Positions 1 to 64,000 of a stretch of DNA of 64,000 nucleotides are shown piece after piece. The notes beneath the pieces are model-generated. The model made no database searches, was not told the DNA's origin, and saw only the letters and a list, made by a program, of their open reading frames with translations. The number at the start of each line of letters is the position of its first letter. The first letter of the stretch is position 1. Source of the stretch: a virus; IMG/VR virus record IMGVR_UViG_3300006925_000008, positions 1 through 64,000 of that record; one strand, written 5' to 3'. The position numbers were made by a program, and so were the translations under genes.

Positions 1-945
1 CTTGACAAGTATGTCCCAAAGGTCGGTGACGAATGGGCCTTCAGGAGAAAGGTGGAGAAGGACATCGAAGCGTCATTTCATGTTCAACCGCCAAACCAGT
101 CAATGACGAACCGTGCGATATTGTATCATCATTATGACCAACTCGATGAAGTAACACACACTGAAGTGATCAGATGTGAAACCAAGAGAGCAAAGCAGGA
201 ATTGAAAGACGGTGAATGGGTTGAAACAGAACCCGCTGAATACAGACCAGCATTGATTGTATATTTCCCATGCCCTAAGTGTGAAGGTGGCAAAGCGGAG
301 GGATACTCCACCGTGAAGAGTAAGCAAACGATGAACAAGCGTAAAGTTGGTTTCGATGCTGATGTCGGGACTATCGGCAAATGGTCGAAAACACCCATGA
401 CTGTTGGTATTGTTCAATGGCCAAAGGATGATGATGGCAATAACATAGTCAAGTTTGACTCAAGGTTTCACCACCATGACTGTATGGTCTGTGGTAAACC
501 ACACATCAAGTCGGGTCTAGTGCCAGTCATGGCCACAGACGATGAGAAGGACTGGCATGGCATGTGGGTCGGTCAGGACTGTGCAAAGAAGTTTATGGGA
601 TTCATGAAGTTTACAGTGCCTGCGGATGCATGTAAGAAGTGTAATGGCCCTAAATCAAAAGGGATGCTGTTCAAAGAAGTCAGACCAACACCTTCTGTTA
701 TTGAGGACAATGACCTGTCTCAAGAGGAGGTAACTGACCAACTCCATGTAGTGTGGGGCTGTGCCACCTGTGGCAATGAAGGGACACATGAGGAGATGGT
801 GATCGAGTATGACATGGAGACCTATGTCGGCAATGGCCATAAAGTTGAGACTGTCAACTCCAAGGATGTTGGCGAGAAAATCCGCTGGGTCGGATTAGAC
901 GGGTCCCTTGAATTGAACCCGCAGGAGAGAGTTACACCTGAATGA
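1..945 (+). CDS. Multi-CxxC zinc-binding protein, 5'-truncated
   Basis: Frame is open from base 1. Motifs CPKC, CMVC, GQDC, CKKC, CATC. Confidence 0.7.
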   Translation, partial: LDKYVPKVGDEWAFRRKVEKDIEASFHVQPPNQSMTNRAILYHHYDQLDEVTHTEVIRCETKRAKQELKDGEWVETEPAEYRPALIVYFPCPKCEGGKAEGYSTVKSKQTMNKRKVGFDADVGTIGKWSKTPMTVGIVQWPKDDDGNNIVKFDSRFHHHDCMVCGKPHIKSGLVPVMATDDEKDWHGMWVGQDCAKKFMGFMKFTVPADACKKCNGPKSKGMLFKEVRPTPSVIEDNDLSQEEVTDQLHVVWGCATCGNEGTHEEMVIEYDMETYVGNGHKVETVNSKDVGEKIRWVGLDGSLELNPQERVTPE

Positions 946-956
946 GCCTTGATATA
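943..956 (+). promoter_or_regulatory. Repeated promoter motif TGAGCC-TTGATATA (BRE/TATA-like)
   Basis: Same motif recurs at gene boundaries at 2120, 9696 and 13521. Confidence 0.65.
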
Positions 957-978
957 GGGCTTGTTTAATGGATGAATC

Positions 979-1056
979 GCAGGCGGGGTCAATCAATACC
1001 TGTGGGGGTTTGGTTGTAGGCTTTGTATGTTGGCCTTCACCATCCCCGCCTGCACC
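979..1056 (+). ncRNA. Putative structured small RNA (tRNA-sized, not a canonical tRNA)
   Basis: GCAGGCGGGG (979-988) pairs perfectly with CCCCGCCTGC (1044-1053) and is followed by ACC. Two internal hairpins are possible. Starts 30 nt after the TATA-like box. Confidence 0.5.
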
Positions 1057-1079
1057 TTGAGAATGAAGAGATGATAATT

Positions 1080-1562
1080 ATGGCAGAATATGTTGAGATA
1101 GAAATTGAAGAGATGGACCTTTTCCTAGGCGAAGAGGGTTTTGAAAGAATTGAACCTGACGCAGTGGGACACCCGTGCAAAGAAGCGGTGTATGAACGCA
1201 GTTACGATGATTCAGGGTGTCGCATCCGAATCTATTCGTCTGTGGACATTCGCAATTCAGCAGGTCGCAAAGCAGGTTCAGACGCAATACGAGTCGTGCT
1301 GGTTGACCCTGAAGGATACCCTTGGAATAAATCATTCAAGCGTGTGCATCGGGTGGTGAATTGGCGTAACAACTTGTTACAGCGAATCAACCCAGTGATC
1401 GATGAGTATTGGAAATACCCATGGCAAGCACCTAGGGAATGCCCTAAGTGTCAAGGAGGAATACTCCGAACCCGCTGGGGCAAAAAAGGCCCATTCATGG
1501 GCTGTTCAAACTACAACCCAACGGTGCGTGACTCATGTCGTAACACCGAGGCGGTCCAATGA
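1080..1562 (+). CDS. Protein with C-terminal topoisomerase-type C4 zinc ribbon
   Basis: CPKC-GG-L-R-GKKGPFMGCSNY...C. ATG 1080 preferred over TTG 1023. Confidence 0.75.
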   Translation: MAEYVEIEIEEMDLFLGEEGFERIEPDAVGHPCKEAVYERSYDDSGCRIRIYSSVDIRNSAGRKAGSDAIRVVLVDPEGYPWNKSFKRVHRVVNWRNNLLQRINPVIDEYWKYPWQAPRECPKCQGGILRTRWGKKGPFMGCSNYNPTVRDSCRNTEAVQ

Positions 1563-2116
1563 ATATATTCATCCTGCATGTAGTAGCGAGGATATGCGCT
1601 AGAATGCACTGCGATGTTCATGTGGTCAAACAGATACTAGAGGCGGCTCAAATGATGGTCGCCGCTTTGGTTGCCAATGGTCATGACCCTGCTGATATGC
1701 CTCTCTCCTCTAGCGGGAGACCATACGGAGTTACGCATAAGAATCATCCATGCACATTATGGGCGGGAGAGTCCAATGCTAACTTCAGGTGGCTAGGCAG
1801 GTTTGGCTTGGCATTAGGGGAGGAGTTTCTGTATAGGAAACGAAGTGCTGACAATAAGCACCCTCTATCAGCCATCGATAAGCCACATCGATGCGTCGAA
1901 GTGATAGAGCAACTGATCGCAATGCACGAAGCAAAGCCGTTTACCGATAAGACTGACGAGATGACTCCATTCAAGCAATGTATGCCTGATGAGTTTAGAA
2001 GCGAGGATACAGTCCTATCCTATCGTGAGTATTACAAGTCAAAAGTGTTCAAGAATACCATATCAGGAAGGCCTGAATGGAACGGCTTACGGCCCGCTCC
2101 TGAATGGTGGTCCTGA
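1559..2116 (+). CDS. Pyrimidine-dimer DNA glycosylase / T4 endonuclease V (DenV)-like family protein
   Basis: MNIF..., HCDxHVVKQILEAAQM, THKNHPCTLW, F.QCMPD, YREYY motifs typical of this family. Confidence 0.75.
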   Translation: MNIFILHVVARICARMHCDVHVVKQILEAAQMMVAALVANGHDPADMPLSSSGRPYGVTHKNHPCTLWAGESNANFRWLGRFGLALGEEFLYRKRSADNKHPLSAIDKPHRCVEVIEQLIAMHEAKPFTDKTDEMTPFKQCMPDEFRSEDTVLSYREYYKSKVFKNTISGRPEWNGLRPAPEWWS

Positions 2117-2119
2117 TAG

Positions 2120-2133
2120 TGAGCCTTGAAATG
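2120..2133 (+). promoter_or_regulatory. Promoter motif TGAGCC-TTGAAATG upstream of thermosome
   Basis: ATG 2156 lies 30 nt from the first T of the TATA-like box. Confidence 0.65.
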
Positions 2134-2155
2134 CTAGACCTCCTTCGGAGGGGTT

Positions 2156-3799
2156 ATGATGCCCAACGGACAACAGCCGATATTCATAATGCCTGAAGGA
2201 ACAGACCGCACAAGAGGAAAGACGGCACAGGGTAACAATATCGCCGCCGCTAAAGCGGTTGCTGACGCAGTGAAATCAACACTAGGGCCTAAAGGAATGG
2301 ACAAGATGCTAGTCAATGGACTAGGCGATGTCCTCATTACCAATGATGGTGCTACAATCCTGCGTGAAATCAATGTCGAACATCCAGCGGCCAAGATGGT
2401 CATTGAAGTTTCAAAGACTCAAGAAGCACAGTGCTTCGACGGGACTACATCAGCCGTTGTTCTCGCAGGTGCTTTACTCAAGGAGAGCGAAGCACTGATC
2501 GAAAAGAATGTGCATCCGACTGTTATCGCATCAGGATACCGTCTCGCATCGTCTAAAGCATTGGAAACTCTTGAGAAGTGCGTGCTTGACGAAAGACAAC
2601 TGTCCAAGGTCGGTAAAGACCTAGGAGCCATTGCTAAGGTCTGTGCTGAAACAGCATTGACTGGCAAGTTTACTGATACTCACGAAGGAGTCAAGGATGT
2701 CATGTCAGGCATTGCGGGCGATGCCGTCAACAGATTGTCTGACGGGATAAACCCCCCAAACTTAGACGACATCAATGTGATATGTGCAACAGGTGGTTCA
2801 GTTGAAGACTCATACCTGATGGATGGAATTGTCCTAGAGAAGGAAAAGGCTCACAACGGAATGCCAACAGCAGTTGACGGAGCCTCGCTTGCATTGGTTG
2901 ACTTTGCTATTGAAGTTAAGAAAACTGAAGTCGATGCGAGAATCCAAATTACAAGTCCTGATCAAATGCAAGACTTCCTCGACCAAGAAGAAACAGCCCT
3001 GCGAAACATGGTGAAGAAGTTTCAGGATGCCGGAGCAAATGTGGTTCTATGTCAAAAGAAGATTGATGACCTAGCCCTGCATTACATGGCTAAGGCTGGC
3101 ATCATGGCATTACAGTCATGTCGAAAGTCCGAGTTGTCATCAGTCGCAAAGGCGACAGGTGCTGTTGTTATCAGTGACCTTGATGACTTAGTTGATGCTG
3201 ACCTTGGTTCCGCTGGACATGTGATTGAAGAACGAATTGGTGAGAACCTGATGGTTCGTATCGGTGGCGTGTCTGAAGTTGATTCAAGGGCGGTCACAGT
3301 CATCCTGCGTGGTGCAACCACCCATGTCGTTGAAGAGATTGAAAGAGCCTTCGATGATGCGCTTGGAGTAGTGTCTCTAGTCATCAACACCTCACAGATT
3401 GTCGTGGGCGGCGGATGCACATTTGCGGCAATGGCGAAGAACCTGCGTGAATATGCCAGCACTGTTGCTGGTCGAAAGCAGATGGCTATCGAAGCATATG
3501 CCAAGGCACTTGAAGAGATTCCTTCGACCATTGCTGAAAACGCAGGCATGGACCCAGTTGATTCGATCATCGCTTTGAGAGCGGCACACGCTAACAGCGC
3601 ATACACCCACGGAATCCTCGTTACAGATGAGGAGACCGACCTTCTAGTTGACAACCTCCTCCACTATGGAGTGGTTGAACCATTGAGCGTAGTCAAGCAG
3701 GCCTTGATTAGCGCAACTGAAACCTCGACCATGATTCTCCGCATCGATGATGTAATTCAAATGCGTCAAGCGGGGCCTCAAGGCTCACCTATGATGTGA
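2156..3799 (+). CDS. ths: Thermosome subunit (group II chaperonin)
   Basis: [22 protein letters not shown], (F)[25 protein letters not shown]. Confidence 0.97.
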
Positions 3800-4032
3800 T
3801 GGTTATGCCTGTCCACGGCGATTTCACATACGATAGAAGTTGGGTTGAGATTGAGGACATGCTGGATAGAGCCGAGAAGGTTCAGAACCAACATGCGACG
3901 GCTATATCCGACAAGACAATGAACAAAAAGAGGCGAATGCATCACGCTCGCAACTTCAAAGCGTTGGAGGGTGTGGTCAAGACACTTCGTTGGGTGCTGG
4001 GGGACAAAGACATCGAACACCCCTTGGAATGA
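3796..4032 (+). CDS. Small helical hypothetical protein
   Basis: Overlaps the thermosome stop. Protein-like C-terminus KALEGVVKTLRWVLGD. Confidence 0.7.
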   Translation: MMVMPVHGDFTYDRSWVEIEDMLDRAEKVQNQHATAISDKTMNKKRRMHHARNFKALEGVVKTLRWVLGDKDIEHPLE

Positions 4033-4085
4033 TCATGAAACTGCACGAGCAACCGAGAACATAGTCCATATGAACCTCATAAATC

Positions 4086-4400
4086 TCACGAGCCAATGCC
4101 GTGCCACCACCTGTCCATGAACGCTTTCTCTCGGAGGTATTGCTCCTCCGTTATCACATCGCCGCAATTCATCTGTATCATTGTCTCCCCCAATGGAGCA
4201 TCGTCCTCCACCTCCGTCGAGGGTGTTGGGACTGGGACCAGTATTTTCCGACTATGATGCTGAATGATTTCAGCGGCTTCAGTTGGCTTCAGGCCACCCA
4301 CCCTCGTGATACCACCTCCTTGGATGGTTACGATCATCTCATTAAACACTAGAAGTGTTCCTTCAGGCTCATCTTGCATATCAATTATTTTTCTTGTCAT
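4086..4400 (-). CDS. Hypothetical protein (lone minus-strand gene in the early arm)
   Basis: ORF 4086..4436. Likely start is ATG 4400, after a GGAGATGA RBS. Confidence 0.55.
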   Translation of the reverse strand: MTRKIIDMQDEPEGTLLVFNEMIVTIQGGGITRVGGLKPTEAAEIIQHHSRKILVPVPTPSTEVEDDAPLGETMIQMNCGDVITEEQYLREKAFMDRWWHGIGS

Positions 4401-4645
4401 AGTTTTCATCTCCATTTGTTTTTTGTTCATGTTCATCTAAAGCGGGGATATTCTGAAAATCGGAAAAAACTCTCAACTTTCCCGAAAACTTTCCGAAGTC
4501 TCACAACCATCATCTTTACTCGATATATCTCAAGAATCGGATTATTTTGTCGAAGACGAACATTATATTGTATCATTACCTGCAACTAGGATGTTGATAT
4601 TACGATTTGAATCTCGGACCTCGTGATTGGAATCTTTGCCAATAG

Positions 4646-4660
4646 TGAGACATTAAATAC
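4646..4660 (+). promoter_or_regulatory. Promoter variant TGAGACA-TTAAATAC
   Basis: TATA-like box preceded by TGAG, upstream of the AAGGTGA RBS and ATG 4707. Confidence 0.5.
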
Positions 4661-4706
4661 CCTGACGGCCTCGTAGGTGTTGTCCCCAAGAGGGATTAAG
4701 GTGAGA

Positions 4707-6389
4707 ATGATGAGTCGAAAGTTGATTAAAGAGAGTGCTGAAGAGATGGATAATATCCCCGCTGAATTGGGTCCTGCGTTGAAAATGCTAGGAACAATCC
4801 TGCAAGAAGAATACATGAGTCGTGATGGGGTTTACCTCAATACAACCGAGCGTAAAGACAACCCCCAGCCTATTGCACTTGTCGATGATACTGTCATCAC
4901 AGTCAGGGTGGGTAACAAGCGCATTACAATGACTCCATCTGATGCTGACAAACCAGCCGTCCTGATACCAGTCGGTATGAGTGACAAAAGAAACACATGC
5001 TCGATCCCTAGAGACTGGGCTACTGGTGTTTGGGTTGATGCATTGATTGAAGCATTCGATGGAGACCCATCAGTAGCATTTGCATTTGCTGAAAGAGTCA
5101 ATACAGCCATTGACCTTGCTATGGTGGTCGATGAAGAGACTGGCAAAAAGTCAGTCAAGCAATCTGACCTCCCGACTCATCGTCATGCTGTTGAAGTGGC
5201 TGAAATCCTTGAGTCGTTGAAGCGACACTTTGAGGGTCAGTCGGCAGGTTCACCAAAGGTCAACATGGACTTCACCATTGAGGAGATTGGTGCAACACCT
5301 GTTGGGCCAACTGCTGAAGAAGTTGAGATGGCTAATGAATTGGCTAAACTACAACGCACCGAGAAGGTCTTGAACACCCTCGTTCCTAATCCCAATGTAA
5401 CACCCACGCAGGAGACCCCTCCTGTGGCACAGGATAATGTCATCCCCGTTGAGGCATCCCATCCCGAAACTACCGACCCTGTGCCTGTTGTATTGGAGGA
5501 GGAAACCACCCCAGTTGTTGAAGTGGAGGACACTGTGGATTCTGAACCTATTCTAGGCGTTACTGGTCATCCTGAACATATTGAACACTTGATCATCGAA
5601 GCAATCAACACTGCTGATGAAGCCAATGATGGACCTGATGGACAGGTCGGCCCCACATGGGGTCAATTGAAGAAGACATTGAGTGACCACACCCTCCGTT
5701 ATGTGGACACGCCTGATGACATCAGGGATGCACGCAGGTGCTTAGACAAACTTGTCAAGCACGGCCTAGTCAACAAAGAGGGCGCACGAAGAAGCACACG
5801 CTATTACCTGACTGGTTCAGGGCTTGAGTTGCTGGTCGGAATGCCATTGCCTGATGTCATCAGTCAAGACCTTGAAGAAGTCTCAATGGCCCCTAGCGGG
5901 GATTCCGCTGTGGCTGTATCACATGAGCCTCATATCAACGCTGAAGCAGGTGGCATGTCCATGTGGACTAATGACCCTGAAGTGGTCCAAGAAGTCAAGG
6001 ACGAATGGGATGCGATCATTGCTGACAGTGAACCTTGGGACGGACATGTCGAGGACACCTTTGCTAACAACCCTATGCCTATGGCTGTTATACCGCACAC
6101 AGGCTGTGCTAACTGTGACAAGCCGCATAAGTTTGTTTACGAAGACCTCCCAGTAGGCCCACGCAGGTTCTGTTCTGAAAAGTGCCTATGTCACTATGCC
6201 GCCCTAGAATACAAAGGCGAAGGGTATTACATCGAGTCATTGCGAAACCAACCGATGGGTCACTTTGAGGCCCCAGTTGATGAGCCAGTGGATGAAGAAC
6301 CCGTTCCTGTGGCTGGTCCCGCCAGCATGGACACTGGGACGGCTGATGACCCTGCTATGGATTACCTTGGACTAGGAGGTGGTTTCTGA
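4707..6389 (+). CDS. Acidic multidomain protein with winged HTH and TRASH/MYM-like Zn finger
   Basis: TWGQLKK...ARRCLDKLVKHGLVNKEGARRSTRYYL (wHTH) and CANC...RFCSEKC, joined by Pro/Glu-rich linkers. Confidence 0.65.
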   Translation: MMSRKLIKESAEEMDNIPAELGPALKMLGTILQEEYMSRDGVYLNTTERKDNPQPIALVDDTVITVRVGNKRITMTPSDADKPAVLIPVGMSDKRNTCSIPRDWATGVWVDALIEAFDGDPSVAFAFAERVNTAIDLAMVVDEETGKKSVKQSDLPTHRHAVEVAEILESLKRHFEGQSAGSPKVNMDFTIEEIGATPVGPTAEEVEMANELAKLQRTEKVLNTLVPNPNVTPTQETPPVAQDNVIPVEASHPETTDPVPVVLEEETTPVVEVEDTVDSEPILGVTGHPEHIEHLIIEAINTADEANDGPDGQVGPTWGQLKKTLSDHTLRYVDTPDDIRDARRCLDKLVKHGLVNKEGARRSTRYYLTGSGLELLVGMPLPDVISQDLEEVSMAPSGDSAVAVSHEPHINAEAGGMSMWTNDPEVVQEVKDEWDAIIADSEPWDGHVEDTFANNPMPMAVIPHTGCANCDKPHKFVYEDLPVGPRRFCSEKCLCHYAALEYKGEGYYIESLRNQPMGHFEAPVDEPVDEEPVPVAGPASMDTGTADDPAMDYLGLGGGF

Positions 6390-6685
6390 TGAAGGACTTC
6401 AAGCCGGTCATTGGCACAGCGGCCTCACGCAACAAGTGGTTGCCAGCACGACTACGCATTGAGCCAAAGTTTGTCCGTCTGACGCAGGTCAATGGACACA
6501 CGGGCATGGTTATCCTTGTTCGGATTTCATCTATCATCTCAATATCACCTATGACATTGGACCCGCTTGAAGGGTCGTTTGTTATGCTCGCTGGCGACCA
6601 ACGCCCAATCAAGGTTTCAGAACCATACGGAATGATCGCTAGTAAACTTGGAATCAAAGCAGTAGTATCTGTGGAGGAGGAGTAA
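6389..6685 (+). CDS. Hypothetical small beta-rich protein
   Basis: GGAGGTGG RBS and coupling to the upstream stop. Confidence 0.6.
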   Translation: MKDFKPVIGTAASRNKWLPARLRIEPKFVRLTQVNGHTGMVILVRISSIISISPMTLDPLEGSFVMLAGDQRPIKVSEPYGMIASKLGIKAVVSVEEE

Positions 6686-6687
6686 TT

Positions 6688-7587
6688 ATGACAGGAATCA
6701 AAGCATGGGTAATCACCCACTATCACGGCGGCATACCAAACGGTTCATCCATCTATCTCAATGAGGCTGATGCTAGAGTTGATTGGGATGAAATGTTTGA
6801 TGCTGAAGACATTGCGAAGTATGAATATGAAGACCATGAAGGCAATCTATTGACGGCTCAATCAGCGTGGGACCACGGATGGTGCGAGATGCATAAAGAA
6901 GAGATGCGAGTCGATGAAACAATCATTGAGGGGACAGGAAAACACCACCGCTCTATTACCGATGCAACTGATGTCATTCATCAGACTGTGCTTGAGGAAT
7001 TATGCCACAGGCTAATCGACTCCATGGACGCTCATGCCGACTGTCGAAAGGAGTTTTCTGACTGGTGCGGTTTTACACCCATTGGTCAAAGAGGACTCAA
7101 GGAACACGAGGCTAGGAGAATCCTAATGCCTGAAGACGGCTCAATAGAAACATGGGACCAATACTACAACCTTGAATACAGACCAAGTGATACTATTCAC
7201 CTTGCTGACTTTGTTCACGCATCAATCGAATTGATTGAAGAAAAGGGAGTAGTTGATTTGGATGATTATGACCAACAGAACCTCCTGCATTACTGTGCTA
7301 TGTGGAACATGGAATGCGGCATCAATGATTTGGATGAGGAGGACTTCATTATCGCACAGAACGCCGCACTTATGTTCTATAAGAGGGGCTGGGCAACTAA
7401 GAAACAGTTGCAGGGCTGGGGTGACTTCATCGCTGAAGAAGAGGTCAAGACAGTGACTATTACAATGCCTGAAGACGCATGGAACATATTGTCTGAAGCA
7501 CTATCCATGGACATGGAGTCTAAGCATATCGACCCTGAAATACGAAATGATATTTACGAAGCAATGGATCAGGTGGTGTTTGAATGA
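6688..7587 (+). CDS. Acidic hypothetical protein
   Basis: GGAGGAGG RBS. 299-aa ORF within the operon. Confidence 0.7.
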   Translation: MTGIKAWVITHYHGGIPNGSSIYLNEADARVDWDEMFDAEDIAKYEYEDHEGNLLTAQSAWDHGWCEMHKEEMRVDETIIEGTGKHHRSITDATDVIHQTVLEELCHRLIDSMDAHADCRKEFSDWCGFTPIGQRGLKEHEARRILMPEDGSIETWDQYYNLEYRPSDTIHLADFVHASIELIEEKGVVDLDDYDQQNLLHYCAMWNMECGINDLDEEDFIIAQNAALMFYKRGWATKKQLQGWGDFIAEEEVKTVTITMPEDAWNILSEALSMDMESKHIDPEIRNDIYEAMDQVVFE

Positions 7588-8015
7588 GGTCTGAATGGAT
7601 TTGGATTTCGGCTGATGACAGCGAGGCTATACTATATCCTATCATGGGGCCTAGACTTGAAGACGGACCTCAACGCATTAGGTGGATGCAGGACATGATT
7701 GGTGGCTACTTTACGCCCTTCATCCCAATCTATCCTATCAAGACTGCCGAATTGTTTTGGATGGGTGTCTTTTCTCACCCACAGTTTACAATCGAAGACA
7801 TCAGCAGGTTTGATGAGAACATTCAGAACCTATGGTGTGATGAAGAAGGAGACCTGAAGCAGTTGCCACTGAACAAGCGAGCGACCACTTTAACCGGCAG
7901 ACCTATTGTTGGCAATATCCTGATTGAATTGACTAATCCTGATTGGGATGAAGAAGCGGAGGGCCTGTGGGTCCAGTCTTCTGATGGCCCAGTCTTCGTG
8001 AAGGAGGAGGAATGA
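7584..8015 (+). CDS. DUF3846-like protein
   Basis: MQDMIGGY...LWCDEEG...LPLNKRAT...IVGNILI pattern. Confidence 0.65.
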   Translation: MRSEWIWISADDSEAILYPIMGPRLEDGPQRIRWMQDMIGGYFTPFIPIYPIKTAELFWMGVFSHPQFTIEDISRFDENIQNLWCDEEGDLKQLPLNKRATTLTGRPIVGNILIELTNPDWDEEAEGLWVQSSDGPVFVKEEE

Positions 8016-8104
8016 TGATGCCCTGCGAATGTGATGAGCCAGTGCCTCGCCATGTCGGATGTCATCCGACCTCCTGCACCAAATGTGAAGAGGTGATCGA
8101 ATGA
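8012..8104 (+). CDS. 30-aa Cys-rich microprotein (not in ORF track)
   Basis: MMMPCECDEPVPRHVGCHPTSCTKCEEVIE. GGAGGAGG RBS and ATGA overlaps at both ends. Confidence 0.6.
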   Translation: MMMPCECDEPVPRHVGCHPTSCTKCEEVIE

Positions 8105-8409
8105 GTGAAGTAAAGGTGGTTCCTATGCCATTCCCGCCATTGGGGAACATCCCCATGAGAATGCTCATAGTTACTGATGAGGACATTGCTAATGCACCGT
8201 CATGTGAAAATTGCATGAAGGTTCGCTTTGACCACCCTGATATGATGGGTGAGCGTAACGACTGGTGTCTTGATTGTAATGATGAGGCACTGAAGGCGGG
8301 GGGCATGGATGATGCTTCGTTTGGCCTATGGGTTCTTGACAATATCAACAAAGGTAAAGTGATTGGAGTCATCCGTAAAGACAGGGGGTCTATCCGTGTC
8401 AAAAACTAG
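8101..8409 (+). CDS. Zinc-finger protein
   Basis: CENC...WCLDC with GAGGTGA RBS. Confidence 0.7.
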   Translation: MSEVKVVPMPFPPLGNIPMRMLIVTDEDIANAPSCENCMKVRFDHPDMMGERNDWCLDCNDEALKAGGMDDASFGLWVLDNINKGKVIGVIRKDRGSIRVKN

Positions 8410-8698
8410 GAGAGGCCGAGGCCCTGCTACAACAGTATGGACCCCACAGAACCGACCAAAGAGTCGTCAGCATTCGTCATTGGTATGGCGTGCCGCTGTA
8501 TCTGTATTGGGCTTCCCACCGTCTTGGATGAGGATGGTCCCAGCAAACAGATATGCGGATACTCCTGATGGGAGGGTGTTATTGAAAACAACTCGCTGGG
8601 AGATTGCACGGTCTGAAAACGATAAACACCCGATCATCATATCAGGTCCGGCAAAAAAAGCCGCTGAAGAATTACTGACAATGGAGGTTTCTCAATGA
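8396..8698 (+). CDS. Basic hypothetical protein
   Basis: GTG 8396 after GGGGG. Stop overlaps the next ATG. Confidence 0.55.
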   Translation: MSKTRRGRGPATTVWTPQNRPKSRQHSSLVWRAAVSVLGFPPSWMRMVPANRYADTPDGRVLLKTTRWEIARSENDKHPIIISGPAKKAAEELLTMEVSQ

Positions 8699-9333
8699 GT
8701 GCGCTAACAATACCAGTTGCCCCAAAAATACCTATCAGTGTCGTATTGAGGCAGTGGTCAGGTGCGGTGTTAATCATCGATGAGAACACTAGAATTGAGG
8801 ATGTCGTTTCTGAAGAAGGGCCTGATTGGATAGAAGTCCCTGAAGAACATTCTTCGATTACATTATGGAATTACAAAGCACCTTTTGCGCTGTTGCCCTA
8901 TATTGACCTCCCATTTGAGGTGTTGAACAAAAGAGGAATGGCTGTTATCACTGCTGATGGCAGGAGAGGGTGGGTGATTTATGACATGGCAGTAAGCCCA
9001 ATGGCATCAACGGCGATTGAACCTGAAGACTGTCCCGACTTCATTGCTAGTTTAGAAGACAATCACTGGGAGGTTATACCAATGAAAGCAAAAGAAGTTG
9101 ATCAGAAAAAGCACTTCGCAAAAAGAACAGATGACGGTTCTTACGACTTTACTGCCGATGTTATTTGGGAGGGCAAAACCTGTGAATGGTGTGGCCACCC
9201 TCAAATGAAAGACCATGAGGGTCCATGTGAAGCATGTGATGCGGAACCACAGGCATATGACGGGGCAGGAGTTGTTAAAATGGACAAATCAATGCCTAGC
9301 ATTCCCGAACATCAAAGAGAGGACTGGGCATGA
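8695..9333 (+). CDS. Hypothetical protein with C-terminal Zn finger
   Basis: CEWCGHP...H...CEAC with GGAGGT RBS. Confidence 0.65.
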   Translation: MSALTIPVAPKIPISVVLRQWSGAVLIIDENTRIEDVVSEEGPDWIEVPEEHSSITLWNYKAPFALLPYIDLPFEVLNKRGMAVITADGRRGWVIYDMAVSPMASTAIEPEDCPDFIASLEDNHWEVIPMKAKEVDQKKHFAKRTDDGSYDFTADVIWEGKTCEWCGHPQMKDHEGPCEACDAEPQAYDGAGVVKMDKSMPSIPEHQREDWA

Positions 9334-9698
9334 GCGAGCCAATAGCGTGGTTGAACCCCCTAAATGATGAAGTCTATTACGAGGGGGACTTGATCCCTCA
9401 ATATGCATTTGATATGTCAGGTGCGCTTGTTTACGGCGAAACCTGCGTGGTCCTCAAAGACCCCGGTTTTACAGGAGTTGTAGTGGTTAAGCATAATGGA
9501 CAGAAAAGAGAAGTTGAATATACTCCTATGATTCCGCAGGAGGAAATCGTTGAATGGGTTTTGCCCGCAATAGAACCTGATGAAAAGGTGTTCTTTGTTG
9601 GACCTGAAAGCCCCGGATGGCGTTGGTTTTATGCCCGCCGTGCCACATTAGCATCGAGGTCCCAGTCCATGTCATCAGGAGAAGACATGGTGGTGTGA
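9330..9698 (+). CDS. Hypothetical protein
   Basis: ATGA-coupled ORF. Confidence 0.6.
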   Translation: MSEPIAWLNPLNDEVYYEGDLIPQYAFDMSGALVYGETCVVLKDPGFTGVVVVKHNGQKREVEYTPMIPQEEIVEWVLPAIEPDEKVFFVGPESPGWRWFYARRATLASRSQSMSSGEDMVV

Positions 9699-9709
9699 GC
9701 CTTGAAAAG
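9696..9709 (+). promoter_or_regulatory. Promoter motif TGAGCC-TTGAAAAG
   Basis: ATG 9732 lies exactly 30 nt from the first T of the box, as at 2126/2156. Confidence 0.65.
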
Positions 9710-9731
9710 GCAGACCCCCTTGGCAGTTACT

Positions 9732-9872
9732 ATGCAAGACACTGTTTGGTGCGACGATTGCGACTGTCAAATGGTCAGCAAAGAGGAGATATTTGAATGT
9801 CCAGTATGCAAAGACTACATCAGTTGGGACGCATATTATGAACAAAAAGCCGCCCGTTGGGGGAGGATTTGA
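9732..9872 (+). CDS. 46-aa zinc-ribbon microprotein (not in ORF track)
   Basis: MQDTVWCDDCDCQMVSKEEIFECPVCKDYISW. No SD seen, consistent with a leaderless transcript. Confidence 0.7.
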   Translation: MQDTVWCDDCDCQMVSKEEIFECPVCKDYISWDAYYEQKAARWGRI

Positions 9873-9874
9873 AT

Positions 9875-10180
9875 ATGTCTGATTGGGACGGACTCGTCGC
9901 TGAACGCAAATATCGAATGGCTATTCAGCCATGGAACGAGGTCATTACCGAATTGAGGGTTGACCGAGGGATGTTGATCGGTAGTAGTCAATTCACCGAA
10001 GACATGACCGGAGTTGAAAGAGTCAACGCATTGACCGTCATTGATGCGGCTATCAAGACAGCAAATGGATGGATTGAGCATTACAGAAAAGACCGAGACA
10101 GAATACAGGGAGGTATTCTGAATGTATTCAAGACCAAGAAAATACAGTCCATGACCGATGAAGAATTAGGTGAGATATGA
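9875..10180 (+). CDS. Helical hypothetical protein
   Basis: GGGAGG RBS before ATG 9875. Confidence 0.6.
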   Translation: MSDWDGLVAERKYRMAIQPWNEVITELRVDRGMLIGSSQFTEDMTGVERVNALTVIDAAIKTANGWIEHYRKDRDRIQGGILNVFKTKKIQSMTDEELGEI

Positions 10181-10332
10181 TGGAGGCCGCTGAAAAGGTC
10201 AATGTCAAATGCCCTGATTGTAAAAACGACTACATGCTAAGAGATGGGGAGAAAATGGATATAATCAACCGCAAGGTAAAACCAGTAATCAAATGCCCTG
10301 TTTGTAGGAGGTGGATGTTTCATGATGCCTGA
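10177..10332 (+). CDS. 51-aa zinc-ribbon microprotein (not in ORF track)
   Basis: VKCPDC...IKCPVCRRW. AGGTGA RBS and ATGA coupling. Confidence 0.7.
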   Translation: MMEAAEKVNVKCPDCKNDYMLRDGEKMDIINRKVKPVIKCPVCRRWMFHDA

Positions 10333-10855
10333 ACCAACACAGCGAGACATTGAATGGGCTTATCGTCTATGGAATGGTTTGGCTCTCGGAGGCTCGTGGA
10401 CATTGCCAGCAGTAGGCGTATATGTCAGGACAGGTGAGACTCAACTGACGCTGGCTATAATGCACAGTAGTAAACCCGTTGACGATGCTTTTGGCTCATC
10501 TATATTTGACCGACATGATTGGATTGTTGGGCTAAGTGAATTGATTAACTGGAATGTCAATGAGGATATTCATGAAGCATTTGACAATCATGAAGATCAG
10601 ATTATTGTAAAGGATGAAGACATCGGCAATGTCGCATTATGTGACACGGGCTGTGGTGCTATTATCCGTATTGTTGCATTGAATGCAGGAGTCCAATATA
10701 TCCCAATTAGCATGGAGGGCCAATGCCCCCTATGCGGCGAGTTGGAGGCAATTCCTCACGATATGAGGGGCAAGCATGTAGTTGTTGATGATTCAGCGTA
10801 TCTGATGAAACAGCAAAAGGCTAGAGAAGCACCACCTGTCAATGAAGAGGAATGA
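10322..10855 (+). CDS. Hypothetical Zn-binding protein
   Basis: CDTGCG...CPLCG with GGAGGTGG RBS. Confidence 0.65.
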   Translation: MMPEPTQRDIEWAYRLWNGLALGGSWTLPAVGVYVRTGETQLTLAIMHSSKPVDDAFGSSIFDRHDWIVGLSELINWNVNEDIHEAFDNHEDQIIVKDEDIGNVALCDTGCGAIIRIVALNAGVQYIPISMEGQCPLCGELEAIPHDMRGKHVVVDDSAYLMKQQKAREAPPVNEEE

Positions 10856-11157
10856 ACATGACGAAGAAAACAGATTGGGGCCACCTTGAATCTAGGCTGA
10901 TAGGTAAAATCGAGGCTAGATGTCATATGGGGATGGAGTTGCACACTATGACTTCAAAGGGTTTCAATACACGCATTTTGAATATCAGACTTTTCCGAGT
11001 TGTCCCAAACTTTTCAGGACACACGGGCTATACGAAGCAGGGGGTCATGCTAACCAAAGATGAGGTTCGTGATTTACATTCTTATTTGACCGAGGCATTA
11101 GCAAATGACAGTCTTTGGGACGATCAAGAAACAAGCGGAGTTGTTCCTATTGAATGA
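10852..11157 (+). CDS. PC4/YdbC-like ssDNA-binding protein
   Basis: ILNIRLF...GYTKQGVMLTKDEVRDL matches the PC4-fold pattern. Confidence 0.6.
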   Translation: MNMTKKTDWGHLESRLIGKIEARCHMGMELHTMTSKGFNTRILNIRLFRVVPNFSGHTGYTKQGVMLTKDEVRDLHSYLTEALANDSLWDDQETSGVVPIE

Positions 11158-11548
11158 ACAATTTTACGACATTCACTTTGAAAAGGCCGAGCAAATATGC
11201 TCCGCATTAGACCTTCCTCAAGACATTGCCATACTATCATATGACTTATGGATGGCATTACTGATGAAGGTCCCTAGGACTCCTGTGAGGCTTCTATGCG
11301 ATTGCATCTATGTCGTAGCACATATGACCGGCAACAGGCGTTCTGTCAATTCTCTAGCGGATACCGCTAAATCAGTCACCGGCTTCAGGGTCAGGGTTAT
11401 GTCAAAGGACAAGAGGAGGGAGGGGACTAGGTGGGTCCAAACCACCGATTTACAACCTATTGTGTTGAGCGTTATACCTGACCAAGATGCACTTGATTTG
11501 TTGCTATCTGAATACCCCTCCCCTCCAACGGAGGAGGGAGCGGCTTGA
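11150..11548 (+). CDS. TFB/TFIIB-like single cyclin-fold protein
   Basis: EQICSALDLPQDIA...RTPVRLLCDCIYVVAHMTGNRRSVNSLAD resembles a TFB core repeat. TTG 11150 follows GGAG. Confidence 0.6.
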   Translation: MNEQFYDIHFEKAEQICSALDLPQDIAILSYDLWMALLMKVPRTPVRLLCDCIYVVAHMTGNRRSVNSLADTAKSVTGFRVRVMSKDKRREGTRWVQTTDLQPIVLSVIPDQDALDLLLSEYPSPPTEEGAA

Positions 11549-13005
11549 ATACATATTCGGATTTACCTTTCAGGTCTCTTGCTGAATGCACTAGACTAAT
11601 GGGTTCATTGAAACCTGAACGCCTGATAGCAAACTGTTTGAATGCGAACAAATCAAATCAATACGCTATTGTTTACTACTTCTATTCTCCTTCTAGCGAT
11701 ACTCGGTTGTCTGATGAAGACTTCAGGGAGATATTCTTTCATCTGACCGATGCACATGCTGATGAGGTCGATGATGACCCTGACCCTATACACTTGTTAT
11801 CTCAATTGTCAGAAGCACATAGCACTACTATGAATGCGGGCCGTGCAATTAGCATTTTGAAAATGGTCCTGACAGCGAGTGATAATGAGTTAAGAGCCGA
11901 ATACATGAGGCCATTGTTTCAAAGGATTGACTCAAGAGACTTACATTCACTGATCATGAGAATGAGTATCAGAACGGGGGTTGCTAGAAGGAGACATATC
12001 ATCGCCGCACTAGCGTGGGCCAATGGAGAGTTGTATTACCAAATCAAAAGAGCATCATACTTAGTGGGTATGGAGAGGACATGTTTTGTATTATCGCAGG
12101 GCGAGGACCTGTATCCGCTCATACAGCCCAAAACAGGCATTGGCATCATAATCCCATCCCCCACCTATGTCGAGTCTCCAAATGATGTCAAGTTTACAGG
12201 CTGTTATATGGAGCATCCTGAAGGGGAGTGGATGAGCCTGCATGTAATGGAGGACACAATCAAATTGTTTGACTCATCAGGTTCCGAAGTTGACATGGAG
12301 GGCGGTTATGAGATATACAATACATTCCCCAATGGCATTTACCTCGTGGAGTATGCATCACATAGAGGTCGGCAACTGCTAGTGTGCGACATCCTCAATG
12401 ACAACAACCTCACCTATGCAAACAGAAGAAAATCGTTGGAAGATACATTACCTAAATGGGCTTTGAAAAAGGTCAAGAAATTATCTGACCCAACAGATGC
12501 AAGCCAGCATATATCGAAAGACAAAGCCGTTATACTGTGGAATGCTGATGGAGTAAACACTTATGAAAATACACATTATGAGATGGTTGTAATGTCAGCA
12601 AAGGTCAAGAAAAAGCCTATTTTCAGGGTGGTGAGTGGCAAATGGGTCGAATCTATTCACGAGTCTCACGCACCATTGGTGGGTAAATGGAGAGTAGCGG
12701 CTAGAGATGGCAACTCGTATTATCCAGTTGGATTGATCGAAGCGGAACCCGATATAACCAAGAAACTGAAACAGATGAACCCGTCATCGGCAAAATTGTT
12801 GAATGATGAGTTTACATTAGCCACCCCTATCTTTGTTGAAGCCGAGGTAAATGCCGCAGGCTGGGGTGACTATGGTCCATACATACACGGGCGGATAATT
12901 TCAATTGTCCATTCCGCTGGCAAGAAAGACTGTGTAGGGATTGAAGAGATAGAGATGCTTTGTGGGATGGATGAAGATGGGACAGAAGAACAACAGATTG
13001 GATGA
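11545..13005 (+). CDS. ATP-dependent DNA ligase-like protein, apparently inactive
   Basis: Ligase-like order of domains: helical DBD (MSIRTGV...IIAALA), then adenylation-like (EHPEGEWMSLH...KLFDSSG, VCDIL...TYANRRKSL), then OB-like. KxDGxR is degenerate. Confidence 0.65.
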   Translation: MNTYSDLPFRSLAECTRLMGSLKPERLIANCLNANKSNQYAIVYYFYSPSSDTRLSDEDFREIFFHLTDAHADEVDDDPDPIHLLSQLSEAHSTTMNAGRAISILKMVLTASDNELRAEYMRPLFQRIDSRDLHSLIMRMSIRTGVARRRHIIAALAWANGELYYQIKRASYLVGMERTCFVLSQGEDLYPLIQPKTGIGIIIPSPTYVESPNDVKFTGCYMEHPEGEWMSLHVMEDTIKLFDSSGSEVDMEGGYEIYNTFPNGIYLVEYASHRGRQLLVCDILNDNNLTYANRRKSLEDTLPKWALKKVKKLSDPTDASQHISKDKAVILWNADGVNTYENTHYEMVVMSAKVKKKPIFRVVSGKWVESIHESHAPLVGKWRVAARDGNSYYPVGLIEAEPDITKKLKQMNPSSAKLLNDEFTLATPIFVEAEVNAAGWGDYGPYIHGRIISIVHSAGKKDCVGIEEIEMLCGMDEDGTEEQQIG

Positions 13006-13168
13006 GGTATTTGCTATCGATAATTGGCTAATACGGTGGATGTGGATAATATGGCTTTTGACAATATCAATACTCACGATAATAGCATTGACTCCAATAT
13101 GGTTAGTCATCAAACTGATGGACTTAGCGGATTGGGCATGGATGCGGATATTTCACCGTCACCATTGA
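12977..13168 (+). CDS. Small membrane protein
   Basis: Hydrophobic stretch WMWIIWLLTISILTIIALTPIWLVI. Stop overlaps TTG 13165. Confidence 0.5.
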   Translation: MGQKNNRLDEVFAIDNWLIRWMWIIWLLTISILTIIALTPIWLVIKLMDLADWAWMRIFHRHH

Positions 13169-13533
13169 GTTATGAGGATTTGACTAGAATCCTATTGGTA
13201 TCAACGATGAGGCCATCAATCACCTGTCAAAAAACAACTTCAAGAGCATGTGGATATATCATTAGGCCTGAAATTAGATTCCCTAGATTTACAGGGAGGG
13301 TGGCTCAATACTTGGAGTCGTTAGGCCTAATCCCTCGTGAGTTATATGCCAAGCCTGAAGAGATAAATAGAATACTTTCGATCACTAGAGGGATGGATGA
13401 GTTTGTCCCAAACCATGAGGGCCTTATGCTTGTCCGTGCATTGAATGGACGGCTCAAACAGCCTAAGAACCACCAAGAAGTTTTAGAGGCTTTACAGATG
13501 ATTGAGGACGCTAGATTGAGTGAGCCTTCATAA
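13165..13533 (+). CDS. LAGLIDADG-fold-like DNA-binding protein (no catalytic motif)
   Basis: Helix followed by SITCQK...GYIIRPEIRF beta-hairpin pattern. TTGA coupling. Confidence 0.4.
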   Translation: MSYEDLTRILLVSTMRPSITCQKTTSRACGYIIRPEIRFPRFTGRVAQYLESLGLIPRELYAKPEEINRILSITRGMDEFVPNHEGLMLVRALNGRLKQPKNHQEVLEALQMIEDARLSEPS

Positions 13534-13534
13534 G
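13521..13534 (+). promoter_or_regulatory. Promoter motif TGAGCC-TTCATAAG upstream of the SSB/recombination operon
   Basis: Fourth copy of TGAGCCTT at a gene boundary. Confidence 0.6.
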
Positions 13535-13585
13535 AGAGATGTTGATAGGACATATCCCGCAGAAGCGTAAAATGAGTTGAAGATT

Positions 13586-14908
13586 ATGATGAATGAGACA
13601 CTAAAGAGAATAGGAACAAGCAAAGGATGGTCCGACGAAGAAACAACTAGCAAGTTTGCTGTGTTTGTTCAAGAGTCCTTCCCCGAAGTATGGACACAGA
13701 ACGGAAATAAATTGGACGGCCTAGATGCCGATGATTTGGACTTCTTTTCAGCATCCTTCGATGTCAGCATGAACCGTCGCACTGGCGGCGGCGGCGGCAA
13801 AGGCGAAGAATGGGTTGGCATGATTGTAGCATACAATGGCCGACGAGACACTATGGAGCGACAGCGAACACTTGCTGTTGACAGTGCTGAAGGAAACCTT
13901 GCACAGGCATTGCGTTACGGAATGCAGTATAACGGCAACCCTGTCGGTATTGGCCGTGCATATCTGAATGATGGCGGAGACTGGGTTCTAGTCGATGCTG
14001 ATGACAAACAGGTCCATTCTGAAAAGGCTTCAGACAAACCTCCTCGCTGGGTCATCCCGATCAATGGCGGTCAAATGCACATTGCTATGATTGGCTCAAA
14101 GAACGGTGGCAAATATCCAAAGCCTGCATTCATGCCTAAGCGTGAATGGGTGTTCATTGGCAACAAGAAGGACCTATTCCTTTCAGATGGTCCATTGCCT
14201 CCTCGCACGCTTGAATGCTCCTTTGAATCGGCTGATTTGCACTTACAGATGCATCGCCCAATTCGTTTCAAGGCTGAAGAAGCCGAGGGTTGGCCTGACA
14301 AGACCAAGACTATCCTCCGCACTGGCAACATGACGGCATCATACGACCTAGAATGGGTCCCTGATGCTCAACTGGACAAAGCCACTGCCATCTTCAAGCC
14401 TGACCAATTCATGGCTCAATTCATGGATGTTGTTGATTTGAATGACCTGTGGGAATACCACGATGCAAATGCAACTACTTCTCCAAATGGTAAAACATAT
14501 GGTCCAACCTTCGCCATTTCAGGCGTTGTCGATTACATTGATTATGACGGCAAAGAAGCACCATCCTTCATCGAAGGCGGCTTCAAGCATTCTCTCACTA
14601 TCAGCAGTAACAGTCTCCGCCGAGATAACCCTGATGCCAGCCTTTGGGTCGAATTGACTCGCTACTTGGTTGACAACCATCAGGCTTTGAAGGTTCTGAA
14701 GCAGGACGGCTGGAAGCCTTATGCCCGTGGTTCAAGAGTTTGGATTGTTGTTCGATCACGAACATGGGATGCAACCGATGGCTCTCGCAACATGTCTCTT
14801 GATGGCCTTAGCACCTATGCTATGCCAATGCGTTCAATCGTCGCTCAAGAGCCTGACGCTCAATCAAGTGACCTAACTGGTCTCAACGACTTCAGCGGTG
14901 GTGCTTGA
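13586..14908 (+). CDS. Putative ssDNA-binding protein (RPA/OB-fold-like)
   Basis: Beta-rich with OB-like segments (AISGVVDYID, RGSRVWIVVRSR) and an acidic tail. Lies before the recombinase and nuclease genes. Confidence 0.5.
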   Translation: MMNETLKRIGTSKGWSDEETTSKFAVFVQESFPEVWTQNGNKLDGLDADDLDFFSASFDVSMNRRTGGGGGKGEEWVGMIVAYNGRRDTMERQRTLAVDSAEGNLAQALRYGMQYNGNPVGIGRAYLNDGGDWVLVDADDKQVHSEKASDKPPRWVIPINGGQMHIAMIGSKNGGKYPKPAFMPKREWVFIGNKKDLFLSDGPLPPRTLECSFESADLHLQMHRPIRFKAEEAEGWPDKTKTILRTGNMTASYDLEWVPDAQLDKATAIFKPDQFMAQFMDVVDLNDLWEYHDANATTSPNGKTYGPTFAISGVVDYIDYDGKEAPSFIEGGFKHSLTISSNSLRRDNPDASLWVELTRYLVDNHQALKVLKQDGWKPYARGSRVWIVVRSRTWDATDGSRNMSLDGLSTYAMPMRSIVAQEPDAQSSDLTGLNDFSGGA

Positions 14909-15241
14909 ATGGGCTGGTGGCCTTTGGACCTCAAGACTGGGGGTATTGCTTTTGGGGCTGAAGGTCTCAAAGAAGGACTCATGTGGGGCGACTCCGTTGC
15001 CGACATTGTTGATGCGGAGTTGACTTCGTTCCTTCACCAAGTCATCAAGCAAACTAGCGCAGTGTTCACCGCCGAAGTTGGCAGGGAACCAATGCCTATT
15101 GAGATTCTATGCGGTTTGGCATTCAGCCTAAACGCCTGCGAGACTCACGAGCCATTGAACAGTCTATTTCCTGAAGGCATTAAATCAGCACATACGCTGA
15201 AGGTTGAAGTCGGACGGGTTGATCAGGAGGACTTAGAATGA
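14909..15241 (+). CDS. Hypothetical protein
   Basis: Coupled ORF with MGWW...WGDSVAD motif. Confidence 0.6.
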   Translation: MGWWPLDLKTGGIAFGAEGLKEGLMWGDSVADIVDAELTSFLHQVIKQTSAVFTAEVGREPMPIEILCGLAFSLNACETHEPLNSLFPEGIKSAHTLKVEVGRVDQEDLE

Positions 15242-16431
15242 GCGGAACAGGATTTTTTGACAGCGTTGCATTGGTGGACACCACGAAGGACCCATCTGAA
15301 ATGAAGAAGGTCCCGGTGCAGGAATTGCCATCGACTTCAACAGTTGCGGCCCCATCAAAGGTTATGAACCCAAACCCCCCTTCTGAACCAATCGACTACA
15401 CCAGCCCAAATCCCCCAATCGATTCGCTCATTGAAGAGGTCGTGGCGGAGATGCCAATTCAGGCGGCTCACAGTAGCCAACTGACTAACTGGGACTCACC
15501 GGGGGCTTTCATTGTCAAAGACGCTAGACTATTGGCTCAATATACGCCAACATGCGTTTTAGCCATGATTGCAGGTCCTGCAAAGAGCGGTAAGACGGGA
15601 ATGGTGCTAGATAGCCTCACGCCTGAAGAAGTGGCCAATGGTGCTGAAATATGGCATGTTGATTTTGACTTGGGTGGAGACACCACTAAGGCGGCTCACC
15701 ATTCTGATAAGAAGGACAACATTGTCGTTATCTCTCCGTGGGTCATGGTTCAGAATCAAAGCCGTGTCCCTTATGACTTTCAAGCAACATATCAGCGTGT
15801 GCTGGACATTCTAAACCACGCTCATGAAGTTGCCAAGGAACAGGCTAAGTATTTCATGGAGCATGGGTCAATGCCAAAACCGTATCTGAAGACTCTAGTA
15901 TTCGACGGTGCTGATCAATGGCTGAACATCTGTGGGACCTTGATGAAGGTGTATGACCTTGAATTAGGTCGTGATGGCATTGCCACTACTGGTCAAAAGA
16001 CCACCACCAAAATTGGCCGTTTCAACTGGGAGATTCGTAAGAACAGATACAGGGCGGCTTTGCCTCATGGGATGCAGGAGACCGCTCGTTTGGGCGTTCA
16101 CTGCTATGTGATTACTCACATGAAACCATCCTATGACAGCAATGGCAACGAGATTCTTGGGTCTGATGTCCCTGACATCCTCCCTCGTAGCGAGGGAGAC
16201 TTTCAACAGTTGATTCATGTCAAGGTGTTGCAGGAACGCAATGAGAAGGGCGAGTTGACAGGCAGTAGCAGGTCGCAAGCAACAGTCGTTGAGAACCGCA
16301 CCAGTTTGAAGTGTGGACAGCCAATCGTGCTATTCGTCCGTAATGCCGAAAACCCACAGTGGTATGGCTGGCCGGGGCTTAGGGATGGTTCATTCGATCA
16401 TGGGACCGATTTGATTGGTTATCCTGAATGA
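15238..16431 (+). CDS. RecA-superfamily ATPase (Sak4/RadA/AAA_24-like)
   Basis: Walker A GPAKSGKT, VDFDLG, Walker B LVFDGAD, YVITH. Confidence 0.8.
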   Translation: MSGTGFFDSVALVDTTKDPSEMKKVPVQELPSTSTVAAPSKVMNPNPPSEPIDYTSPNPPIDSLIEEVVAEMPIQAAHSSQLTNWDSPGAFIVKDARLLAQYTPTCVLAMIAGPAKSGKTGMVLDSLTPEEVANGAEIWHVDFDLGGDTTKAAHHSDKKDNIVVISPWVMVQNQSRVPYDFQATYQRVLDILNHAHEVAKEQAKYFMEHGSMPKPYLKTLVFDGADQWLNICGTLMKVYDLELGRDGIATTGQKTTTKIGRFNWEIRKNRYRAALPHGMQETARLGVHCYVITHMKPSYDSNGNEILGSDVPDILPRSEGDFQQLIHVKVLQERNEKGELTGSSRSQATVVENRTSLKCGQPIVLFVRNAENPQWYGWPGLRDGSFDHGTDLIGYPE

Positions 16432-16441
16432 GGTGTTTGAT

Positions 16442-16717
16442 ATGAGTGAGAAACACGATGACTGGAAAACAGGCAATGGACGCACATGGTATTTTGATGA
16501 TGCCTTGAATACGAAAGTTACGCTTAACAGCCCTATTGCATTCCTTGCATATCAGGCACAGCAATTCAGAAAGTTGTATCACATGACGAAGCATATTGTC
16601 GATTACAGTGGAGCCGTCGAGGAATTAAGCCTCAATGACATTGAAACTGCAAAGAAGGCGGTGGTCAATCTATTCGTTGACCAAGACATCGATGATGCAC
16701 CGGATGATGAATCATGA
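16442..16717 (+). CDS. Hypothetical protein
   Basis: GAGGTG RBS before ATG 16442. Confidence 0.6.
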   Translation: MSEKHDDWKTGNGRTWYFDDALNTKVTLNSPIAFLAYQAQQFRKLYHMTKHIVDYSGAVEELSLNDIETAKKAVVNLFVDQDIDDAPDDES

Positions 16718-16938
16718 AGCAGGAGTGGCAGTGGATGACAACTCTAAATATCAAGGACGCTGGTGTTGCCGAAGCCTCTAGGACCATGTGTTGGTTCTGT
16801 GGTGGTAAAATGATTTGGCAATGCGATAATGACTTGGATGAAGTTTTCATGACTGAAGATGAAGGGATCGTCGCCACGCTAGTATGCGACTCCTGCAATG
16901 CCACAGCGCAATACATACAGAAGGAGGAGTCCGAATGA
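16714..16938 (+). CDS. Zinc-ribbon protein
   Basis: CWFCGGKMIW...LVCDSC. Confidence 0.7.
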   Translation: MKQEWQWMTTLNIKDAGVAEASRTMCWFCGGKMIWQCDNDLDEVFMTEDEGIVATLVCDSCNATAQYIQKEESE

Positions 16939-17978
16939 GCATTGAGCCATCCGCATCAGGAATCAAAGGAGTCAAGCCTCCGGGTATATACCCCATAGAA
17001 GGTCGAGATGGCTTGTATTCAGGATACGGCTATCACCCTGTTGATGGAGCATCCCCTGACTTTCTATTGAGGGTCAGTAAGTCATCATTGAATACATTTC
17101 AATTCTGCGAACAGCAGTATTTTATCAAATACATGCTTGGTGTTAAGGAGATGCAAAATGATAACATGTTGAGGGGGACAAATGTCCACGATGCCCTAGA
17201 GGACTTCTATGACGCTATTGACCTCGACCATGCTCAAGCCCTGAAAGAGGAGGGGGACATCAATGCCGTTTATCGATACTTTACTGGGTTCATTCCGAAT
17301 GTGAGTAAAGAGAAGGAATACAAAGGGGAGGTAAGCCCCTCAATGCCATTCACCCTAGGCGAGGAGGACCACCTCGACAGGTTAATGCAAATTGAAGCAG
17401 GCCGCTTTATGTCATCAGACCTAGAAAACTTCCTCCCCGTGATCAACGAGGACACACTAGATGCAATCATCGATTTGAATGTCGATGGTAAGACAATTTT
17501 AGTCCATTTGACGGGTATTGTCGATAGGGCGTTTGCTGATGGTGCTGGCAACCTGCATATTCACGAATTAAAGACTGGCCTGTGGAAGCACAGCGACGGC
17601 AAATTAGATTCAATGCGGAAGGAGATGGCATTCTATGTCTATTTGCTCCGCAAGTCCAAGGGACACCCTCTTAGCGGCACTACCGCCACCTATTGGGGCT
17701 GGGACCATACGAAGGGAGATACAGAAGGAAAAGAGTTGTATCGCTTTGTTGAGAATGTCCGTTCAGATTCAATTCAAGATGTGATAAGAGACCTGAAATC
17801 ATTGGTCCGAATGCACTTGAGATATACTGGGAACAACAATGGATGGATGTTTCCTCAAAAACCAAATGGCTGGGCCACTATGAAACTGTGCGAGCCTTGG
17901 TGCGCTGTCAAGGGCTTTTGCCCCAAATATGGGAGGGTATTGATGCCCCATGACATGAAGAAGGAGATAGAAATATGA
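16935..17978 (+). CDS. Cas4/RecB-like PD-(D/E)xK exonuclease with Fe-S cysteines
   Basis: SKSSLNTFQFCEQQY, RGTNVH, GIVDR...HELKTG, C-EPWC-----CP. GGAGGAG RBS. Confidence 0.85.
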   Translation: MSIEPSASGIKGVKPPGIYPIEGRDGLYSGYGYHPVDGASPDFLLRVSKSSLNTFQFCEQQYFIKYMLGVKEMQNDNMLRGTNVHDALEDFYDAIDLDHAQALKEEGDINAVYRYFTGFIPNVSKEKEYKGEVSPSMPFTLGEEDHLDRLMQIEAGRFMSSDLENFLPVINEDTLDAIIDLNVDGKTILVHLTGIVDRAFADGAGNLHIHELKTGLWKHSDGKLDSMRKEMAFYVYLLRKSKGHPLSGTTATYWGWDHTKGDTEGKELYRFVENVRSDSIQDVIRDLKSLVRMHLRYTGNNNGWMFPQKPNGWATMKLCEPWCAVKGFCPKYGRVLMPHDMKKEIEI

Positions 17979-18391
17979 CTGATGAAGACGAATGGAATGT
18001 ATGCTTGAAGAAAATACCGCATGAATATGCTGTGCTGATCAAAACCTTAGTGAAGGCTTCACCTTTACAGGATGTGTCGGCAATGAAACAGGAATTGCTT
18101 TTGAAAGCAAATACGATTATGTCCGAATTGAATGAAAGAGCAAACAAGACAAAAACATTCAAAATATCTGACTTTCAAAAGGTTGACCCTCCATACGGTG
18201 CTGGCGTGGATTTGGACAAGTATTTCAGACCAACGACACGCTCAAACGATTTCACCCCTAACAAGAACGCTCACAAAAAGAAGAAGGTCGAACCCAAAAC
18301 TAAGAAAGCACCTAAGAAGACAAGAAAGGTTCGCAAAGACAAAGGGGTCAAGCGTGGTCCTCAAAAGAATCGAAAGAAGTCAAAGAAGTGA
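17975..18391 (+). CDS. Protein with Lys/Arg-rich C-terminal tail (likely nucleic-acid binding)
   Basis: KKKKVEPKTKKAPKKTRKVRKDKGVKRGPQKNRKKSKK. Confidence 0.65.
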   Translation: MTDEDEWNVCLKKIPHEYAVLIKTLVKASPLQDVSAMKQELLLKANTIMSELNERANKTKTFKISDFQKVDPPYGAGVDLDKYFRPTTRSNDFTPNKNAHKKKKVEPKTKKAPKKTRKVRKDKGVKRGPQKNRKKSKK

Positions 18392-18397
18392 TCGTCA

Positions 18398-19498
18398 ATG
18401 GGTTCAATGTTCCGTCATTTCCCTCGTGAGGTCTGTATGAGGACTCGCAGGGTTGTAAAGAATGAGGAACAGTTACAGAAGTATGTCCTAGCCACCAATG
18501 GCAAAGACAACATAACCACCACCGTATATGGGTTCAGGGAGTTGAAGCCGAAAGGCAACCGTGGCGAGTATAATACCGCCATTGTCCCCCACTTCGTAGT
18601 TGACTTAGACAAAGACAGACTTCAGGGTATGAGCGATGCTGAAGCAGGACAGCGATGTTCTGAAGAGGCATGGCGGTTATCAGCGCACCTATTGGAAAAT
18701 GGATGGAGACATGCAGTATGGTTCACTGGCGGTGGTTTTCACATATGGGTCAACCTTGATCAGGAGTATGTCTTAGAACCTATGGAGTTGAATGACCTGC
18801 TTGTATCAGGCAGGGCGTTAATCTCAAAATGGGTCAAAGACATGGACTTACAAACACTTGACCCAGTTGTATCGTTTAGGCCTGACCGTCATATACGGAT
18901 ACCAAACTCATTCAATTTCAAACGAAACATATGGTCGATTCCCTTGTATTTAGGGGGCATCTCCGAGGGTTGGGACCATATTGTCCAAAGAGCCAAAGAA
19001 CCATCAAACATCAGCATGTGCTTAATGGGCGACAAGGGTATGCCCTTAGAAGTAATCAAGCGAGACCCAAATAATCCATTCGGCCCTCAAGGAGGAGGCT
19101 TTGCGAAGCAGGAGTTTAATGCTGAAGAGGTCGAAATAGAGATGAAGCGTATTGGGAATATCCCTATGTTGCCCTGTCTCGCTGAAGCCACATGTGAAAC
19201 TGGTGCAAATCCTCCGCACCTGCCGAGGGTGTATCTGATGATGTATCTGTTGGATTACTTCAACCGATTCGCACGACCCCCATCTAACTCAAAAATATCT
19301 ATCGATGATCGTGTCAATCAGGCACACGCATTCATCGCTCAATTGAAATGGGCTGATTACAAGCCTGATGTAACTCACAAGTATCTCAAGCACGGGGCGG
19401 AAAGGCAATACCAAACACCGACCTGCCCCACATTATATCGTGAAGGATTATGCGTGGGTAAATGTCCATTTTATGATGGCAAAGGAGTTGGAAATTAG
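18398..19498 (+). CDS. Archaeo-eukaryotic primase, PriS catalytic domain fused to PriL-type Fe-S domain
   Basis: VVDLD (DxD), FTGGGFHIW, RHIRIPNS. C-terminal LPCL...YQTPTC...LCVGKC. Confidence 0.85.
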   Translation: MGSMFRHFPREVCMRTRRVVKNEEQLQKYVLATNGKDNITTTVYGFRELKPKGNRGEYNTAIVPHFVVDLDKDRLQGMSDAEAGQRCSEEAWRLSAHLLENGWRHAVWFTGGGFHIWVNLDQEYVLEPMELNDLLVSGRALISKWVKDMDLQTLDPVVSFRPDRHIRIPNSFNFKRNIWSIPLYLGGISEGWDHIVQRAKEPSNISMCLMGDKGMPLEVIKRDPNNPFGPQGGGFAKQEFNAEEVEIEMKRIGNIPMLPCLAEATCETGANPPHLPRVYLMMYLLDYFNRFARPPSNSKISIDDRVNQAHAFIAQLKWADYKPDVTHKYLKHGAERQYQTPTCPTLYREGLCVGKCPFYDGKGVGN

Positions 19499-19636
19499 AT
19501 GACAAAAGAATGTAAATATATGCATCATAAAATATGCACAGGCGAAGCAACTGAAAGAAACAAATGGAATGTGGCAATGTGTAAATCATGCCTTAACCAT
19601 TGGACAAAATATGGGGGGAAAGCAGTTGTCAGATAA
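19499..19636 (+). CDS. 45-aa Cys-rich microprotein (not in ORF track)
   Basis: MTKECKYMHHKICTGEATERNKWNVAMCKSCLNHW. Starts immediately after the primase stop and has a GGAG RBS. Confidence 0.55.
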   Translation: MTKECKYMHHKICTGEATERNKWNVAMCKSCLNHWTKYGGKAVVR

Positions 19637-19928
19637 ATTGCCTGCTTGGAATGCTCGTGCAATGCAAATGCCTGATGGAGGCGTTCAATATGTTATTCTT
19701 CAGGGTGAACAGCCGGTTGCCTTTACAGGCGACCAAAACTTTGCTCGTCTAGTGATCGATTTGTTGGAGACCCATAGGACTCCGATGTTTCAAGAAATCC
19801 TAGGTGAAATTGCTAAAAGGCAGGGCAGGGATTCTGTTGACTTCAATGAAGTGCCTGAAACCGCTGATGACGACCTTGAACGAATGAAGGCTGAACGACT
19901 CGCCAAACTCGATAAAGAGGATGATTGA
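19626..19928 (+). CDS. Hypothetical protein
   Basis: TTG 19626 after GGGGGG. Lies within ORF 19569..19928. Confidence 0.55.
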   Translation: MSDKLPAWNARAMQMPDGGVQYVILQGEQPVAFTGDQNFARLVIDLLETHRTPMFQEILGEIAKRQGRDSVDFNEVPETADDDLERMKAERLAKLDKEDD

Positions 19929-20082
19929 GTTGCGTCTTACAGTTGTTGTTTGCGTCAACACTGGATGTGACAACAATGTCCGTTCAGGATTCAGGCGGTG
20001 CGTTTCATGCTTGCAGGGCTGGACCCCTGCGAAGAGAAAGGAACAGGCTGACAAAATCAAGGCAATGCAGGAGGAGGAATGA
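19921..20082 (+). CDS. 53-aa Zn-finger microprotein (not in ORF track)
   Basis: CVNTGCDN...RRCVSC. Stop overlaps ATG 20079. Confidence 0.6.
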   Translation: MIELRLTVVVCVNTGCDNNVRSGFRRCVSCLQGWTPAKRKEQADKIKAMQEEE

Positions 20083-20297
20083 TGTCAACAGTCATCGTGT
20101 CAGAAAAAGGCTGGGTTGCTGACTGGGGGGTATGCTCTCATCCTGAATGCAGTAAGCCAGCACATCCCATGTCAGGCACACATTGGCTGTGCGTGAATCA
20201 CTATGCTGATTGGCATAACGGATATGCTAAACACTATGGTTGGTCGATAATCGACCCTAATGAAATACTTCAGGAGGTTGAAGAAGATGCCTGCTGA
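20079..20297 (+). CDS. Small Zn-finger protein
   Basis: CSHPECSKPA...LCVNHY with GGAGGAGG RBS. Confidence 0.7.
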   Translation: MMSTVIVSEKGWVADWGVCSHPECSKPAHPMSGTHWLCVNHYADWHNGYAKHYGWSIIDPNEILQEVEEDAC

Positions 20298-21000
20298 AAA
20301 GATTCTATTCATTGACAACAGGGAGCGTTCAGGTCTTGAAGCACTTGTCAAAAAGTATCTCGACAAGAACAAGAAACTGAAGTATCAGACCCGACAGAAC
20401 ATGATCACAGACTACGCCTTTGCTAGTGTCGGCATTGAATCAAAGTCAATAGAGGACTACATGCAAAGCCTGCATAGTGGACACTTAGAACATCAATTGC
20501 ATAACCTTGATGACAATTACAATCAAGGCATCCTTTTGATTTGGGGGACTCTTGACAAATATGTAGCCAATGCCAAAAAAGGTGGTCGTAAAATCCCCTA
20601 TGCACGAGCATGGGCCAGTTATGTCGGTTCCTTAGCGAGGTGGGCTGTTGACTACGATATATCCATCATCACATTCCCTGACCGCTCATCGGCGGCTAGA
20701 TTCATCTGTAAGAGATTTGAGAAGCATGACACCATTGGCTCGTCATCGACATATCGTGTTATGAGGAGAACCAACTCCGAGGACATGCGTATGGATGTGT
20801 TGAGAGCGGCAGGTTGTAGTGAAGCAATTGCACGGCGTTTGATCGATGCTCATGGTTCTGTAACTGAAATCGCTGGCTTGACCGCCAAAGAATTGATGCA
20901 GGCCGAGGGTGTAGGAAAGGTTCGGGCGCAAAAAATAATCACTGTGCTGAACAGTGAAGAGGCTGTCCCAAATGAAAAAGTCAAGATGACAAGGGCGTGA
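20287..21000 (+). CDS. ERCC4/XPF-family structure-specific endonuclease with tandem HhH
   Basis: IDNRE, TDY...GIESKSIEDYMQS. C-terminal HhH (EGVGKVRA). Confidence 0.85.
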   Translation: MPAEKILFIDNRERSGLEALVKKYLDKNKKLKYQTRQNMITDYAFASVGIESKSIEDYMQSLHSGHLEHQLHNLDDNYNQGILLIWGTLDKYVANAKKGGRKIPYARAWASYVGSLARWAVDYDISIITFPDRSSAARFICKRFEKHDTIGSSSTYRVMRRTNSEDMRMDVLRAAGCSEAIARRLIDAHGSVTEIAGLTAKELMQAEGVGKVRAQKIITVLNSEEAVPNEKVKMTRA

Positions 21001-21011
21001 GTGTTGAAATA
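20998..21011 (+). promoter_or_regulatory. Promoter variant TGAGTG-TTGAAATA upstream of helicase
   Basis: Same architecture as the TGAGCC-TTGAAA copies. Confidence 0.45.
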
Positions 21012-21049
21012 CTTGACCATCATCCCATAAACTCCACAGGTGTAAAAAC

Positions 21050-22498
21050 ATGCTATTGAGACCAACTACTGATGCTGGCGGGAGAAAGTGGGATGACTAT
21101 ACTCTAGTCAAATCCGACTTTGAAGGCAGTAAATACATACGCAACTACATTTCACGATTCAACACAGTCTCTTTCTTTAACGAATATGCGGGGATGCTTT
21201 CATACTTCTTTGTAGCAGGCCAAGCACTTTCACCATACATGCGAATACCAATACATGGCGCACATGTTGATTGTAGGGTGCATGTCTATTGGATTCAACA
21301 ATCAAGGACTGGTAAATCGATTGCATATGAGTTTACGGCAAAACTGTTGAGAGCGTGCGGTATTGAAACCGAGTCTTTCAGTGGTGGCTCCGATGCTAAA
21401 ATGATCGGAACGGTCATACAACAAGCAACATACGACGATGACGGCAAACCAAACGGTGAGGAATATGTCACGGTCCCCGGTATCCTAAATGGATACAAAA
21501 CGCTTCTATTCGATGAAGCGAGTATATTGCTGAATGATGCAAAGGCATATTTCAGCGACAAAATCCTCTATCTCCAACAAGCGATGGCCCCGATAGGCAG
21601 TGAGACCAATGTATTGGTTAAGCACCTTGTGGGGGGGTCTGTGAGGACTCCATCAGGTGTCTCCTTATGGATGACCACCTATCCGCCAAAGGACATCATG
21701 TCGCATGTCTTAGAGAAGGGATTCTTTCAGCGTGTGTTTCTATATCAAAATGATGTAGGTGTCGAACAGCGTCAAACCACCAGTGAACATCGGATGGGGG
21801 GCGTATATGTCCCCGTCCCCGACAAGGTTTGGTCTTATGAAAACCTAGCCGAGTTTATTTTGGACATTCAAGGCTTGGTTAAGGCACGGTTACTGAAGGC
21901 CGCAGGTCTAACTGATGAGGAATGGGACGAGTTGGAGGAGGGTGTGAAAGAGGAGATTGCCATTCGTCACACATACGACATATTCAACATAGGCCCGTCA
22001 TATCATGCCGCACTGTTGAATGCTGTTGACGACTATTATGCACTGATCAAAGGAATCAACAATGACATCATCAGGGAGACAGCAATGTCATTTATTCCCA
22101 ATGTCGAAAACTACACTATCATTTTCGCCAACATCATTGCCGCCACCATGAAGACATCCGTCATCACAGCCGACCATGTAATGATGGCCACTGAAATCAT
22201 TTATGACAACCTCCATAATCTCATTATTTGGCTTGAACAGAAGCAAGATGTCAAGGCAAAGAAGCGAAGAGAGAATGAGATGCACGGCTGGAAAAAGGCA
22301 TACAACTTATGTGGCAAGTTTGCTCATAAGAAGTCAAACAAAGAAGTCGTGGCTAAGAAGGACCTTGAGAAGAGGTATGCCTCCGAAGCGGCTGTCAGCA
22401 CTAGAACCGCTGAAAGAAGGCTTGACAAGTTGATTGCCAACAGTCAGGCTGAACGGTTGATGGATGGCCGAAAAGCATTCATACACTTGAGTTGGTAA
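21050..22498 (+). CDS. MCM-like AAA+ replicative helicase
   Basis: HVYWIQQSRTGKS (Walker A), LLFDEAS (Walker B), GFFQR (Arg finger), C-terminal wHTH. Confidence 0.75.
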   Translation: MLLRPTTDAGGRKWDDYTLVKSDFEGSKYIRNYISRFNTVSFFNEYAGMLSYFFVAGQALSPYMRIPIHGAHVDCRVHVYWIQQSRTGKSIAYEFTAKLLRACGIETESFSGGSDAKMIGTVIQQATYDDDGKPNGEEYVTVPGILNGYKTLLFDEASILLNDAKAYFSDKILYLQQAMAPIGSETNVLVKHLVGGSVRTPSGVSLWMTTYPPKDIMSHVLEKGFFQRVFLYQNDVGVEQRQTTSEHRMGGVYVPVPDKVWSYENLAEFILDIQGLVKARLLKAAGLTDEEWDELEEGVKEEIAIRHTYDIFNIGPSYHAALLNAVDDYYALIKGINNDIIRETAMSFIPNVENYTIIFANIIAATMKTSVITADHVMMATEIIYDNLHNLIIWLEQKQDVKAKKRRENEMHGWKKAYNLCGKFAHKKSNKEVVAKKDLEKRYASEAAVSTRTAERRLDKLIANSQAERLMDGRKAFIHLSW

Positions 22499-23229
22499 TG
22501 ATGTTTAAGAAAAGTCTAGGAAATTGGTTAGAAGAAAACAGGGTATATACGATCAAGGCATTTTCTGAAACGGATGCCTGCGATTTACCACATGGCTGGG
22601 AAAAGCCTAGCGAGTTTACTTTGAATGCCATCGTAATCAAAGGCGGGCATGGCGAGCATCTAGTTTTCACTGACGAGATATACACAGTCAAAATAAATGC
22701 ACGGACTGTTGAAGTTAGGAACCTCGACACTTTTACTGAATGGGTTCAAGGTTTGCACCCCGAATCAGTAATTGTAGGGTATGGCTCAAAAAACTTCGAC
22801 ATACCGTTGATTGAGTCTGTGTATCCTCTCGCCTTTATTAACCGAAAAGGGGACCTTCTATTTCACGACCTGTTAGAATTGGTTCAGGACATGACAGCGA
22901 AACACTACGACTCATACCCCCGAAGAATATCCTTGACGGCTTTAGCCAGTATGAACAAAATCCGTGATTCTATAATCCCATTACCTAGTATCGTGACTTC
23001 AACCTTACAATTGCTATCAATGTGGCGTTCTAAGAACAAGGCAGGAGTCTTGAAAAACCTCATTGCTGAAGCCCATACAATTGCACGCTTAATGTGGCAA
23101 ATGGACATAGATGATGGTTCGTTGTTGATCAGGGACGAAAGAACGGACAAAAGAGTCAGACTTACTGCTGACGACTTTTCGATTCGTTCCGACACGACTC
23201 CCGAAGACCATCCGAAAACATCCGAGTAA
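22492..23229 (+). CDS. DnaQ/RNase H-like exonuclease-fold protein, probably inactive
   Basis: ExoII-like VIVGYGSKNFDIPLI and HDLL. No ExoI DxE seen. Confidence 0.5.
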   Translation: MVMMFKKSLGNWLEENRVYTIKAFSETDACDLPHGWEKPSEFTLNAIVIKGGHGEHLVFTDEIYTVKINARTVEVRNLDTFTEWVQGLHPESVIVGYGSKNFDIPLIESVYPLAFINRKGDLLFHDLLELVQDMTAKHYDSYPRRISLTALASMNKIRDSIIPLPSIVTSTLQLLSMWRSKNKAGVLKNLIAEAHTIARLMWQMDIDDGSLLIRDERTDKRVRLTADDFSIRSDTTPEDHPKTSE

Positions 23230-23356
23230 ACTCCTCGCCGTCCTCGTCTTCTATCTGTATCGGGATGTCTGTAAAATCCATTTTGAATGCTTCAATCATT
23301 ATACCGAATAGCACTAGAACCATTAGGACCCCTGTAAAGAAAAGTAAACCCACCAT
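23162..23356 (-). CDS. Small single-TM membrane protein with acidic tail
   Basis: LLFFTGVLMVLVLFGIMI. Last gene of the late arm. Confidence 0.5.
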   Translation of the reverse strand: MVGLLFFTGVLMVLVLFGIMIEAFKMDFTDIPIQIEDEDGEEFTRMFSDGLRESCRNESKSRQQ

Positions 23357-23377
23357 CTGTCTCGATACATGGAGGGG

Positions 23378-24739
23378 TCAGCGGCGCATGAAGTTTTCGA
23401 TTATCTCCCGTGGACTAACCACGGCTTGACCCATTGGTGATTGAGACAGGCCATGCTCTTTTTCAGTTGCTAGGATTGCGTCTAAGCCCTCGCCGTAGGG
23501 AATCAGTGAGCGTGTGAAGTATGCAGGTGCGGTGACATTCCTGCCCGCTCTATTCGTAAACGAGATAGGGCCTAATTCATTGATACCCGCTCTTGCGCCC
23601 GGAGGTGCGGCGGCGTAGTATTGATTCCCGTATCGCCCTGTTCTGATCGATTTAGGTTCCTCCCATTGACCCTCGGATTTACCTCTTGGTTTGGACCTCC
23701 AATACTTTCCGTCAGTCAATTGAGGATAATCAGGCTCTCCGCTTAATTCAGGGGCATGACTCAACCGCTCTTTGAAGTCCTTGCTACCTCCCTGTGAGAG
23801 GAGTTGCTTCAACTCATGGGCCTGCAAGTTTCTTTGTTCACCAGCACCCGGCATGTCATTGTAAAGGACATTACTGCCGTATAGGATGTCATTCAACGGG
23901 TCTTTTGCACCTTTCAATCTAGGGCGTGGTGTCCAGTCTTTAGGAAAATGACCAAATAAATCAGTGGGCTTCAATTCGGGGATGCCCCCTCCGCCCACAT
24001 GCATTCTTTGAGGCAACAGTGGAGAGAAGTCAGTGATACCGAATAATTCAGATGAAGCGGGGTCTTGATACGAAGCGTGTTGAATGTTTGCCATATCCCA
24101 ATCGCCAAAGGAGGTGGGGTGGTATCTCAACACAGACACCGGGTTCTCGATGAATGCTTTCATATCAGGGTTGTATTCACGAAGGTCCTCCATCAAATCA
24201 AAGGTTCTTTGCATTGTCCTTTGACTGTTTATAGCGGCCTCATTCTTTGGTTCCCAGCCTGCCGCTAAGTCTTCAGGGTATTCCTCGTCGGTCCCTCTTA
24301 GCATATTCAATTCACGCTTTAGGTTCCTCCCTCCGAGTTTCCATTGGTCGGGGGTTTTCCATGTATTACCGATTTGTTGCATTGACCATCCTTCGCACGG
24401 TCCACTAGCAAATAATAAATCGATAGGCCCACCAAAGTCATCAATCATTTGATCAGCCGTGAGGTTGAGAATGTTGACTCGCTTATCGGGAAGGATTCCA
24501 ATTGGTTTTCCTTTATGCTGGTCCCAGTCATATCCAATTACATTATGACCTCTATCACGGGCCGCAGTGGACCATCCAGCGTGGACATTTGGCGTGCCAT
24601 CAGGTCCAACGGACCCGCCAACAGCGGAGAATAAATCGGCAACATTCAGGCGATGATCATGAGATTTCATTAAAGCGGCCTCCAAGAGCATCCACCCTCT
24701 CATTGCCTCCTTATTAGATCGCCTATCCATCAATCTCAC
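23378..24739 (-). CDS. C5 cytosine DNA methyltransferase-like protein with insertions
   Basis: Motif I ADLFSAVGG, motif IV DLLFASGPC, motif VI FIENP, KPTDLFG. Confidence 0.75.
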   Translation of the reverse strand: MRLMDRRSNKEAMRGWMLLEAALMKSHDHRLNVADLFSAVGGSVGPDGTPNVHAGWSTAARDRGHNVIGYDWDQHKGKPIGILPDKRVNILNLTADQMIDDFGGPIDLLFASGPCEGWSMQQIGNTWKTPDQWKLGGRNLKRELNMLRGTDEEYPEDLAAGWEPKNEAAINSQRTMQRTFDLMEDLREYNPDMKAFIENPVSVLRYHPTSFGDWDMANIQHASYQDPASSELFGITDFSPLLPQRMHVGGGGIPELKPTDLFGHFPKDWTPRPRLKGAKDPLNDILYGSNVLYNDMPGAGEQRNLQAHELKQLLSQGGSKDFKERLSHAPELSGEPDYPQLTDGKYWRSKPRGKSEGQWEEPKSIRTGRYGNQYYAAAPPGARAGINELGPISFTNRAGRNVTAPAYFTRSLIPYGEGLDAILATEKEHGLSQSPMGQAVVSPREIIENFMRR

Positions 24740-25014
24740 CGACTTGTTGATGCACGACTGCCGCCAGCACCTAGTTGCCTTCTCATAGCGGGCCTGACAT
24801 TGCCACGACTCTTGTTTCGTTTGTATCGCCTAGCGGTTTTACCACGCTTGTTTTTGCGGCTTACCGTCCATGCTTTGTTCTTAGCCTGACGCACGGGCCT
24901 GTCTGAAATGTTGTTTTTACTGTATCCTTTGAATCGCCCTTTGTCAAGGTCTTTCAAGACAGCGAGTCCGGCTTCAACTGCACGGCTTTCAACCGAGGCC
25001 TCACTCTCCGCCAT
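24736..25014 (-). CDS. Small Arg/Lys-rich protein (candidate virion core/DNA-condensing protein)
   Basis: Acidic leader ending ...AVEAGLAVLK, then a very basic body. Confidence 0.65.
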   Translation of the reverse strand: MAESEASVESRAVEAGLAVLKDLDKGRFKGYSKNNISDRPVRQAKNKAWTVSRKNKRGKTARRYKRNKSRGNVRPAMRRQLGAGGSRASTSR

Positions 25015-25157
25015 ATATTAGCGCACAATGGACACTCCCATAGATGTATCCTTTCACGGCTCCCCGCATAAAACCCATTTATACGAATCGCTAAGACCAC
25101 ATTCTTGCATTTCGGGCAATCCTGTGAAATCTTGTCGGTGTATTTTCTAGGTTGGAT
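24954..25157 (-). CDS. Zinc-ribbon protein with no canonical start (ATC?), not in ORF track
   Basis: IQPRKYTDKISQDCPKCKNVVLAIRINGFYAGSRERIHLWECPLCANIWRR. Fills an otherwise empty gap. Confidence 0.65.
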   Translation of the reverse strand: MQPRKYTDKISQDCPKCKNVVLAIRINGFYAGSRERIHLWECPLCANIWRRVRPRLKAVQLKPDSLS

Positions 25158-25161
25158 TTAC

Positions 25162-26370
25162 TCACGCCCCAGCATGTGTATATTCAATGATTACATGGTC
25201 ATATGCGAGACCACCAAATACCGGCATTCCGGGGTCAGCAATGATGTTCAATGCTGTGGGCGTAACCGTGTTGATAAGCGGGTGGTCAGCAGGCATTACA
25301 ATAGGGGCTACTTGATCAGGCTGTGCAATTGAAATGAATGTGCAGGTCAATAATCTCAAAGGATTTGGCTGACTCGGAACCGTTGGATTAGCCTCTATTG
25401 CCGCTAAAGGGGTATGTGCTAGTCCAAGTGGGGGAAGCACGCCATAATTCAAAACGAGAGGTCCTGACCACGCAAATATGGCTCTTGATTGACGGTGAAC
25501 AGGTGTTAATTGATACGACTTCAAAGGAGTAGCATCTGTCTGATAGAACAAATGAGTTTCGCCTGTTCCTTCAGGGGCTGGATTTGAAGCGGTTGGGTCT
25601 CTCGCATATAGAAGCCCCATGTCGGTTATGGGGAGATTTGCCGCATTCAAGCCAGCAATCATATCGTTACGGGGGTTCTCATGGTCACTAGCGGAGTCTT
25701 TATCGATCAATGAAGATAATGCCACAGGACCCGGCCTGATGAATGTTCTTTTATCTTCAACTTGATGAATGACAGGATGCGATGCACCTTTTCCTATTCT
25801 TAACCAAGCCAAAACAGTGGTCTGTCTGACTAAGTGTGCAAAGGGCGTTGAAGGGTATTGATTTGAAGTGGTATCGACATATGACCCATAAACCAAACCA
25901 ATGTTTTGAGGTCCACGGGGGTCCACATATACAAGCAAAATTGCTTCATCGCCAGCGGCTACGCCATTGGCTAAAGGAGCCACATTGCCACCTATACCAC
26001 CAGCGGTTCCTCCGGGGTGATAATCAATATGATAATTGGTTGCGGCGGTGATGTCTATCGTAGCACCGCCACCCACGGTGTAATACATCCCGTCAACACA
26101 CACAGTCCCAGTAGCAACTGAAAACTCTTTAGTGGTTCCAACTGAACCAACTGGGCTGATATGACAGTTATCCGACAAAGGGTTGTTACGATCAGAATTG
26201 TTGTAATCGTTTAGACCGACTGGGACCACACCATTACCAAGCAGGTTTTCGGTGATGTTGGTTAAGGTTGTAGTAGTCAAAACATCAGTATCTCGTAATC
26301 CTTCAAACTGATATGAACCCGCTGATGTAGCAGTCTTGTTGTGTCCTTCTGAAAGGTCAGTGTTTGGCAT
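25162..26370 (-). CDS. Virion structural protein (tail fibre/baseplate-associated)
   Basis: Beta-rich with SVATGTVCVDG and DKRTFIR. Located at the end of the tail module. Confidence 0.55.
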   Translation of the reverse strand: MPNTDLSEGHNKTATSAGSYQFEGLRDTDVLTTTTLTNITENLLGNGVVPVGLNDYNNSDRNNPLSDNCHISPVGSVGTTKEFSVATGTVCVDGMYYTVGGGATIDITAATNYHIDYHPGGTAGGIGGNVAPLANGVAAGDEAILLVYVDPRGPQNIGLVYGSYVDTTSNQYPSTPFAHLVRQTTVLAWLRIGKGASHPVIHQVEDKRTFIRPGPVALSSLIDKDSASDHENPRNDMIAGLNAANLPITDMGLLYARDPTASNPAPEGTGETHLFYQTDATPLKSYQLTPVHRQSRAIFAWSGPLVLNYGVLPPLGLAHTPLAAIEANPTVPSQPNPLRLLTCTFISIAQPDQVAPIVMPADHPLINTVTPTALNIIADPGMPVFGGLAYDHVIIEYTHAGA

Positions 26371-26711
26371 CAGCGCACCTCCACTAAGACATCGACACGG
26401 ATTTCATTTGTAGTGTCCTTTGTAATTGGCAAGAAAGAGGCCCTATATGCGGCATTATCCAGTGAAGTCTCTCCATGCATAACAATCTCTTTGATTGTGT
26501 TTGCTGATGTCAAAGTCGTATCAAAAACTGCTGTAAATGAAACGGTTCTATCATCGATTCTTTGTATTGAAGGCGATTGCGTGATTTGAGGGTTGCCCGC
26601 CCCTCCATCTCTTGATGATGCCTCTCCGCCAGTGGACCCTAATGTGATGTTCTTTATCAGGCCCTGTAAATGGTCGGTTAAAGCCGCTTTTATTCCGTCT
26701 AGCGTTGGCAT
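26370..26711 (-). CDS. Small tail/baseplate protein
   Basis: ITLGSTG...IKEIVM...ITKDTTNEIRVDVLVEV, a pattern of tail-collar/baseplate proteins. Confidence 0.55.
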   Translation of the reverse strand: MPTLDGIKAALTDHLQGLIKNITLGSTGGEASSRDGGAGNPQITQSPSIQRIDDRTVSFTAVFDTTLTSANTIKEIVMHGETSLDNAAYRASFLPITKDTTNEIRVDVLVEVR

Positions 26712-26725
26712 TTCGTATCTCCTCG

Positions 26726-29700
26726 TTACTTGACCACATATGGCCTGCTCTTGGACATTCCTATCGGTAACGCCCTATATGTGTTGGCAGGGTCTATCGC
26801 CTTTCGGACTCCAATTTGACCCTTTGAGTTGATTATCGACGCACGATGTCCAATGGTCATTCTTGTATTGTTGTTACTTCTAGTGACTATCCTGTGGACA
26901 GTAATCAACTTGACACTAGATGAAAGGGATACCGTGATCGAGTCTTGACTCACTAATTCCTCATTCCCCGCCGAGTTGCCAATGCTGGCCTGTAAGTCTG
27001 AAAGAATGCCGGATATACCTTTTTCGTATTGAGCGATAACAAAATCACTTGTTCCGCTTTCATAGTTATGTGTTGTTTCAAACACTGCAAAAAGACCTTT
27101 CAGGCCGTGCGTGGATAAGTCCACGCTGATTACATCGCCGGGGTGGACTGAAGTTGCATTGACCATGCCGATAACCCTTATCATTGGCGCACCATTTTCA
27201 ATTCGTGATAGTAATGACTTTGCGAGCCTGATAGCGGTCTTTCGTGTTTTCAAGCCGGGGACTTCTTGAGTATAAGACCGGACTACATTCTCATCAGAAC
27301 CAGCACCCGCTTGTAATTTCATCCGCTCAATGTCTTTGACTTCAACCAATACGCTTTCGTTCTCGGCTATTTTGTCCCCCTTGACGGCTACTACATTCGG
27401 TGAGTCGAACATTCTGCTGACTACAATATCTCTAGCACCACTATCCGCACCTATTCGCTTTCCTGTTTCTTTGAATACCTGACTTGAATACAGTAATACG
27501 CCTGATGCTGTATTGATCAGTTGATTGCCATCTATCTGTGAGGAGTTACGAATCACCTCCAATATATTCAAACCACGAGTATTTCTTGAAATGAAATTGT
27601 TGCTATGTTGCATTATATCCGTTAAGCAGGGGTGTCCTCCAATAGCGGATGGAGACACCGATGTTTGAATCATAGTCGTGTCTTTCAAGTTGAAACCAGC
27701 GGAGGATGAAGAGGCATCATTGAGTAAAGTCATTACAGCGTCTGTTGTTCTTATTCCGATAGTAGCATACTGGCCTGCAAAGACATTGCCCACTTCAAGA
27801 CCGGAGTCGGTCAGGGTCAACCCATCCATATTCTTGAAAGTCACATATTTGCCACCAAGGTCGTCTTTTACCTTGTCAACCTTCCACCTTTGCCCTTCGC
27901 TATCGAATATGTAAGGCGGGAAAAAGTTGGAGGTTACTTCTCTTGAGTCTATCATTAGTTTGTTGCTTCTATCGGTGGCACTAATTCGACCTTGATTAGG
28001 ACCATCCTCGATATTGAAGGTTCTTTGAGTCATCATAATGAAATCGTCGGGGTTATATGTCGTCAGGCCTTTATACGACAATCCGGTTCTTGTAGCGGAT
28101 GTTCCATCGTGCTTATACAATGAGGTGGCTTGATACTCCGACAAAACAATAGCGTTGTCGATCAATGAAGGGAGAAGAGGATAGGTCTTGGTGAGGCTTA
28201 TGGTGGCTTGTCCAAGCGAACCATCGGATACGGGGTATCTCTTTGTATTAGTGCTTGCTGAAGTCCCAAATGTCTTTCTTGCATAAAACAGGGTGGTCCC
28301 ATCCCAAGTATGTCCAGCAGGCAGGTCCCCATTCGTTAGTAATGGCGATGTATTAGCAACAACGCTTATGCTCAATATATTTTTGTTCTTTGAGGTATAA
28401 TGTATTGAACCTGAATACCCCGGATACACTAGGTCTCCTGAATCAGGCAACATTGAGGCATCTCTAACAACCATGTAGTAATCAGAACCAATCGAGTAGT
28501 ATCGTTTTATTTCAACACGATTGTAATTCCTGTTTCCGTCGATATACTGCTTTCTGACAGCCTCGTTTGGCCTTTGTTGAGCCGCATGGTCTCCGCCAAT
28601 GTTTGATGATGAGTCGGAGTATCTTGTTTCACTTTGACTGATTACTTCAAAACCTCCGGGGTGTGTCGATTGGGAATAGCGTGGTTCAATTTGAGAATAT
28701 ACCTGACCATCGGGGTCAATTCTGTTTGCATCTGATTTGAAAAACTCAAGCATTGCTGTTGAAGGAATGAGGTGATACACTACATCATGATTATTTGGGT
28801 CCGGCCATTCAATGACAAACTTATCAGCCGCTGACATGATCGGTTCCGTCATACCTTGAGGCTTGTTCATATTCAATTCAAAAATACCGTATCTCTTGTC
28901 TCTATGATAGAAGTTGTCGGATGGCTGGGAGAGGTCGCCCGTATCTAGCGGCAATGGACCCAACATGTAGCCGTCCTGTCCAAGTGCGGCTCCATTTGGG
29001 GCGAAGGGATACATTTTCGATGGTCTAAATGGCCTCACTATGTAATCAACAAATGTCCTTGTGGGGTGTGATGTTGACCCTTTGGTCCCTGAAACCGCAA
29101 GAGTATTGCTCACTGTTGAAAGACTACCTTCACTTTGACGATTCAAATAGGTTTTTCTTAGAATGAATACACCACCCCAAGGCGGTAAATCAGCCCCTCC
29201 TCGGATGTTCCATATATCGTTAGCACCAGCAAATGGCGATGCCTTGATAGTGTCTGATATGGCATCAGGCTCACCCTTTGAATCATTATTATCGACTGAA
29301 AAAATTGGTTTGTCGCCGTAAAGAATGTCTGTTGTGTGAGGGGTATTGGAGACCGTGAATGGGACTCCAACCGTCCCTAATGTATTACATTTGACCGCCG
29401 TTCTCAACTTATTCATGTATGAGGGGGTGATTGGGTATTGCTGTCCAACCATTAAATCAGAATGCAAAGAAGCCGCCTTTGTTGAGGTAATCAGATAATT
29501 GCTATTCTTTTCAATTGTTTCTTCTTTAGTGGTTGTAATGATCAGACCCATCCTAGGCTCGGACCTTGATGATACCTGCCTATGGTCGGCTATTTCAGCG
29601 AGCGGTGTGGGCAATATGTCCTGTCCTGCTGTCAAAGACGAGTCATAACCCCAGCCACTAGATGGGAATGAACCAGTTGCTAAGGCATCATTGGAGTTGG

Positions 29701-32700
29701 TATGTAGCGCATTGCCTATGAGATGCCAAGCCGACCCAAAGTTTGTCGTTTGAACAGTAGCAATCGAATCTGAACCAGTCCCAGTTTCATCGAAAGACGG
29801 GATTAAGGGGTCGCCTCCTTTACTAAGAACCGGCACTTGATTCAAGGCGGTATGAGCCGCATTATATTCATCGACCCACATACCGGCGGGCATGTGAACC
29901 GGCTTGAAAACACCAGCGGATTCCAAACCAAAAGAACGACCAATCCCTAAAGGTTCATCACTAAATGAGGTAATTGGTTCGTTACTAAGCCTGCTATTGT
30001 AGGTCATAGGGCTTCCTTGAATGGTGTGTCCTGATAAAATAATGCCAATAGGAGAAGACCTTTCAACACCCCCAACATCCGTGTTACTCCACATATATCC
30101 GGGGTATGTTGCGGCTAATGCCACCGAGTCATGTTGGCCCCCATCAAAACGACCTTTACCAAAGATAGAACCCTGTGAAGTTTCAGTCTCCATAGGGTCT
30201 CCCGCTAACATGTCAACTGCATTCGATGCTGTTCTTACTCCCCAAGCACGAACAGGTAAACGCCTTCCATGATCAAAACCAACCATTGGTTGTAGTCCTA
30301 GATACAGTTGATGTTTGATATTGAAGCCTGAACCTTGTTTCACACTATATTTTCCAAGTGTAGTTTTGTAGGGGTTTATGCTGTCTCCAATTCCTTCACC
30401 ACGAGTATATCTCTCCCCGTTGTAAACTTTGGGCAACATCATGGTTCCTCTTGCTTCTCTTACGGTTGTATTACCCATCATGACCGCTGAACCGGACTCC
30501 AAAGTCCCCACGCCATGCCCGCCCGCATTCAAGCCGTTAAACCCGTATGACTGAAGCCACTGCAACGCATATATGCGCTCAAACTTCTGTGCTGGCCTCA
30601 TCTGACCATACCTGTAATTAGGATTTGGCGCACCTGCTAGTAAGTCAAAGATTGACTGTGCGGTGTATGATGTTCTATTGATTTGTTCTGTTAAATCCAA
30701 CCTTGAATGGTTTCTCAAAAGCAAACCTCTTGTTGCAGGGAATTGCATTGCTCTTGGCATACCGGCTTCACGGTATCTGAACATCATAAAGTGTTCACGG
30801 ACAGAACCCGTTATTGCCGGATGTCCGTATTCAGCGAGCCAGTGGCATAGGAACGCATCAGGTTTCGCACCAGTATTCGTGTCCGTTTCTTTCAAAATCC
30901 CCCTGTCCCATTCAGAAGCAAAATCGATAGTCATCATGTTAGTGTAATCGGGGTCGTGAACAAACAAAGGTGGGACTGTTGCTAATTCGGTGGCAACACG
31001 GGGGTTAATCCAGCCCCATTCGCTACCTCTTACAAGGTATTGAACCTCTTCATAAACGGCTGGCAGTATATTTGAAGTCGCAGGGTCATGCATGTGTTTT
31101 AGCAGTCGAGTCATAGCCGGTTCAGGCCTGCCCCCCGACAATTGATAGTCACCGATCATGAAACCATTGACCATCATTTCTGATGCGGCGGTATAACGGT
31201 TCCTGAAATTAGGAATATGGAGATTCCCATCGGTGTATTTGAATTGAATATCCGTTGCCGAGGAAATGCCTGAAACAGATAAATCGGTGACTGGCTCACC
31301 AAATGCGACCTGCTCAACAAATCCTTCAACATTAGTATGTTCCTGACCCGGTGCGATCAACCAATCAATCTGTTTACCATCTTGGTTATTGAATTGGTGT
31401 GCATATGCCGCTAACAAAACAGTCTCACGGGTTTCACGGCCATAACCAATAGTCGCTTCTTCTAATGGCAATCCATCAGCGGAGAATGAACCAGTCGCTC
31501 CCGCATATCCAGCAACTCCTTTCAATTCAATACTGTCCAAAGCAAACTTTGAGCCTGCCGCACCTGATGCTGGTGGTTTAGCCTGTTGAAATGCGTGATG
31601 TTTGTTCTCGGTTTCAGCCTCAAACATCAGCGTGTATGCTGAACCATGACTTCTATGCAATTGTCGTCTCATAGCAAAAGGAGTGCCTCTATGAGTCAAG
31701 GGGGTTACAAATGAATGCCCCTGCCTCCCAAACCTCAACCTAGCATGTGGGACCGTAAGCGGCTGGACCGCACCATTCGCTGTCATTGGCAACACGGAAC
31801 CTCTTTCAGCGTGGTCTGTAATCCGATGTGCGGAGTATATCCTAGTGGTTCCACTGGGGACCGCACCGGGCGTTATATCCGTAGCAATTCCCTGTGTTGA
31901 AACCATATCGGGGTGTAGTAAACGCTCACAGTGAAAAATCAACATGCGGTCATGTGTATCGAATTGAGATACATGCCCCTGTTCTATTGCTCCCTCCGTC
32001 GCAGTATTACGAACCCCTAACTCTCCCTCGTCCCTGCCATACAAAGTAGCAACTCTTGACATGAAAGTTGATTCCAAATGGCCGGGGTCGTGTTCTTCAG
32101 GAGGGGCAATTCCACCCATCCCCCATGTTTTGTTTGAATGTGCTTGAATGCGGTCATGAGATGACCGGACAAATATACCGCCCGGTATCTCCTCCGCCGA
32201 AGGCAATGTAAGCCTCAAGTTTGGAGTTGACTTTCCATTGCTTGATGACGGGCCAATCCGTTCCTGACCAGTTTCACTATCAAAAGACTGGTTTTCAACA
32301 ACAAAATCCCTGATTACTGTTCCAAAGGGCGAACCTCCGGGCAAAACAAGAACCGCACCTGAATCATCAACGACTTCAATGTCTTCAAAGACCATTTCTT
32401 CATTTGTGATGGTGAGTCCTTCAACTCTTTCTGTGTTGATCGGGCGTTTTACGAAAAATGGTTGGCTATATTTAGCCCCTGTTTCGCCAGCATAACCTGA
32501 AGATGCTTGGTCATTGATGAGGGTTAAACGAGCGGCATCAAGAGCGGAGTTGTCGGTTATACCTGAAAGTCTATCAAAGCCATCACCATTTTCTAATTGA
32601 TTTGAATTAGTTGCGCCTTCGTTAATCGTTTTACCTTCATAAAGCACTATGTTCTTTTGATTTACATCAGTTGAAGTCGGTTGCTTTGTCCCGTGTTCCA

Positions 32701-33985
32701 TTTTCGCAATCATCAAATGTGTTTCTCCGTTAATATCAGGGAATGTATCGGGATTTGCCGCTGTCATGCCACTGATTGCTGGTTCTGTAATTGTAAAGTC
32801 AGGAGGGGGTATAGACGGCAGTAGCGTTGAGTTTAGTCCTTCTATGCTGAACCGACAAAAACCATGATTCTGTGTATGCATCACAGGAGTCCCACCCTTT
32901 GATTCATAATTCAAAGCGGGCAACCCCATATTGCCCCCATCCAATGATTTAGCGGTCAAATGCCAAACGGGTAATGTTTGACCAAGACCTTGAACCACAG
33001 GCCCACCATTCGCACCGGCCCAATAACCGCCACTAGCGGAGGGATTTGTCGATTCCCACGAGATTACAACTGTATGCTGTGCTGGTGCGGCTTTCAGGGT
33101 CAACTCCGATATTACTCTCGTCCCCGTTCCAGTTGCACCAGTGCTTTCAATCAAAGTGGTGGTATCCATCGTGGTTCCCAAGAGTTTGTCTTTGACCCCG
33201 ATCAAATCAATAGCGGGACCTAAATCGTGGAGAGTTGCGGCGTATGCGCTGGTAAAATTGGACTCATCTTTACCCCAACCTCGGATTGGTTGCCATGAGT
33301 CATAGGTGTAGGTTCTCCCCGCCACAGGGCTGTGTGATGGCGAATGAGTTGAATCGATTGAATCACCCGGTAATGCACCGCCTGCTTGGACGGTAAACTC
33401 ACCCTTTGGAGGTAAATCAGATGGCCCCGCATTTTGAAATAAATCTCTAAAGTGGATTCTTAGCCTTGAAGTTGTAGGTGCTGAAAATGATTGTCCAATG
33501 TATTCACTTTGTCCAGCCATATTGACATATCTAGCCCTCAAATACCTAGACATTCCTCTTTCGCCAACTTGCCTGACCCGCTGGCTGTTAATTTTAGCCG
33601 CAATTACTCTAGCCGCTTCTTCAGAACCGAGGTTATAACCTCCGCCGTTTGCCAAACTATATGCGGCTAGGTCAACAATGATTACATTTGTAGTGTCACT
33701 TGTTGGCTGGGCGGGTATTGAAGCAGGGCCAGCATTTGCCATACAGGTTTTGATCAGAACCTGAAGCCCCTGCCGCCATGATTGGGTGTTTATTCCGTAT
33801 TGCCACCCCCCTGTTCCCGAAGCGGAATGTTCGTCGGTATATTCAGTATCGGGATAGGTGATGTGCATAGAGAACCACCCTGAAGCGGGGTATCCCGATG
33901 GACCGCCGAGCGGTTGAATCGATGCGGGATAGACCTGTTTACGGTCCATGAACCCCCTATCCGCCAATCCCGCCATATTTACCAC
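26726..33985 (-). CDS. Giant tail tip / baseplate hub protein (2419 aa)
   Basis: C-terminal hub-like region (PNVVAVKG...AIRLAKSLL...VHPGDVISV). Lies after the TMP and Dit-like genes. Confidence 0.7.
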   Translation of the reverse strand: MVNMAGLADRGFMDRKQVYPASIQPLGGPSGYPASGWFSMHITYPDTEYTDEHSASGTGGWQYGINTQSWRQGLQVLIKTCMANAGPASIPAQPTSDTTNVIIVDLAAYSLANGGGYNLGSEEAARVIAAKINSQRVRQVGERGMSRYLRARYVNMAGQSEYIGQSFSAPTTSRLRIHFRDLFQNAGPSDLPPKGEFTVQAGGALPGDSIDSTHSPSHSPVAGRTYTYDSWQPIRGWGKDESNFTSAYAATLHDLGPAIDLIGVKDKLLGTTMDTTTLIESTGATGTGTRVISELTLKAAPAQHTVVISWESTNPSASGGYWAGANGGPVVQGLGQTLPVWHLTAKSLDGGNMGLPALNYESKGGTPVMHTQNHGFCRFSIEGLNSTLLPSIPPPDFTITEPAISGMTAANPDTFPDINGETHLMIAKMEHGTKQPTSTDVNQKNIVLYEGKTINEGATNSNQLENGDGFDRLSGITDNSALDAARLTLINDQASSGYAGETGAKYSQPFFVKRPINTERVEGLTITNEEMVFEDIEVVDDSGAVLVLPGGSPFGTVIRDFVVENQSFDSETGQERIGPSSSNGKSTPNLRLTLPSAEEIPGGIFVRSSHDRIQAHSNKTWGMGGIAPPEEHDPGHLESTFMSRVATLYGRDEGELGVRNTATEGAIEQGHVSQFDTHDRMLIFHCERLLHPDMVSTQGIATDITPGAVPSGTTRIYSAHRITDHAERGSVLPMTANGAVQPLTVPHARLRFGRQGHSFVTPLTHRGTPFAMRRQLHRSHGSAYTLMFEAETENKHHAFQQAKPPASGAAGSKFALDSIELKGVAGYAGATGSFSADGLPLEEATIGYGRETRETVLLAAYAHQFNNQDGKQIDWLIAPGQEHTNVEGFVEQVAFGEPVTDLSVSGISSATDIQFKYTDGNLHIPNFRNRYTAASEMMVNGFMIGDYQLSGGRPEPAMTRLLKHMHDPATSNILPAVYEEVQYLVRGSEWGWINPRVATELATVPPLFVHDPDYTNMMTIDFASEWDRGILKETDTNTGAKPDAFLCHWLAEYGHPAITGSVREHFMMFRYREAGMPRAMQFPATRGLLLRNHSRLDLTEQINRTSYTAQSIFDLLAGAPNPNYRYGQMRPAQKFERIYALQWLQSYGFNGLNAGGHGVGTLESGSAVMMGNTTVREARGTMMLPKVYNGERYTRGEGIGDSINPYKTTLGKYSVKQGSGFNIKHQLYLGLQPMVGFDHGRRLPVRAWGVRTASNAVDMLAGDPMETETSQGSIFGKGRFDGGQHDSVALAATYPGYMWSNTDVGGVERSSPIGIILSGHTIQGSPMTYNSRLSNEPITSFSDEPLGIGRSFGLESAGVFKPVHMPAGMWVDEYNAAHTALNQVPVLSKGGDPLIPSFDETGTGSDSIATVQTTNFGSAWHLIGNALHTNSNDALATGSFPSSGWGYDSSLTAGQDILPTPLAEIADHRQVSSRSEPRMGLIITTTKEETIEKNSNYLITSTKAASLHSDLMVGQQYPITPSYMNKLRTAVKCNTLGTVGVPFTVSNTPHTTDILYGDKPIFSVDNNDSKGEPDAISDTIKASPFAGANDIWNIRGGADLPPWGGVFILRKTYLNRQSEGSLSTVSNTLAVSGTKGSTSHPTRTFVDYIVRPFRPSKMYPFAPNGAALGQDGYMLGPLPLDTGDLSQPSDNFYHRDKRYGIFELNMNKPQGMTEPIMSAADKFVIEWPDPNNHDVVYHLIPSTAMLEFFKSDANRIDPDGQVYSQIEPRYSQSTHPGGFEVISQSETRYSDSSSNIGGDHAAQQRPNEAVRKQYIDGNRNYNRVEIKRYYSIGSDYYMVVRDASMLPDSGDLVYPGYSGSIHYTSKNKNILSISVVANTSPLLTNGDLPAGHTWDGTTLFYARKTFGTSASTNTKRYPVSDGSLGQATISLTKTYPLLPSLIDNAIVLSEYQATSLYKHDGTSATRTGLSYKGLTTYNPDDFIMMTQRTFNIEDGPNQGRISATDRSNKLMIDSREVTSNFFPPYIFDSEGQRWKVDKVKDDLGGKYVTFKNMDGLTLTDSGLEVGNVFAGQYATIGIRTTDAVMTLLNDASSSSAGFNLKDTTMIQTSVSPSAIGGHPCLTDIMQHSNNFISRNTRGLNILEVIRNSSQIDGNQLINTASGVLLYSSQVFKETGKRIGADSGARDIVVSRMFDSPNVVAVKGDKIAENESVLVEVKDIERMKLQAGAGSDENVVRSYTQEVPGLKTRKTAIRLAKSLLSRIENGAPMIRVIGMVNATSVHPGDVISVDLSTHGLKGLFAVFETTHNYESGTSDFVIAQYEKGISGILSDLQASIGNSAGNEELVSQDSITVSLSSSVKLITVHRIVTRSNNNTRMTIGHRASIINSKGQIGVRKAIDPANTYRALPIGMSKSRPYVVK

Positions 33986-36900
33986 ACTAACCTAGATGCA
34001 TACAATCCTTGCGCTTCTAAAACCGTAAAAGCACGGTCCCACACGCCAATATGGGCCAGCGAACCATTCTTCAGGAATATCGGACCCACATCGTTATGAC
34101 CATCGGTGGCCGGAACAACTTGAGGAGTCCCATAAGTCGAGGAGCCAATAACGCTCGGAGCCTGATCGAAATAGTGAGACCCATTATGGGGCGCACCGTG
34201 TAAGGCAACGCCAACAGTAGCCATGCAATTCCCCCTGACACCTTTCGTAGGGTCAACTGTCGATGGTTGTCCGTTTTCCAATGGGACATAAGGATGGTCA
34301 GCAACTCCCTCGGATGTTGGTGAGCCTTGATGTTCATGCCGAGGGTATTTTGAGCCACCTGATGTTGTTGTGCGACTATTTGGTGCAGTGCCATCATAGA
34401 GAGCATCTTGGTCTGTCACCAAGAACGCCGATAAATCAACTCCGTCGATGATCAATTTACAAGTAGCCATTGACAAGCCTGATTGGTTGCCGTCATGAAC
34501 GAAAACACAGTGATGCCATTCATTATTTGTAATGTATAACGGCGAACCTCCGTGAGCGGCCATATATGCGGCAACATCAACATATGCGAATCTAGGTTGG
34601 CCGCTGGTTAAATCGGCATAGTGCAACGCAAAGTTGTATTCTTGATTCAAAGCCGAGGTATTTGCACCCCCCATCGAAACCCCCCAAGGTAAACCACTCG
34701 CATCAATTCCGTGAATTATTGGCCCTGACATCGCATCCGGTCCACCATTTATTGACATAAAAAAGAATGAAACTGTAAATGGCTTCGACGCTGATAGCGG
34801 CCTATTCACCTCGGATGAAATCTCGCCTCCAATTCCACTTCTAGGCCCAAGGTGAGGCAGGGATGCAAAGGCCTCTCCGACACCCGTATTGTCCCAGTCA
34901 TGACACACCAAGTATGGGTATCCGGTGGTTGGCCATGGCCCCGCACCTGTATGTCCTATGAATTGAATAGGCCTAAACTTAGTGTGGCCTGTGGGCGAAG
35001 TTGCTGTCAGCGTTGCTTTTCCTGCGGGAACGCTTAACTTTTGATAACGACCATAAATCTCCTCTTTTAACACAGTTTCATCGTTTTGAGGATATGCCGC
35101 AGTGTATTCAGTCGTGTAACTCGCCGCATAGGGCAACGGGTTCTCTTCGACCATTGAAAGGTATAACAAGCAATCGTCAATAGGTTGACCAGTGGATGGT
35201 CTTATTCGTGATTTATGATGCAACCCTATGTATGAGTTTTCATTGATCGTATCGTGGTCTTTAATCAGCGTAAAGTCGAGGACCGCTGAAGCCTTATTCG
35301 TTTCATGTAAGTTTTGCATTCCTGCGAAGCCGGTGGGACCTTTTGAGTAGTGATGCCTGTATGAGTCGCTATAATCGTTTGAAGAACCATCGCTGACATC
35401 GACCATCACCCCCGTATGCCCGCCTCCAAAGAATAGGATTCCTTTTGAGTTGACCAATGGCCAAAGTATCTCCACGCTCAATCCTAGAGCGTCTGTTTCA
35501 ACCCCTAAACTGTCTTTAATGAATAGACTGTCGTAAAACTTCTCAATTTCAACCCATGGGGTGATATTTCGCAGGAGAACGCCATTTGTAATTCTCAATC
35601 CTTTGTTGCTCAACTGACTAATTCCTTCAAACCAAAACATCCTGCCATTTACCCTGCCAATCCCTCTATTTGCCGCACTGATCTCCGAGCCAAGCGTCAG
35701 AAGGCCTTCATATGCACGATTATCAACAGCGATATAGTCTATCGGGGGGGAGTTGGCGGCATTGAAACCTGCCAATGCGTGAAGACTCCCAAACATCGTC
35801 TGTCCGGTTGTAGGCCTTCTTGGGACCACCATTTTGATGTAATCGCCTGTTATTGTCGTGTCCTCGTCATCATCACTAAGAGTCGGTTGAATCGTTGTTG
35901 TTACAATTGTTTGGCCGACCCCTGTATAAGACCGAATCTGCTCGTTATATGGTGAAAGTAAACGCCCATGAGACCCGCCGGTAAATGTAGTGATAGGAAC
36001 AAAGGTTTCACCATCAGAACCGATTGGTAAAGGTGCAGGGAATGAGTTTGCTTGATAATGAAGGCTATTTGTCGCCAATAGACCCCCTGAACCAATACAC
36101 GCAACCGGCTGATAGGGGTATGGGCTTCTGTTATCCAACCATATTGCGAAGTTACGAGCCGTAGCCCCCGGTATGGTGCTGTGAATTACAATTGTTTTGC
36201 CCTTTTCGCCGTTTCGACTTTCAACTTCTTTACCTTCAAAAGCCCTCACATAGCCCATATGAGAGCCGGTGTTACCCTCTCCAAGGTGGTCGAGGTCGAA
36301 ATGATTTGGTGCGTCAAAAGCACTGAACCCGATGTCGTTTTTAGCGGCGGGGTGAGCCGCCAAGTTGATTTTTCTGATTACTTCATCAAAGCATGAATTG
36401 AAGTCCTTCTTTGTAGTTGCTATTCCATTGAAATCTAAATCCATAGGCCTAATGTATTTTGTTGAAAGTCCATCGCTAGATTTGCCTTGAAGAGACAAAG
36501 CCGATGGTTTACAATCGACACCCAAAACCAGCGGGCGATCAGAAAAGGAATACAACGCCTCATCGCAATCATAATCAAAAGCCTCCATAGAAGGAACCCC
36601 TCTTAGCCAATACTTGTTCACATTTGTCTCGTCACGAGTAATGTCTTGGCCCCCTGTTGCTGAAACTCCCCGTCCAAACAAAAACCCAATTTTATGTGCA
36701 ATTGAATAAGCGATGTCCTCCTTTGTATGAGAATTGTGAGCCGAAACCGCTAGATTCCACGAGTCTGTTGCCAAGGAGGTCATACAAACATAACCGCCTA
36801 AGACAACAGTCATCCCCGGAGTAATGTCATTCAAACTCGCCGCCGCAATTGACGATGCCTCCGTTATACGGTCTGTTTTTGACATCGACCAAAGTGCGTC

Positions 36901-39858
36901 AATAGTAAAGGTATTCCCCACTCTTGTAACCTTGGCAACATAACCCATTTTACCTCCAAGTAGCCCCTCTCCAATTGTTATGCAATGTATGCCTGTCAAT
37001 GGCAAGTCGTTTAGTTGTAATCCTAATTCTGATAAAGAGTCCCAGCCATCCGCATTATCCACGGTAATCGTGCTAGAAGGTCCATCAACGCTTTCAACAA
37101 CCGCTGTAACGCTTGGGCGTTGGCATCTGATCAAAGGACGGTGGCGGGCCACTTCAGCCAATGCCCCATAAGTCGATACGGTCAAACCGGGCTGACCACC
37201 GTCGCCAGTGGGTAAGGAATGCTTGTAAATTGAGTCTGTAACTTCAAAAGAGGACGCATATGCGTCAATACCCCAGTCAATAGAAAAACGGCCCTCTTGA
37301 TTCTTCATTTCAGGCCGGTTCATTGCCGTCATCGTGCAATCAATGGTCATGCCAAATCCTTTTTCTGTTGGCAATGGTTGATTGTCAGCATCGGGATAAA
37401 GAATCTTCTTTGTATCGTAAAACATCGAAGGGAATAGAGGCAATTCAACCAATGCTCTTGTCGATGCATAATATGTTGAGGACTGTTTATCGTTTCTTAC
37501 AGATGCATTCCCCGCCCCAACTATCCTGTCCTTCCATCCGGGGAAAATAGGGTGTTGTATTCGTGAAGGTTTTACATCAATAGCCCCCTGACCCGGACCT
37601 CCTAATGACAATGAAACGGTTGGCGTGCCTAAATCACCAATCTCTTTGAGGGGGGTCCCCTCCGACAATTTGAAGTCCCTTTCTGTTTTCTGATCGGACA
37701 AATCCATGAGTAAAGAGCGGCCTCTAACTGTTATACCCGCACTCGCAGAAGTGCTAGTCCCCGGTTCAATTTCTTCGATTCGTCCTTTCATGAGGGTATA
37801 TTCCAAATGAACGAGGTGAGACTCGCTAGGGTTTGAAGGTTCAGTTATCAAACCGTCTAAACCGCCTCCAATCCCTCTTGAAGTCGGATGAACCAAGACT
37901 AGCAACTCTTCACTGGTAATGTCGTTATCAATGACATCAAACGCTCTATTTGATGCCGACGAGAACACACTGCTCTCTTTCTTTTTGATGTAATCTGATG
38001 ACCCCGCACTCGATGACACCCTTAGAAGGTGGTAATCCGCCGAAGTGTCAGGGTCGGGGACCACCGTGCTGGGTATTGCCTTTGGACGGCCAAATCCTCG
38101 GTATGAATATCGATTATTGACAAGACAGTCATCAAGGTTGATAAAGGGTGAAGGAGTTATTTCACCACTAGGAGCCGAAGTCAACACATTTGATTTTAGT
38201 GGCTTGTTTAGATTTTTAGCGGGTATCGATACAATACCGCCGGGTGCAATAATCTGAAAACCAATTTCAGATGCGGCTGGTGTTGCCCCTGAAATATCCC
38301 AAGGCCTCTTTAGAAGGTCAGCAAGTGGCCTGATTGCCCCTGTTGACATTTCATAGGCTTGACTTCCCGCTGGGAATGTTTTTCTGACAACTAAATGCCC
38401 TTTATGCTGACCGTCTCCTGTAATCCAAGGCTTGGCGTAATCATTTACAACAGTGTGCGGGTTTGCTATACCCGTCCCTGCAACAACTTCGCCCGTCAAG
38501 TCAATAGCGTCATAATGAACCTCGATGATTGGAGGGACACCATTTGCGACTAAATATGCGGGGGTTGTGATCAAAGCAACTCTTGTGTTTTTGTCAGGAG
38601 TCAGGTGTTTGATATAAGCCTCGTTTGTAGGGATATATTTCACTGTTTCATTTGGGCCAATGTAATTCCCTGTTTTATGCTCTCTAAATTGAGCGTTATG
38701 GTTTATGTCTAATGACTTTAACATGAAAGGCTTGATGTCATCAACTGCAATAGCAATGATGTCATCACAGGTGGATGAGGATAAATTGTAACCCCCCGCT
38801 CCAACTTGTTGAAACGCTCCTGATGAGTATTCACTAATTACCCTGTTATATGGAGAGGCGGGGGCTAGACCCATAGTGCCAACAACAGATGAAGACTTAT
38901 TCATAACACGATTTACTTCACCTTGATACACCATTTCAGTTACTTTCACCATATCGCTTTCGTTTATGATGCTGTTAAGAGAGAGGTCATCTGATTCATA
39001 AGTGAAAGTGTCCGATATTCCTTGAACCGTCTTTTTCACATATTGAGCATCAGGCTGGGGCAATGATTTGAGATAAAACTCACCTTCAACAATTGAATAT
39101 GATGTTACTCCCCCCATCGCCCCATAGGTCAATTCCGAATCGGGTTCGATCAGGACTCCCGTGTCGTCGGTTACTTTCATACCAAGGCTTGCGGGCGCAC
39201 TCGGAGCATAGGGTGGCGGTGAAGGTTCTTCGGGTGGGGGTTCAGGGGGGTCAAACGGTTCTTCGGGGTCAGGGCCAATAGGGGGTGTTACAGGTGTGGA
39301 TGTAGGTGGTTCTTCGGGTTCTTCAGGTGGTTCAGGTGGTTCAGGTGGTCCTTCGCCCCCCTCAAAATTGTAAGTGCCTGTCATTAACGCCGCCATTATA
39401 GCATCAGGGTCCAGCATAAAGAGAGATTCAGCATTAGCAATGTTCCAATTTGATTTATCTTGGGGGTTCCCTCCAACTGAAGGAACGGCATGTGAAAGGT
39501 ATGTTTTGTCAGGCGAGGTGGAGTCGGATGAATACCGAACCTCCAACTCCTCTATTGCGAATGCGCTGTTGCCAATTTGTTCTGAAATCATTCCCGCCGC
39601 TTCTGCGGGGGGGACTCCAAGACCTGATTCTTCATCGACCATGTAAGCGGCTAAACTGCCCAAACAATGCCCTAGATGTGTGAGGTCAGTGCTGACTATA
39701 TCTCTAAAAACATCATCATTCAATTCCGCCCAGTTGACCGGCAACTGATGAGGGGCCTCGGCTGACATGAAAATACGACTGAAGTATTCCGTGAATATAG
39801 TAGGGAACAGCGTAGGTTCAAGTTGTTGGAGTTGTTGTTTTGTAAAAGCAAACGCCAT
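33979..39858 (-). CDS. Giant tail protein (1959 aa) with Pro-rich linker and C-terminal LamG-like domain
   Basis: ITVRGRSLLMDL hub-like motif. NNEWHHCVFVHDG...KLIIDGV...IGVWDRAF (LamG). Confidence 0.7.
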   Translation of the reverse strand: MAFAFTKQQLQQLEPTLFPTIFTEYFSRIFMSAEAPHQLPVNWAELNDDVFRDIVSTDLTHLGHCLGSLAAYMVDEESGLGVPPAEAAGMISEQIGNSAFAIEELEVRYSSDSTSPDKTYLSHAVPSVGGNPQDKSNWNIANAESLFMLDPDAIMAALMTGTYNFEGGEGPPEPPEPPEEPEEPPTSTPVTPPIGPDPEEPFDPPEPPPEEPSPPPYAPSAPASLGMKVTDDTGVLIEPDSELTYGAMGGVTSYSIVEGEFYLKSLPQPDAQYVKKTVQGISDTFTYESDDLSLNSIINESDMVKVTEMVYQGEVNRVMNKSSSVVGTMGLAPASPYNRVISEYSSGAFQQVGAGGYNLSSSTCDDIIAIAVDDIKPFMLKSLDINHNAQFREHKTGNYIGPNETVKYIPTNEAYIKHLTPDKNTRVALITTPAYLVANGVPPIIEVHYDAIDLTGEVVAGTGIANPHTVVNDYAKPWITGDGQHKGHLVVRKTFPAGSQAYEMSTGAIRPLADLLKRPWDISGATPAASEIGFQIIAPGGIVSIPAKNLNKPLKSNVLTSAPSGEITPSPFINLDDCLVNNRYSYRGFGRPKAIPSTVVPDPDTSADYHLLRVSSSAGSSDYIKKKESSVFSSASNRAFDVIDNDITSEELLVLVHPTSRGIGGGLDGLITEPSNPSESHLVHLEYTLMKGRIEEIEPGTSTSASAGITVRGRSLLMDLSDQKTERDFKLSEGTPLKEIGDLGTPTVSLSLGGPGQGAIDVKPSRIQHPIFPGWKDRIVGAGNASVRNDKQSSTYYASTRALVELPLFPSMFYDTKKILYPDADNQPLPTEKGFGMTIDCTMTAMNRPEMKNQEGRFSIDWGIDAYASSFEVTDSIYKHSLPTGDGGQPGLTVSTYGALAEVARHRPLIRCQRPSVTAVVESVDGPSSTITVDNADGWDSLSELGLQLNDLPLTGIHCITIGEGLLGGKMGYVAKVTRVGNTFTIDALWSMSKTDRITEASSIAAASLNDITPGMTVVLGGYVCMTSLATDSWNLAVSAHNSHTKEDIAYSIAHKIGFLFGRGVSATGGQDITRDETNVNKYWLRGVPSMEAFDYDCDEALYSFSDRPLVLGVDCKPSALSLQGKSSDGLSTKYIRPMDLDFNGIATTKKDFNSCFDEVIRKINLAAHPAAKNDIGFSAFDAPNHFDLDHLGEGNTGSHMGYVRAFEGKEVESRNGEKGKTIVIHSTIPGATARNFAIWLDNRSPYPYQPVACIGSGGLLATNSLHYQANSFPAPLPIGSDGETFVPITTFTGGSHGRLLSPYNEQIRSYTGVGQTIVTTTIQPTLSDDDEDTTITGDYIKMVVPRRPTTGQTMFGSLHALAGFNAANSPPIDYIAVDNRAYEGLLTLGSEISAANRGIGRVNGRMFWFEGISQLSNKGLRITNGVLLRNITPWVEIEKFYDSLFIKDSLGVETDALGLSVEILWPLVNSKGILFFGGGHTGVMVDVSDGSSNDYSDSYRHHYSKGPTGFAGMQNLHETNKASAVLDFTLIKDHDTINENSYIGLHHKSRIRPSTGQPIDDCLLYLSMVEENPLPYAASYTTEYTAAYPQNDETVLKEEIYGRYQKLSVPAGKATLTATSPTGHTKFRPIQFIGHTGAGPWPTTGYPYLVCHDWDNTGVGEAFASLPHLGPRSGIGGEISSEVNRPLSASKPFTVSFFFMSINGGPDAMSGPIIHGIDASGLPWGVSMGGANTSALNQEYNFALHYADLTSGQPRFAYVDVAAYMAAHGGSPLYITNNEWHHCVFVHDGNQSGLSMATCKLIIDGVDLSAFLVTDQDALYDGTAPNSRTTTSGGSKYPRHEHQGSPTSEGVADHPYVPLENGQPSTVDPTKGVRGNCMATVGVALHGAPHNGSHYFDQAPSVIGSSTYGTPQVVPATDGHNDVGPIFLKNGSLAHIGVWDRAFTVLEAQGLYASRLVW
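39190..39352 (-). repeat. Pro/Glu-rich low-complexity coding repeat (PPE)n
   Basis: ggttcaggt repeats encode GPPEPPEPPEEPEEPP...PPEPPPEEPSPPP. Confidence 0.8.
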
Positions 39859-42402
39859 CTAAATCACTCCGTATTTTTCAAGGAAATAAGCGTTTACCTC
39901 GACCATTTCAGTATCTGATAACGCTTTATCATAAATCATCCATTCGGCTATTCTAAAGTCCGTCACTGCACCAAAATTAGAGGTTGTAGCAAGACCTGTT
40001 GCGGGGTCAACCGCACTTGCATTGCCCAATAAACTGAATATCTGATCGTGAAAGTCAACAGCCGTCGCAATCGAACCATCACTAATTTGGTTATCCAACT
40101 TGACCCCGTGCGTCCATTCCTCGACTTTACTCGTGACTCCCGTTCCACTAATCCGAATACAAAGCAATTGTGTTTGATTGGCGGAGGGAATCGGGAGAGC
40201 GGGCGGTATAACTCCGGCTGACGCATTTGAAAAGGTTCTGCTATTTGTCGGGAGGAGGTAATCAAGTGAAGTGAGGTTGGTCCCTCCCTGAACCGAAAAG
40301 ACACGCAGGTTTGATGTAATGTCGTAAACAGGGTTTATCATCATAAAAATAGTGTATGAATCAGTTGGCGATGTCGTGAGTTTATTTGTTGTCGATGACC
40401 CGCCATTTACTAAGACCTTACCGTTTACGGAGGAACCTTGGACTTTGTAACAGGGTTGCCCATTGAATAGGGTGTTACTAGACTCCCACGCCCAATCCCC
40501 GCCGTTTGTATCTCCAAAGAAGTCCATCTTGTTGCCTGAAAGGTCTTTGAAATGCCTGCAAAAAACACCACTGTAATACAGTTTATGAGCGGCATTATGC
40601 CAAAAAATGAGATTCTTTTTTGGGGGGTCCTGACCCGCCGGGTTGTAATTTGTATCCCCCGCAGACATCCACATCTGTGGCTGATTAAGGTGCGAGGGTA
40701 TTACCTTGGGTGATCGACTTTGAATTGAAACCCAAAAAGCCTCGTTCTTATTCCCTGAAACATCCTTAAAACGCTGGCCCTGTGAAAACACAGCACGAGT
40801 ATATGCGTCCTTTGGTCGTGTTTTTTGGCCCGGATTTGTGACCAAATCTGTCTTTTTCTCTCCGTCATCGAAAACCAAATCTCCATTGCCTAGACAAATC
40901 CAAACAGGGGTGTCGTCATCATGGTGATACTTGAAACTAGAAAATCCGGGTCGGTTTTCAACGCCGCCGATACCGCTTGAACCGTTGGCGGTTTCATCAC
41001 TAGCGGCATGGGTGGACACGCATAAAACCACATTTTGGGTGAAATCAATACCAATCACCCTGACTCTTTCAGTTGGGTTCGTCATTGGGTCTAAATCAGT
41101 GTCAACCCCCTTCGCTAATACTCTCTCAACCAAATACAATTCACTGCTTGGGGTGGTCGTGGGGTCCATGTATGGCATCCGTAGTGAACCCGTTGAACCT
41201 TTGTGATATTTAGTGTCAGGGTGAGTCCCTGAATGATTTATGATCAAGTTTAGGTTTGATTGAGGGATTCCCTGTAAAGACCCTGCGGGGTCAAGGTAAT
41301 CAAATACATTAGAATTGCTTTGACCGCCTGTTACAGTAGTCTCGGAGGAGAATAACAGGTTCCCTCCAACATACCATGACTGTTCTCTTATTTCTTCTAA
41401 AGGAATACCAGTGAATAAGGATGCCAACTTCTCCGTTGCTGAATATATGTCTTCTGTGGTTGAAAGGTTACGAGGCAATTCCCTCACTCTAAAGGTTCCG
41501 AGGCCTGACGGGTTCCCAGCGACACCAATTGTTTTGAAATCGTAACCAATCATTACTAGAGGTATGTCAAACATACCATCATCGGTTCCGGGTCCATCCC
41601 TCCCTTGAGTTGCACTCCCTGACTTTGAATTACTGAAAAACTTGACATCAGGAATCTCTATGTCATCATTGAAATCCCAAAAGCCAATGCATTCGTCAAT
41701 GTTTGTCAAAGGTTCAAGTTTAGGGGCCACTGTTCCACGGCTGATACGAATGCTTTCGATCAGGCCACGATATTCTCCTCCTTTGCCTCCAATGAAAAGG
41801 TCTGAAGACTTTTGGTCCATTAGTCGTGAGTCCCCCCCAAATGACAATTCAGCGACTAAAGCAGTGTTCATGAATAGTTTGAGGCCATGGGTATTAAACT
41901 GTGCTGTAACCATCATAAGTGGTTGCTTATTGAATGTGTAGTCCTGTGGCTTAAGCCGGTTGTCTCCATATTTATGCATGGTTGATGGGAGGAATGTGTC
42001 AATTGAAAAACTGGTTTCGACTGTAAAAGAATTGCCACCTGATATAATTGTGAATGAGATAGGCCCCGCTTGAGTCCCATTTACAGGGTCATATACTCCA
42101 AACGGGTTGCCAACTTGTAGTGAAAACTGGCCGTCTTTGGATACCACCATCCCGCCCATGTCAGGAACCACATAAGCGTCTATGGTGAAAGCCCCTCTAA
42201 GTGTGTTCAATGGATTTGTTTCATTCGGGATATGTTCACGCCCCGTTCTTGTCGAATTACTATATTCGGTGGTGGGCGAAAACGAATAAGCAGGTCTATT
42301 CTTCTTTACACCCCGTTCTTTGAATGCCCCAGTTGGGACGACTAAGCCATCAGTAGTGCCATTCATACGAATAGACTTGCCATAAAAACGATGAACACCC
42401 AT
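39859..42402 (-). CDS. LamG/concanavalin-like domain tail protein
   Basis: FTIDAYVVP...DLFIGGKGGEYRGLIESIRIS. C-terminal IAEWMIYDKALSD...YFLEKYG. Confidence 0.75.
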   Translation of the reverse strand: MGVHRFYGKSIRMNGTTDGLVVPTGAFKERGVKKNRPAYSFSPTTEYSNSTRTGREHIPNETNPLNTLRGAFTIDAYVVPDMGGMVVSKDGQFSLQVGNPFGVYDPVNGTQAGPISFTIISGGNSFTVETSFSIDTFLPSTMHKYGDNRLKPQDYTFNKQPLMMVTAQFNTHGLKLFMNTALVAELSFGGDSRLMDQKSSDLFIGGKGGEYRGLIESIRISRGTVAPKLEPLTNIDECIGFWDFNDDIEIPDVKFFSNSKSGSATQGRDGPGTDDGMFDIPLVMIGYDFKTIGVAGNPSGLGTFRVRELPRNLSTTEDIYSATEKLASLFTGIPLEEIREQSWYVGGNLLFSSETTVTGGQSNSNVFDYLDPAGSLQGIPQSNLNLIINHSGTHPDTKYHKGSTGSLRMPYMDPTTTPSSELYLVERVLAKGVDTDLDPMTNPTERVRVIGIDFTQNVVLCVSTHAASDETANGSSGIGGVENRPGFSSFKYHHDDDTPVWICLGNGDLVFDDGEKKTDLVTNPGQKTRPKDAYTRAVFSQGQRFKDVSGNKNEAFWVSIQSRSPKVIPSHLNQPQMWMSAGDTNYNPAGQDPPKKNLIFWHNAAHKLYYSGVFCRHFKDLSGNKMDFFGDTNGGDWAWESSNTLFNGQPCYKVQGSSVNGKVLVNGGSSTTNKLTTSPTDSYTIFMMINPVYDITSNLRVFSVQGGTNLTSLDYLLPTNSRTFSNASAGVIPPALPIPSANQTQLLCIRISGTGVTSKVEEWTHGVKLDNQISDGSIATAVDFHDQIFSLLGNASAVDPATGLATTSNFGAVTDFRIAEWMIYDKALSDTEMVEVNAYFLEKYGVI

Positions 42403-42407
42403 TCATA

Positions 42408-43667
42408 TCACAGTCCCACAAGTTGCTCAACCGCCGCCATCGAAAGGTCGTAATTCCATACAGAATCACCTGCTGAATATGATGGGTCAAATGAGGTTAC
42501 GATTGCTGGGATAGCAATACCCTGTTGTAAGAAGGGATTTGGCCTGACCGTTTCCCCGTTTACAATGTCAACTGGGTCATACACGGAGGTGTTGGACTCC
42601 GCTGAAAAGTCGGTCCCCGGACCCGCAGGGATTAAGAATTGTCTCAAAACTTGTTGCCCGTTTGGGTCTGAAATGATCGACTCGTAAGGAATCCTGATTC
42701 CTATAATGTATTTTTGAACGGCTTTACTTTCACTTATTCTTAAAAATTGGGCAGTATCAACTGAAGCAATGGAGTCAGGTAAATCGATAAGACTCCCCGT
42801 CAGAACCTGTGGGCTGATGAGCGCACCGCCGGGACTAGGGTTTGAAATCATATTCATCAGGTCTTGCAGTTTGTCTCCTTTTGTCATTTTCAATGCGGCC
42901 ACGCCGCCCGTGAGGTTGGATATGAGGAATGGATTTGGCCAGTCTTGGCCAGCACCGCCAATGGTCGAATCTGACTGTTTGATGACAGTATGATTGCTAT
43001 GTGACCCTGTTTTTACATTTGACAGGGTAATCTTTTCACCTGTCGTGAAATTACCTTCGACGCTGTTCTGTGCGTGATACGAAATAGCATCAGCCTGCCC
43101 TAAACCTTGAGCCACTGTCATTTCAGATGTGAATAAAACCGGAATAGAACCAACATGTATTGATGCGGCATTTAGTGCCAGTCTGATCGCAGTTGCCACG
43201 GTTTCAGTATCGGTGGTCGAAGAGACATCGACATTGATAATCGACTTGTTTGCGATTGTATTAGCCACTGCGCCATTAGTGAAGCGGATAGTAAAGTTTT
43301 CATTGAGTCCGGCGGCTAATTGGCCAGCCGTTGAAGCGACAACCTCTTTTCCAAACAACAAACCTTTTGCATAATTCCACGAGGGGGTCCTAAGTGAACC
43401 AAACCATGTTGACCCAAGTGAGGACCCACCCGACAGGGACAGGTCAAGCATCATAGAAGAACCAACGCCAGCAGAACCGTTTGAATCGTCTGATAGAATG
43501 CCAGTTACTTTGATTATGATGTTTGTTTGATTTAGGTCAAGAGCGGCACGAGTTGCTAAGACAGGTAATGCATGAACAGCAACCATCCTTTGAAAACTGA
43601 ATGCAATCTCCTCGGCTTCTAACTCAATGACACTGCCGTCTCTCCTAATGAGTTGAATCTTGGGCAT
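42408..43667 (-). CDS. Distal tail (Dit-like) protein with insertion
   Basis: Immediately follows the TMP. Conserved-looking termini (ALDLNQ...IKVTGIL; VTSFDPSY.AG..VWNYDL). Confidence 0.5.
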   Translation of the reverse strand: MPKIQLIRRDGSVIELEAEEIAFSFQRMVAVHALPVLATRAALDLNQTNIIIKVTGILSDDSNGSAGVGSSMMLDLSLSGGSSLGSTWFGSLRTPSWNYAKGLLFGKEVVASTAGQLAAGLNENFTIRFTNGAVANTIANKSIINVDVSSTTDTETVATAIRLALNAASIHVGSIPVLFTSEMTVAQGLGQADAISYHAQNSVEGNFTTGEKITLSNVKTGSHSNHTVIKQSDSTIGGAGQDWPNPFLISNLTGGVAALKMTKGDKLQDLMNMISNPSPGGALISPQVLTGSLIDLPDSIASVDTAQFLRISESKAVQKYIIGIRIPYESIISDPNGQQVLRQFLIPAGPGTDFSAESNTSVYDPVDIVNGETVRPNPFLQQGIAIPAIVTSFDPSYSAGDSVWNYDLSMAAVEQLVGL

Positions 43668-45154
43668 TACATTACACCTCTCCCATATCCGCCTGAACGA
43701 GACCTCGTTCTAAATGCTCTTTGAACCTCTTGACTTACTTTGTCGGCTATTTCACGAGCATTGCCCCCGCCACTGACGGAGATGTTGATGTTGTTGGTGT
43801 CACCACCGCCGCCGCCGCCCATACCTTTCACGGTGACTGGGATGCTACTGCCGTCAGGAAGAGGGACAACTGCTTCGGTCCCGTGTAGCGTGGCTAAATA
43901 TCCTGAATCAGGTCCACGGGATACACCGCCCGAATCGAAAAGTCCACCCACAAAGTCTGCCGTTCCACCGATGAATCCGCCAACGCCGTCAACAATTCCC
44001 TCTATCGTATCAACAATAGGGGATAAGAAGTCCATGATGTCATCAACCCATCCTTCGACATAACTCCAAAGTGCATCAAAGGTGTCTATGAATATATCAC
44101 CGAAGCCTACGATCAAGTCCCAAACCTTACCCCAGTCCCCGGTGAAAACCGCTACAATGATTCTGATAATGTTGACTATAACTCTCATTACGAACATGAA
44201 AAGAGCAACTGCAACTTGAAATGCTAACTTGAAACCAAACCACAGGGGCATAAGGAACGGAATGATAAACGCCACGAGATAAACGACAATGGCTATGATA
44301 ACTCCGATTACCCTGACTACAATAGCCGCCACTTCAAAGAGCATCATACCTATTTCAACTATGAAATCAATTATGCCACTGGATATGAGGAAGTCAACAA
44401 AGCCACTAATTGCCCCTGTAATGAATGATGTTACACTTGCGAAGTCAACACCTACATTGTTTAATGCCCCGAATACGATGCCAAAGGCGAACATTACCGC
44501 CTCCATTAAACCACCAATCGCATCAATCATCCCCTGTAAAGCACCAGTATCCGACAGGTGTTGAAATATCATTACAATCGATTCTATTACTGCGGCAACT
44601 ATGGTGGTCCACATGGTATATGCTTGGATAATACCCGCAAATATGACCATCCCTGCGGCCATCAAAGGTTCTATTATGGGCATAAAGTCTAGCCCCATGA
44701 TTATCCCAATCAATTGCCCCACCGAGCCTATTATGCTCATGAAATTATCAATTATCCCCCCTAAAGCGTCTTGAATACCGGGGAGCATATCGCCAAAGCC
44801 GCCCATTCCGCCCCCTAAAAGACCCAACGCCATCATTAAAGCGAGGCCAATACCTATGGCCATAGTGAATGTCATTACAATTTTGGTCATCCCCGAACCC
44901 AACATGCCAATTGTTTTGGTGATCGGTGCGGCGGCTTCGTCCATGGTTTCAAACGCCTCACTGACATCAGCCATGACTTCAGTGGCTGTTGCCATTACCT
45001 GTTTTGACTTAATCCACAGGTCATAGAATGGGCCGAATGCCTTGTTATACATCTTGGTATAAAGAGCGGCGGATTGGACATTCTTAGTGAAACCGCCAAT
45101 AGCAATGCTTGCCGCCGCTATTTCACTTGTTGCCGCCGATGCACCTTCCGCCAT
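43667..45154 (-). CDS. Tape measure protein
   Basis: Amphipathic/hydrophobic helical repeats, FTGDW, C-terminal LHGTEAVVPLPDG. Follows the chaperone genes. Confidence 0.85.
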   Translation of the reverse strand: MAEGASAATSEIAAASIAIGGFTKNVQSAALYTKMYNKAFGPFYDLWIKSKQVMATATEVMADVSEAFETMDEAAAPITKTIGMLGSGMTKIVMTFTMAIGIGLALMMALGLLGGGMGGFGDMLPGIQDALGGIIDNFMSIIGSVGQLIGIIMGLDFMPIIEPLMAAGMVIFAGIIQAYTMWTTIVAAVIESIVMIFQHLSDTGALQGMIDAIGGLMEAVMFAFGIVFGALNNVGVDFASVTSFITGAISGFVDFLISSGIIDFIVEIGMMLFEVAAIVVRVIGVIIAIVVYLVAFIIPFLMPLWFGFKLAFQVAVALFMFVMRVIVNIIRIIVAVFTGDWGKVWDLIVGFGDIFIDTFDALWSYVEGWVDDIMDFLSPIVDTIEGIVDGVGGFIGGTADFVGGLFDSGGVSRGPDSGYLATLHGTEAVVPLPDGSSIPVTVKGMGGGGGGDTNNINISVSGGGNAREIADKVSQEVQRAFRTRSRSGGYGRGVM

Positions 45155-45155
45155 T

Positions 45156-45497
45156 TTATTCCCTCATTTGCTGATTTACTCGCTCAAAGTAGTCCTCGTC
45201 GCTAGTAGTGCGTAGTGGTCGCCCACTTTTATTATTCGCCCCTTTACTCATGTTTTTGTGCATTTTATCCATTTCAGACTTGGTTATATCCTGTGCGGCA
45301 CGCATGAATATAAAATCAAGCATAACGCTCTCATGCGATTGATCGTCCCAAGAATGTGGTGGACATTTGAAATAAGAACCGAGAGCAAAAGTTACGGTCT
45401 TATGAGCCAAAATTGTCTGCTGTGGAGGCGTAAAAGGATTCTTCTCGCCATCAGATGAAATGTAATCTATCAAATCGGAGAAGGTTATACCAAAGGG
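45156..45497 (-). CDS. Tail assembly chaperone frameshift extension (gpT-like)
   Basis: The -1 frame is open from CCCTTTG through ORF 45156..45473. Confidence 0.7.
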   Translation of the reverse strand, partial: PFGITFSDLIDYISSDGEKNPFTPPQQTILAHKTVTFALGSYFKCPPHSWDDQSHESVMLDFIFMRAAQDITKSEMDKMHKNMSKGANNKSGRPLRTTSDEDYFERVNQQMRE

Positions 45498-45853
45498 TCT
45501 GCTTCACCGCCGGATGCAAACTGTTGCATGATGTCCGTCAATGAAGGAAGAACCGCTTGGATGGCGTTGCCAACTTCAGGTTTTAGATTGAATAGGTCTT
45601 GTTTGCTCAATGCTGGTTCTGTTCTGTCAACGCATCGTGCTAACACATAACGCCAGTAACCTCCGAGGTCGATTGAAGGCGATGCCTCACCGTCAATAAC
45701 CTTGAAGTCAACGAATTGAGACATTGCCTCCTGCTGTTCAATCCATGATAGTGGTTTAACATAGACAATCAATGTGCCATCAGGTGTCTCCACCTCATGA
45801 CGATTGGCACTGCGGCTCAATACAAACCGATGATTATTCTGATCCTGTTGCAT
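45485..45853 (-). CDS. Tail assembly chaperone (gpG-like)
   Basis: Between tail tube and TMP. GAGGTGG RBS before ATG 45853. Confidence 0.7.
   Translation of the reverse strand: MQQDQNNHRFVLSRSANRHEVETPDGTLIVYVKPLSWIEQQEAMSQFVDFKVIDGEASPSIDLGGYWRYVLARCVDRTEPALSKQDLFNLKPEVGNAIQAVLPSLTDIMQQFASGGEADPLV
45491..45497 (-). other. -1 ribosomal frameshift slippery heptamer C CCT TTG
   Basis: XXXYYYZ in the correct phase, one codon before the chaperone stop. Confidence 0.75.
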
Positions 45854-46232
45854 CGTCTTCCACCTCTTCAACAGTTTCTTCAGCCGGGGCTTCAGCCGGG
45901 GCTTCTGTCGAGTTTCCTTCTGTTTCAGCACTTTCGTAACGCTCAATCAAATCCTTTTTGTTGCCATAAATAGGCAATCCCTTCTCCTTCAGCATAAGGC
46001 GAAGGTCGGTAACAGTCAAATCCCAAAGTCCTCCGGTTGGGTTTTCGACTACATTGGCTTCAGCCATTACCGATGTTCCGGTTGAGTTTGTATAATCAGG
46101 CAATGACACATGGACCTTTACCTCATCGGCACTTAGTCCGGGGCCAGCATTCACTGATGTCCCTGTAATTGTCCAGTCAAGGGGCGTTCTTACCCCGTTT
46201 AATGTCACGAATCCTGATAGTCGCATAGCCAT
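45834..46232 (-). CDS. SAP-domain protein
   Basis: LWDLTVTDLRLMLKEKGLPIYGNKKDLIERY. Confidence 0.7.
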   Translation of the reverse strand: MAMRLSGFVTLNGVRTPLDWTITGTSVNAGPGLSADEVKVHVSLPDYTNSTGTSVMAEANVVENPTGGLWDLTVTDLRLMLKEKGLPIYGNKKDLIERYESAETEGNSTEAPAEAPAEETVEEVEDDATGSE

Positions 46233-46266
46233 CCCACTACGGTATAACGCTTAATCATTACGCTTC

Positions 46267-46680
46267 TTATTGAAATCTAGGATGGCCTTCAAACTTCATC
46301 TGATCGGCAATTGCTTGTAATTCCTTTAGCCGTCGCTGGCTTTCTTCATGACTTTTGACTCTCCCTTGTATTCTTTCGGTTGCCGCTGTTTCAGGCATAT
46401 TGCCCAGTGATTCTAAAGGAAAATCGGGGTCGCCTACATTAGCGGCCACAGTCCCTTGCATGTTGGCCGCATTAGACATGTAATCCTCCGCCCAGCCTTC
46501 AGGGTCTCCTTTGTAAGGGGCGGGTATAGGGCTTTGCGAGACCGCCTGTGCGGTTTCTTGACCTCCAAGCATCTGAAGTTGTTGCATGTCCTGCTCATAA
46601 TCCCCCTTCAAGAATTGACTCCATGCGGAGTCCAATGCCTGCTTGTGAATCATGGCTTCTGTTTTTGGCATTTTACTCAC
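46267..46680 (-). CDS. Putative virion-internal protein with MPKTExMIHKQALDSAWS leader
   Basis: Shares an 18-aa leader with the adjacent gene. The rest is unrelated. Confidence 0.65.
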   Translation of the reverse strand: MSKMPKTEAMIHKQALDSAWSQFLKGDYEQDMQQLQMLGGQETAQAVSQSPIPAPYKGDPEGWAEDYMSNAANMQGTVAANVGDPDFPLESLGNMPETAATERIQGRVKSHEESQRRLKELQAIADQMKFEGHPRFQ

Positions 46681-47317
46681 CTGAATAGGTCAGTTGTCGG
46701 TTGCGGGGCGGGGGGAGTTGTCCTTGTGGCTGTGGCCTCTCTAACTCCATTCCCTTATCAGCAAAACGGTCATAGAACATGGGATGAATCTCATCCGCTC
46801 GTTGTCCGGGGTTTACCAGCCATTCAGGGATGCCCTCCATGGGTGACTCTCCCGTTCCTTCTGTTCTAATACTGCTCTCTCCTTCTGCGTGTTCAGGGTT
46901 CTTCACCGTGTCTTTAGTTGAAACACGCATTTCACTGTTTTTGTCAGGTAAGGCATAACCCTGCTTCCTGTCATAATTCGGATGAGACGGGTCTAAAGCA
47001 CCTCTTTCGTAGTGTTCGGGTCGGGGGGCCATTACTTCTGAATCTCCGGGCCTTCTTTTTCTCCGGTCATATAGGTCGGGGTTTCCTGATGTAGCACTTA
47101 GCATATTTGCTCTTTCGTCCCTCAAGTTGCTCCTCACTTTTCGCTCATATTCCGTCACTACTGGCTGATCAATTTGGTCATCAAGATGTTCTAAATCTCG
47201 CCTCAAATTATCAGCGTGCGCTTGATGACCATGCGGTGCATATGAGCCGTAAAACTTCATCAGACTCCATGCGGAATCTAGGGCTTGCTTGTGAATCATG
47301 TCTTCTGTTTTAGGCAT
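46617..47317 (-). repeat. 55-bp imperfect direct repeat (46617-46671 and 47263-47317)
   Basis: 48/55 identical. 6 of the 7 differences leave the peptide unchanged. Confidence 0.9.
46673..47317 (-). CDS. Putative virion-internal protein with MPKTExMIHKQALDSAWS leader
   Basis: Start placed at ATG 47317 by the repeat. Hydrophilic, probably disordered body. Confidence 0.65.
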   Translation of the reverse strand: MPKTEDMIHKQALDSAWSLMKFYGSYAPHGHQAHADNLRRDLEHLDDQIDQPVVTEYERKVRSNLRDERANMLSATSGNPDLYDRRKRRPGDSEVMAPRPEHYERGALDPSHPNYDRKQGYALPDKNSEMRVSTKDTVKNPEHAEGESSIRTEGTGESPMEGIPEWLVNPGQRADEIHPMFYDRFADKGMELERPQPQGQLPPPRNRQLTYSGE

Positions 47318-47327
47318 AATAATCAAC

Positions 47328-49775
47328 TCATAGGGTATAATATGGATTAGTTTCTTCAATCTTCAAGTGTCGGACAATGCATTCAACTTCAGCGGTGACT
47401 GGTCCCTTGTCATCAGGCATTGGATGATTTGCTTTGACGATGGTGTAGTCTTCAAGCGTGATTACTGTGCTTTGTCTTGTAGCCGCTGAACCTGTCTTGT
47501 TCATTCTGAACACGATGTCGTTTGAATTAGTGTGATGCTTTCTAGTCCTCATTTCAGTCCAATAGCGGTCATCCTCGACAATGGCCGAGAAGTTAAACTT
47601 GTATTCTCTCATTGCTTCTGTGATGTCAAGTGCCTGATGTGTTCCGCCGTGTTGAACCTGATCACCGTCAAGCGTTTGACCTTCAAATCCACGAACATAC
47701 CAGCGAGCGGAATTGTTGTTGGCGAGACTAAACTCAAATTGAGTCCCACGGAGGACAGGTGTGCCAAATGCTTCAACGCTCAAGTCTTGGAATAGGTATG
47801 GCTTTTCACCATCAACTGCAACACCTGAAACCAATCGGTTGACAAAAGTGTTCGCTGTATTTTCAAACATACGGTGTGGGACAAACTTGTTGACAGTATC
47901 CGTGTAGTGGCGTGTTGCCTCATACTCCATTGTCAGTTTGCATTCTCCTTCACTATCAGCCGCTAGTTTAGCGGATTGCACTTTGCATCCATTGAAGAGT
48001 CGTAGCATTTGTTCACGGCCCGGAGTTGCGTTTGTTTGTCTAAAAGACTGTTCGATCATAAATGTCGGAACATGAGTATGCCCGAATAATGTGTGAGATA
48101 CACCATGGGCCAAAGCACCACCAGTGCCAATCATTGGGGTCCCTCTTCGACCATCCTTGACAGTCAAAGCACCAGCCGTTGAATGCACATAGCCCATTCT
48201 TTCAATGCCACATGATGCGGCGATGTGGTCAAGTAGCCATGGTTCTTCGATATACAACTCGGTGTTTGCATTGTTCTTGCCGATAATCCTGCGGATTTCA
48301 TTCTTGAACACAGTTGGCAGTGTTGAGTCAGCACCCGGAATAGAATGGGTGTCTTTGTCGTAAATCTGAATATAGTCGCCAGCGGAGTATTTCGCACCTA
48401 GGGTCGCACTAACCTTGACAAACACATCGCCTGAAGCAATGCTCGCAGTTGGCGAACCAAGAAGTTGGACCGGGACATCGACAAGTTTGACTCGTGCTTG
48501 CACACCCGCATCGATGTCGGCAACGGTCTTGTGAGCCGGTGCATCAACAAGGACTGAAGTGGATGCCGCAAATGAAGCGGAACCAGCACCGCTAGTGACA
48601 GTGATTGTCACTGTTGGATAGGAGGTATATCCGCTACCCGGTTCAGTGATTACGATTGCGTCTAATGTTCCTGTCGCAGTGACAGTCCCAGTGGCTTGAA
48701 CGCCCCCTGTGAGGTCGGGCGCACCGAAGACTACATCAGCGGAGTTTATCACTCCTGCTTGAGTTACATCGCCCATAGCAGGCACGCCAACCGCTGAAAT
48801 GCCAGCGGCGAATGAACCGATCAAGACTTTACCGTCAGTGCCAAGAGTTTTGATAATTCCGGCAGTTGGAACCGTAGCATGGGAAGTAGCAAAAGAGCCG
48901 ACACCCATTACATTCCCGGTGTCCGTAGCAATAGTCCTAGCACCAAGGAGAATGGTCTGACCATCAGCACCACCAGTGAGGCTGGCGAGACCAGCCGCCC
49001 CTAGTGTCGTTAGGTCTGTGACATTCACTTTATTGGTTGACCCATATGCTTGAACCGCCCAAATGTCAGTTGCACTGTCTTTGAGGTTCAATGGATTCTC
49101 GGTTAATATGGTTGCACCTGAAAGACTGTTAATGCTAGACAATTCGCCATCGCTCTTTGAAACACAGCCGCCAAGTGCATATTTCATCCACTTCAAGGTG
49201 TGTGCGTTTGACTCCATGCTCCCACCGGCCAGTGTTTCACGGCCACTGGTCAATACATTGACATCTCGACCCATGCCAATGACATGTTGCTTTCTGACAT
49301 CAATTTCAGGTTCAGGCAATCCAAATGTGTTTAGCAATCCAATGAAACCATCGCTCTTTACTTGAGACGATGAATCCGTGCTTGCCGCATCAATGGTTGG
49401 ACAGCCAATGCTGTCAAGAGTAAAAATATCTGACGCTTTTGCATTGCCCGTAGTAGCCATTGCAGGTTGAACATTGATCGTGTTAGTTGAACAGTCATTT
49501 GCAGTGATGTAATAGGTGCGGCGTGTTGCTGAATAGTCATCAGACGAATAGACATCTCCACCCGCTACACGAAGGATACAACCCACGAGAACATTGTCAG
49601 GAACCGCATTATGGAACCATGCATTGCTACCGTATGTAATCACGGAGGTATTTGGCAATGTAGCGTGTGCCGCCACTGCCCAACCATCCGCACTGTCGTC
49701 GCCTTCTAGTCTCAATCCTGTTTCTTTGCCCCAAGATACTTCTGCTAAGTCGCCCTTGAATACTGTGTTTACCAT
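47328..49775 (-). CDS. Major tail (tube) protein with large internal insertion
   Basis: N-terminal KGDLAEVSWGKET and C-terminal TFMIEQS...FNGCKVQSAKL. Lies after the terminator. GAGGTGA RBS. Confidence 0.7.
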   Translation of the reverse strand: MVNTVFKGDLAEVSWGKETGLRLEGDDSADGWAVAAHATLPNTSVITYGSNAWFHNAVPDNVLVGCILRVAGGDVYSSDDYSATRRTYYITANDCSTNTINVQPAMATTGNAKASDIFTLDSIGCPTIDAASTDSSSQVKSDGFIGLLNTFGLPEPEIDVRKQHVIGMGRDVNVLTSGRETLAGGSMESNAHTLKWMKYALGGCVSKSDGELSSINSLSGATILTENPLNLKDSATDIWAVQAYGSTNKVNVTDLTTLGAAGLASLTGGADGQTILLGARTIATDTGNVMGVGSFATSHATVPTAGIIKTLGTDGKVLIGSFAAGISAVGVPAMGDVTQAGVINSADVVFGAPDLTGGVQATGTVTATGTLDAIVITEPGSGYTSYPTVTITVTSGAGSASFAASTSVLVDAPAHKTVADIDAGVQARVKLVDVPVQLLGSPTASIASGDVFVKVSATLGAKYSAGDYIQIYDKDTHSIPGADSTLPTVFKNEIRRIIGKNNANTELYIEEPWLLDHIAASCGIERMGYVHSTAGALTVKDGRRGTPMIGTGGALAHGVSHTLFGHTHVPTFMIEQSFRQTNATPGREQMLRLFNGCKVQSAKLAADSEGECKLTMEYEATRHYTDTVNKFVPHRMFENTANTFVNRLVSGVAVDGEKPYLFQDLSVEAFGTPVLRGTQFEFSLANNNSARWYVRGFEGQTLDGDQVQHGGTHQALDITEAMREYKFNFSAIVEDDRYWTEMRTRKHHTNSNDIVFRMNKTGSAATRQSTVITLEDYTIVKANHPMPDDKGPVTAEVECIVRHLKIEETNPYYTL

Positions 49776-49786
49776 ATTTCTTCACC

Positions 49787-50218
49787 TCATACTGCCACTA
49801 ATGGCTTGCTAAATGTAATGACCTCGGCCTGCATAGTGTAGCGGAACATCCTCTTACTACGGTCTGACAAGTCGGTTCGGGTTTTGAATATAACCCTGTC
49901 AAAGTTGGTCCCATCTCCTTTTCGATGGAGGTGGAGGATACGCCGGACTTCATCACGAATTGCACTTAAACGCTCCCGGCTCTTTACGGTTCGCACATCG
50001 ATGGTCAAATTGATATGCTCGTTAATGAAGTCGAAAAGCAATTCAGGCTGTGCTTCGTTGTGTGCTGTTTCAAACACACGCACTACATCCTTATCCTGCA
50101 TACGGACTCTTTTACCTTCGCCACGATCAAGAACAGCAATGTCCTCAATGCTTGGTTTAGGGGATAAAGTCCAGTTTGAGTTGAGTAAATTGACAATTGC
50201 TATAATGGCATCAGTCAT
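49787..50218 (-). CDS. Putative tail terminator / tail completion protein
   Basis: 143-aa alpha/beta protein directly upstream of the tail tube. Confidence 0.6.
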   Translation of the reverse strand: MTDAIIAIVNLLNSNWTLSPKPSIEDIAVLDRGEGKRVRMQDKDVVRVFETAHNEAQPELLFDFINEHINLTIDVRTVKSRERLSAIRDEVRRILHLHRKGDGTNFDRVIFKTRTDLSDRSKRMFRYTMQAEVITFSKPLVAV

Positions 50219-50220
50219 CC

Positions 50221-50499
50221 TTAAATCCCCCTGTATAATTTGTCTTTGAGGTGATTAAACTTCATTCGGTGAGGGTTTGTCGGCAGTTGAATATCAACAA
50301 CATGCTCAATTTCGGCCTCGGACATGTCTAGCCCATCCAATTCAGACATAAGAGATTCACGCATGATTTGACCATCTCGCCAGTCTATCTCATTGGCGGG
50401 CAACTCTTTAGCGCATACATCCAACTGTTTGGAGATGGCTGTCAAAGACATCAACCATTCTTCAGTAACAGGGAACAGTTTTTCAGCCATATCAGCCAC
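50221..50499 (-). CDS. Hypothetical neck-region protein
   Basis: Coupled ORF in the neck module. Confidence 0.55.
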   Translation of the reverse strand: MADMAEKLFPVTEEWLMSLTAISKQLDVCAKELPANEIDWRDGQIMRESLMSELDGLDMSEAEIEHVVDIQLPTNPHRMKFNHLKDKLYRGI

Positions 50500-52132
50500 C
50501 CATGCCCGCTACAATAATTGATTCTTGGAATGGAACCAGCAACTGTTTTGCTTCTGTTTCTAACCTTTGCACCTTAGCGTTAAGGTCTATTCCTTGAGAG
50601 CCTTCAGGGAACATAACGGAGTAATCATCAGCCATCAATATGTCAATGACAACCAATTTGGTGCAAGCGTCTTCGATCATCTTATCGACATACCTTTCGC
50701 CATACACATATGAAATCTTTAGGCTGTGGTTCTCAAAGAACGGGTATTGGTTGTTAAACATGATTGCCCCGTTGTCCTCCATTGACCACCAATCTGTTTG
50801 TCGTTCTTCGGAGGTGGCATCGCTATTGAATCGGTGTTGCGTCAAAGTGTCTGTCGCTAATACATTATCGCCAAAAGTCCCTGATAAGTCAGTGACGATA
50901 GTGAATGTATTGCCCACACGGGTGCATAATGCCACATGATTCCCTGAACATACAATACCATGGCCCTCCGTAAAAGTCCCAGCATCATCAACAACAAACC
51001 CGGTAATTGGTGAACCACCAGTCACTGATGTGATTGTAGTCGAATGTGTTGCCCCTAAAGTGAATGTGAATGAATTGGTGTTTGTAACGCCGATGGTGGC
51101 ATTCTCCCCCTCCTCCGTTGAACGCATACTGCTGATCATAATTTTGCCATCTCCATCGTCGCTGTTTGCTGTTGCCAAAAACTCATGGCTGACATTCAAT
51201 GGTTTAGGGACTCCGTTTGGGTCTGTCCCTTCAGTCAAAGAGCCTATCTGTATTGCTGTTTTTTCAGCGGCGGCATCCATGTTTATCAGATTTGAAATCT
51301 GTTGAGCAATGGTTTTTATCCCGAAGTCTTTACTCCATTGGTTATTGCCAACCCCTTGTTCAAGCGTTGCTGTTGCATTTACTCCACCGGGGCATAGGAA
51401 AAACTTGTCAGATGCTTGTATCTGTATGGGGTTTGTAATTGACAGTTTGATACGAGACGCACCTAACTCTCGATAGTAATCCCCTTGCCAAACCGAAAGC
51501 CGTAAAATGCGTTGAACCGCTCTATTCTTCAGATATACCGCACCTACATAATCGGTGTAATATCTCCTTCGATATGGTTTGAAAGTGGTGAAGTTTTGAT
51601 ACTCGTCAGATACAAGACTTGGCCTCCATGACATACGGGTGGTCCTGTCAATGTAATCCTGTCTTTGCCTGATCAGGTCCTCAACATGAGACTTGCTCAA
51701 GCCTCTTTCTTTGCTGTTGCTTATTGAAGAGTTGGCTTGGACAACAGCACCTTGAGCGGTTGTATATGCAACTCCGGGGTCTTCAGCAATGAGGTTTACT
51801 TTTCCCCCAGTCCCTGCTGATTTGACCAAGGATACGCTTAGAGTTGAACCCATTGATTCAACATCATCATACACAGTTATGCTGTCGCCCGCTGAAAAGC
51901 CCCAGCGTCGATAGTCAGCCCCCCCAATGGGGATTAGAATGTAATTTGTTAAAGCAGTTAATGAAGCGTCAATGTTCGCACCAGTATCAACGGTGGTGTC
52001 TCCCGCTAAAATCACAGGTTCAGGAAGTGGCAATTGTAGGTATTCGCTTACTTTTTGGACGGTGGTGTAAACCAAGTCATCAGGATATAACGGCTGACTA
52101 GGCCGATGACCCGGATGAAAGACTCTTGGCAT
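50492..52132 (-). CDS. Head-tail adaptor (gp6/gp15-like) with insertions
   Basis: YTTVQKVSEYL, IDRTTRMSW, KISYVYG...IEDACTKLV connector motifs. Confidence 0.7.
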   Translation of the reverse strand: MPRVFHPGHRPSQPLYPDDLVYTTVQKVSEYLQLPLPEPVILAGDTTVDTGANIDASLTALTNYILIPIGGADYRRWGFSAGDSITVYDDVESMGSTLSVSLVKSAGTGGKVNLIAEDPGVAYTTAQGAVVQANSSISNSKERGLSKSHVEDLIRQRQDYIDRTTRMSWRPSLVSDEYQNFTTFKPYRRRYYTDYVGAVYLKNRAVQRILRLSVWQGDYYRELGASRIKLSITNPIQIQASDKFFLCPGGVNATATLEQGVGNNQWSKDFGIKTIAQQISNLINMDAAAEKTAIQIGSLTEGTDPNGVPKPLNVSHEFLATANSDDGDGKIMISSMRSTEEGENATIGVTNTNSFTFTLGATHSTTITSVTGGSPITGFVVDDAGTFTEGHGIVCSGNHVALCTRVGNTFTIVTDLSGTFGDNVLATDTLTQHRFNSDATSEERQTDWWSMEDNGAIMFNNQYPFFENHSLKISYVYGERYVDKMIEDACTKLVVIDILMADDYSVMFPEGSQGIDLNAKVQRLETEAKQLLVPFQESIIVAGMGG

Positions 52133-52148
52133 ACATTACCCCCCCTCC

Positions 52149-52700
52149 TCAATAATCGTCTCCGATTTCAAGATGTCTTACTTTTCCGCCTTGTCTGCGT
52201 TGTTGTTTTCCGGCATGTCTCGACTCGGCTCTCCGGCGTGAACATGTTGAAGGGACTTCACCAGCGGCACATTGGTCAGGGGAGTCCGTTGACATAGCAC
52301 CGCACCCTCTTACTGAACATGGCTGTGCTTTGATCAGGGACCAACCGCAGTCACCCGCTTCTTGAATTGCTTTAGCGAGTTTAGCCTTCTTTGGGTAACA
52401 GTTTTCACATGCATTGCCGTCAGTGTCCGTCCCGTCCGAGCAATTCATACAATTCATATTCTTGTATGCCTTTTCATCACTCTTAGCAACTTTCTTGTTG
52501 CCATCCTCATCCATGTCCAATATATTGACGGCATTAGGTGAAGAATCCGTGACCTGCTTAGGAACGCCACACTTTTGGTTACATTCGCTTTTCTGTGCTG
52601 GTGTGCATTCAGAATAATTGCAGTTGAAATGTTTCTGACAGTATGCGTTCTTTTCATCCATGTCGGCTCTCGCCTTCAAAATTAACTCATTTAGATTCAT
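52149..52700 (-). CDS. Cys-rich segmented protein with internal AGDCGWSLIK motif
   Basis: Three Cys clusters separated by ILKA, VAKS, LAKA and LIKA. Confidence 0.65.
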   Translation of the reverse strand: MNLNELILKARADMDEKNAYCQKHFNCNYSECTPAQKSECNQKCGVPKQVTDSSPNAVNILDMDEDGNKKVAKSDEKAYKNMNCMNCSDGTDTDGNACENCYPKKAKLAKAIQEAGDCGWSLIKAQPCSVRGCGAMSTDSPDQCAAGEVPSTCSRRRAESRHAGKQQRRQGGKVRHLEIGDDY

Positions 52701-53038
52701 GCTATTTGCCTCGCTTTTGAATTATGATGGCTACCTAAATTGTAGTCCATAGGACCGCTACATACAGCACAGGAGGGAGTCCAGCAAAAATGTAGCATCC
52801 CACAGTCCAAGCATCTAGTGCCTGAACCAATGCTTTGGATGTCCATTCTTTCATTGCCTTTAATCTCCATTCGTATATCGGTGGAATTGCGTGCCAGCCA
52901 CTCTTTGCTGAATGGGGCAATAGATTCGTGAACGGATGAGTTATGAGAGTTTGCTACTTCTAGCATTCGACTATTGCGCCTCTTCTCAATTTCAAACGCT
53001 TCGTCAAGATCGACTGAATCAACAGATAGTCTTGCCAT
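52697..53038 (-). CDS. Protein with C-terminal zinc ribbon
   Basis: RCLDCGMLHFCWTPSCAVC. Confidence 0.7.
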   Translation of the reverse strand: MARLSVDSVDLDEAFEIEKRRNSRMLEVANSHNSSVHESIAPFSKEWLARNSTDIRMEIKGNERMDIQSIGSGTRCLDCGMLHFCWTPSCAVCSGPMDYNLGSHHNSKARQIA

Positions 53039-53052
53039 ATTGGACAGCCCCT

Positions 53053-53406
53053 TCAGGCTCGCCCGCCGGTAATCATGATTCTAATGATGAGGCCTGTTCC
53101 TAGGAGAACATCGCCGCTTAGGTCAAGTCCTGTTGCTTCAATAAGTGCAACATTTGCACCGCCACCGTCAGCGGGGTCGGTTTGAACATACGCCTTGATA
53201 GTCTTAGTTGCACGGTCATATTCAAAGACATAACCGCCGGTGTTTTCAATGTGAACCATATCAGGGTTCGCTACATAGGAGGTTGCATCGAAAGTTGCGC
53301 CGCCTGCGTCCCATGAGGTGTCTGCTGTTGATGCACTAAGGGATACAGTCAATCTGTTGCCCGATACATTGGTTCGCCCTGCTTGAGTAACTGTAAGAGT
53401 CGTCAT
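53053..53406 (-). CDS. Small virion protein (head decoration-like)
   Basis: Beta-rich with GYVFEYD. Downstream of the MCP. Confidence 0.55.
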   Translation of the reverse strand: MTTLTVTQAGRTNVSGNRLTVSLSASTADTSWDAGGATFDATSYVANPDMVHIENTGGYVFEYDRATKTIKAYVQTDPADGGGANVALIEATGLDLSGDVLLGTGLIIRIMITGGRA

Positions 53407-53455
53407 TGCTATCAATCCGTTCAGTATGTCTTTCCTTATAACAATAACTTACTAT

Positions 53456-54049
53456 TCAAGAATAGTAAACTATGACTCGGATTGGCCCTGTGGAAGTATG
53501 AAATGTGTTTGCACTTAGGAATTGAAGAACAAACTTGACACTGCCACAGACTCTCCCGGTCCATGGTTGAACACTGCCGACCACTCTAGGGGTTCCGCCT
53601 GCATCAGCGACATTAGGGGCCGCTGGTGTGCTATGCCCTGACAGCCCAGTCCTAACACTCAATGCAATATCCATTGTAGTCCCGTTCTGTGCCGCACCTT
53701 CATTGGTTTGAAATTGATAAAAGGTTTCAGGGTTTTGTCCTGTGAAGTCAACGCCTCCAATAGGTGTGAAGAGGTTTTCTTGACTACCTGACATGGTAAA
53801 GAAGTCACCATTGACCATACTGAATTGTCCTTTAGTGGTTTCAACATCAGACTGTGTAGTAGCCAGCGACATACCCACATCAAGTTTAATCGTATGGATT
53901 TCACCGTTGATCGGAATCTTTGCTGATTCAACCATTGGGTTTGACGCTAAATCAGCCTCATCGAATTGATAGACTAGACGATTGACACGAGTCCTAGAAG
54001 CGTATCGCCCATCACCATCATCAATGGTGTGTTCAATAATACCCATCAA
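53456..54049 (-). CDS. Virion structural protein
   Basis: Beta-rich ORF in the head module. Confidence 0.55.
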   Translation of the reverse strand: MMGIIEHTIDDGDGRYASRTRVNRLVYQFDEADLASNPMVESAKIPINGEIHTIKLDVGMSLATTQSDVETTKGQFSMVNGDFFTMSGSQENLFTPIGGVDFTGQNPETFYQFQTNEGAAQNGTTMDIALSVRTGLSGHSTPAAPNVADAGGTPRVVGSVQPWTGRVCGSVKFVLQFLSANTFHTSTGPIRVIVYYS

Positions 54050-54513
54050 GCATCAACCCCTGCATTGAATGCAAGGGCCTTTTCAATCAAAGTGGCTTTG
54101 GTATCCTTCGTAACCGTAGGAATGCCTTTACTTCTGCACCATGACATCATTTGCGCTCTTGACATTGATTCACTGAATTGAGGTCCTTCTTCGATTGCAT
54201 CAATCATTGCTTGAGACTGTTCAGTAGTGGCAGGTGGTGTTTCAACCACTGTTTCAACTACTTCTTCGACAACTGGGGTTTTATCCTCAACTGCGTCAAG
54301 CATTGCTTTTGATTTGTCTTCAGGTTCTGAATCCGATACTGTCCACATTGAAGCACCATTGTCGATCATCGGGATGATGACTTCTTTGATGAATGCTTCA
54401 GGGACATCTGTTCGGGCCTCGCCACGAGCGAATCCAAACTTAAGTGGATGCAATTTGAAGTGCGTCAATTCAGCGTAAGGCCTTGCACCTGTGTAGGTTA
54501 AGGTTAGAGTCAT
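54046..54513 (-). CDS. Head-associated protein with C-terminal HeH/Rho-N-like motif
   Basis: MSRAQMMSWCRSKGIP....TKATLIEK. GAGGTGA RBS. Confidence 0.6.
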   Translation of the reverse strand: MTLTLTYTGARPYAELTHFKLHPLKFGFARGEARTDVPEAFIKEVIIPMIDNGASMWTVSDSEPEDKSKAMLDAVEDKTPVVEEVVETVVETPPATTEQSQAMIDAIEEGPQFSESMSRAQMMSWCRSKGIPTVTKDTKATLIEKALAFNAGVDA

Positions 54514-54524
54514 AAAGACTCACC

Positions 54525-54914
54525 TCAAGCATACAAGAAGCAAAGTCGGTGCGTATCGCCAGCGGTTCCTGAACCGGAGGTGAAGTTGATCACAGCGTTG
54601 TTTGTTCCTGAAAGGTAAACTGCTGTTGGGACTTCAAAGCCACCGGACATGTTGTTGACTGAAAGAATTGCTAGTCCGTGGGTCCCACTGACTCCGACAA
54701 TTCCTGTTGAGGTCAAGTCGATTGCTGATGCACCTGCGGCTGTGCAGACTACATCAAGAATCATCATCTTGACTCCGCCTTCCGCTTGTGAATCTGCGGC
54801 AACACCTGTAATGCCTGCCAACCATGCGGTTGAATCATTTCGGGTTCCCATCCAAAGACCTTCGTCTAGGACTACGCTTGCTGTTGTTTCTTCGATATTT
54901 GTTACTACTGCCAT
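54525..54914 (-). CDS. Putative capsid decoration protein
   Basis: Small beta-rich gene immediately after the MCP. Confidence 0.55.
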   Translation of the reverse strand: MAVVTNIEETTASVVLDEGLWMGTRNDSTAWLAGITGVAADSQAEGGVKMMILDVVCTAAGASAIDLTSTGIVGVSGTHGLAILSVNNMSGGFEVPTAVYLSGTNNAVINFTSGSGTAGDTHRLCFLYA

Positions 54915-54951
54915 CTAAATCATCTCTTTAATTTTCATTTCTCCGTTGAGA

Positions 54952-56121
54952 TCAAGCACTTAGGTCCCTCACCTTGCCGTGTGCGCCATAGAACAGTTGC
55001 CATAGGTTGCCCATCGTGTGGAACATTCCCATTTGACCTAGACGGTTGATACCGAATGGGTCTCCTGTCTCAATGCCTGATTCGTGATAGAGAGTTGGTT
55101 TTGCAGTGCAGAAGTAGGTGTAATCAGTATCCATGTAGTATAGACGGCTGATTCCTGCTCCTCCTTCGTTGTGAACATCCTTAGAAGGAATAAGAGGCAC
55201 ACCGTTGTATGTAGCAACGATAAACCCTGCCTCCATACCCGGAACACCTTTCACGCCGTTGACACCCGGAACAACTTTCTTCATTTCAGTGAAGCGTTGT
55301 TGAGGTTGTAGCAACTGTTGAATCTTCTCAAGAGTATCGTATCCAGTCATGATGACCTTTGGTTGTCCACCACGCTCCCAAATGTTGCGGAACATGCCAT
55401 CGAGGATGTTCAGTGTAAGTGGGCGTTCATCACCATTGGTTCCCGCATCAACATTTGCATCAGACCATTCTTGCGTTGCCGCTTCAGGTCGGCTGATGTT
55501 GTATTGGTCGTGGTCGCCTGCCGATACATCGCCAAAGGTTGAAGCCTTCTCGATCTTAGCGGATGAAGTAATACGGTCAATAGAGTCAAAGTCATTCAAT
55601 GTGGTGCTACGGTAGGAAATATCCTTTAGAAGCATTTTGTTGATGGTTTCAGCGTGGTGCTTGGCCATCTCCATTTTCATGACAGCACGAGCATCACCAA
55701 GACCGTCATCCTTGTCAGCAAGGAACATTGCGGTTTCAGTGAGGTCAAAGGTGTGAGCCACTGTGCGTGGTTTGTCATTGACATGCAAGAAAGTTGGTTT
55801 GCTTGTTTCAGGCAGTGTTGCGTTTTCAGGAACGCCGCCACCCTTGCTAGAATCAGGCTTGCCAGTGACGACTCGCCATCCACTCTTTTCCCATGGTTTC
55901 TTTGGCATGATTGAAAATGCGTTAAACTCTTGGTTCAACTGTGACCAAACCTTACGGCCAAAAATAGCCTGATAGGTTCCGCTTGTAGTGGACATCAATG
56001 GAGAGTCAGCCTTCAATAGGTCTGTTCCGCTGTATGCCCATGCGTTGTTTCCTGCTCCTGCACCGTAATACAGTCGCTCCATGTCTTCAATTGTTCGTAG
56101 GTATCCTCGTGATCCGCTCAT
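54952..56121 (-). CDS. Major capsid protein (HK97 fold)
   Basis: Follows the protease. KPWEKSGWRV, GGVPENATLP, GGQPKVIMTG, ATYNGVPLIPSKD. Confidence 0.9.
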   Translation of the reverse strand: MSGSRGYLRTIEDMERLYYGAGAGNNAWAYSGTDLLKADSPLMSTTSGTYQAIFGRKVWSQLNQEFNAFSIMPKKPWEKSGWRVVTGKPDSSKGGGVPENATLPETSKPTFLHVNDKPRTVAHTFDLTETAMFLADKDDGLGDARAVMKMEMAKHHAETINKMLLKDISYRSTTLNDFDSIDRITSSAKIEKASTFGDVSAGDHDQYNISRPEAATQEWSDANVDAGTNGDERPLTLNILDGMFRNIWERGGQPKVIMTGYDTLEKIQQLLQPQQRFTEMKKVVPGVNGVKGVPGMEAGFIVATYNGVPLIPSKDVHNEGGAGISRLYYMDTDYTYFCTAKPTLYHESGIETGDPFGINRLGQMGMFHTMGNLWQLFYGAHGKVRDLSA

Positions 56122-56161
56122 TTCTTTTCATCTCCTTTTTTCAAGTTGTATTTTGAAAGGA

Positions 56162-57490
56162 TTATTCTCCTCTCAAGGCCCTCCGTGCCAAGTCTTCAGC
56201 CGCAAGCCATCCATCGACACCATTGCCCATTGCGTTAAACTCGTCATGGGTTGGCACACGAACAGATGTTGTTGCAGGTTCAGCAACGACGGACTTCTGC
56301 AAGTCAGTGTTTTCTTGCTTCAATGAGGCAATCTCATTTCGCAGGGAGTTGATTTGTCCACCAAAGTCATTTTGCTTTTGGATGGCCAATGCATTTTCCG
56401 TTTCAGCATTGTAACGGTCTTTCCACTCTTTTTCAACAAGGGATTTGACTGCTTCTTCATCACGAATGGATGCGTAAGCGTGGTATCCTCGTTCAAGGGA
56501 TTGAGGTGAAAGGTTCAAGCCGCCTTTGATAACCTGCTTGTTACCTGAAGGTGCATTCATCTTCATCGAGCCAGTTTGCTTGATGACATTCTGATTGCCG
56601 CTTGCTGATGGCAAACTTGGGTAAGATGGTTCAGAAGCGGATTCTCCACTTCCTTCAGCATCTCCTTGACCACGGTGACTGTATCCGCCACTGCCTTCTT
56701 GGAGGTAAGCCTTCTCAAGACCGAAGTGGTTACGGAGGGAATCAAGGTTGACTCCACTCTCGTGAGCAAACTTCTCAAGCGTATCGATGTATGCAATTGC
56801 ACTACTATCGGCATGTTGATCAGTCTTAACAACTGGTTCATTTGCTGGTTCTTCGTCTTCAATGTGCTTTAACACACGGCTTAGGCTGTCTCGTATTTCG
56901 CTCAATGCTTCATTACTCATTTCTTGTTCACTTCCTGTATTGTCCATTTTAAGGATTGTATATCGGGCTTCCGGGTTGATGCCCTTTTTGCACAAGGTAA
57001 TCTCGTGCAATTCTAAATCGGTAATCTCCCTGTGTGTCCCATGTTCAGGGGTGGTTTTGGTTACACGGAATAACGCTTGACCACCGATAGAGAATGCTTT
57101 GAGGTCGCCACTGCGAACCTGCTTTTGGACTTCACGAGCCTTTTGGATGTCGTCACGGACACGGCATACGACAAAGAGTCCATGCTCGTCCACTTCTGAT
57201 TTCCAAACTCGTCCTTCCGAATCTGTATAATTGTCAACTACTTCACCGACTTGAATGCCGCTATGTGCTAGTTGAACATTTCTGAATGCCTTGTTACCCA
57301 TAAACTTCGTGAATGCCTTTGACAATGCAGATGCTGGGATTCGATCACCCTGCTTGTCAACCATGTCCACACTTGCATATCCCGCAATGTATAGGTCACT
57401 ACCTTCTGACGCTTTCAGAATAAAATCGCTTCCAACAGCCGAGAACCCTGCGGTTCTGACAGTAGGATTAGCCATTATACTGGTCGCCAT
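56162..57490 (-). CDS. HK97-type prohead protease fused to scaffold-like C-terminus
   Basis: IAGYASVDMVDKQGD, QLAHS (His), AFSIGG (Ser), LHEITLC..GINPEA. C-terminal coiled coil. Confidence 0.9.
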   Translation of the reverse strand: MATSIMANPTVRTAGFSAVGSDFILKASEGSDLYIAGYASVDMVDKQGDRIPASALSKAFTKFMGNKAFRNVQLAHSGIQVGEVVDNYTDSEGRVWKSEVDEHGLFVVCRVRDDIQKAREVQKQVRSGDLKAFSIGGQALFRVTKTTPEHGTHREITDLELHEITLCKKGINPEARYTILKMDNTGSEQEMSNEALSEIRDSLSRVLKHIEDEEPANEPVVKTDQHADSSAIAYIDTLEKFAHESGVNLDSLRNHFGLEKAYLQEGSGGYSHRGQGDAEGSGESASEPSYPSLPSASGNQNVIKQTGSMKMNAPSGNKQVIKGGLNLSPQSLERGYHAYASIRDEEAVKSLVEKEWKDRYNAETENALAIQKQNDFGGQINSLRNEIASLKQENTDLQKSVVAEPATTSVRVPTHDEFNAMGNGVDGWLAAEDLARRALRGE

Positions 57491-57504
57491 GAAATCCGAG
57501 AATC

Positions 57505-57523
57505 ATGTCTTTCTATATGAAGG
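57505..57523 (-). promoter_or_regulatory. Putative promoter CC-TTCATATA-GAAAGACAT for the protease-MCP operon
   Basis: TATA-like box 31 nt before ATG 57490 and no SD seen. Confidence 0.55.
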
Positions 57524-57572
57524 GTGTGCATTATCAGTTGATCTAATATATTGAATGTGTATGGGTCTAAAT

Positions 57573-57785
57573 ATGTCAGACGAGGAACATGAATGCAGTA
57601 TATGTGGTGGGGAGTTTAATGGTGAAAATGGACGACTGGCGTTCATTGGGGGTGTTTTAATCAAAATAGGACCGTGGTGCATATCTCCTATCATGGAGAT
57701 GTTCAAAGACCAAATTATTGGGGATTTCATAGAAGACCTCCCCGATGCACTTAGAATAGAGATTGAAAAACACTCAAGCGAGTAA
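57573..57785 (+). CDS. Small Zn-finger-like protein on the opposite strand
   Basis: MSDEEHECSICGGEF...IGPWCISPI. Fills the gap between the protease and the large head gene. Confidence 0.55.
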   Translation: MSDEEHECSICGGEFNGENGRLAFIGGVLIKIGPWCISPIMEMFKDQIIGDFIEDLPDALRIEIEKHSSE

Positions 57786-60700
57786 TTCATCTTCTTCAAG
57801 TTGGTCAGTGGCTTCAACCTTAGTCCTTACTTCTTCTTCAGTTGCCTGTGCTTGAGGAGTCCTCAATGGATAGGAGAGTTTGGCCCGACCCATTTCAATA
57901 TCAATACTAGCGGGTCCGTCTTTCTGTGGGTCCATACTAATTTGCAGGTGGTATGGCTGTTCCACCTCCTCCTCCGGTTCTTCATCATTCAAATTAGACA
58001 AAGCACCTATTGTTGTAGCATCATCGTCGGTCAACTCCGTTGGACCTCTTGGTGCGGTAATATCTGCTTGCATTCCTGACCATGCGCCGCCATCAGGCGA
58101 AGCACCATTCATACGAGGATATACGAAGTTTTCAATGATGTCATCATCAATTGCCTCATTTACGGTCCACTTATCTCCCTCCTCGGTTCTTTCAACACCG
58201 TATTCAGGGCCAAAAACCTCAATCATTTTAGGGGTCAACCCCTTGACAGCAGTGCATAACTCATCTGAAGTCATTGCTTCTTCAGCATCAGACAACGCCC
58301 TGCGTGCGTGAACCATCATGTGAGACTTTTCTTCACGATCACCGCTGTCATCAAGTAATTCAGGCGCACGGAGAATCAAATCGTCTTCTGTATTGACACG
58401 CTTACGAGGTTTCTTTCTTTTAGAAGGGGCTGAATGTATTGCGGAATGTGTCCCGCCTGTTGTTGACGACACCGTGCCAGCACCACCAGCACCAGCACCA
58501 GCACCAGCACCACCGCCGCCAGCCGCACCTTCTTTCAATAAGGCAATAGCAACTGGACCCCATAGTTTCAGTTGAGTCCTCGCATGTTTCACTAGCGTGG
58601 TGGTTCCCCTATACAGGTCGATGTCCATAGCATGTCTGCCATTGAATTGACCTTTAACGATAACTGGCTCTAATAACCCCGGATACTCCAAAATGATGTC
58701 CTGTCCTTTCACCATTACTTCAGGCAGTGGTCCATATGGGACTGTCTTAGCAATTTCTTCATCAGCAAAGTGAACCCATTTAGGGTGCATCTCTTTACCT
58801 TTGATAAAAGTCGAGGTGGCATCCCTAATCAACAAACCAGTGCCGCCCAATTCGTCCACTGCCTTTGCTAAACCATGCTCATCAGTAGTGATACATGAGT
58901 TTGGCATTGGGAAGTGAAGGTATTCATCTGAATGATAAAGTGTTCTTAGAGCGTTCAATCTGTCTTCTAAAGGCTCCATGTGAAGGTCTGTTCCTTTATG
59001 GACTAGGAGGTCAACCACATTCAGTTTGTCTCCTTTCACATATGCATCAACCGTAAAGTCACCTTTACGCTCTTTCAATGCTTTTTTGACCTTTGATGGC
59101 AAGTCGATTGGGTCAACTCTTTTACCCTCTTTCTTAACAAGCATTCTCTTACCTTCAGGCATTTTCTGAACAACCCACTCACCACTAAATCCTTTGATAG
59201 TGGATAGGTCATCTAAATCGTAAACCGTGTGGGCTGGCTTGATCATCGTTTCAAACACACCAGTCGGCTCATAGTCATCCGCTTTTCGCAATGAACCTGT
59301 TTGAAGAGGTGCATACCCGCTTTGGTCAACTGAAGAGATTGCATTGATGTCCTTTGTTTTAGGCGATAACTTTGACATTGGACCCATGAGAGCAGGGGAT
59401 ATTGCCCTCACTAAATCAGCATGAGCCGTTCTTTGGAGTATGTTGAAAGGGGCATCAGCAATGTTGTATGCGTATCCCTGTTGTTCCGGGTCATAACGCC
59501 ATGTTAAGGTGGCGGGCATGTCATGCCCCCAAGCGTCAGTATCGCCACTCACATAAGTTGGGGGAACGATAGCATGGGAATCAGGGGAGACTGGCCCCAC
59601 TGAACCCATAGTCGAAGACATTTCCGCATTCGGTGCTAGAGTTTTGTAGGACTCGCCCATTTGCATACGAAGTAATGAATGGTTTGCCGCCGCCGCTATT
59701 TGTTGAAGGTTGCCTCGACAAATAGTATGCATCATCTCATCATCAGAACCCATTGGATTCAAAACTTGAGGACCAAATTGAGCAATCACCTTTTGAGCAT
59801 GTTGTTGCATAACACGAGACATATGACTGTTTGAGGCCCTAAAGTGTTCGTTATGGTGACTCCAATAGTCATCAGTCGAAAACGGATGCTCCTCTCGCCC
59901 ATAGCCGGTTCTAGGTCCCCCCATGTCGGTTTGAGCGGCTAATGCACGCCCTAGACTGGACATCATCAAAGCGTCATCGGGGACATCAATACGACCACCG
60001 CTCAATTCTGAAGGGTGTTCATGTAACCTGTTTGATGCCGCTGAATACATTGCGAGCCTCTTTTGATAATCATTGTCAGGGTCGAAGGTTGAACCCAATG
60101 CGGCCCTGCCGGGGTGGTCCGGCTCCATTTGATTAACAGCACTAGGAAAATGAGTCCCACCTTGATTAAACGAGCCAGCCTCTTCTAAGTCATGGTTGAT
60201 CAGATGTTTATTCATCCAACCCCCATTGAATATATCAGGGTAAGACTGACTTAATATGCTATCCAATGAATCTATACTCCTGCCAACTCCCCCCCAATAC
60301 TGGTATGGTTCCCAATGATGGTAATTCATTGAAGGCTCGATACCTGACTCACTTGATACCCAAGGAGACATGTAATGCTGTAAGTCTCCCCCCGGATGTG
60401 GTTCTGTTGGCCCGTGTCTATCAGGGGACCTTTGCCACCAAGACGACATTGGCTTGAATCGTTCTCTCCAATTTCTCAATGCACGCCCCCAAGAGATGCC
60501 TGCCTTTTCTTGAAATTGATTCTCTATTCGTTTTGCATCAGGCGAACCCTCTTCGGTCATTGCCATTTGTCCCATAAGGTCCATGAAATTACTACGCTGT
60601 CCTTCAGTAATCCATTCTAAACCAAACAACTGTGGCAACATGCCAAACGAGGTGGACAACTCCTGTCGCTTATTGTCGTGATATTCCTCATCGCTAAGGA

Positions 60701-61259
60701 ATGAATTACGATTCCGATCACGAGTATAAAGGTCATGTTGGCTCTCAATAGGCAGGCCTAGATAATTGACAACTGACATCTCACTGGTTGGGACCTTTGC
60801 TTTAGCCTTTTCATTTTCAGCCATGATTGGCAGTTGCTCAATAGAACGCATGATGTGATGAACATATTCAGGGTCTCCATGTGCCGCACCATGCAATAGA
60901 GGGTGGCTATTTGATTTCATGCCAAAGGGATGGTGTTCACCAAATGGGTTATCCTCCTTCGCCTGTGGCCAGTCTTGAGTATAATCGGTTGTAACCTTTG
61001 CATGACCTGAAAGGTAATTCTTGAGGTTTTCAGGGATTACCATGCTAGTGGCCGAGACTGGGCTATTCAAATCACGCATCGAATATGCCGGTGTCGATTC
61101 AGCCACGGCTAATGTCGAAGCCAAAGCCTCATCTTCAGGCGTGGGCATACCCCCCTGCATTGCTTCGGTATAGGAGGGAATGTCAACATCCTTCAACAAA
61201 AGTATTGACAGGACGGTATCGGTTCTTTTGAGAATCAACTCTTCCTGTTCTTTAGACAT
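57774..61259 (-). CDS. Large head-module protein containing a degenerate ATP-dependent ligase domain
   Basis: EWVVQKMPEGKRMLVKK...FTVDA...VVDLL...PLEDRLNAL...GLLIRDATS.F..G...HPKWV resembles ligase motifs I-V. Confidence 0.7.
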   Translation of the reverse strand: MSKEQEELILKRTDTVLSILLLKDVDIPSYTEAMQGGMPTPEDEALASTLAVAESTPAYSMRDLNSPVSATSMVIPENLKNYLSGHAKVTTDYTQDWPQAKEDNPFGEHHPFGMKSNSHPLLHGAAHGDPEYVHHIMRSIEQLPIMAENEKAKAKVPTSEMSVVNYLGLPIESQHDLYTRDRNRNSFLSDEEYHDNKRQELSTSFGMLPQLFGLEWITEGQRSNFMDLMGQMAMTEEGSPDAKRIENQFQEKAGISWGRALRNWRERFKPMSSWWQRSPDRHGPTEPHPGGDLQHYMSPWVSSESGIEPSMNYHHWEPYQYWGGVGRSIDSLDSILSQSYPDIFNGGWMNKHLINHDLEEAGSFNQGGTHFPSAVNQMEPDHPGRAALGSTFDPDNDYQKRLAMYSAASNRLHEHPSELSGGRIDVPDDALMMSSLGRALAAQTDMGGPRTGYGREEHPFSTDDYWSHHNEHFRASNSHMSRVMQQHAQKVIAQFGPQVLNPMGSDDEMMHTICRGNLQQIAAAANHSLLRMQMGESYKTLAPNAEMSSTMGSVGPVSPDSHAIVPPTYVSGDTDAWGHDMPATLTWRYDPEQQGYAYNIADAPFNILQRTAHADLVRAISPALMGPMSKLSPKTKDINAISSVDQSGYAPLQTGSLRKADDYEPTGVFETMIKPAHTVYDLDDLSTIKGFSGEWVVQKMPEGKRMLVKKEGKRVDPIDLPSKVKKALKERKGDFTVDAYVKGDKLNVVDLLVHKGTDLHMEPLEDRLNALRTLYHSDEYLHFPMPNSCITTDEHGLAKAVDELGGTGLLIRDATSTFIKGKEMHPKWVHFADEEIAKTVPYGPLPEVMVKGQDIILEYPGLLEPVIVKGQFNGRHAMDIDLYRGTTTLVKHARTQLKLWGPVAIALLKEGAAGGGGAGAGAGAGGAGTVSSTTGGTHSAIHSAPSKRKKPRKRVNTEDDLILRAPELLDDSGDREEKSHMMVHARRALSDAEEAMTSDELCTAVKGLTPKMIEVFGPEYGVERTEEGDKWTVNEAIDDDIIENFVYPRMNGASPDGGAWSGMQADITAPRGPTELTDDDATTIGALSNLNDEEPEEEVEQPYHLQISMDPQKDGPASIDIEMGRAKLSYPLRTPQAQATEEEVRTKVEATDQLEEDELLA
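58478..58530 (-). repeat. (GCACCA)n coding repeat encoding a Gly/Ala linker
   Basis: Encodes GAAGGGGAGAGAGAGGAG. Confidence 0.8.
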
Positions 61260-61273
61260 TCAAAAACCCCCTT

Positions 61274-61729
61274 TCACAGGCGGTTCTCAATTTGTTTGAG
61301 CAATGCCTCTATTTCATTGATGACTTGAATATCTCCGGCATCAGCGTTTTTCTTGATCATTGTCAACTTAGACATTTTATCCTCAACAGAATCTCGATAC
61401 ATCCCTTTGGTGGTTCCGCCATCATTCATGTGCATGTGCAATGATGAGCCTTTTACATCGTATCCGGTTTGATATGATGCGGGCATTGAATATACCTCGC
61501 TAATTGGTTTTGATGCCGGTGCTGAATCTGAAAAATGTGGGTAAACTTGGTTGGTTGTATAACCCGCCGCCGCTTGAACGGGAACGCCACCAGCGTGGTC
61601 CATAAAAGTAGGAACAGCATTATCGCCGGTTGGGTCCTGCTGATATTTCAAAAGGTCTAACTCCATGGTTAGGATGTCTTTCAATAAACTGCCTTCGGGG
61701 GTATTGGAGGGGTCGTGCCATTCAATCAT
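61274..61729 (-). CDS. Hypothetical head-module protein
   Basis: ATG 61729 overlaps the upstream stop. GGTGA RBS. Confidence 0.6.
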   Translation of the reverse strand: MIEWHDPSNTPEGSLLKDILTMELDLLKYQQDPTGDNAVPTFMDHAGGVPVQAAAGYTTNQVYPHFSDSAPASKPISEVYSMPASYQTGYDVKGSSLHMHMNDGGTTKGMYRDSVEDKMSKLTMIKKNADAGDIQVINEIEALLKQIENRL

Positions 61730-62064
61730 TGTCGCATCACCGTCTGTTCTGCTTGCTTCCACTCTTCTAATTCATCGTGTCTCGATTGCTTTTGAAAAGT
61801 GTCCCCAGTCCCATTAAATGGTCCTGAAAAGGATTGAGAATTGTCAGATACATCCCTTTGTAGGGGGTCGTAGGCCTCATCAGCCATTGGAGTTATTACT
61901 TTCAACCACCCTGCTTTCTTCATCATGGTTTCAGGGTCATCGAGAGATTTGGTTAGCATGGTGTTCTGTGTTTCTAATGAGACCACACGCTGGCGCAATT
62001 CCTTGATTTCAGTGACCATCTCTTTCATCAGGTCGATCTTGGCTTGCTCCTGTTCGTCACTCAT
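61726..62064 (-). CDS. Coiled-coil head-module protein
   Basis: Heptad pattern LMKEMVTEIKELRQRVVSLE. Confidence 0.65.
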   Translation of the reverse strand: MSDEQEQAKIDLMKEMVTEIKELRQRVVSLETQNTMLTKSLDDPETMMKKAGWLKVITPMADEAYDPLQRDVSDNSQSFSGPFNGTGDTFQKQSRHDELEEWKQAEQTVMRQ

Positions 62065-62070
62065 TTCAAA

Positions 62071-62592
62071 TCACATCGCTTGAGAGGGGTTCATAGTTGC
62101 CGCATCTTGTGGTGGCATTGGTTGAGGCATATTCATTGGGTCTTGTTGCATTGATGCCGCCGCCATTGGGTCATTTACAGGTGGTCCGTGTTGACCTAGT
62201 GATGCGTGCATCTCCTTTATCATGGCTAAATCCTGCAATAGGCTCAATTGCTTTTGCCTCATTTTTTCAACATCACCCTGCATTGCTAAAGTGGGTTCAG
62301 GGGCAATGCCTGTTGCTCGACTTTGTGAAAGTAATTGTCCAACACTAGCAAACATGTCAGCGAGGCCTTGAATGCCCGAATCCATTTCATCAAGCATACT
62401 TCCTATTGCCGATTTAGGAGGTGCGGGTGGCATACCCATTCCCGGCATACCCGCTTCCATTCCCGGCATTTGACCGGCTGGTGAAGGCATTGGAGGCATC
62501 ATAGCCTGCTTGATGATCAAGCCGTTGTATGCTTCGCCTTCATGACGGAATCTAGGAGATACCGCTTTACTGTTGCCTTCATCCCAATACAT
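62071..62592 (-). CDS. Met/Pro/Gln-rich head-module protein
   Basis: Low-complexity termini flank a helical core. Confidence 0.6.
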   Translation of the reverse strand: MYWDEGNSKAVSPRFRHEGEAYNGLIIKQAMMPPMPSPAGQMPGMEAGMPGMGMPPAPPKSAIGSMLDEMDSGIQGLADMFASVGQLLSQSRATGIAPEPTLAMQGDVEKMRQKQLSLLQDLAMIKEMHASLGQHGPPVNDPMAAASMQQDPMNMPQPMPPQDAATMNPSQAM

Positions 62593-62602
62593 TCTAAACG
62601 CC

Positions 62603-62968
62603 TCAAAATACTCGGTGTGGTCGCATTATTGTTGTTGAGCGGCCTTTGCGTGAAACACCAGTCACTTGTTGGTCTTGGGTTCCATCGTAATCTGAATCTG
62701 TTGCTTTGAATTGGTATAGATTGCCAGCCGACTTTTGAAGTTGGCTAGAATCTGTTGCCGAGGTAAAGGATTTGGCGAGTCGGTCATGTAGGTCGAGGTC
62801 AGATTTCAATTGCGAAAGTGCGTTTTGAGCCGCCTCTAAATGCTTGGCAATATCATCACGATTGTTGTGCTGTATTGCTGTTTGCATTGCTTCTAGTTGC
62901 GCTTGCGCTCGACGGGCCATAGGGTCCATCTTCGTAATAATTCCAAAATCTCCAATCGTTTCGCTCAT
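62603..62968 (-). CDS. Helical head-module protein
   Basis: GGAGTGG RBS before ATG 62968. Confidence 0.6.
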   Translation of the reverse strand: MSETIGDFGIITKMDPMARRAQAQLEAMQTAIQHNNRDDIAKHLEAAQNALSQLKSDLDLHDRLAKSFTSATDSSQLQKSAGNLYQFKATDSDYDGTQDQQVTGVSRKGRSTTIMRPHRVF

Positions 62969-63001
62969 CTCGACCACTCCATCCCATGCATAGGTTGCGT
63001 A

Positions 63002-64000
63002 TTATCGTTGCCCCTTTGAACCGGCTCTCCGCTCGATTTGTTTGATTCTATCGTCAACCGCCCTCTCGCTCGATGACTTCATGTCTCTTTTGTCTCCCTT
63101 AGTGGATGACAAAGCCGCCTCACCGTCAACTCGTTTGATGTGGTCGGGGGATTGACCGCCGCCTGCTCTATCGCCCATTTGACTGTCGCCAATGGTTCTC
63201 AAAGAAGGGAGGTCATTCGCCGCATTTACCGCCGCTGATTCAGGGATTACCATTGAACCCCCTCTATTCGGTGTAAACTCGGTTCGCTTGAATAACATTT
63301 CAGGGGTAATCTCCAACTGTTCAACACTGGTCTGAACCGGACCTCCACCCTGCTGTCCACCCTGCTGTCCACCCTGCTGTTCAGCCGCCGCCGCTTGTTG
63401 AGCCGCCGCTACTTCTTGAGGGTCAGGTTGCTTGTAATCAAACTCTAGCATTTGGTTGTCCGTGCCGTCTCTTAGGTTAGCATCGAAACCTGCCTGCTTC
63501 ATTTGCATCATGTTTCTAATCGCCATTTCATCTCGGCGTAGCGTCATGATTTCATCCTCTTCTTCGTGTGGACTCAAAGTCAAGGTCCACTCGCTGATCG
63601 TAAATGCCTCCATCAATGCGGGGAATAGAACCGTATTGTAAATGGATTGCGAATAAGCAACTGACCTGTTACTGACCACGATTTGCATACCTTCATTGTT
63701 TAAGCCTCCACCTGAAACATCGTTCATGAATACATTTGAAACACCAAAGAATGCGGCTATTCGCTGACGGATGTCATCCTTGATTGGGATATACTGCAAC
63801 TCTTCTAAAGTGTCCATCATACGGACATATTCAAGACCGCCTCTTCCTGATTCGGTTTCAACACCAACAGTCGGAATGTAATTTGGGTCTCTTTCAAGAT
63901 GCTCTTGGATATTGCGTGCTGTTCTCTCAACTGTTTCAAGGTTCGATGATTTGATGACCATCACACCACGAGGCATCCTTCGCTTCTGATATGCGGAATA
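63002..64000 (-). CDS. Portal protein, C-terminal part (5'-truncated)
   Basis: Frame is open to the window end. RMPRGV...RQRIAAFFGVSNVFM...GGLNNEG portal motifs. Confidence 0.85.
   Translation of the reverse strand, partial: YSAYQKRRMPRGVMVIKSSNLETVERTARNIQEHLERDPNYIPTVGVETESGRGGLEYVRMMDTLEELQYIPIKDDIRQRIAAFFGVSNVFMNDVSGGGLNNEGMQIVVSNRSVAYSQSIYNTVLFPALMEAFTISEWTLTLSPHEEEDEIMTLRRDEMAIRNMMQMKQAGFDANLRDGTDNQMLEFDYKQPDPQEVAAAQQAAAAEQQGGQQGGQQGGGPVQTSVEQLEITPEMLFKRTEFTPNRGGSMVIPESAAVNAANDLPSLRTIGDSQMGDRAGGGQSPDHIKRVDGEAALSSTKGDKRDMKSSSERAVDDRIKQIERRAGSKGQR
63345..63380 (-). repeat. Three 12-bp tandem repeats (QQGG)3 in the portal tail
   Basis: tccaccctgctg x3. Confidence 0.8.

Follow-up and report, generated by a model that had tools for sequence, protein, structure and literature searches.

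The window analysed in this study, 64,000 nucleotides in length, constitutes the first 64 kb of a 97-kb viral record. It encodes a thermosome-type chaperonin at positions 2156-3796 (Pfam Cpn60_TCP1, E 2.8e-154), and thermosome-bearing viruses of matching size are described from marine metagenomes as the magroviruses of groups A and D (PMC5434244). The stretch occurs in 24 sequencing runs, all of them from marine or seawater samples where labelled. The element under study, placed on the plus strand together with all the genes and signals described here with it, is found within a gap of 134 nt that extends from the TGA stop (943-945) of an upstream ORF to the start codon ATG1080 of the next gene. 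The ORF ending at 945 represents the C-terminus of a giant gene, which in the complete relative G001 is a single ORF of 10.6 kb (27251-37867) coding for ~3,500 amino acids. When used as query, the C-terminus of the giant protein matched only G001 in IMG/VR and nothing in the GTDB genomes, and the last 800 amino acids gave no Pfam match in L035 or L036, the two relatives tested. The giant protein features a strongly conserved block rich in Cys and His (FxHHDCMVCGKPHIKSGLVPVM ... MWVGQDCAKKFMGF).

Two genes follow downstream of the gap. The first one (1080-1562; 160 amino acids) has a C-terminal zinc ribbon of the Top1 type (Pfam PF01396), and the second one (1559-2116) codes for a pyrimidine-dimer DNA glycosylase resembling DenV, based on a match to PF03013 (E 3.5e-4) that falls under the curated cut-off. 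The true start of the zinc-ribbon protein is at ATG1080 (MAEYV), the methionine being common to 15 of 15 aligned homologues and the first residue in 13 of them. Its homologues P0002-P0006 show 69-74% identity. A coding leader or an upstream small ORF as explanation for the gap was rejected: the called N-terminal extensions are not conserved, and the reading frames differ between the window and L035. The leader also contains, at 1063-1074, shortly ahead of the start region, a three-codon mini-ORF (AUG AAG AGA UGA) that the relatives do not conserve. The zinc-ribbon gene as such, with GSDAIRVVLVDP...RVHRV as its conserved core, occurs widely among viral contigs of marine origin. It is found there in at least five different upstream contexts (L001/L011 compared to L002, L013, L014 and L039-L054) and is usually coupled translationally to the preceding gene, behind a Shine-Dalgarno sequence of the GGAGG type.

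The stop codon of the giant gene overlaps a promoter-like motif, GAGCCTTGATA (944-958), that contains the TATA-like sequence TTGATATA at 949-956. The pattern GAGCCTTGAWA is present in exactly three copies in the 97-kb genome (944, 2121 and 9697), all of them on the plus strand and at gene boundaries, and the same three copies are found in the complete relative G001. In the other magrovirus groups (four records, G003-G006) the motif (G)TGAGCCTTGAWA was absent. Counted from the first G of the motif, position +35 coincides with G979, with the A of ATG2156 and with the A of ATG9732, so that the equal spacing claimed in the initial annotation for G979 and the two start codons is exact. The thermosome promoter (GTGAGCCTTGAAA-N24-ATG) has the ATG at +35 in five lineages (window, L005, L006, L035 and L036), among which the 24-nt spacer varies in sequence. 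At the element, the distance from motif to stem in five variants is 35, 35, 35, 37 and 35 nt. The motif is identical in the window, L011 and L035 (16/16), and the adjacent spacer (959-978), conserved in length and not in sequence, shows 75% identity to L011 and 50% to L035. Going by the established geometry of archaeal promoters, motif and spacing resemble a TATA-type promoter feeding leaderless mRNAs, and the model would imply such mRNAs for the thermosome gene and the gene at 9732. Judged from promoter spacing alone, the transcription start in the gap should be at or within 1-2 nt of G979. If the promoter model holds, the first nucleotide of the RNA made from this promoter at 944 is also the first base of a stem.

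This stem (P1) comprises 10 perfect, GC-rich base pairs between GCAGGCGGGG (979-988), with G979 predicted to be the base at which the transcript starts, and CCCCGCCTGC (1044-1053), which is exactly complementary to it in reverse, and it is followed by an ACC tail (1054-1056). As predicted by RNAfold, P1 encloses two hairpins: P2 (990-1016), which pairs CAAUCAA with UUGGUUG (990-996/1010-1016) and carries on top an apical CCU...GGG helix, in which the conserved G-run (1004-1008) takes part; and P3 (1018-1036), which pairs AGGCU with GGCCU (1018-1022/1032-1036) around a 9-nt loop. The strand returns to P1 through the junction UCACCAU (1037-1043), whose CACC is common to the window, L035 and L036. 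The terminal stem with its ACC end, as initially annotated, is thus borne out in the sequence, and the arrangement of the two hairpins in a three-way junction, likewise suggested there, was reproduced by RNAfold. The minimum free energy (MFE) of the element is -37.9 kcal/mol (z = -3.79), none of 200 dinucleotide shuffles folding as well, and the minus strand folds less well (-32.6). Regarding the stem in isolation, five perfect inverted repeats of at least 10 bp within 90 nt exist in the 64-kb window and ~5 are expected by chance (64000 x 90 / 4^10). The 10-bp stem alone is therefore at chance level, and the case for the element rests on its placement together with its conservation in relatives. 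The four other perfect inverted repeats of 10-11 bp are located at 47175-47231, 19468-19533, 18098-18181 and 2429-2497, with their arms 35-64 nt apart.

The rest of the leader (1057-1079) is unstructured and features a purine-rich, Shine-Dalgarno-like sequence, GAGAUGAU, at 1068-1075, ahead of the start codon. The relatives have similar purine-rich motifs. In MFE folds of the whole leader, the element folds alone in each of five variants, and the segment 1057-1079 shows weak pairing in L035 and L036 and none in the window, L011 and L038. Sequestration of the Shine-Dalgarno sequence by the element was considered and rejected, for none was seen in these folds; given that the ribosome-binding site is free in all variants, a simple translational block is unlikely. 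Transcription termination in archaea relies on oligo-T, not on hairpins. The hairpin is not followed by a T-run, its tail being ACCTTGAGA and a T4 occurring in L036 only, and the element was dismissed as terminator on that account. The first two sense-strand runs of at least five T after 979 are encountered at 4388-4424 (4388-4392 and 4419-4424), and the unit starting at 979 probably ends at these oligo-T runs near 4.4 kb. With no such run until 4388, the element looks like the beginning of a leader on an mRNA that spans several genes. When positions 1-23000 were compared to 23000-97368 of G000, the plus strand of 1-23000 contained 3 runs of T5+ as opposed to 26 runs of A5+; strong avoidance of T5+ in sense orientation within the plus-strand gene block fits with oligo-T as the terminator signal. 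The one RNA run with a match to the region, X23, which consists of contigs only, corresponds to 736-898, outside the element.

Relatives were found by searching IMG/VR and metagenomes with the zinc-ribbon protein and by scanning for the promoter motif. The element is present in four deep lineages: the window together with L011 (equal to G001; 96% identity of the zinc-ribbon protein), L035 (66%), L036/L037 (68%) and L038 (66%). Each lineage exhibits a GC-rich stem of 10-15 bp that starts 35-37 nt after the motif, just past the stop of the giant gene, and in all four the promoter overlaps the stop of this same upstream gene (TGAGCCTTGATA; TGAGCATTGATA in L038), with TGAGCC forming the overlap in the window, L011, L035 and L036 and the equivalent TGAGCA in L038. 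Over the variants, the stem measures 10, 11-12, 13, 13 and 14-15 bp, and its arms are 16 to 55 nt apart. L035 has the same three helices as the window and folds alike on its own. The stem of L036 consists of 13 bp with one C-A mismatch and a 24-nt loop, whereas that of L038 includes three G-U pairs in its 14-15 bp and has a small helix at its apex. Both lineages form a plain hairpin (49-53 nt) that has neither P3 nor a separate P2 and keeps the apical C/U...GGGG part. In all four lineages the stem ends with GC and is followed by NCC (ACC in three of them, CCC in L038), so that only the CC is invariant.

In L038, two small ORFs are inserted between the element and the zinc-ribbon gene, and L036 is devoid of DenV; from these two cases it follows that the element stays linked to the promoter where the giant gene ends, and not to any downstream gene. 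The gene content just downstream of the element varies in L038, where a 13-codon ORF, coupled via an overlapping TGATG, precedes the two extra small ORFs, and where one extra small ORF, within 267-866, has zinc-finger-like motifs (CxxC...CxC). In distant relatives (L002, L013, L014 and L039-L054) the zinc-ribbon gene is fused behind another gene, with no intergenic gap. A covariance model of the element found it once per genome in the window, G000, G001, L035 and 30 related loci, and not at all in G002 and G003. In searches cast more widely, the zinc-ribbon alignment matched only bacterial zinc-ribbon domains in the GTDB genomes, and the phage GenBank collection yielded one distant unannotated protein match only. 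Two DNA-pattern scans of IMG/VR returned 45 and 35 stretches, approximately the chance number. Among the stretches of the first scan no stem exceeded 5 bp, and in the second none reached 9 bp except in the known relatives.

Comparison of the lineages provides the evidence for conservation of the fold. In a structural alignment of the window, L011 and L035, fitted to the covariance model, 9 of 21 base pairs change on both sides and 98.4% of the cells pair; controls in which the 3' partner was slid by 1-3 columns show 0-2 double-changed pairs and 25-57% pairing. The same three helices were predicted by RNAalifold, and a covariance model built from the window and L011 alone found L035 (25.8 bits, E 0.005) with all three helices aligned. 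The 5' arms of P1 are only 60-70% identical across variants. Considering the outer 10 pairs of P1 in five variants, 9-10 of 10 form within a lineage and 6-9 of 10 when the arms are combined across lineages. In P2, 5 of 7 pairs change on both sides between the window and L035, and the closing pair of P3 is A-U in the window, U-A in L011 and G-U in L035.

At short distance, the element is 94.9% identical to that of L011, compared to 69.5-78.1% at flanking third codon positions and 75% in the spacer. The four differences involve a compensatory A-U/U-A swap in P3, one loop insertion and one junction change. T1043 is replaced by A in L011 and by G in the variant contig of run X12, and either base gives an 11th pair of P1 with U989. 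The variant contig, a single one of low depth from an unrelated 2025 run, differs in the element only at 1024 (loop) and 1043 (junction). At larger distance, the element is 56% identical to that of L035, no better than the spacer (50%), and the fold is kept, which argues for selection acting on the structure. As tallied from the pair lists of all variants on the plus strand, there are ~8 G-U pairs compared to one C-A, which points to a plus-strand RNA and not to DNA. The homologous intergenic regions of the four lineages available keep the fold with compensatory changes, in support of the structured RNA that was initially annotated.

Turning to the identity of this RNA, ARAGORN found 0 tRNA genes in the whole window. 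Rfam gave no match at the gathering thresholds and, at E<=10 on 930-1110, five noise matches of which none was to tRNA. A canonical tRNA is ruled out by these two results and by the lack of a T-loop (GTTCRA), D-loop (GG) and anticodon arm, which was noted in the initial annotation and confirmed by inspection of the sequence. Of the identities proposed there, that of a degenerate tRNA fails on the empty ARAGORN and Rfam searches and on the two lineages that form a plain hairpin without inner arms. That of an acceptor-stem mimic to be CCA-tailed is not supported and retains a low probability: the CC after the stem is invariant, but the A is not, the stem varies from 10 to 15 bp, and a free 3' end at this place is hypothetical. 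A structured leader of the zinc-ribbon/DenV operon, the third proposal, fits best with the conserved fold, the predicted start and the absence of a terminator after the element. The RNA was rightly called undescribed, considering that Rfam has no match and that the 2017 paper founding the magroviruses is silent on it, the words promoter, TATA and non-coding not being used there (PMC5434244). A miniature transposon or repeat cassette (MITE, PeSL-like) was rejected because the element is single-copy in G000 and G001. A replication origin is unlikely, for the GC-skew minimum and strand switch of G001 are at ~25-27 kb and the element is at 37.9 kb, ~10 kb away. The element makes up a small RNA family that is new, though its kind is familiar: a promoter-proximal 5' stem-loop leader, here in an uncultured clade of archaeal viruses.

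Placement, fold and conservation considered together, the element is most likely an RNA structure that is conserved, folds on its own and forms the very 5' end of a viral transcript, the start of which is predicted from promoter spacing. As regards its function, the reading that we tentatively prefer, at not quite an even chance, is by analogy that of a cis-acting 5' stem-loop for protection of the 5' end or for tuning the expression of a leadered mRNA. The promoter TGAGCCTTGATA on the stop of the giant gene would fire and transcription would begin at around G979. The first 75-78 nt of the nascent RNA would fold into the 10-bp GC-rich terminal stem and, in the window lineage, the two inner hairpins, in place of which the other lineages would form a single long hairpin. 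Without a terminator, the RNA would continue via ~25 unpaired nt with the Shine-Dalgarno-like motif into the zinc-ribbon gene and the DenV-like gene, and probably on to the oligo-T near 4.4 kb. The base-paired 5' terminus could shield the mRNA from 5'-end-dependent decay and set the level of expression. The two sister promoters, by contrast, would give rise to leaderless mRNAs starting at the ATG. The host group we presume to be the Poseidoniales, related to the Thermoplasmatales. In bacteria and phages, 5'-terminal pairing and stem-loops are known to stabilise mRNAs (ompA, aprE, STAB-SD; among the references of PMC3997798). Of relevance to archaea, the 5'-3' exoribonuclease aRNase J is present in Euryarchaeota and reported missing from Thermoplasmatales (PMC7144898), making the host pathway of 5' decay uncertain for the stabiliser reading. 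Additionally, a simple stabiliser leaves the invariant GC...GC-N-CC ends and the conserved loop G-run unexplained.

The spacing can equally be read from the giant gene, for it puts the hairpin ~36 nt after the upstream stop and is so compatible with a 3' role on the giant mRNA; because the promoter overlaps this stop in every lineage, the 5' and 3' roles are inseparable by spacing. As a 3'-terminal stem-loop of the giant gene's mRNA, which we deem unlikely, the element would block 3'-5' exonucleases or mark a point of processing or termination. It does always come after the stop of the giant ORF, whatever gene is next (the ORFs of L038, L036 without DenV), and three variants allow for 1-2 further pairs with bases just upstream of +35, suggestive of a slightly earlier start or of function in read-through RNA. 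The role is at odds with the absence of a T-run after the element, given that archaeal terminators are oligo-T, and with the promoter between stop codon and hairpin. The start of the stem, moreover, coincides to the nucleotide with +35, where the sister promoters have their ATG, and such precision is unneeded for a 3' stabiliser. Similarly improbable is a protein- or polymerase-binding RNA operator of the replication-gene transcript, to be used in translational or transcriptional autoregulation or, like the put RNA of HK022, in modifying the elongating polymerase. The operator is a candidate with no assigned partner and no Rfam match, and its inner architecture is not conserved (L036 and L038 being plain hairpins), even though its conserved unpaired and apical motifs (G-run, CACC, NCC tail) exceed the needs of a passive hairpin. 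The element heads a multi-gene unit and is, as an operator might be, promoter-proximal, cis-encoded and ~75 nt in size, with stacked helices in the window lineage; antitermination, however, seems unneeded where sense T-runs are already avoided.

Alternatively, a stable small RNA, shaped as a hairpin or three-way junction, could be cut from the 5' end of the transcript to act as mimic of a tRNA acceptor/T-arm minihelix, as CCA-completed decoy, as primer or as enzyme ligand, all of which we regard as decidedly doubtful. We consider it highly improbable that the first 75-80 nt are released such that 5'-GC...GC-N-CC mimics the top half of tRNA and is completed by the host CCA-adding enzyme, the product being a decoy or ligand for tRNA-end enzymes. 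With the stem starting GC at the predicted +1, 5' processing would be unneeded; the GC and NCC end is retained in all four lineages despite the changed stem sequence; the stem lengths of 10-15 bp bracket the 12-bp stack of acceptor plus T-arm; and magroviruses of group B have real tRNA genes (PMC5434244). Yet ARAGORN detected nothing and Rfam no tRNA or tRNA-like match even at E<=10, T-loop and D-loop are absent, and L036 and L038 do without the inner arms. The base in the place of a discriminator is not always A, and stems of variable length do not resemble a measured minihelix; the tail is not followed by oligo-T or another known 3'-end signal, and its A (and C) can pair upstream of the stem in L035 and L011. 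A DNA-level element, finally, be it a cruciform, replication origin, recombination site, operator palindrome or miniature transposon, is extremely unlikely. The perfect inverted repeat is intergenic and adjoins replication genes, but every diverged variant has G-U pairs, which in DNA are mismatches. A distance between the arms of anywhere from 16 to 55 nt does not suit a protein operator, nor does the single copy suit a mobile repeat; in G001, the skew minimum and strand switch are positioned ~10 kb upstream.

Our study has significance in that the magroviruses, whose hosts are marine group II archaea, are abundant but uncultured, and that we found no report on magrovirus gene expression in the literature. 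The locus represents a compact and testable model in which one lineage-specific type of promoter would serve leaderless mRNAs at two genes and a hairpin-capped, leadered mRNA at a third. Should the hairpin govern stability or translation, it would represent a kind of cis-regulatory RNA for which no report was found in archaeal viruses, and it would offer a way to study how the host group degrades mRNA in a 5'-end-dependent manner. If the release of a tRNA-like end were true, there would be a new viral mimic, and a class of RNA not described for archaeal viruses. The element can furthermore serve in this clade as a landmark that separates the giant gene from the replication module.

There exist likenesses to several known systems, each with its own distinctions. 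The put RNAs of phage HK022 are structured, promoter-proximal antitermination RNAs of ~70 nt that act in cis from the start of a long transcription unit. The element shares with them the position of a structured RNA just after the promoter, heading a long unit; it differs in that the lineages do not all share its two-hairpin core, that an archaeal-type polymerase is involved and that polymerase binding is purely putative. With the PeSL cassettes of T4-type phages it has in common the strong viral promoter and GC-rich stem-loop at a gene boundary, as well as the variation of neighbouring gene content between relatives (PMC2839356). PeSLs, however, are multi-copy, and their stem-loops are terminators and mediate recombination (PMC2839356), whereas the element is single-copy, situated downstream of its promoter and without a T-run. 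Similarity to tRNA and minihelices consists in the terminal pairs G1-C and C2-G, a single base and then CC, and a size of ~76-78 nt in the window lineage, with the 5' end presumably coming directly from initiation. Unlike tRNA, the element has no cloverleaf, T-loop, D-loop or anticodon arm, its stem is 10-15 bp and not 7 (or 12 when stacked), its tail is embedded in a longer RNA, and two lineages are plain hairpins of 49-53 nt. The 5' stabilisers of bacterial and phage mRNAs (ompA, aprE, cryIIIA STAB-SD; as referenced in PMC3997798) are, likewise, stable hairpins at or near the 5' end. The element is set apart from them by its archaeal host, by the absence of sequence homology, and by its conserved GC...GC-NCC ends and the three-way junction of two lineages. 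Like the 5' stabilisers, it is an independent module that is placed upstream of a leadered coding region and does not occlude the ribosome-binding site; its loop G-run resembles a Shine-Dalgarno sequence, as STAB-SD does; and its stem, beginning at +35 to +37 of the motif, would be located at the 5' terminus of the RNA or within a few nt of it, as in a 5'-terminal stabiliser, if transcription starts where the promoter predicts.

What the first reader, a model, noticed from the sequence alone, without database searches (positions are those of the whole stretch)
46267..47317. Portable N-terminal tag on unrelated late proteins: candidate capsid-targeting/cargo-loading system
Seen: two adjacent genes between the tail tube and chaperone genes start MPKTE[A/D]MIHKQALDSAWS and then reach a Lys (LMK; QFLK), with unrelated bodies after it. 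Their 55-bp leaders differ at 7 sites and 6 are silent, which points to selection on the peptide. The same pattern recurs in other late genes: EAGDCGWSLIK (52149..52700), RAVEAGLAVLK (24736..25014) and, more loosely, EAMRGWMLLEAALMK (methyltransferase 23378..24739). Known analogy: T4 internal proteins carry a short capsid-targeting sequence that the prohead protease removes, and HK97 protease cuts after Lys. Inference: this amphipathic helix ending in Lys is a modular address tag that loads diverse proteins into the head for injection into the archaeal host.
Basis: partly seen in the sequence, partly recalled or inferred. Interest (0 to 1): 0.85.

Follow-up and report, generated by a model that had tools for sequence, protein, structure and literature searches.

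The report
Shared address tag on magrovirus proteins
Two small genes in the tail region of this ocean archaeal virus start with a lengthened copy of a 12-residue peptide that this virus group puts in front of well over a hundred unrelated proteins; it is most likely a label for loading proteins into the virus particle, but no experiment has tested that.

Summary
Genes A (46267-46671, minus strand) and B (46673-47317, minus strand) share 17 of their first 18 residues. Their 54-55 nt leaders differ at 7 sites, 6 of them silent, and the bodies are unrelated.

The leader is a lengthened local form of a much larger tag, M-x-A-F-D-x-A-W-x-h-h-K (h = hydrophobic). Distant relatives of both A and B start with the short form. 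At least 14 more genes at 82-97 kb of the same 97-kb genome carry it. At least 119 IMG/VR stretches hold it, on 287 proteins in 163 unrelated body groups. Cellular genomes almost lack it: the only clear case is a virus-sized contig in a Poseidoniales single-cell assembly. The halovirus HVTV-1 lacks it.

The methyltransferase example has no support.

Capsid loading and cutting after Lys remain inference. The support is an S78 head protease in the genome, a conserved LLK|AD site in the capsid protein, and tagged genes placed among the structural genes.

This scan has already reported the tag on other DNA, including the other window of this genome. No paper I could search mentions it.

The parts
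47255..47317 (-). Gene B leader, residues 1-21 (MPKTEDMIHKQ + ALDSAWSLMK): an 11-residue extension followed by the tag core ending in Lys21
   Evidence: It scores 10.8 bits against an independent tag profile. A remote B homologue, P0016, starts MGPFEQAWQILK|FYG, and the two align core to core. AF2 predicts a helix at residues 3-23 and a confidence break at 24-27.
46673..47254 (-). Gene B body (193 aa), charged and mostly predicted disordered after two helices; no known family
   Evidence: No Pfam or PHROG hit. Only 5 close and 3 further relatives exist in the two protein libraries. AF2 mean pLDDT is 55.8.
46606..46671 (-). Gene A leader, residues 1-22 (MPKTEAMIHKQ + ALDSAWSQFLK): a B-type leader joined to A's own ..LK|GDY end, with one extra residue between Trp and Lys
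   Evidence: A orthologues at 87% and 59% identity start with the short tags MNAFDRAWQLLK|GDY, MRPIDVAWKLLK|GDY and MRPFDHAWQLLK|GDY.
46267..46605 (-). Gene A body (112 aa); no known family; low-confidence helical prediction
24952..25014 (-). Leader of the 92-aa protein (residues 1-21, core AVEAGLAVLK): a degenerate tag with the same 11+10 layout as B, Trp replaced by Leu
   Evidence: The orthologue in L050 reads MEAFDRAWEIIR|SDEKGKFRGYSKN where this gene reads ..AVEAGLAVLK|DLDKGRFKGYSKN. Other orthologues carry tag-like leaders. Coordinates.
52329..52358 (-). Internal tag-like stretch AGDCGWSLIK (residues 115-124) in the 183-aa Cys-rich protein just upstream of the 546-aa gene
   Evidence: It scores 2.4-5.2 bits, not significant alone. 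About 15 relatives carry a canonically tagged small gene at this slot, and MAFFT aligns the stretch to their tags.
56162..57490 (-). Prohead protease (S78, HK97 type) fused to a scaffold-like C-terminal half; candidate enzyme for cutting after the tag's Lys. It has DFILK|AS before the protease domain and YTILK|MD right after it.
   Evidence: Pfam PF04586 at residues 25-178 and PHROG head maturation protease hits. The N-terminal ..[FW][IL][ILM]K leader is conserved in relatives.
54952..56121 (-). Major capsid protein with a 37-residue N-terminal leader ending DLLK37|A38-D39 (Lys37 codon at 56011-56013)
   Evidence: PHROG and Pfam capsid hits. K-A-D is invariant against the HVTV-1 and HCTV-1 capsid proteins, which carry about 100 extra residues before the same SK|AD. 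[DE][LI]LK|[AS]D is conserved in 16 magrovirus capsid proteins.
47328..49775 (-). 815-aa tail-tube-position protein directly upstream of B
   Evidence: Weak similarity to HVTV-1 gp128, the gene preceding that virus's tail chaperones. Relatives L063 and L100 carry a canonically tagged 58-68 aa Cys-rich gene directly downstream of its homologue.
43667..46232 (-). Downstream tail block: SAP-domain protein (45834-46232), two chaperone-position genes (45485-45946 and 45156-45473), tape measure protein (43667-45154)
   Evidence: Pfam SAP hit; PHROG tape measure hits; same gene order in L001 and L007.
62930..62968 (-). Short tag-like leader MSETIGDFGIITK|MDP of the 121-aa protein next to the portal gene
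   Evidence: Orthologues read MSDGFDILTK|MNP, MSEGFGIISK|MDP and MSDGFDLLAK|MDP. Relatives carry canonically tagged genes in this portal-adjacent slot.
2156..3799 (+). Virus-encoded group II chaperonin (thermosome subunit); candidate alternative receptor for the tag (rival explanation)
   Evidence: Pfam PF00118, E 2.8e-154. All five complete tagged relatives tested also have a chaperonin.

Best explanation
Genes A and B are accessory genes sitting in a recurrent slot of the tail module. Each carries a diverged, N-terminally extended copy of the magrovirus-wide tag M-x-A-F-D-x-A-W-x-h-h-K.

The tag is a short amphipathic helix. Its conserved face (A3, F4, A7, W8, L10, L11, plus D5 and K12) probably docks into a viral assembly partner: the scaffold half of the protease, the inner surface of the HK97-fold shell, or the portal. 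This would load the attached protein into the procapsid. The S78 prohead protease then probably cuts after the terminal Lys, releasing the body inside the head for delivery with the DNA.

Shown here: the tag exists, it is portable across unrelated bodies, selection acts on the peptide, it is specific to this virus group, and it lies among structural genes.

Shown here by comparing relatives: the extended leader arose in family B and was later copied onto A, with the junction at the Ala-Trp core.

Inferred only: docking, packaging, cleavage and injection.
For: Portability:
- At least 14 further tagged genes lie at 82-97 kb of the same genome, with mostly unrelated bodies.
- In 1.05 Mb of these stretches there are 354 tags, and 267 have ATG exactly two codons before Ala-Phe.
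- The 287 unique tagged proteins fall into 163 body clusters, 120 of them singletons. Bodies include NUDIX, a GH-E nuclease and a Dam-type methyltransferase.

Natural swap: the same A body occurs with the short tag or the long leader, and so does the B body.

Selection on the peptide:
- A-versus-B leaders show 5-8 synonymous against 0-3 non-synonymous differences, and they cluster by gene rather than by genome.
- Third codon positions vary across 190 tags.
- The variable positions 2, 6 and 9 fall on one face of a helix. AF2 predicts B residues 3-23 as a helix.

Virus specificity: only 4 stretches match in 596 Gb of cellular genomes. Five of the 7 matches sit on one 106-kb contig of a Poseidoniales single-cell assembly.

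Link to head maturation:
- The genome encodes an S78 protease-scaffold.
- The capsid protein has DLLK|AD at the point where homology to halovirus capsid proteins begins, and those proteins carry a roughly 100-aa N-terminal extension before the same K|AD.
- hhK sites flank the protease domain.
- The residues after the tag's Lys are mostly A, M, E, G or S followed by P or D, like K|AD and K|MD.
- The HK97 S78 protease cuts its capsid protein at K103/S104 (PMC10275583).

Placement: tags share the strand of structural markers 256 to 11. They occupy fixed slots after the portal, before the 546-aa gene, and after the tube-position gene.
Against: - No proteomic, structural or biochemical data exist for any magrovirus. 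Neither packaging nor cleavage is shown.
- The generic hhK motif near N-termini is only mildly enriched on the late strand (29/71 against 6/32, p = 0.04). hhK sites are therefore weak evidence on their own.
- A and B lie in the tail module, not the head module.
- B has Phe after the Lys, which is rare among tags (4 of 354). A has an extra residue between Trp and Lys.
- Some tags are internal (about 11%), so an N-terminal position is not required.
- Some relatives have tagged genes on the strand of the replication genes.
- The nearest cultured relative, HVTV-1, has the same head genes but no tag, so the head machinery does not need the tag.
Confidence: 0.5

Rival explanations
1. The tag is a docking peptide that incorporates proteins into the virion but is not cleaved. 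The attached proteins stay tagged, as with encapsulin cargo-loading peptides. The terminal Lys is part of the binding surface, not a cut site.
For: Everything that supports docking also fits this reading. The residues after the Lys are diverse, including F, Y, Q, N and R. Internal tags exist. The cleavage evidence is only by analogy.
Against: The tag always ends in h-h-K. The same motif sits at the capsid protein's leader/body junction and flanks the protease domain. A confidence break follows the helix in B.
Confidence: 0.15
2. The tag directs client proteins to the virus-encoded chaperonin (thermosome or GroEL) or another folding or assembly hub in the infected cell, not to the capsid.
For: The genome encodes a thermosome subunit. 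All 5 complete tagged relatives tested encode a chaperonin. There is a precedent listed in the references of PMC10052503: Snyder and Tarkowski 2005, whose title states that the T4 head protein N terminus directs proteins to GroEL. I did not read that paper.
Against: Only 12 of 26 magroviruses were reported to encode a chaperonin (PMC5434244). Group II chaperonins are not known to read a specific N-terminal peptide (my own knowledge). Tagged genes sit among structural genes, whereas the chaperonin sits in the replication block.
Confidence: 0.08
3. The tag targets proteins to another site or fate in the host cell: the membrane or a virus factory via the amphipathic helix, export, or timed degradation (a degron). 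This would be unrelated to the virion.
For: The peptide is an amphipathic helix with a broad hydrophobic face. Many bodies look like effectors, such as a nuclease, NUDIX and a methyltransferase. Such proteins could act inside the producing cell.
Against: Asp, Trp and Lys are strictly conserved, which points to a specific protein partner rather than lipid binding. The tag has no hydrophobic stretch of Sec or Tat type. It is absent from host genomes, so no host pathway uses it on the host's own proteins.
Confidence: 0.15
4. The shared leader is mainly a nucleic-acid feature (a translation-start context or a recombination handle for swapping cassettes), and the peptide is incidental.
For: Codon choice in the tag is somewhat biased: GAC is 73% of Asp codons, and GCC before TGG is nearly absent. 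A's leader was replaced by B's, with the junction at the Ala-Trp core. Earlier scan note e1-6062097 proposed this reading.
Against: All synonymous codons are used at the conserved residues. The A and B leaders differ almost only at silent sites. Internal tags are conserved as peptide. A role in recombination could be a side effect but cannot explain conservation of the peptide.
Confidence: 0.04

Closest known systems
Capsid targeting sequence (CTS) of phage T4 internal proteins IPI-III and Alt, removed by the gp21 prohead protease (Mullaney and Black 1996, cited in PMC10052503; reviews PMC3012670, PMC9958956)
   Same: A short N-terminal peptide shared by otherwise unrelated, fast-evolving small proteins and enzymes. 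It is portable. In T4 it loads proteins into the prohead and is clipped off, and the cargo is injected to counter host defence.
   Different: There is no sequence similarity. T4 uses a different protease family and cuts after Glu (my own knowledge). Here the predicted cut is after Lys by an S78 enzyme. Here 16 or more genes per genome and more than 160 body groups carry one highly conserved 12-mer. The virus infects archaea. Function is untested.
Propeptide processing of many head and ejection proteins in giant phages (phiKZ, 201phi2-1, SPN3US gp245; PMC10052503, PMC5694885)
   Same: One prohead protease cleaves many different internal head proteins at a short consensus site, and these proteins are ejected into the host.
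   Different: Those propeptides vary in length and sequence and share only a cut-site consensus. Here a whole helix is conserved upstream of the presumed site.
HK97 capsid maturation: S78 protease gp4 removes the capsid protein's N-terminal scaffold domain at K103/S104 (PMC10275583)
   Same: Same protease family as window 56162-57490. Cleavage after Lys. The capsid protein here has a conserved LLK|AD at the equivalent leader/body junction.
   Different: HK97 is not known to load unrelated cargo by a shared tag. Cleavage here is not demonstrated.
Encapsulin cargo-loading peptides (my own knowledge, not checked here)
   Same: Short conserved peptides on diverse enzymes dock to the inner face of an HK97-fold shell. 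This is a good model for how such a tag could work.
   Different: They are usually C-terminal, are not cleaved, and the shells are non-viral compartments.
Phage P1 Dar system (DarA cleaved by Pro; DarB with a methyltransferase-like domain packaged in the head; PMC12810830, PMC9024508)
   Same: Anti-restriction enzymes packaged into the capsid, some processed by the prohead protease. A Dam-type methyltransferase in this genome sits right behind an internal tag.
   Different: Dar loading is hierarchical, through DarA and Hdf, and no common peptide tag is known.
MuF-domain polymorphic toxins of temperate phages (my own knowledge, not checked here)
   Same: A constant head-associated N-terminal module joined to swappable C-terminal effector domains.
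   Different: The constant part there is a whole domain of several hundred residues, not a 12-residue peptide.

Membership tests
Magrovirus M-x-A-F-D-x-A-W-x-h-h-K tag family (defined in this scan, not in the literature) | Core [FL]-[DE]-x-A-W-x-h-h-K near the N-terminus | tested here: met
   B scores 10.8 bits on an independent profile, above all 20 shuffle maxima. A has the core but with one extra residue before the Lys, and scores 2.8 bits alone.
Magrovirus M-x-A-F-D-x-A-W-x-h-h-K tag family (defined in this scan, not in the literature) | Homologues of the same body carry the canonical short tag | tested here: met
   Family A: P0008, P0009 and P0010. Family B: P0016, aligned core to core.
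Magrovirus M-x-A-F-D-x-A-W-x-h-h-K tag family (defined in this scan, not in the literature) | Bodies behind the tag are unrelated to each other | tested here: met
   A against B: no similarity beyond residue 18. Own-genome set. 163 clusters from 287 proteins.
T4-type capsid targeting sequence | Short N-terminal peptide shared by unrelated phage proteins | tested here: met
T4-type capsid targeting sequence | Tagged proteins are found inside the capsid | not testable with these tools
   No magrovirus is cultured and no virion proteome is on hand. Only gene placement among structural genes is available.
T4-type capsid targeting sequence | Tag removed by the prohead protease at a consensus site | not testable with these tools
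   Indirect only: an S78 protease is present, the capsid protein has LLK|AD, hhK sites flank the protease domain, and HK97 cuts at K103/S104.
T4-type capsid targeting sequence | Tag is sufficient to carry a foreign protein (portability) | tested here: inconclusive
   Natural swaps show that one body works with either leader version and that the tag sits on more than 160 body groups. No transfer experiment has been done.
T4-type capsid targeting sequence | Sequence or protease homology to the T4 system | tested here: not met
   The protease is Pfam S78 (HK97 type), not the T4 gp21 family. The tag resembles the T4 CTS only in length and position.
Sec/Tat-type signal peptide | N-terminal hydrophobic core of about 15 or more residues, or a twin-arginine motif | tested here: not met
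   The tag is 12 residues with charged Asp and Lys and no long hydrophobic run.

The most novel reading that the evidence does not exclude
Magrovirus capsids are programmable protein-delivery vehicles. One 12-residue helix, read by the head assembly machinery in the way encapsulin shells read cargo peptides, loads a fast-changing arsenal of more than 160 effector families. The tag also acts as the junction at which leaders and bodies are exchanged between neighbouring genes, as seen when A acquired B's leader at the Ala-Trp core.
Probability: 0.4. Interest if true: 0.85.

Novelty: new variant of a known kind. Interest (0 to 1): 0.7.

Why it matters
Magroviruses are among the most abundant archaeal viruses of the surface ocean (PMC5434244), and none is cultured.

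- A single, easily recognised tag would mark, from sequence alone, the whole set of proteins that these viruses may carry into Marine Group II archaea. It would turn dozens of 'hypothetical' genes per genome into one testable class.
- It gives sharp experiments: N-terminomics of viral-fraction metaproteomes, and tag-GFP with recombinant capsid protein and protease.
- If it works like the T4 sequence, it would be the first cargo-loading signal known for an archaeal virus and for an HK97-type (S78) protease system.
- The A/B pair adds two points. The tag tolerates an 11-residue N-terminal extension, and leaders are exchanged between neighbouring genes.

Tried and rejected
I could not fetch the contigs of P0005/P0008 or P0010.
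- Pfam and PHROGs give nothing for A or B.
- The INPHARED phage collection has no match to the 815-aa protein.
- Searches for the A and B families in IMG/VR found only one related contig.
- AF2 models of A and B are low confidence (pLDDT 50 and 56). I did not send them to fold search.
- The paper that may report the mature N-terminus of the HVTV-1 capsid protein (Pietila 2013, PMC3592136) is not held. Reviews checked carry no such data.
- Chaperonin co-occurrence did not discriminate: 5 of 5 tagged genomes have one.
- Earlier scan notes on other genomes proposed that the tag resembles the scaffold/protease C-terminal tail. In this genome the tail (..GVDGWLAAEDLARRALRGE) does not match the tag profile.
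- I rejected a purely DNA-level explanation because synonymous sites vary.
- I rejected ongoing gene conversion between A and B because the leaders cluster by gene, not by genome.
- The long leader itself is not widely portable. IHKQALDSAW occurs only in the A/B pairs of five contigs.
- The generic hhK motif near N-termini is only weakly enriched on the late strand (p = 0.04), so I did not use it as evidence.
- The two Glaciecola hits are the N-terminus of a MacB/FtsX permease and are coincidental.

Full report
**1. What is at 46267-47317**

Two adjacent minus-strand genes lie here: B (46673-47317, 214 aa) and A (46267-46671, 134 aa). Both begin MPKTE[D/A]MIHKQALDSAWS. BLASTP gives 17/18 identities in this stretch and nothing significant afterwards. 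The first 54-55 nt differ at 7 positions, one of them non-synonymous. Both ATGs are preceded by a Shine-Dalgarno-like GGTGA/GTTGAT a few bases upstream (upstream sequences). The long leader is therefore probably translated from its first Met.

Upstream is an 815-aa protein weakly similar to the HVTV-1 gene that precedes that virus's tail chaperones. Downstream are a SAP-domain protein, two small chaperone-position genes, and the tape measure protein. Neither A nor B matches any Pfam or PHROG family. AF2 predicts a helix at residues 3-23 of B, a confidence break at 24-27, two more helices, then disorder. The model of A is uninformative.

**2. The leader is a local variant of a much larger tag**

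- Family A members at 87% and 59% identity start MNAFDRAWQLLK|GDY, MRPIDVAWKLLK|GDY and MRPFDHAWQLLK|GDY.
- A remote family B member starts MGPFEQAWQILK|FYG. It aligns core to core with B's LDSAWSLMK|FYG.
- The rest of the virus genome holds at least 14 more minus-strand genes at 82-97 kb that start M-[TS]-A-F-D-x-A-W-x-L-[LVI]-K. The genome is a 97,368-nt record, and the window is its first 64 kb. The bodies are mostly unrelated.
- Among them is a Dam-type methyltransferase domain placed right behind an internal tag.

**3. Spread and specificity**

- These stretches hold 354 tags. In 267 of them ATG lies exactly two codons before Ala-Phe.
- The 287 unique tagged proteins fall into 163 body clusters, 120 of them singletons. 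Only a few have Pfam domains: NUDIX, GP88, DUF6321, DUF7249, a GH-E nuclease and a LIM-like zinc finger.
- Most stretches carry magrovirus marker genes.
- The same pattern occurs in only 4 stretches of 596 Gb of prokaryote genomes. Five of the 7 matches lie on one 106-kb contig of a Poseidoniales single-cell assembly, evidently a virus. The two Glaciecola hits are a permease N-terminus.
- The halovirus HVTV-1 shares the capsid, protease and tail layout but has no tag.
- The held magrovirus papers do not mention such a motif.

**4. How good a match are A and B?**

I built a profile only from tags of other viruses. B scores 10.8 bits, above the best score in each of 20 residue shuffles of the genome (highest 9.7). 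A scores 2.8 bits, because it has one extra residue between Trp and Lys. A's membership therefore rests on its orthologues.

**5. History of the long leader**

- IHKQALDSAW occurs only as A/B pairs, in five contigs across IMG/VR and the JGI metagenomes.
- Leaders cluster by gene, not by genome. A-versus-A comparisons show 0 synonymous differences, B-versus-B show 0-5, and A-versus-B show 5-8 synonymous but only 0-3 non-synonymous differences.
- P0005 (B with the long leader) and P0008 (A with the short tag) are both listed with a longest contig of 46,409 nt. I could not fetch that contig to confirm they sit together.
- The most economical reading is as follows. The extension arose in family B. 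It was later copied onto the neighbouring A, with the junction at the Ala-Trp core: B's ..DSAWS joined to A's own QLLK|GDY, giving the extra residue. Since then the peptide has been under strong purifying selection, without ongoing gene conversion.

**6.

- The 92-aa protein (24736-25014) reads ..AVEAGLAVLK|DLDKGRFKGYSKN. Its L050 orthologue reads MEAFDRAWEIIR|SDEKGKFRGYSKN. The site is thus a degenerate homologue of the tag, with the same 11+10 layout as B.
- AGDCGWSLIK in the 183-aa protein (52149-52700) lies in the slot upstream of the 546-aa gene, where about 15 relatives have a canonically tagged small gene. This is plausible but not significant on its own.
- EAMRGWMLLEAALMK (23378-24730) has no support.

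**7. Slots for tagged genes**

Tagged genes recur at fixed places:
- after the portal;
- before the 546-aa gene;
- in the large array near the HMGL-like and GP88 genes;
- after a replication-block gene;
- directly after the tube-position gene, which matters for this finding. L063 and L100 have 58-68 aa Cys-rich proteins with a canonical tag there.

L007, a closer relative, has an untagged Cys-rich gene at that spot and lacks A and B. A and B are therefore accessory cargo in a recurrent slot, not core tail parts.

**8. Mechanism**

Positions 3, 4, 5, 7, 8, 10, 11 and 12 of the tag are conserved, while positions 2, 6 and 9 vary. On a helical wheel the variable positions fall together on one side. 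This fits an amphipathic helix that buries one face in a protein partner. Synonymous sites vary, so selection acts on the peptide.

The link to head maturation is circumstantial:
- the genome has an S78 (HK97-type) protease fused to a scaffold-like half;
- the capsid protein has a 37-residue leader ending DLLK|AD;
- K-A-D is invariant against halovirus capsid proteins, which carry about 100 extra residues before the same site, and the site is conserved in 16 magrovirus capsid proteins;
- h-h-K sites flank the protease domain;
- residues after the tag's Lys are mostly A, M, E, G or S followed by P or D;
- HK97 itself is cut at K103/S104.

Against over-reading this: a bare h-h-K near N-termini is only mildly enriched on the late strand (p = 0.04). 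B has Phe after the Lys, which is rare. Nothing shows packaging or cutting.

**9. Rivals and verdict**

The rivals are docking without cleavage, targeting to the viral chaperonin, another cellular destination, and a nucleic-acid role. I put virion loading with cleavage at about 0.5 and loading without cleavage at about 0.15.

This scan has reported the same tag before, in the other window of this genome and in other magrovirus genomes. My tests agree with those notes.

Noticed in passing
L024, L053, L055, L062, L063, L083, L085, L087, L089, L099 (tagged genes upstream of homologues of the 546-aa gene): Many of these small tagged proteins end in GGQ, EGQ or GGR. The DNA shows why: GGAGG/GGGGG lies 5-8 nt before a TAATG or TAG-ATG stop/start junction. 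The shared C-terminus is therefore an embedded ribosome-binding site for the next gene, not a second peptide motif.
   Followed up: yes
L132 and L134 (CACGHY010000002.1, 106,262 nt, Poseidoniales single-cell assembly AG-422-I20): A virus-sized contig carrying five canonical tags and an HMGL-like gene sits in a single-cell genome of a Poseidoniales archaeon. This is a direct virus-host link for this magrovirus group.
   Followed up: partly
window 45834-46232 (minus strand): A 132-aa protein with a SAP domain (Pfam E 2.9e-07) lies between the A/B pair and the tail chaperone-position genes. It is conserved in L001 and L007. A SAP DNA-binding motif in a tail module is unusual.
   Followed up: no
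G000 89913-90749 (minus strand; L009:9913-10749) and protein P0010: Two tagged units are fused in one reading frame. The first has a decayed tag (MTDFDTAWRKG), and a full tag follows internally at residue 141. P0010 shows the same arrangement for an A relative. This suggests either polyprotein-like products or adjacent genes that have lost the stop between them.
   Followed up: partly
window 2156-3799 (+): A virus-encoded group II chaperonin (thermosome subunit, Pfam E 2.8e-154). This is as reported for group A magroviruses in PMC5434244.
   Followed up: partly
window 61274-62968 (minus strand): The small head-module proteins next to the portal have short conserved leaders ending in h-h-K (MSETIGDFGIITK|MDP; ..GSLLK|D; ..IDLMK|E). 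Orthologues keep them. The first looks like a shortened tag.
   Followed up: partly
L007 8254-8487 (+): In a relative whose 815-aa protein is 55% identical, the A/B slot holds a single untagged 77-aa Cys-rich (zinc-finger-like) gene. More distant relatives (L063, L100) have tagged Cys-rich genes there.
   Followed up: partly
L131 and L133 (Glaciecola genomes): A bacterial MacB/FtsX-type permease starts M[IM]AFDLAWRLFK. This matches the tag pattern by coincidence and is the only cellular match outside the Poseidoniales virus contig.
   Followed up: yes
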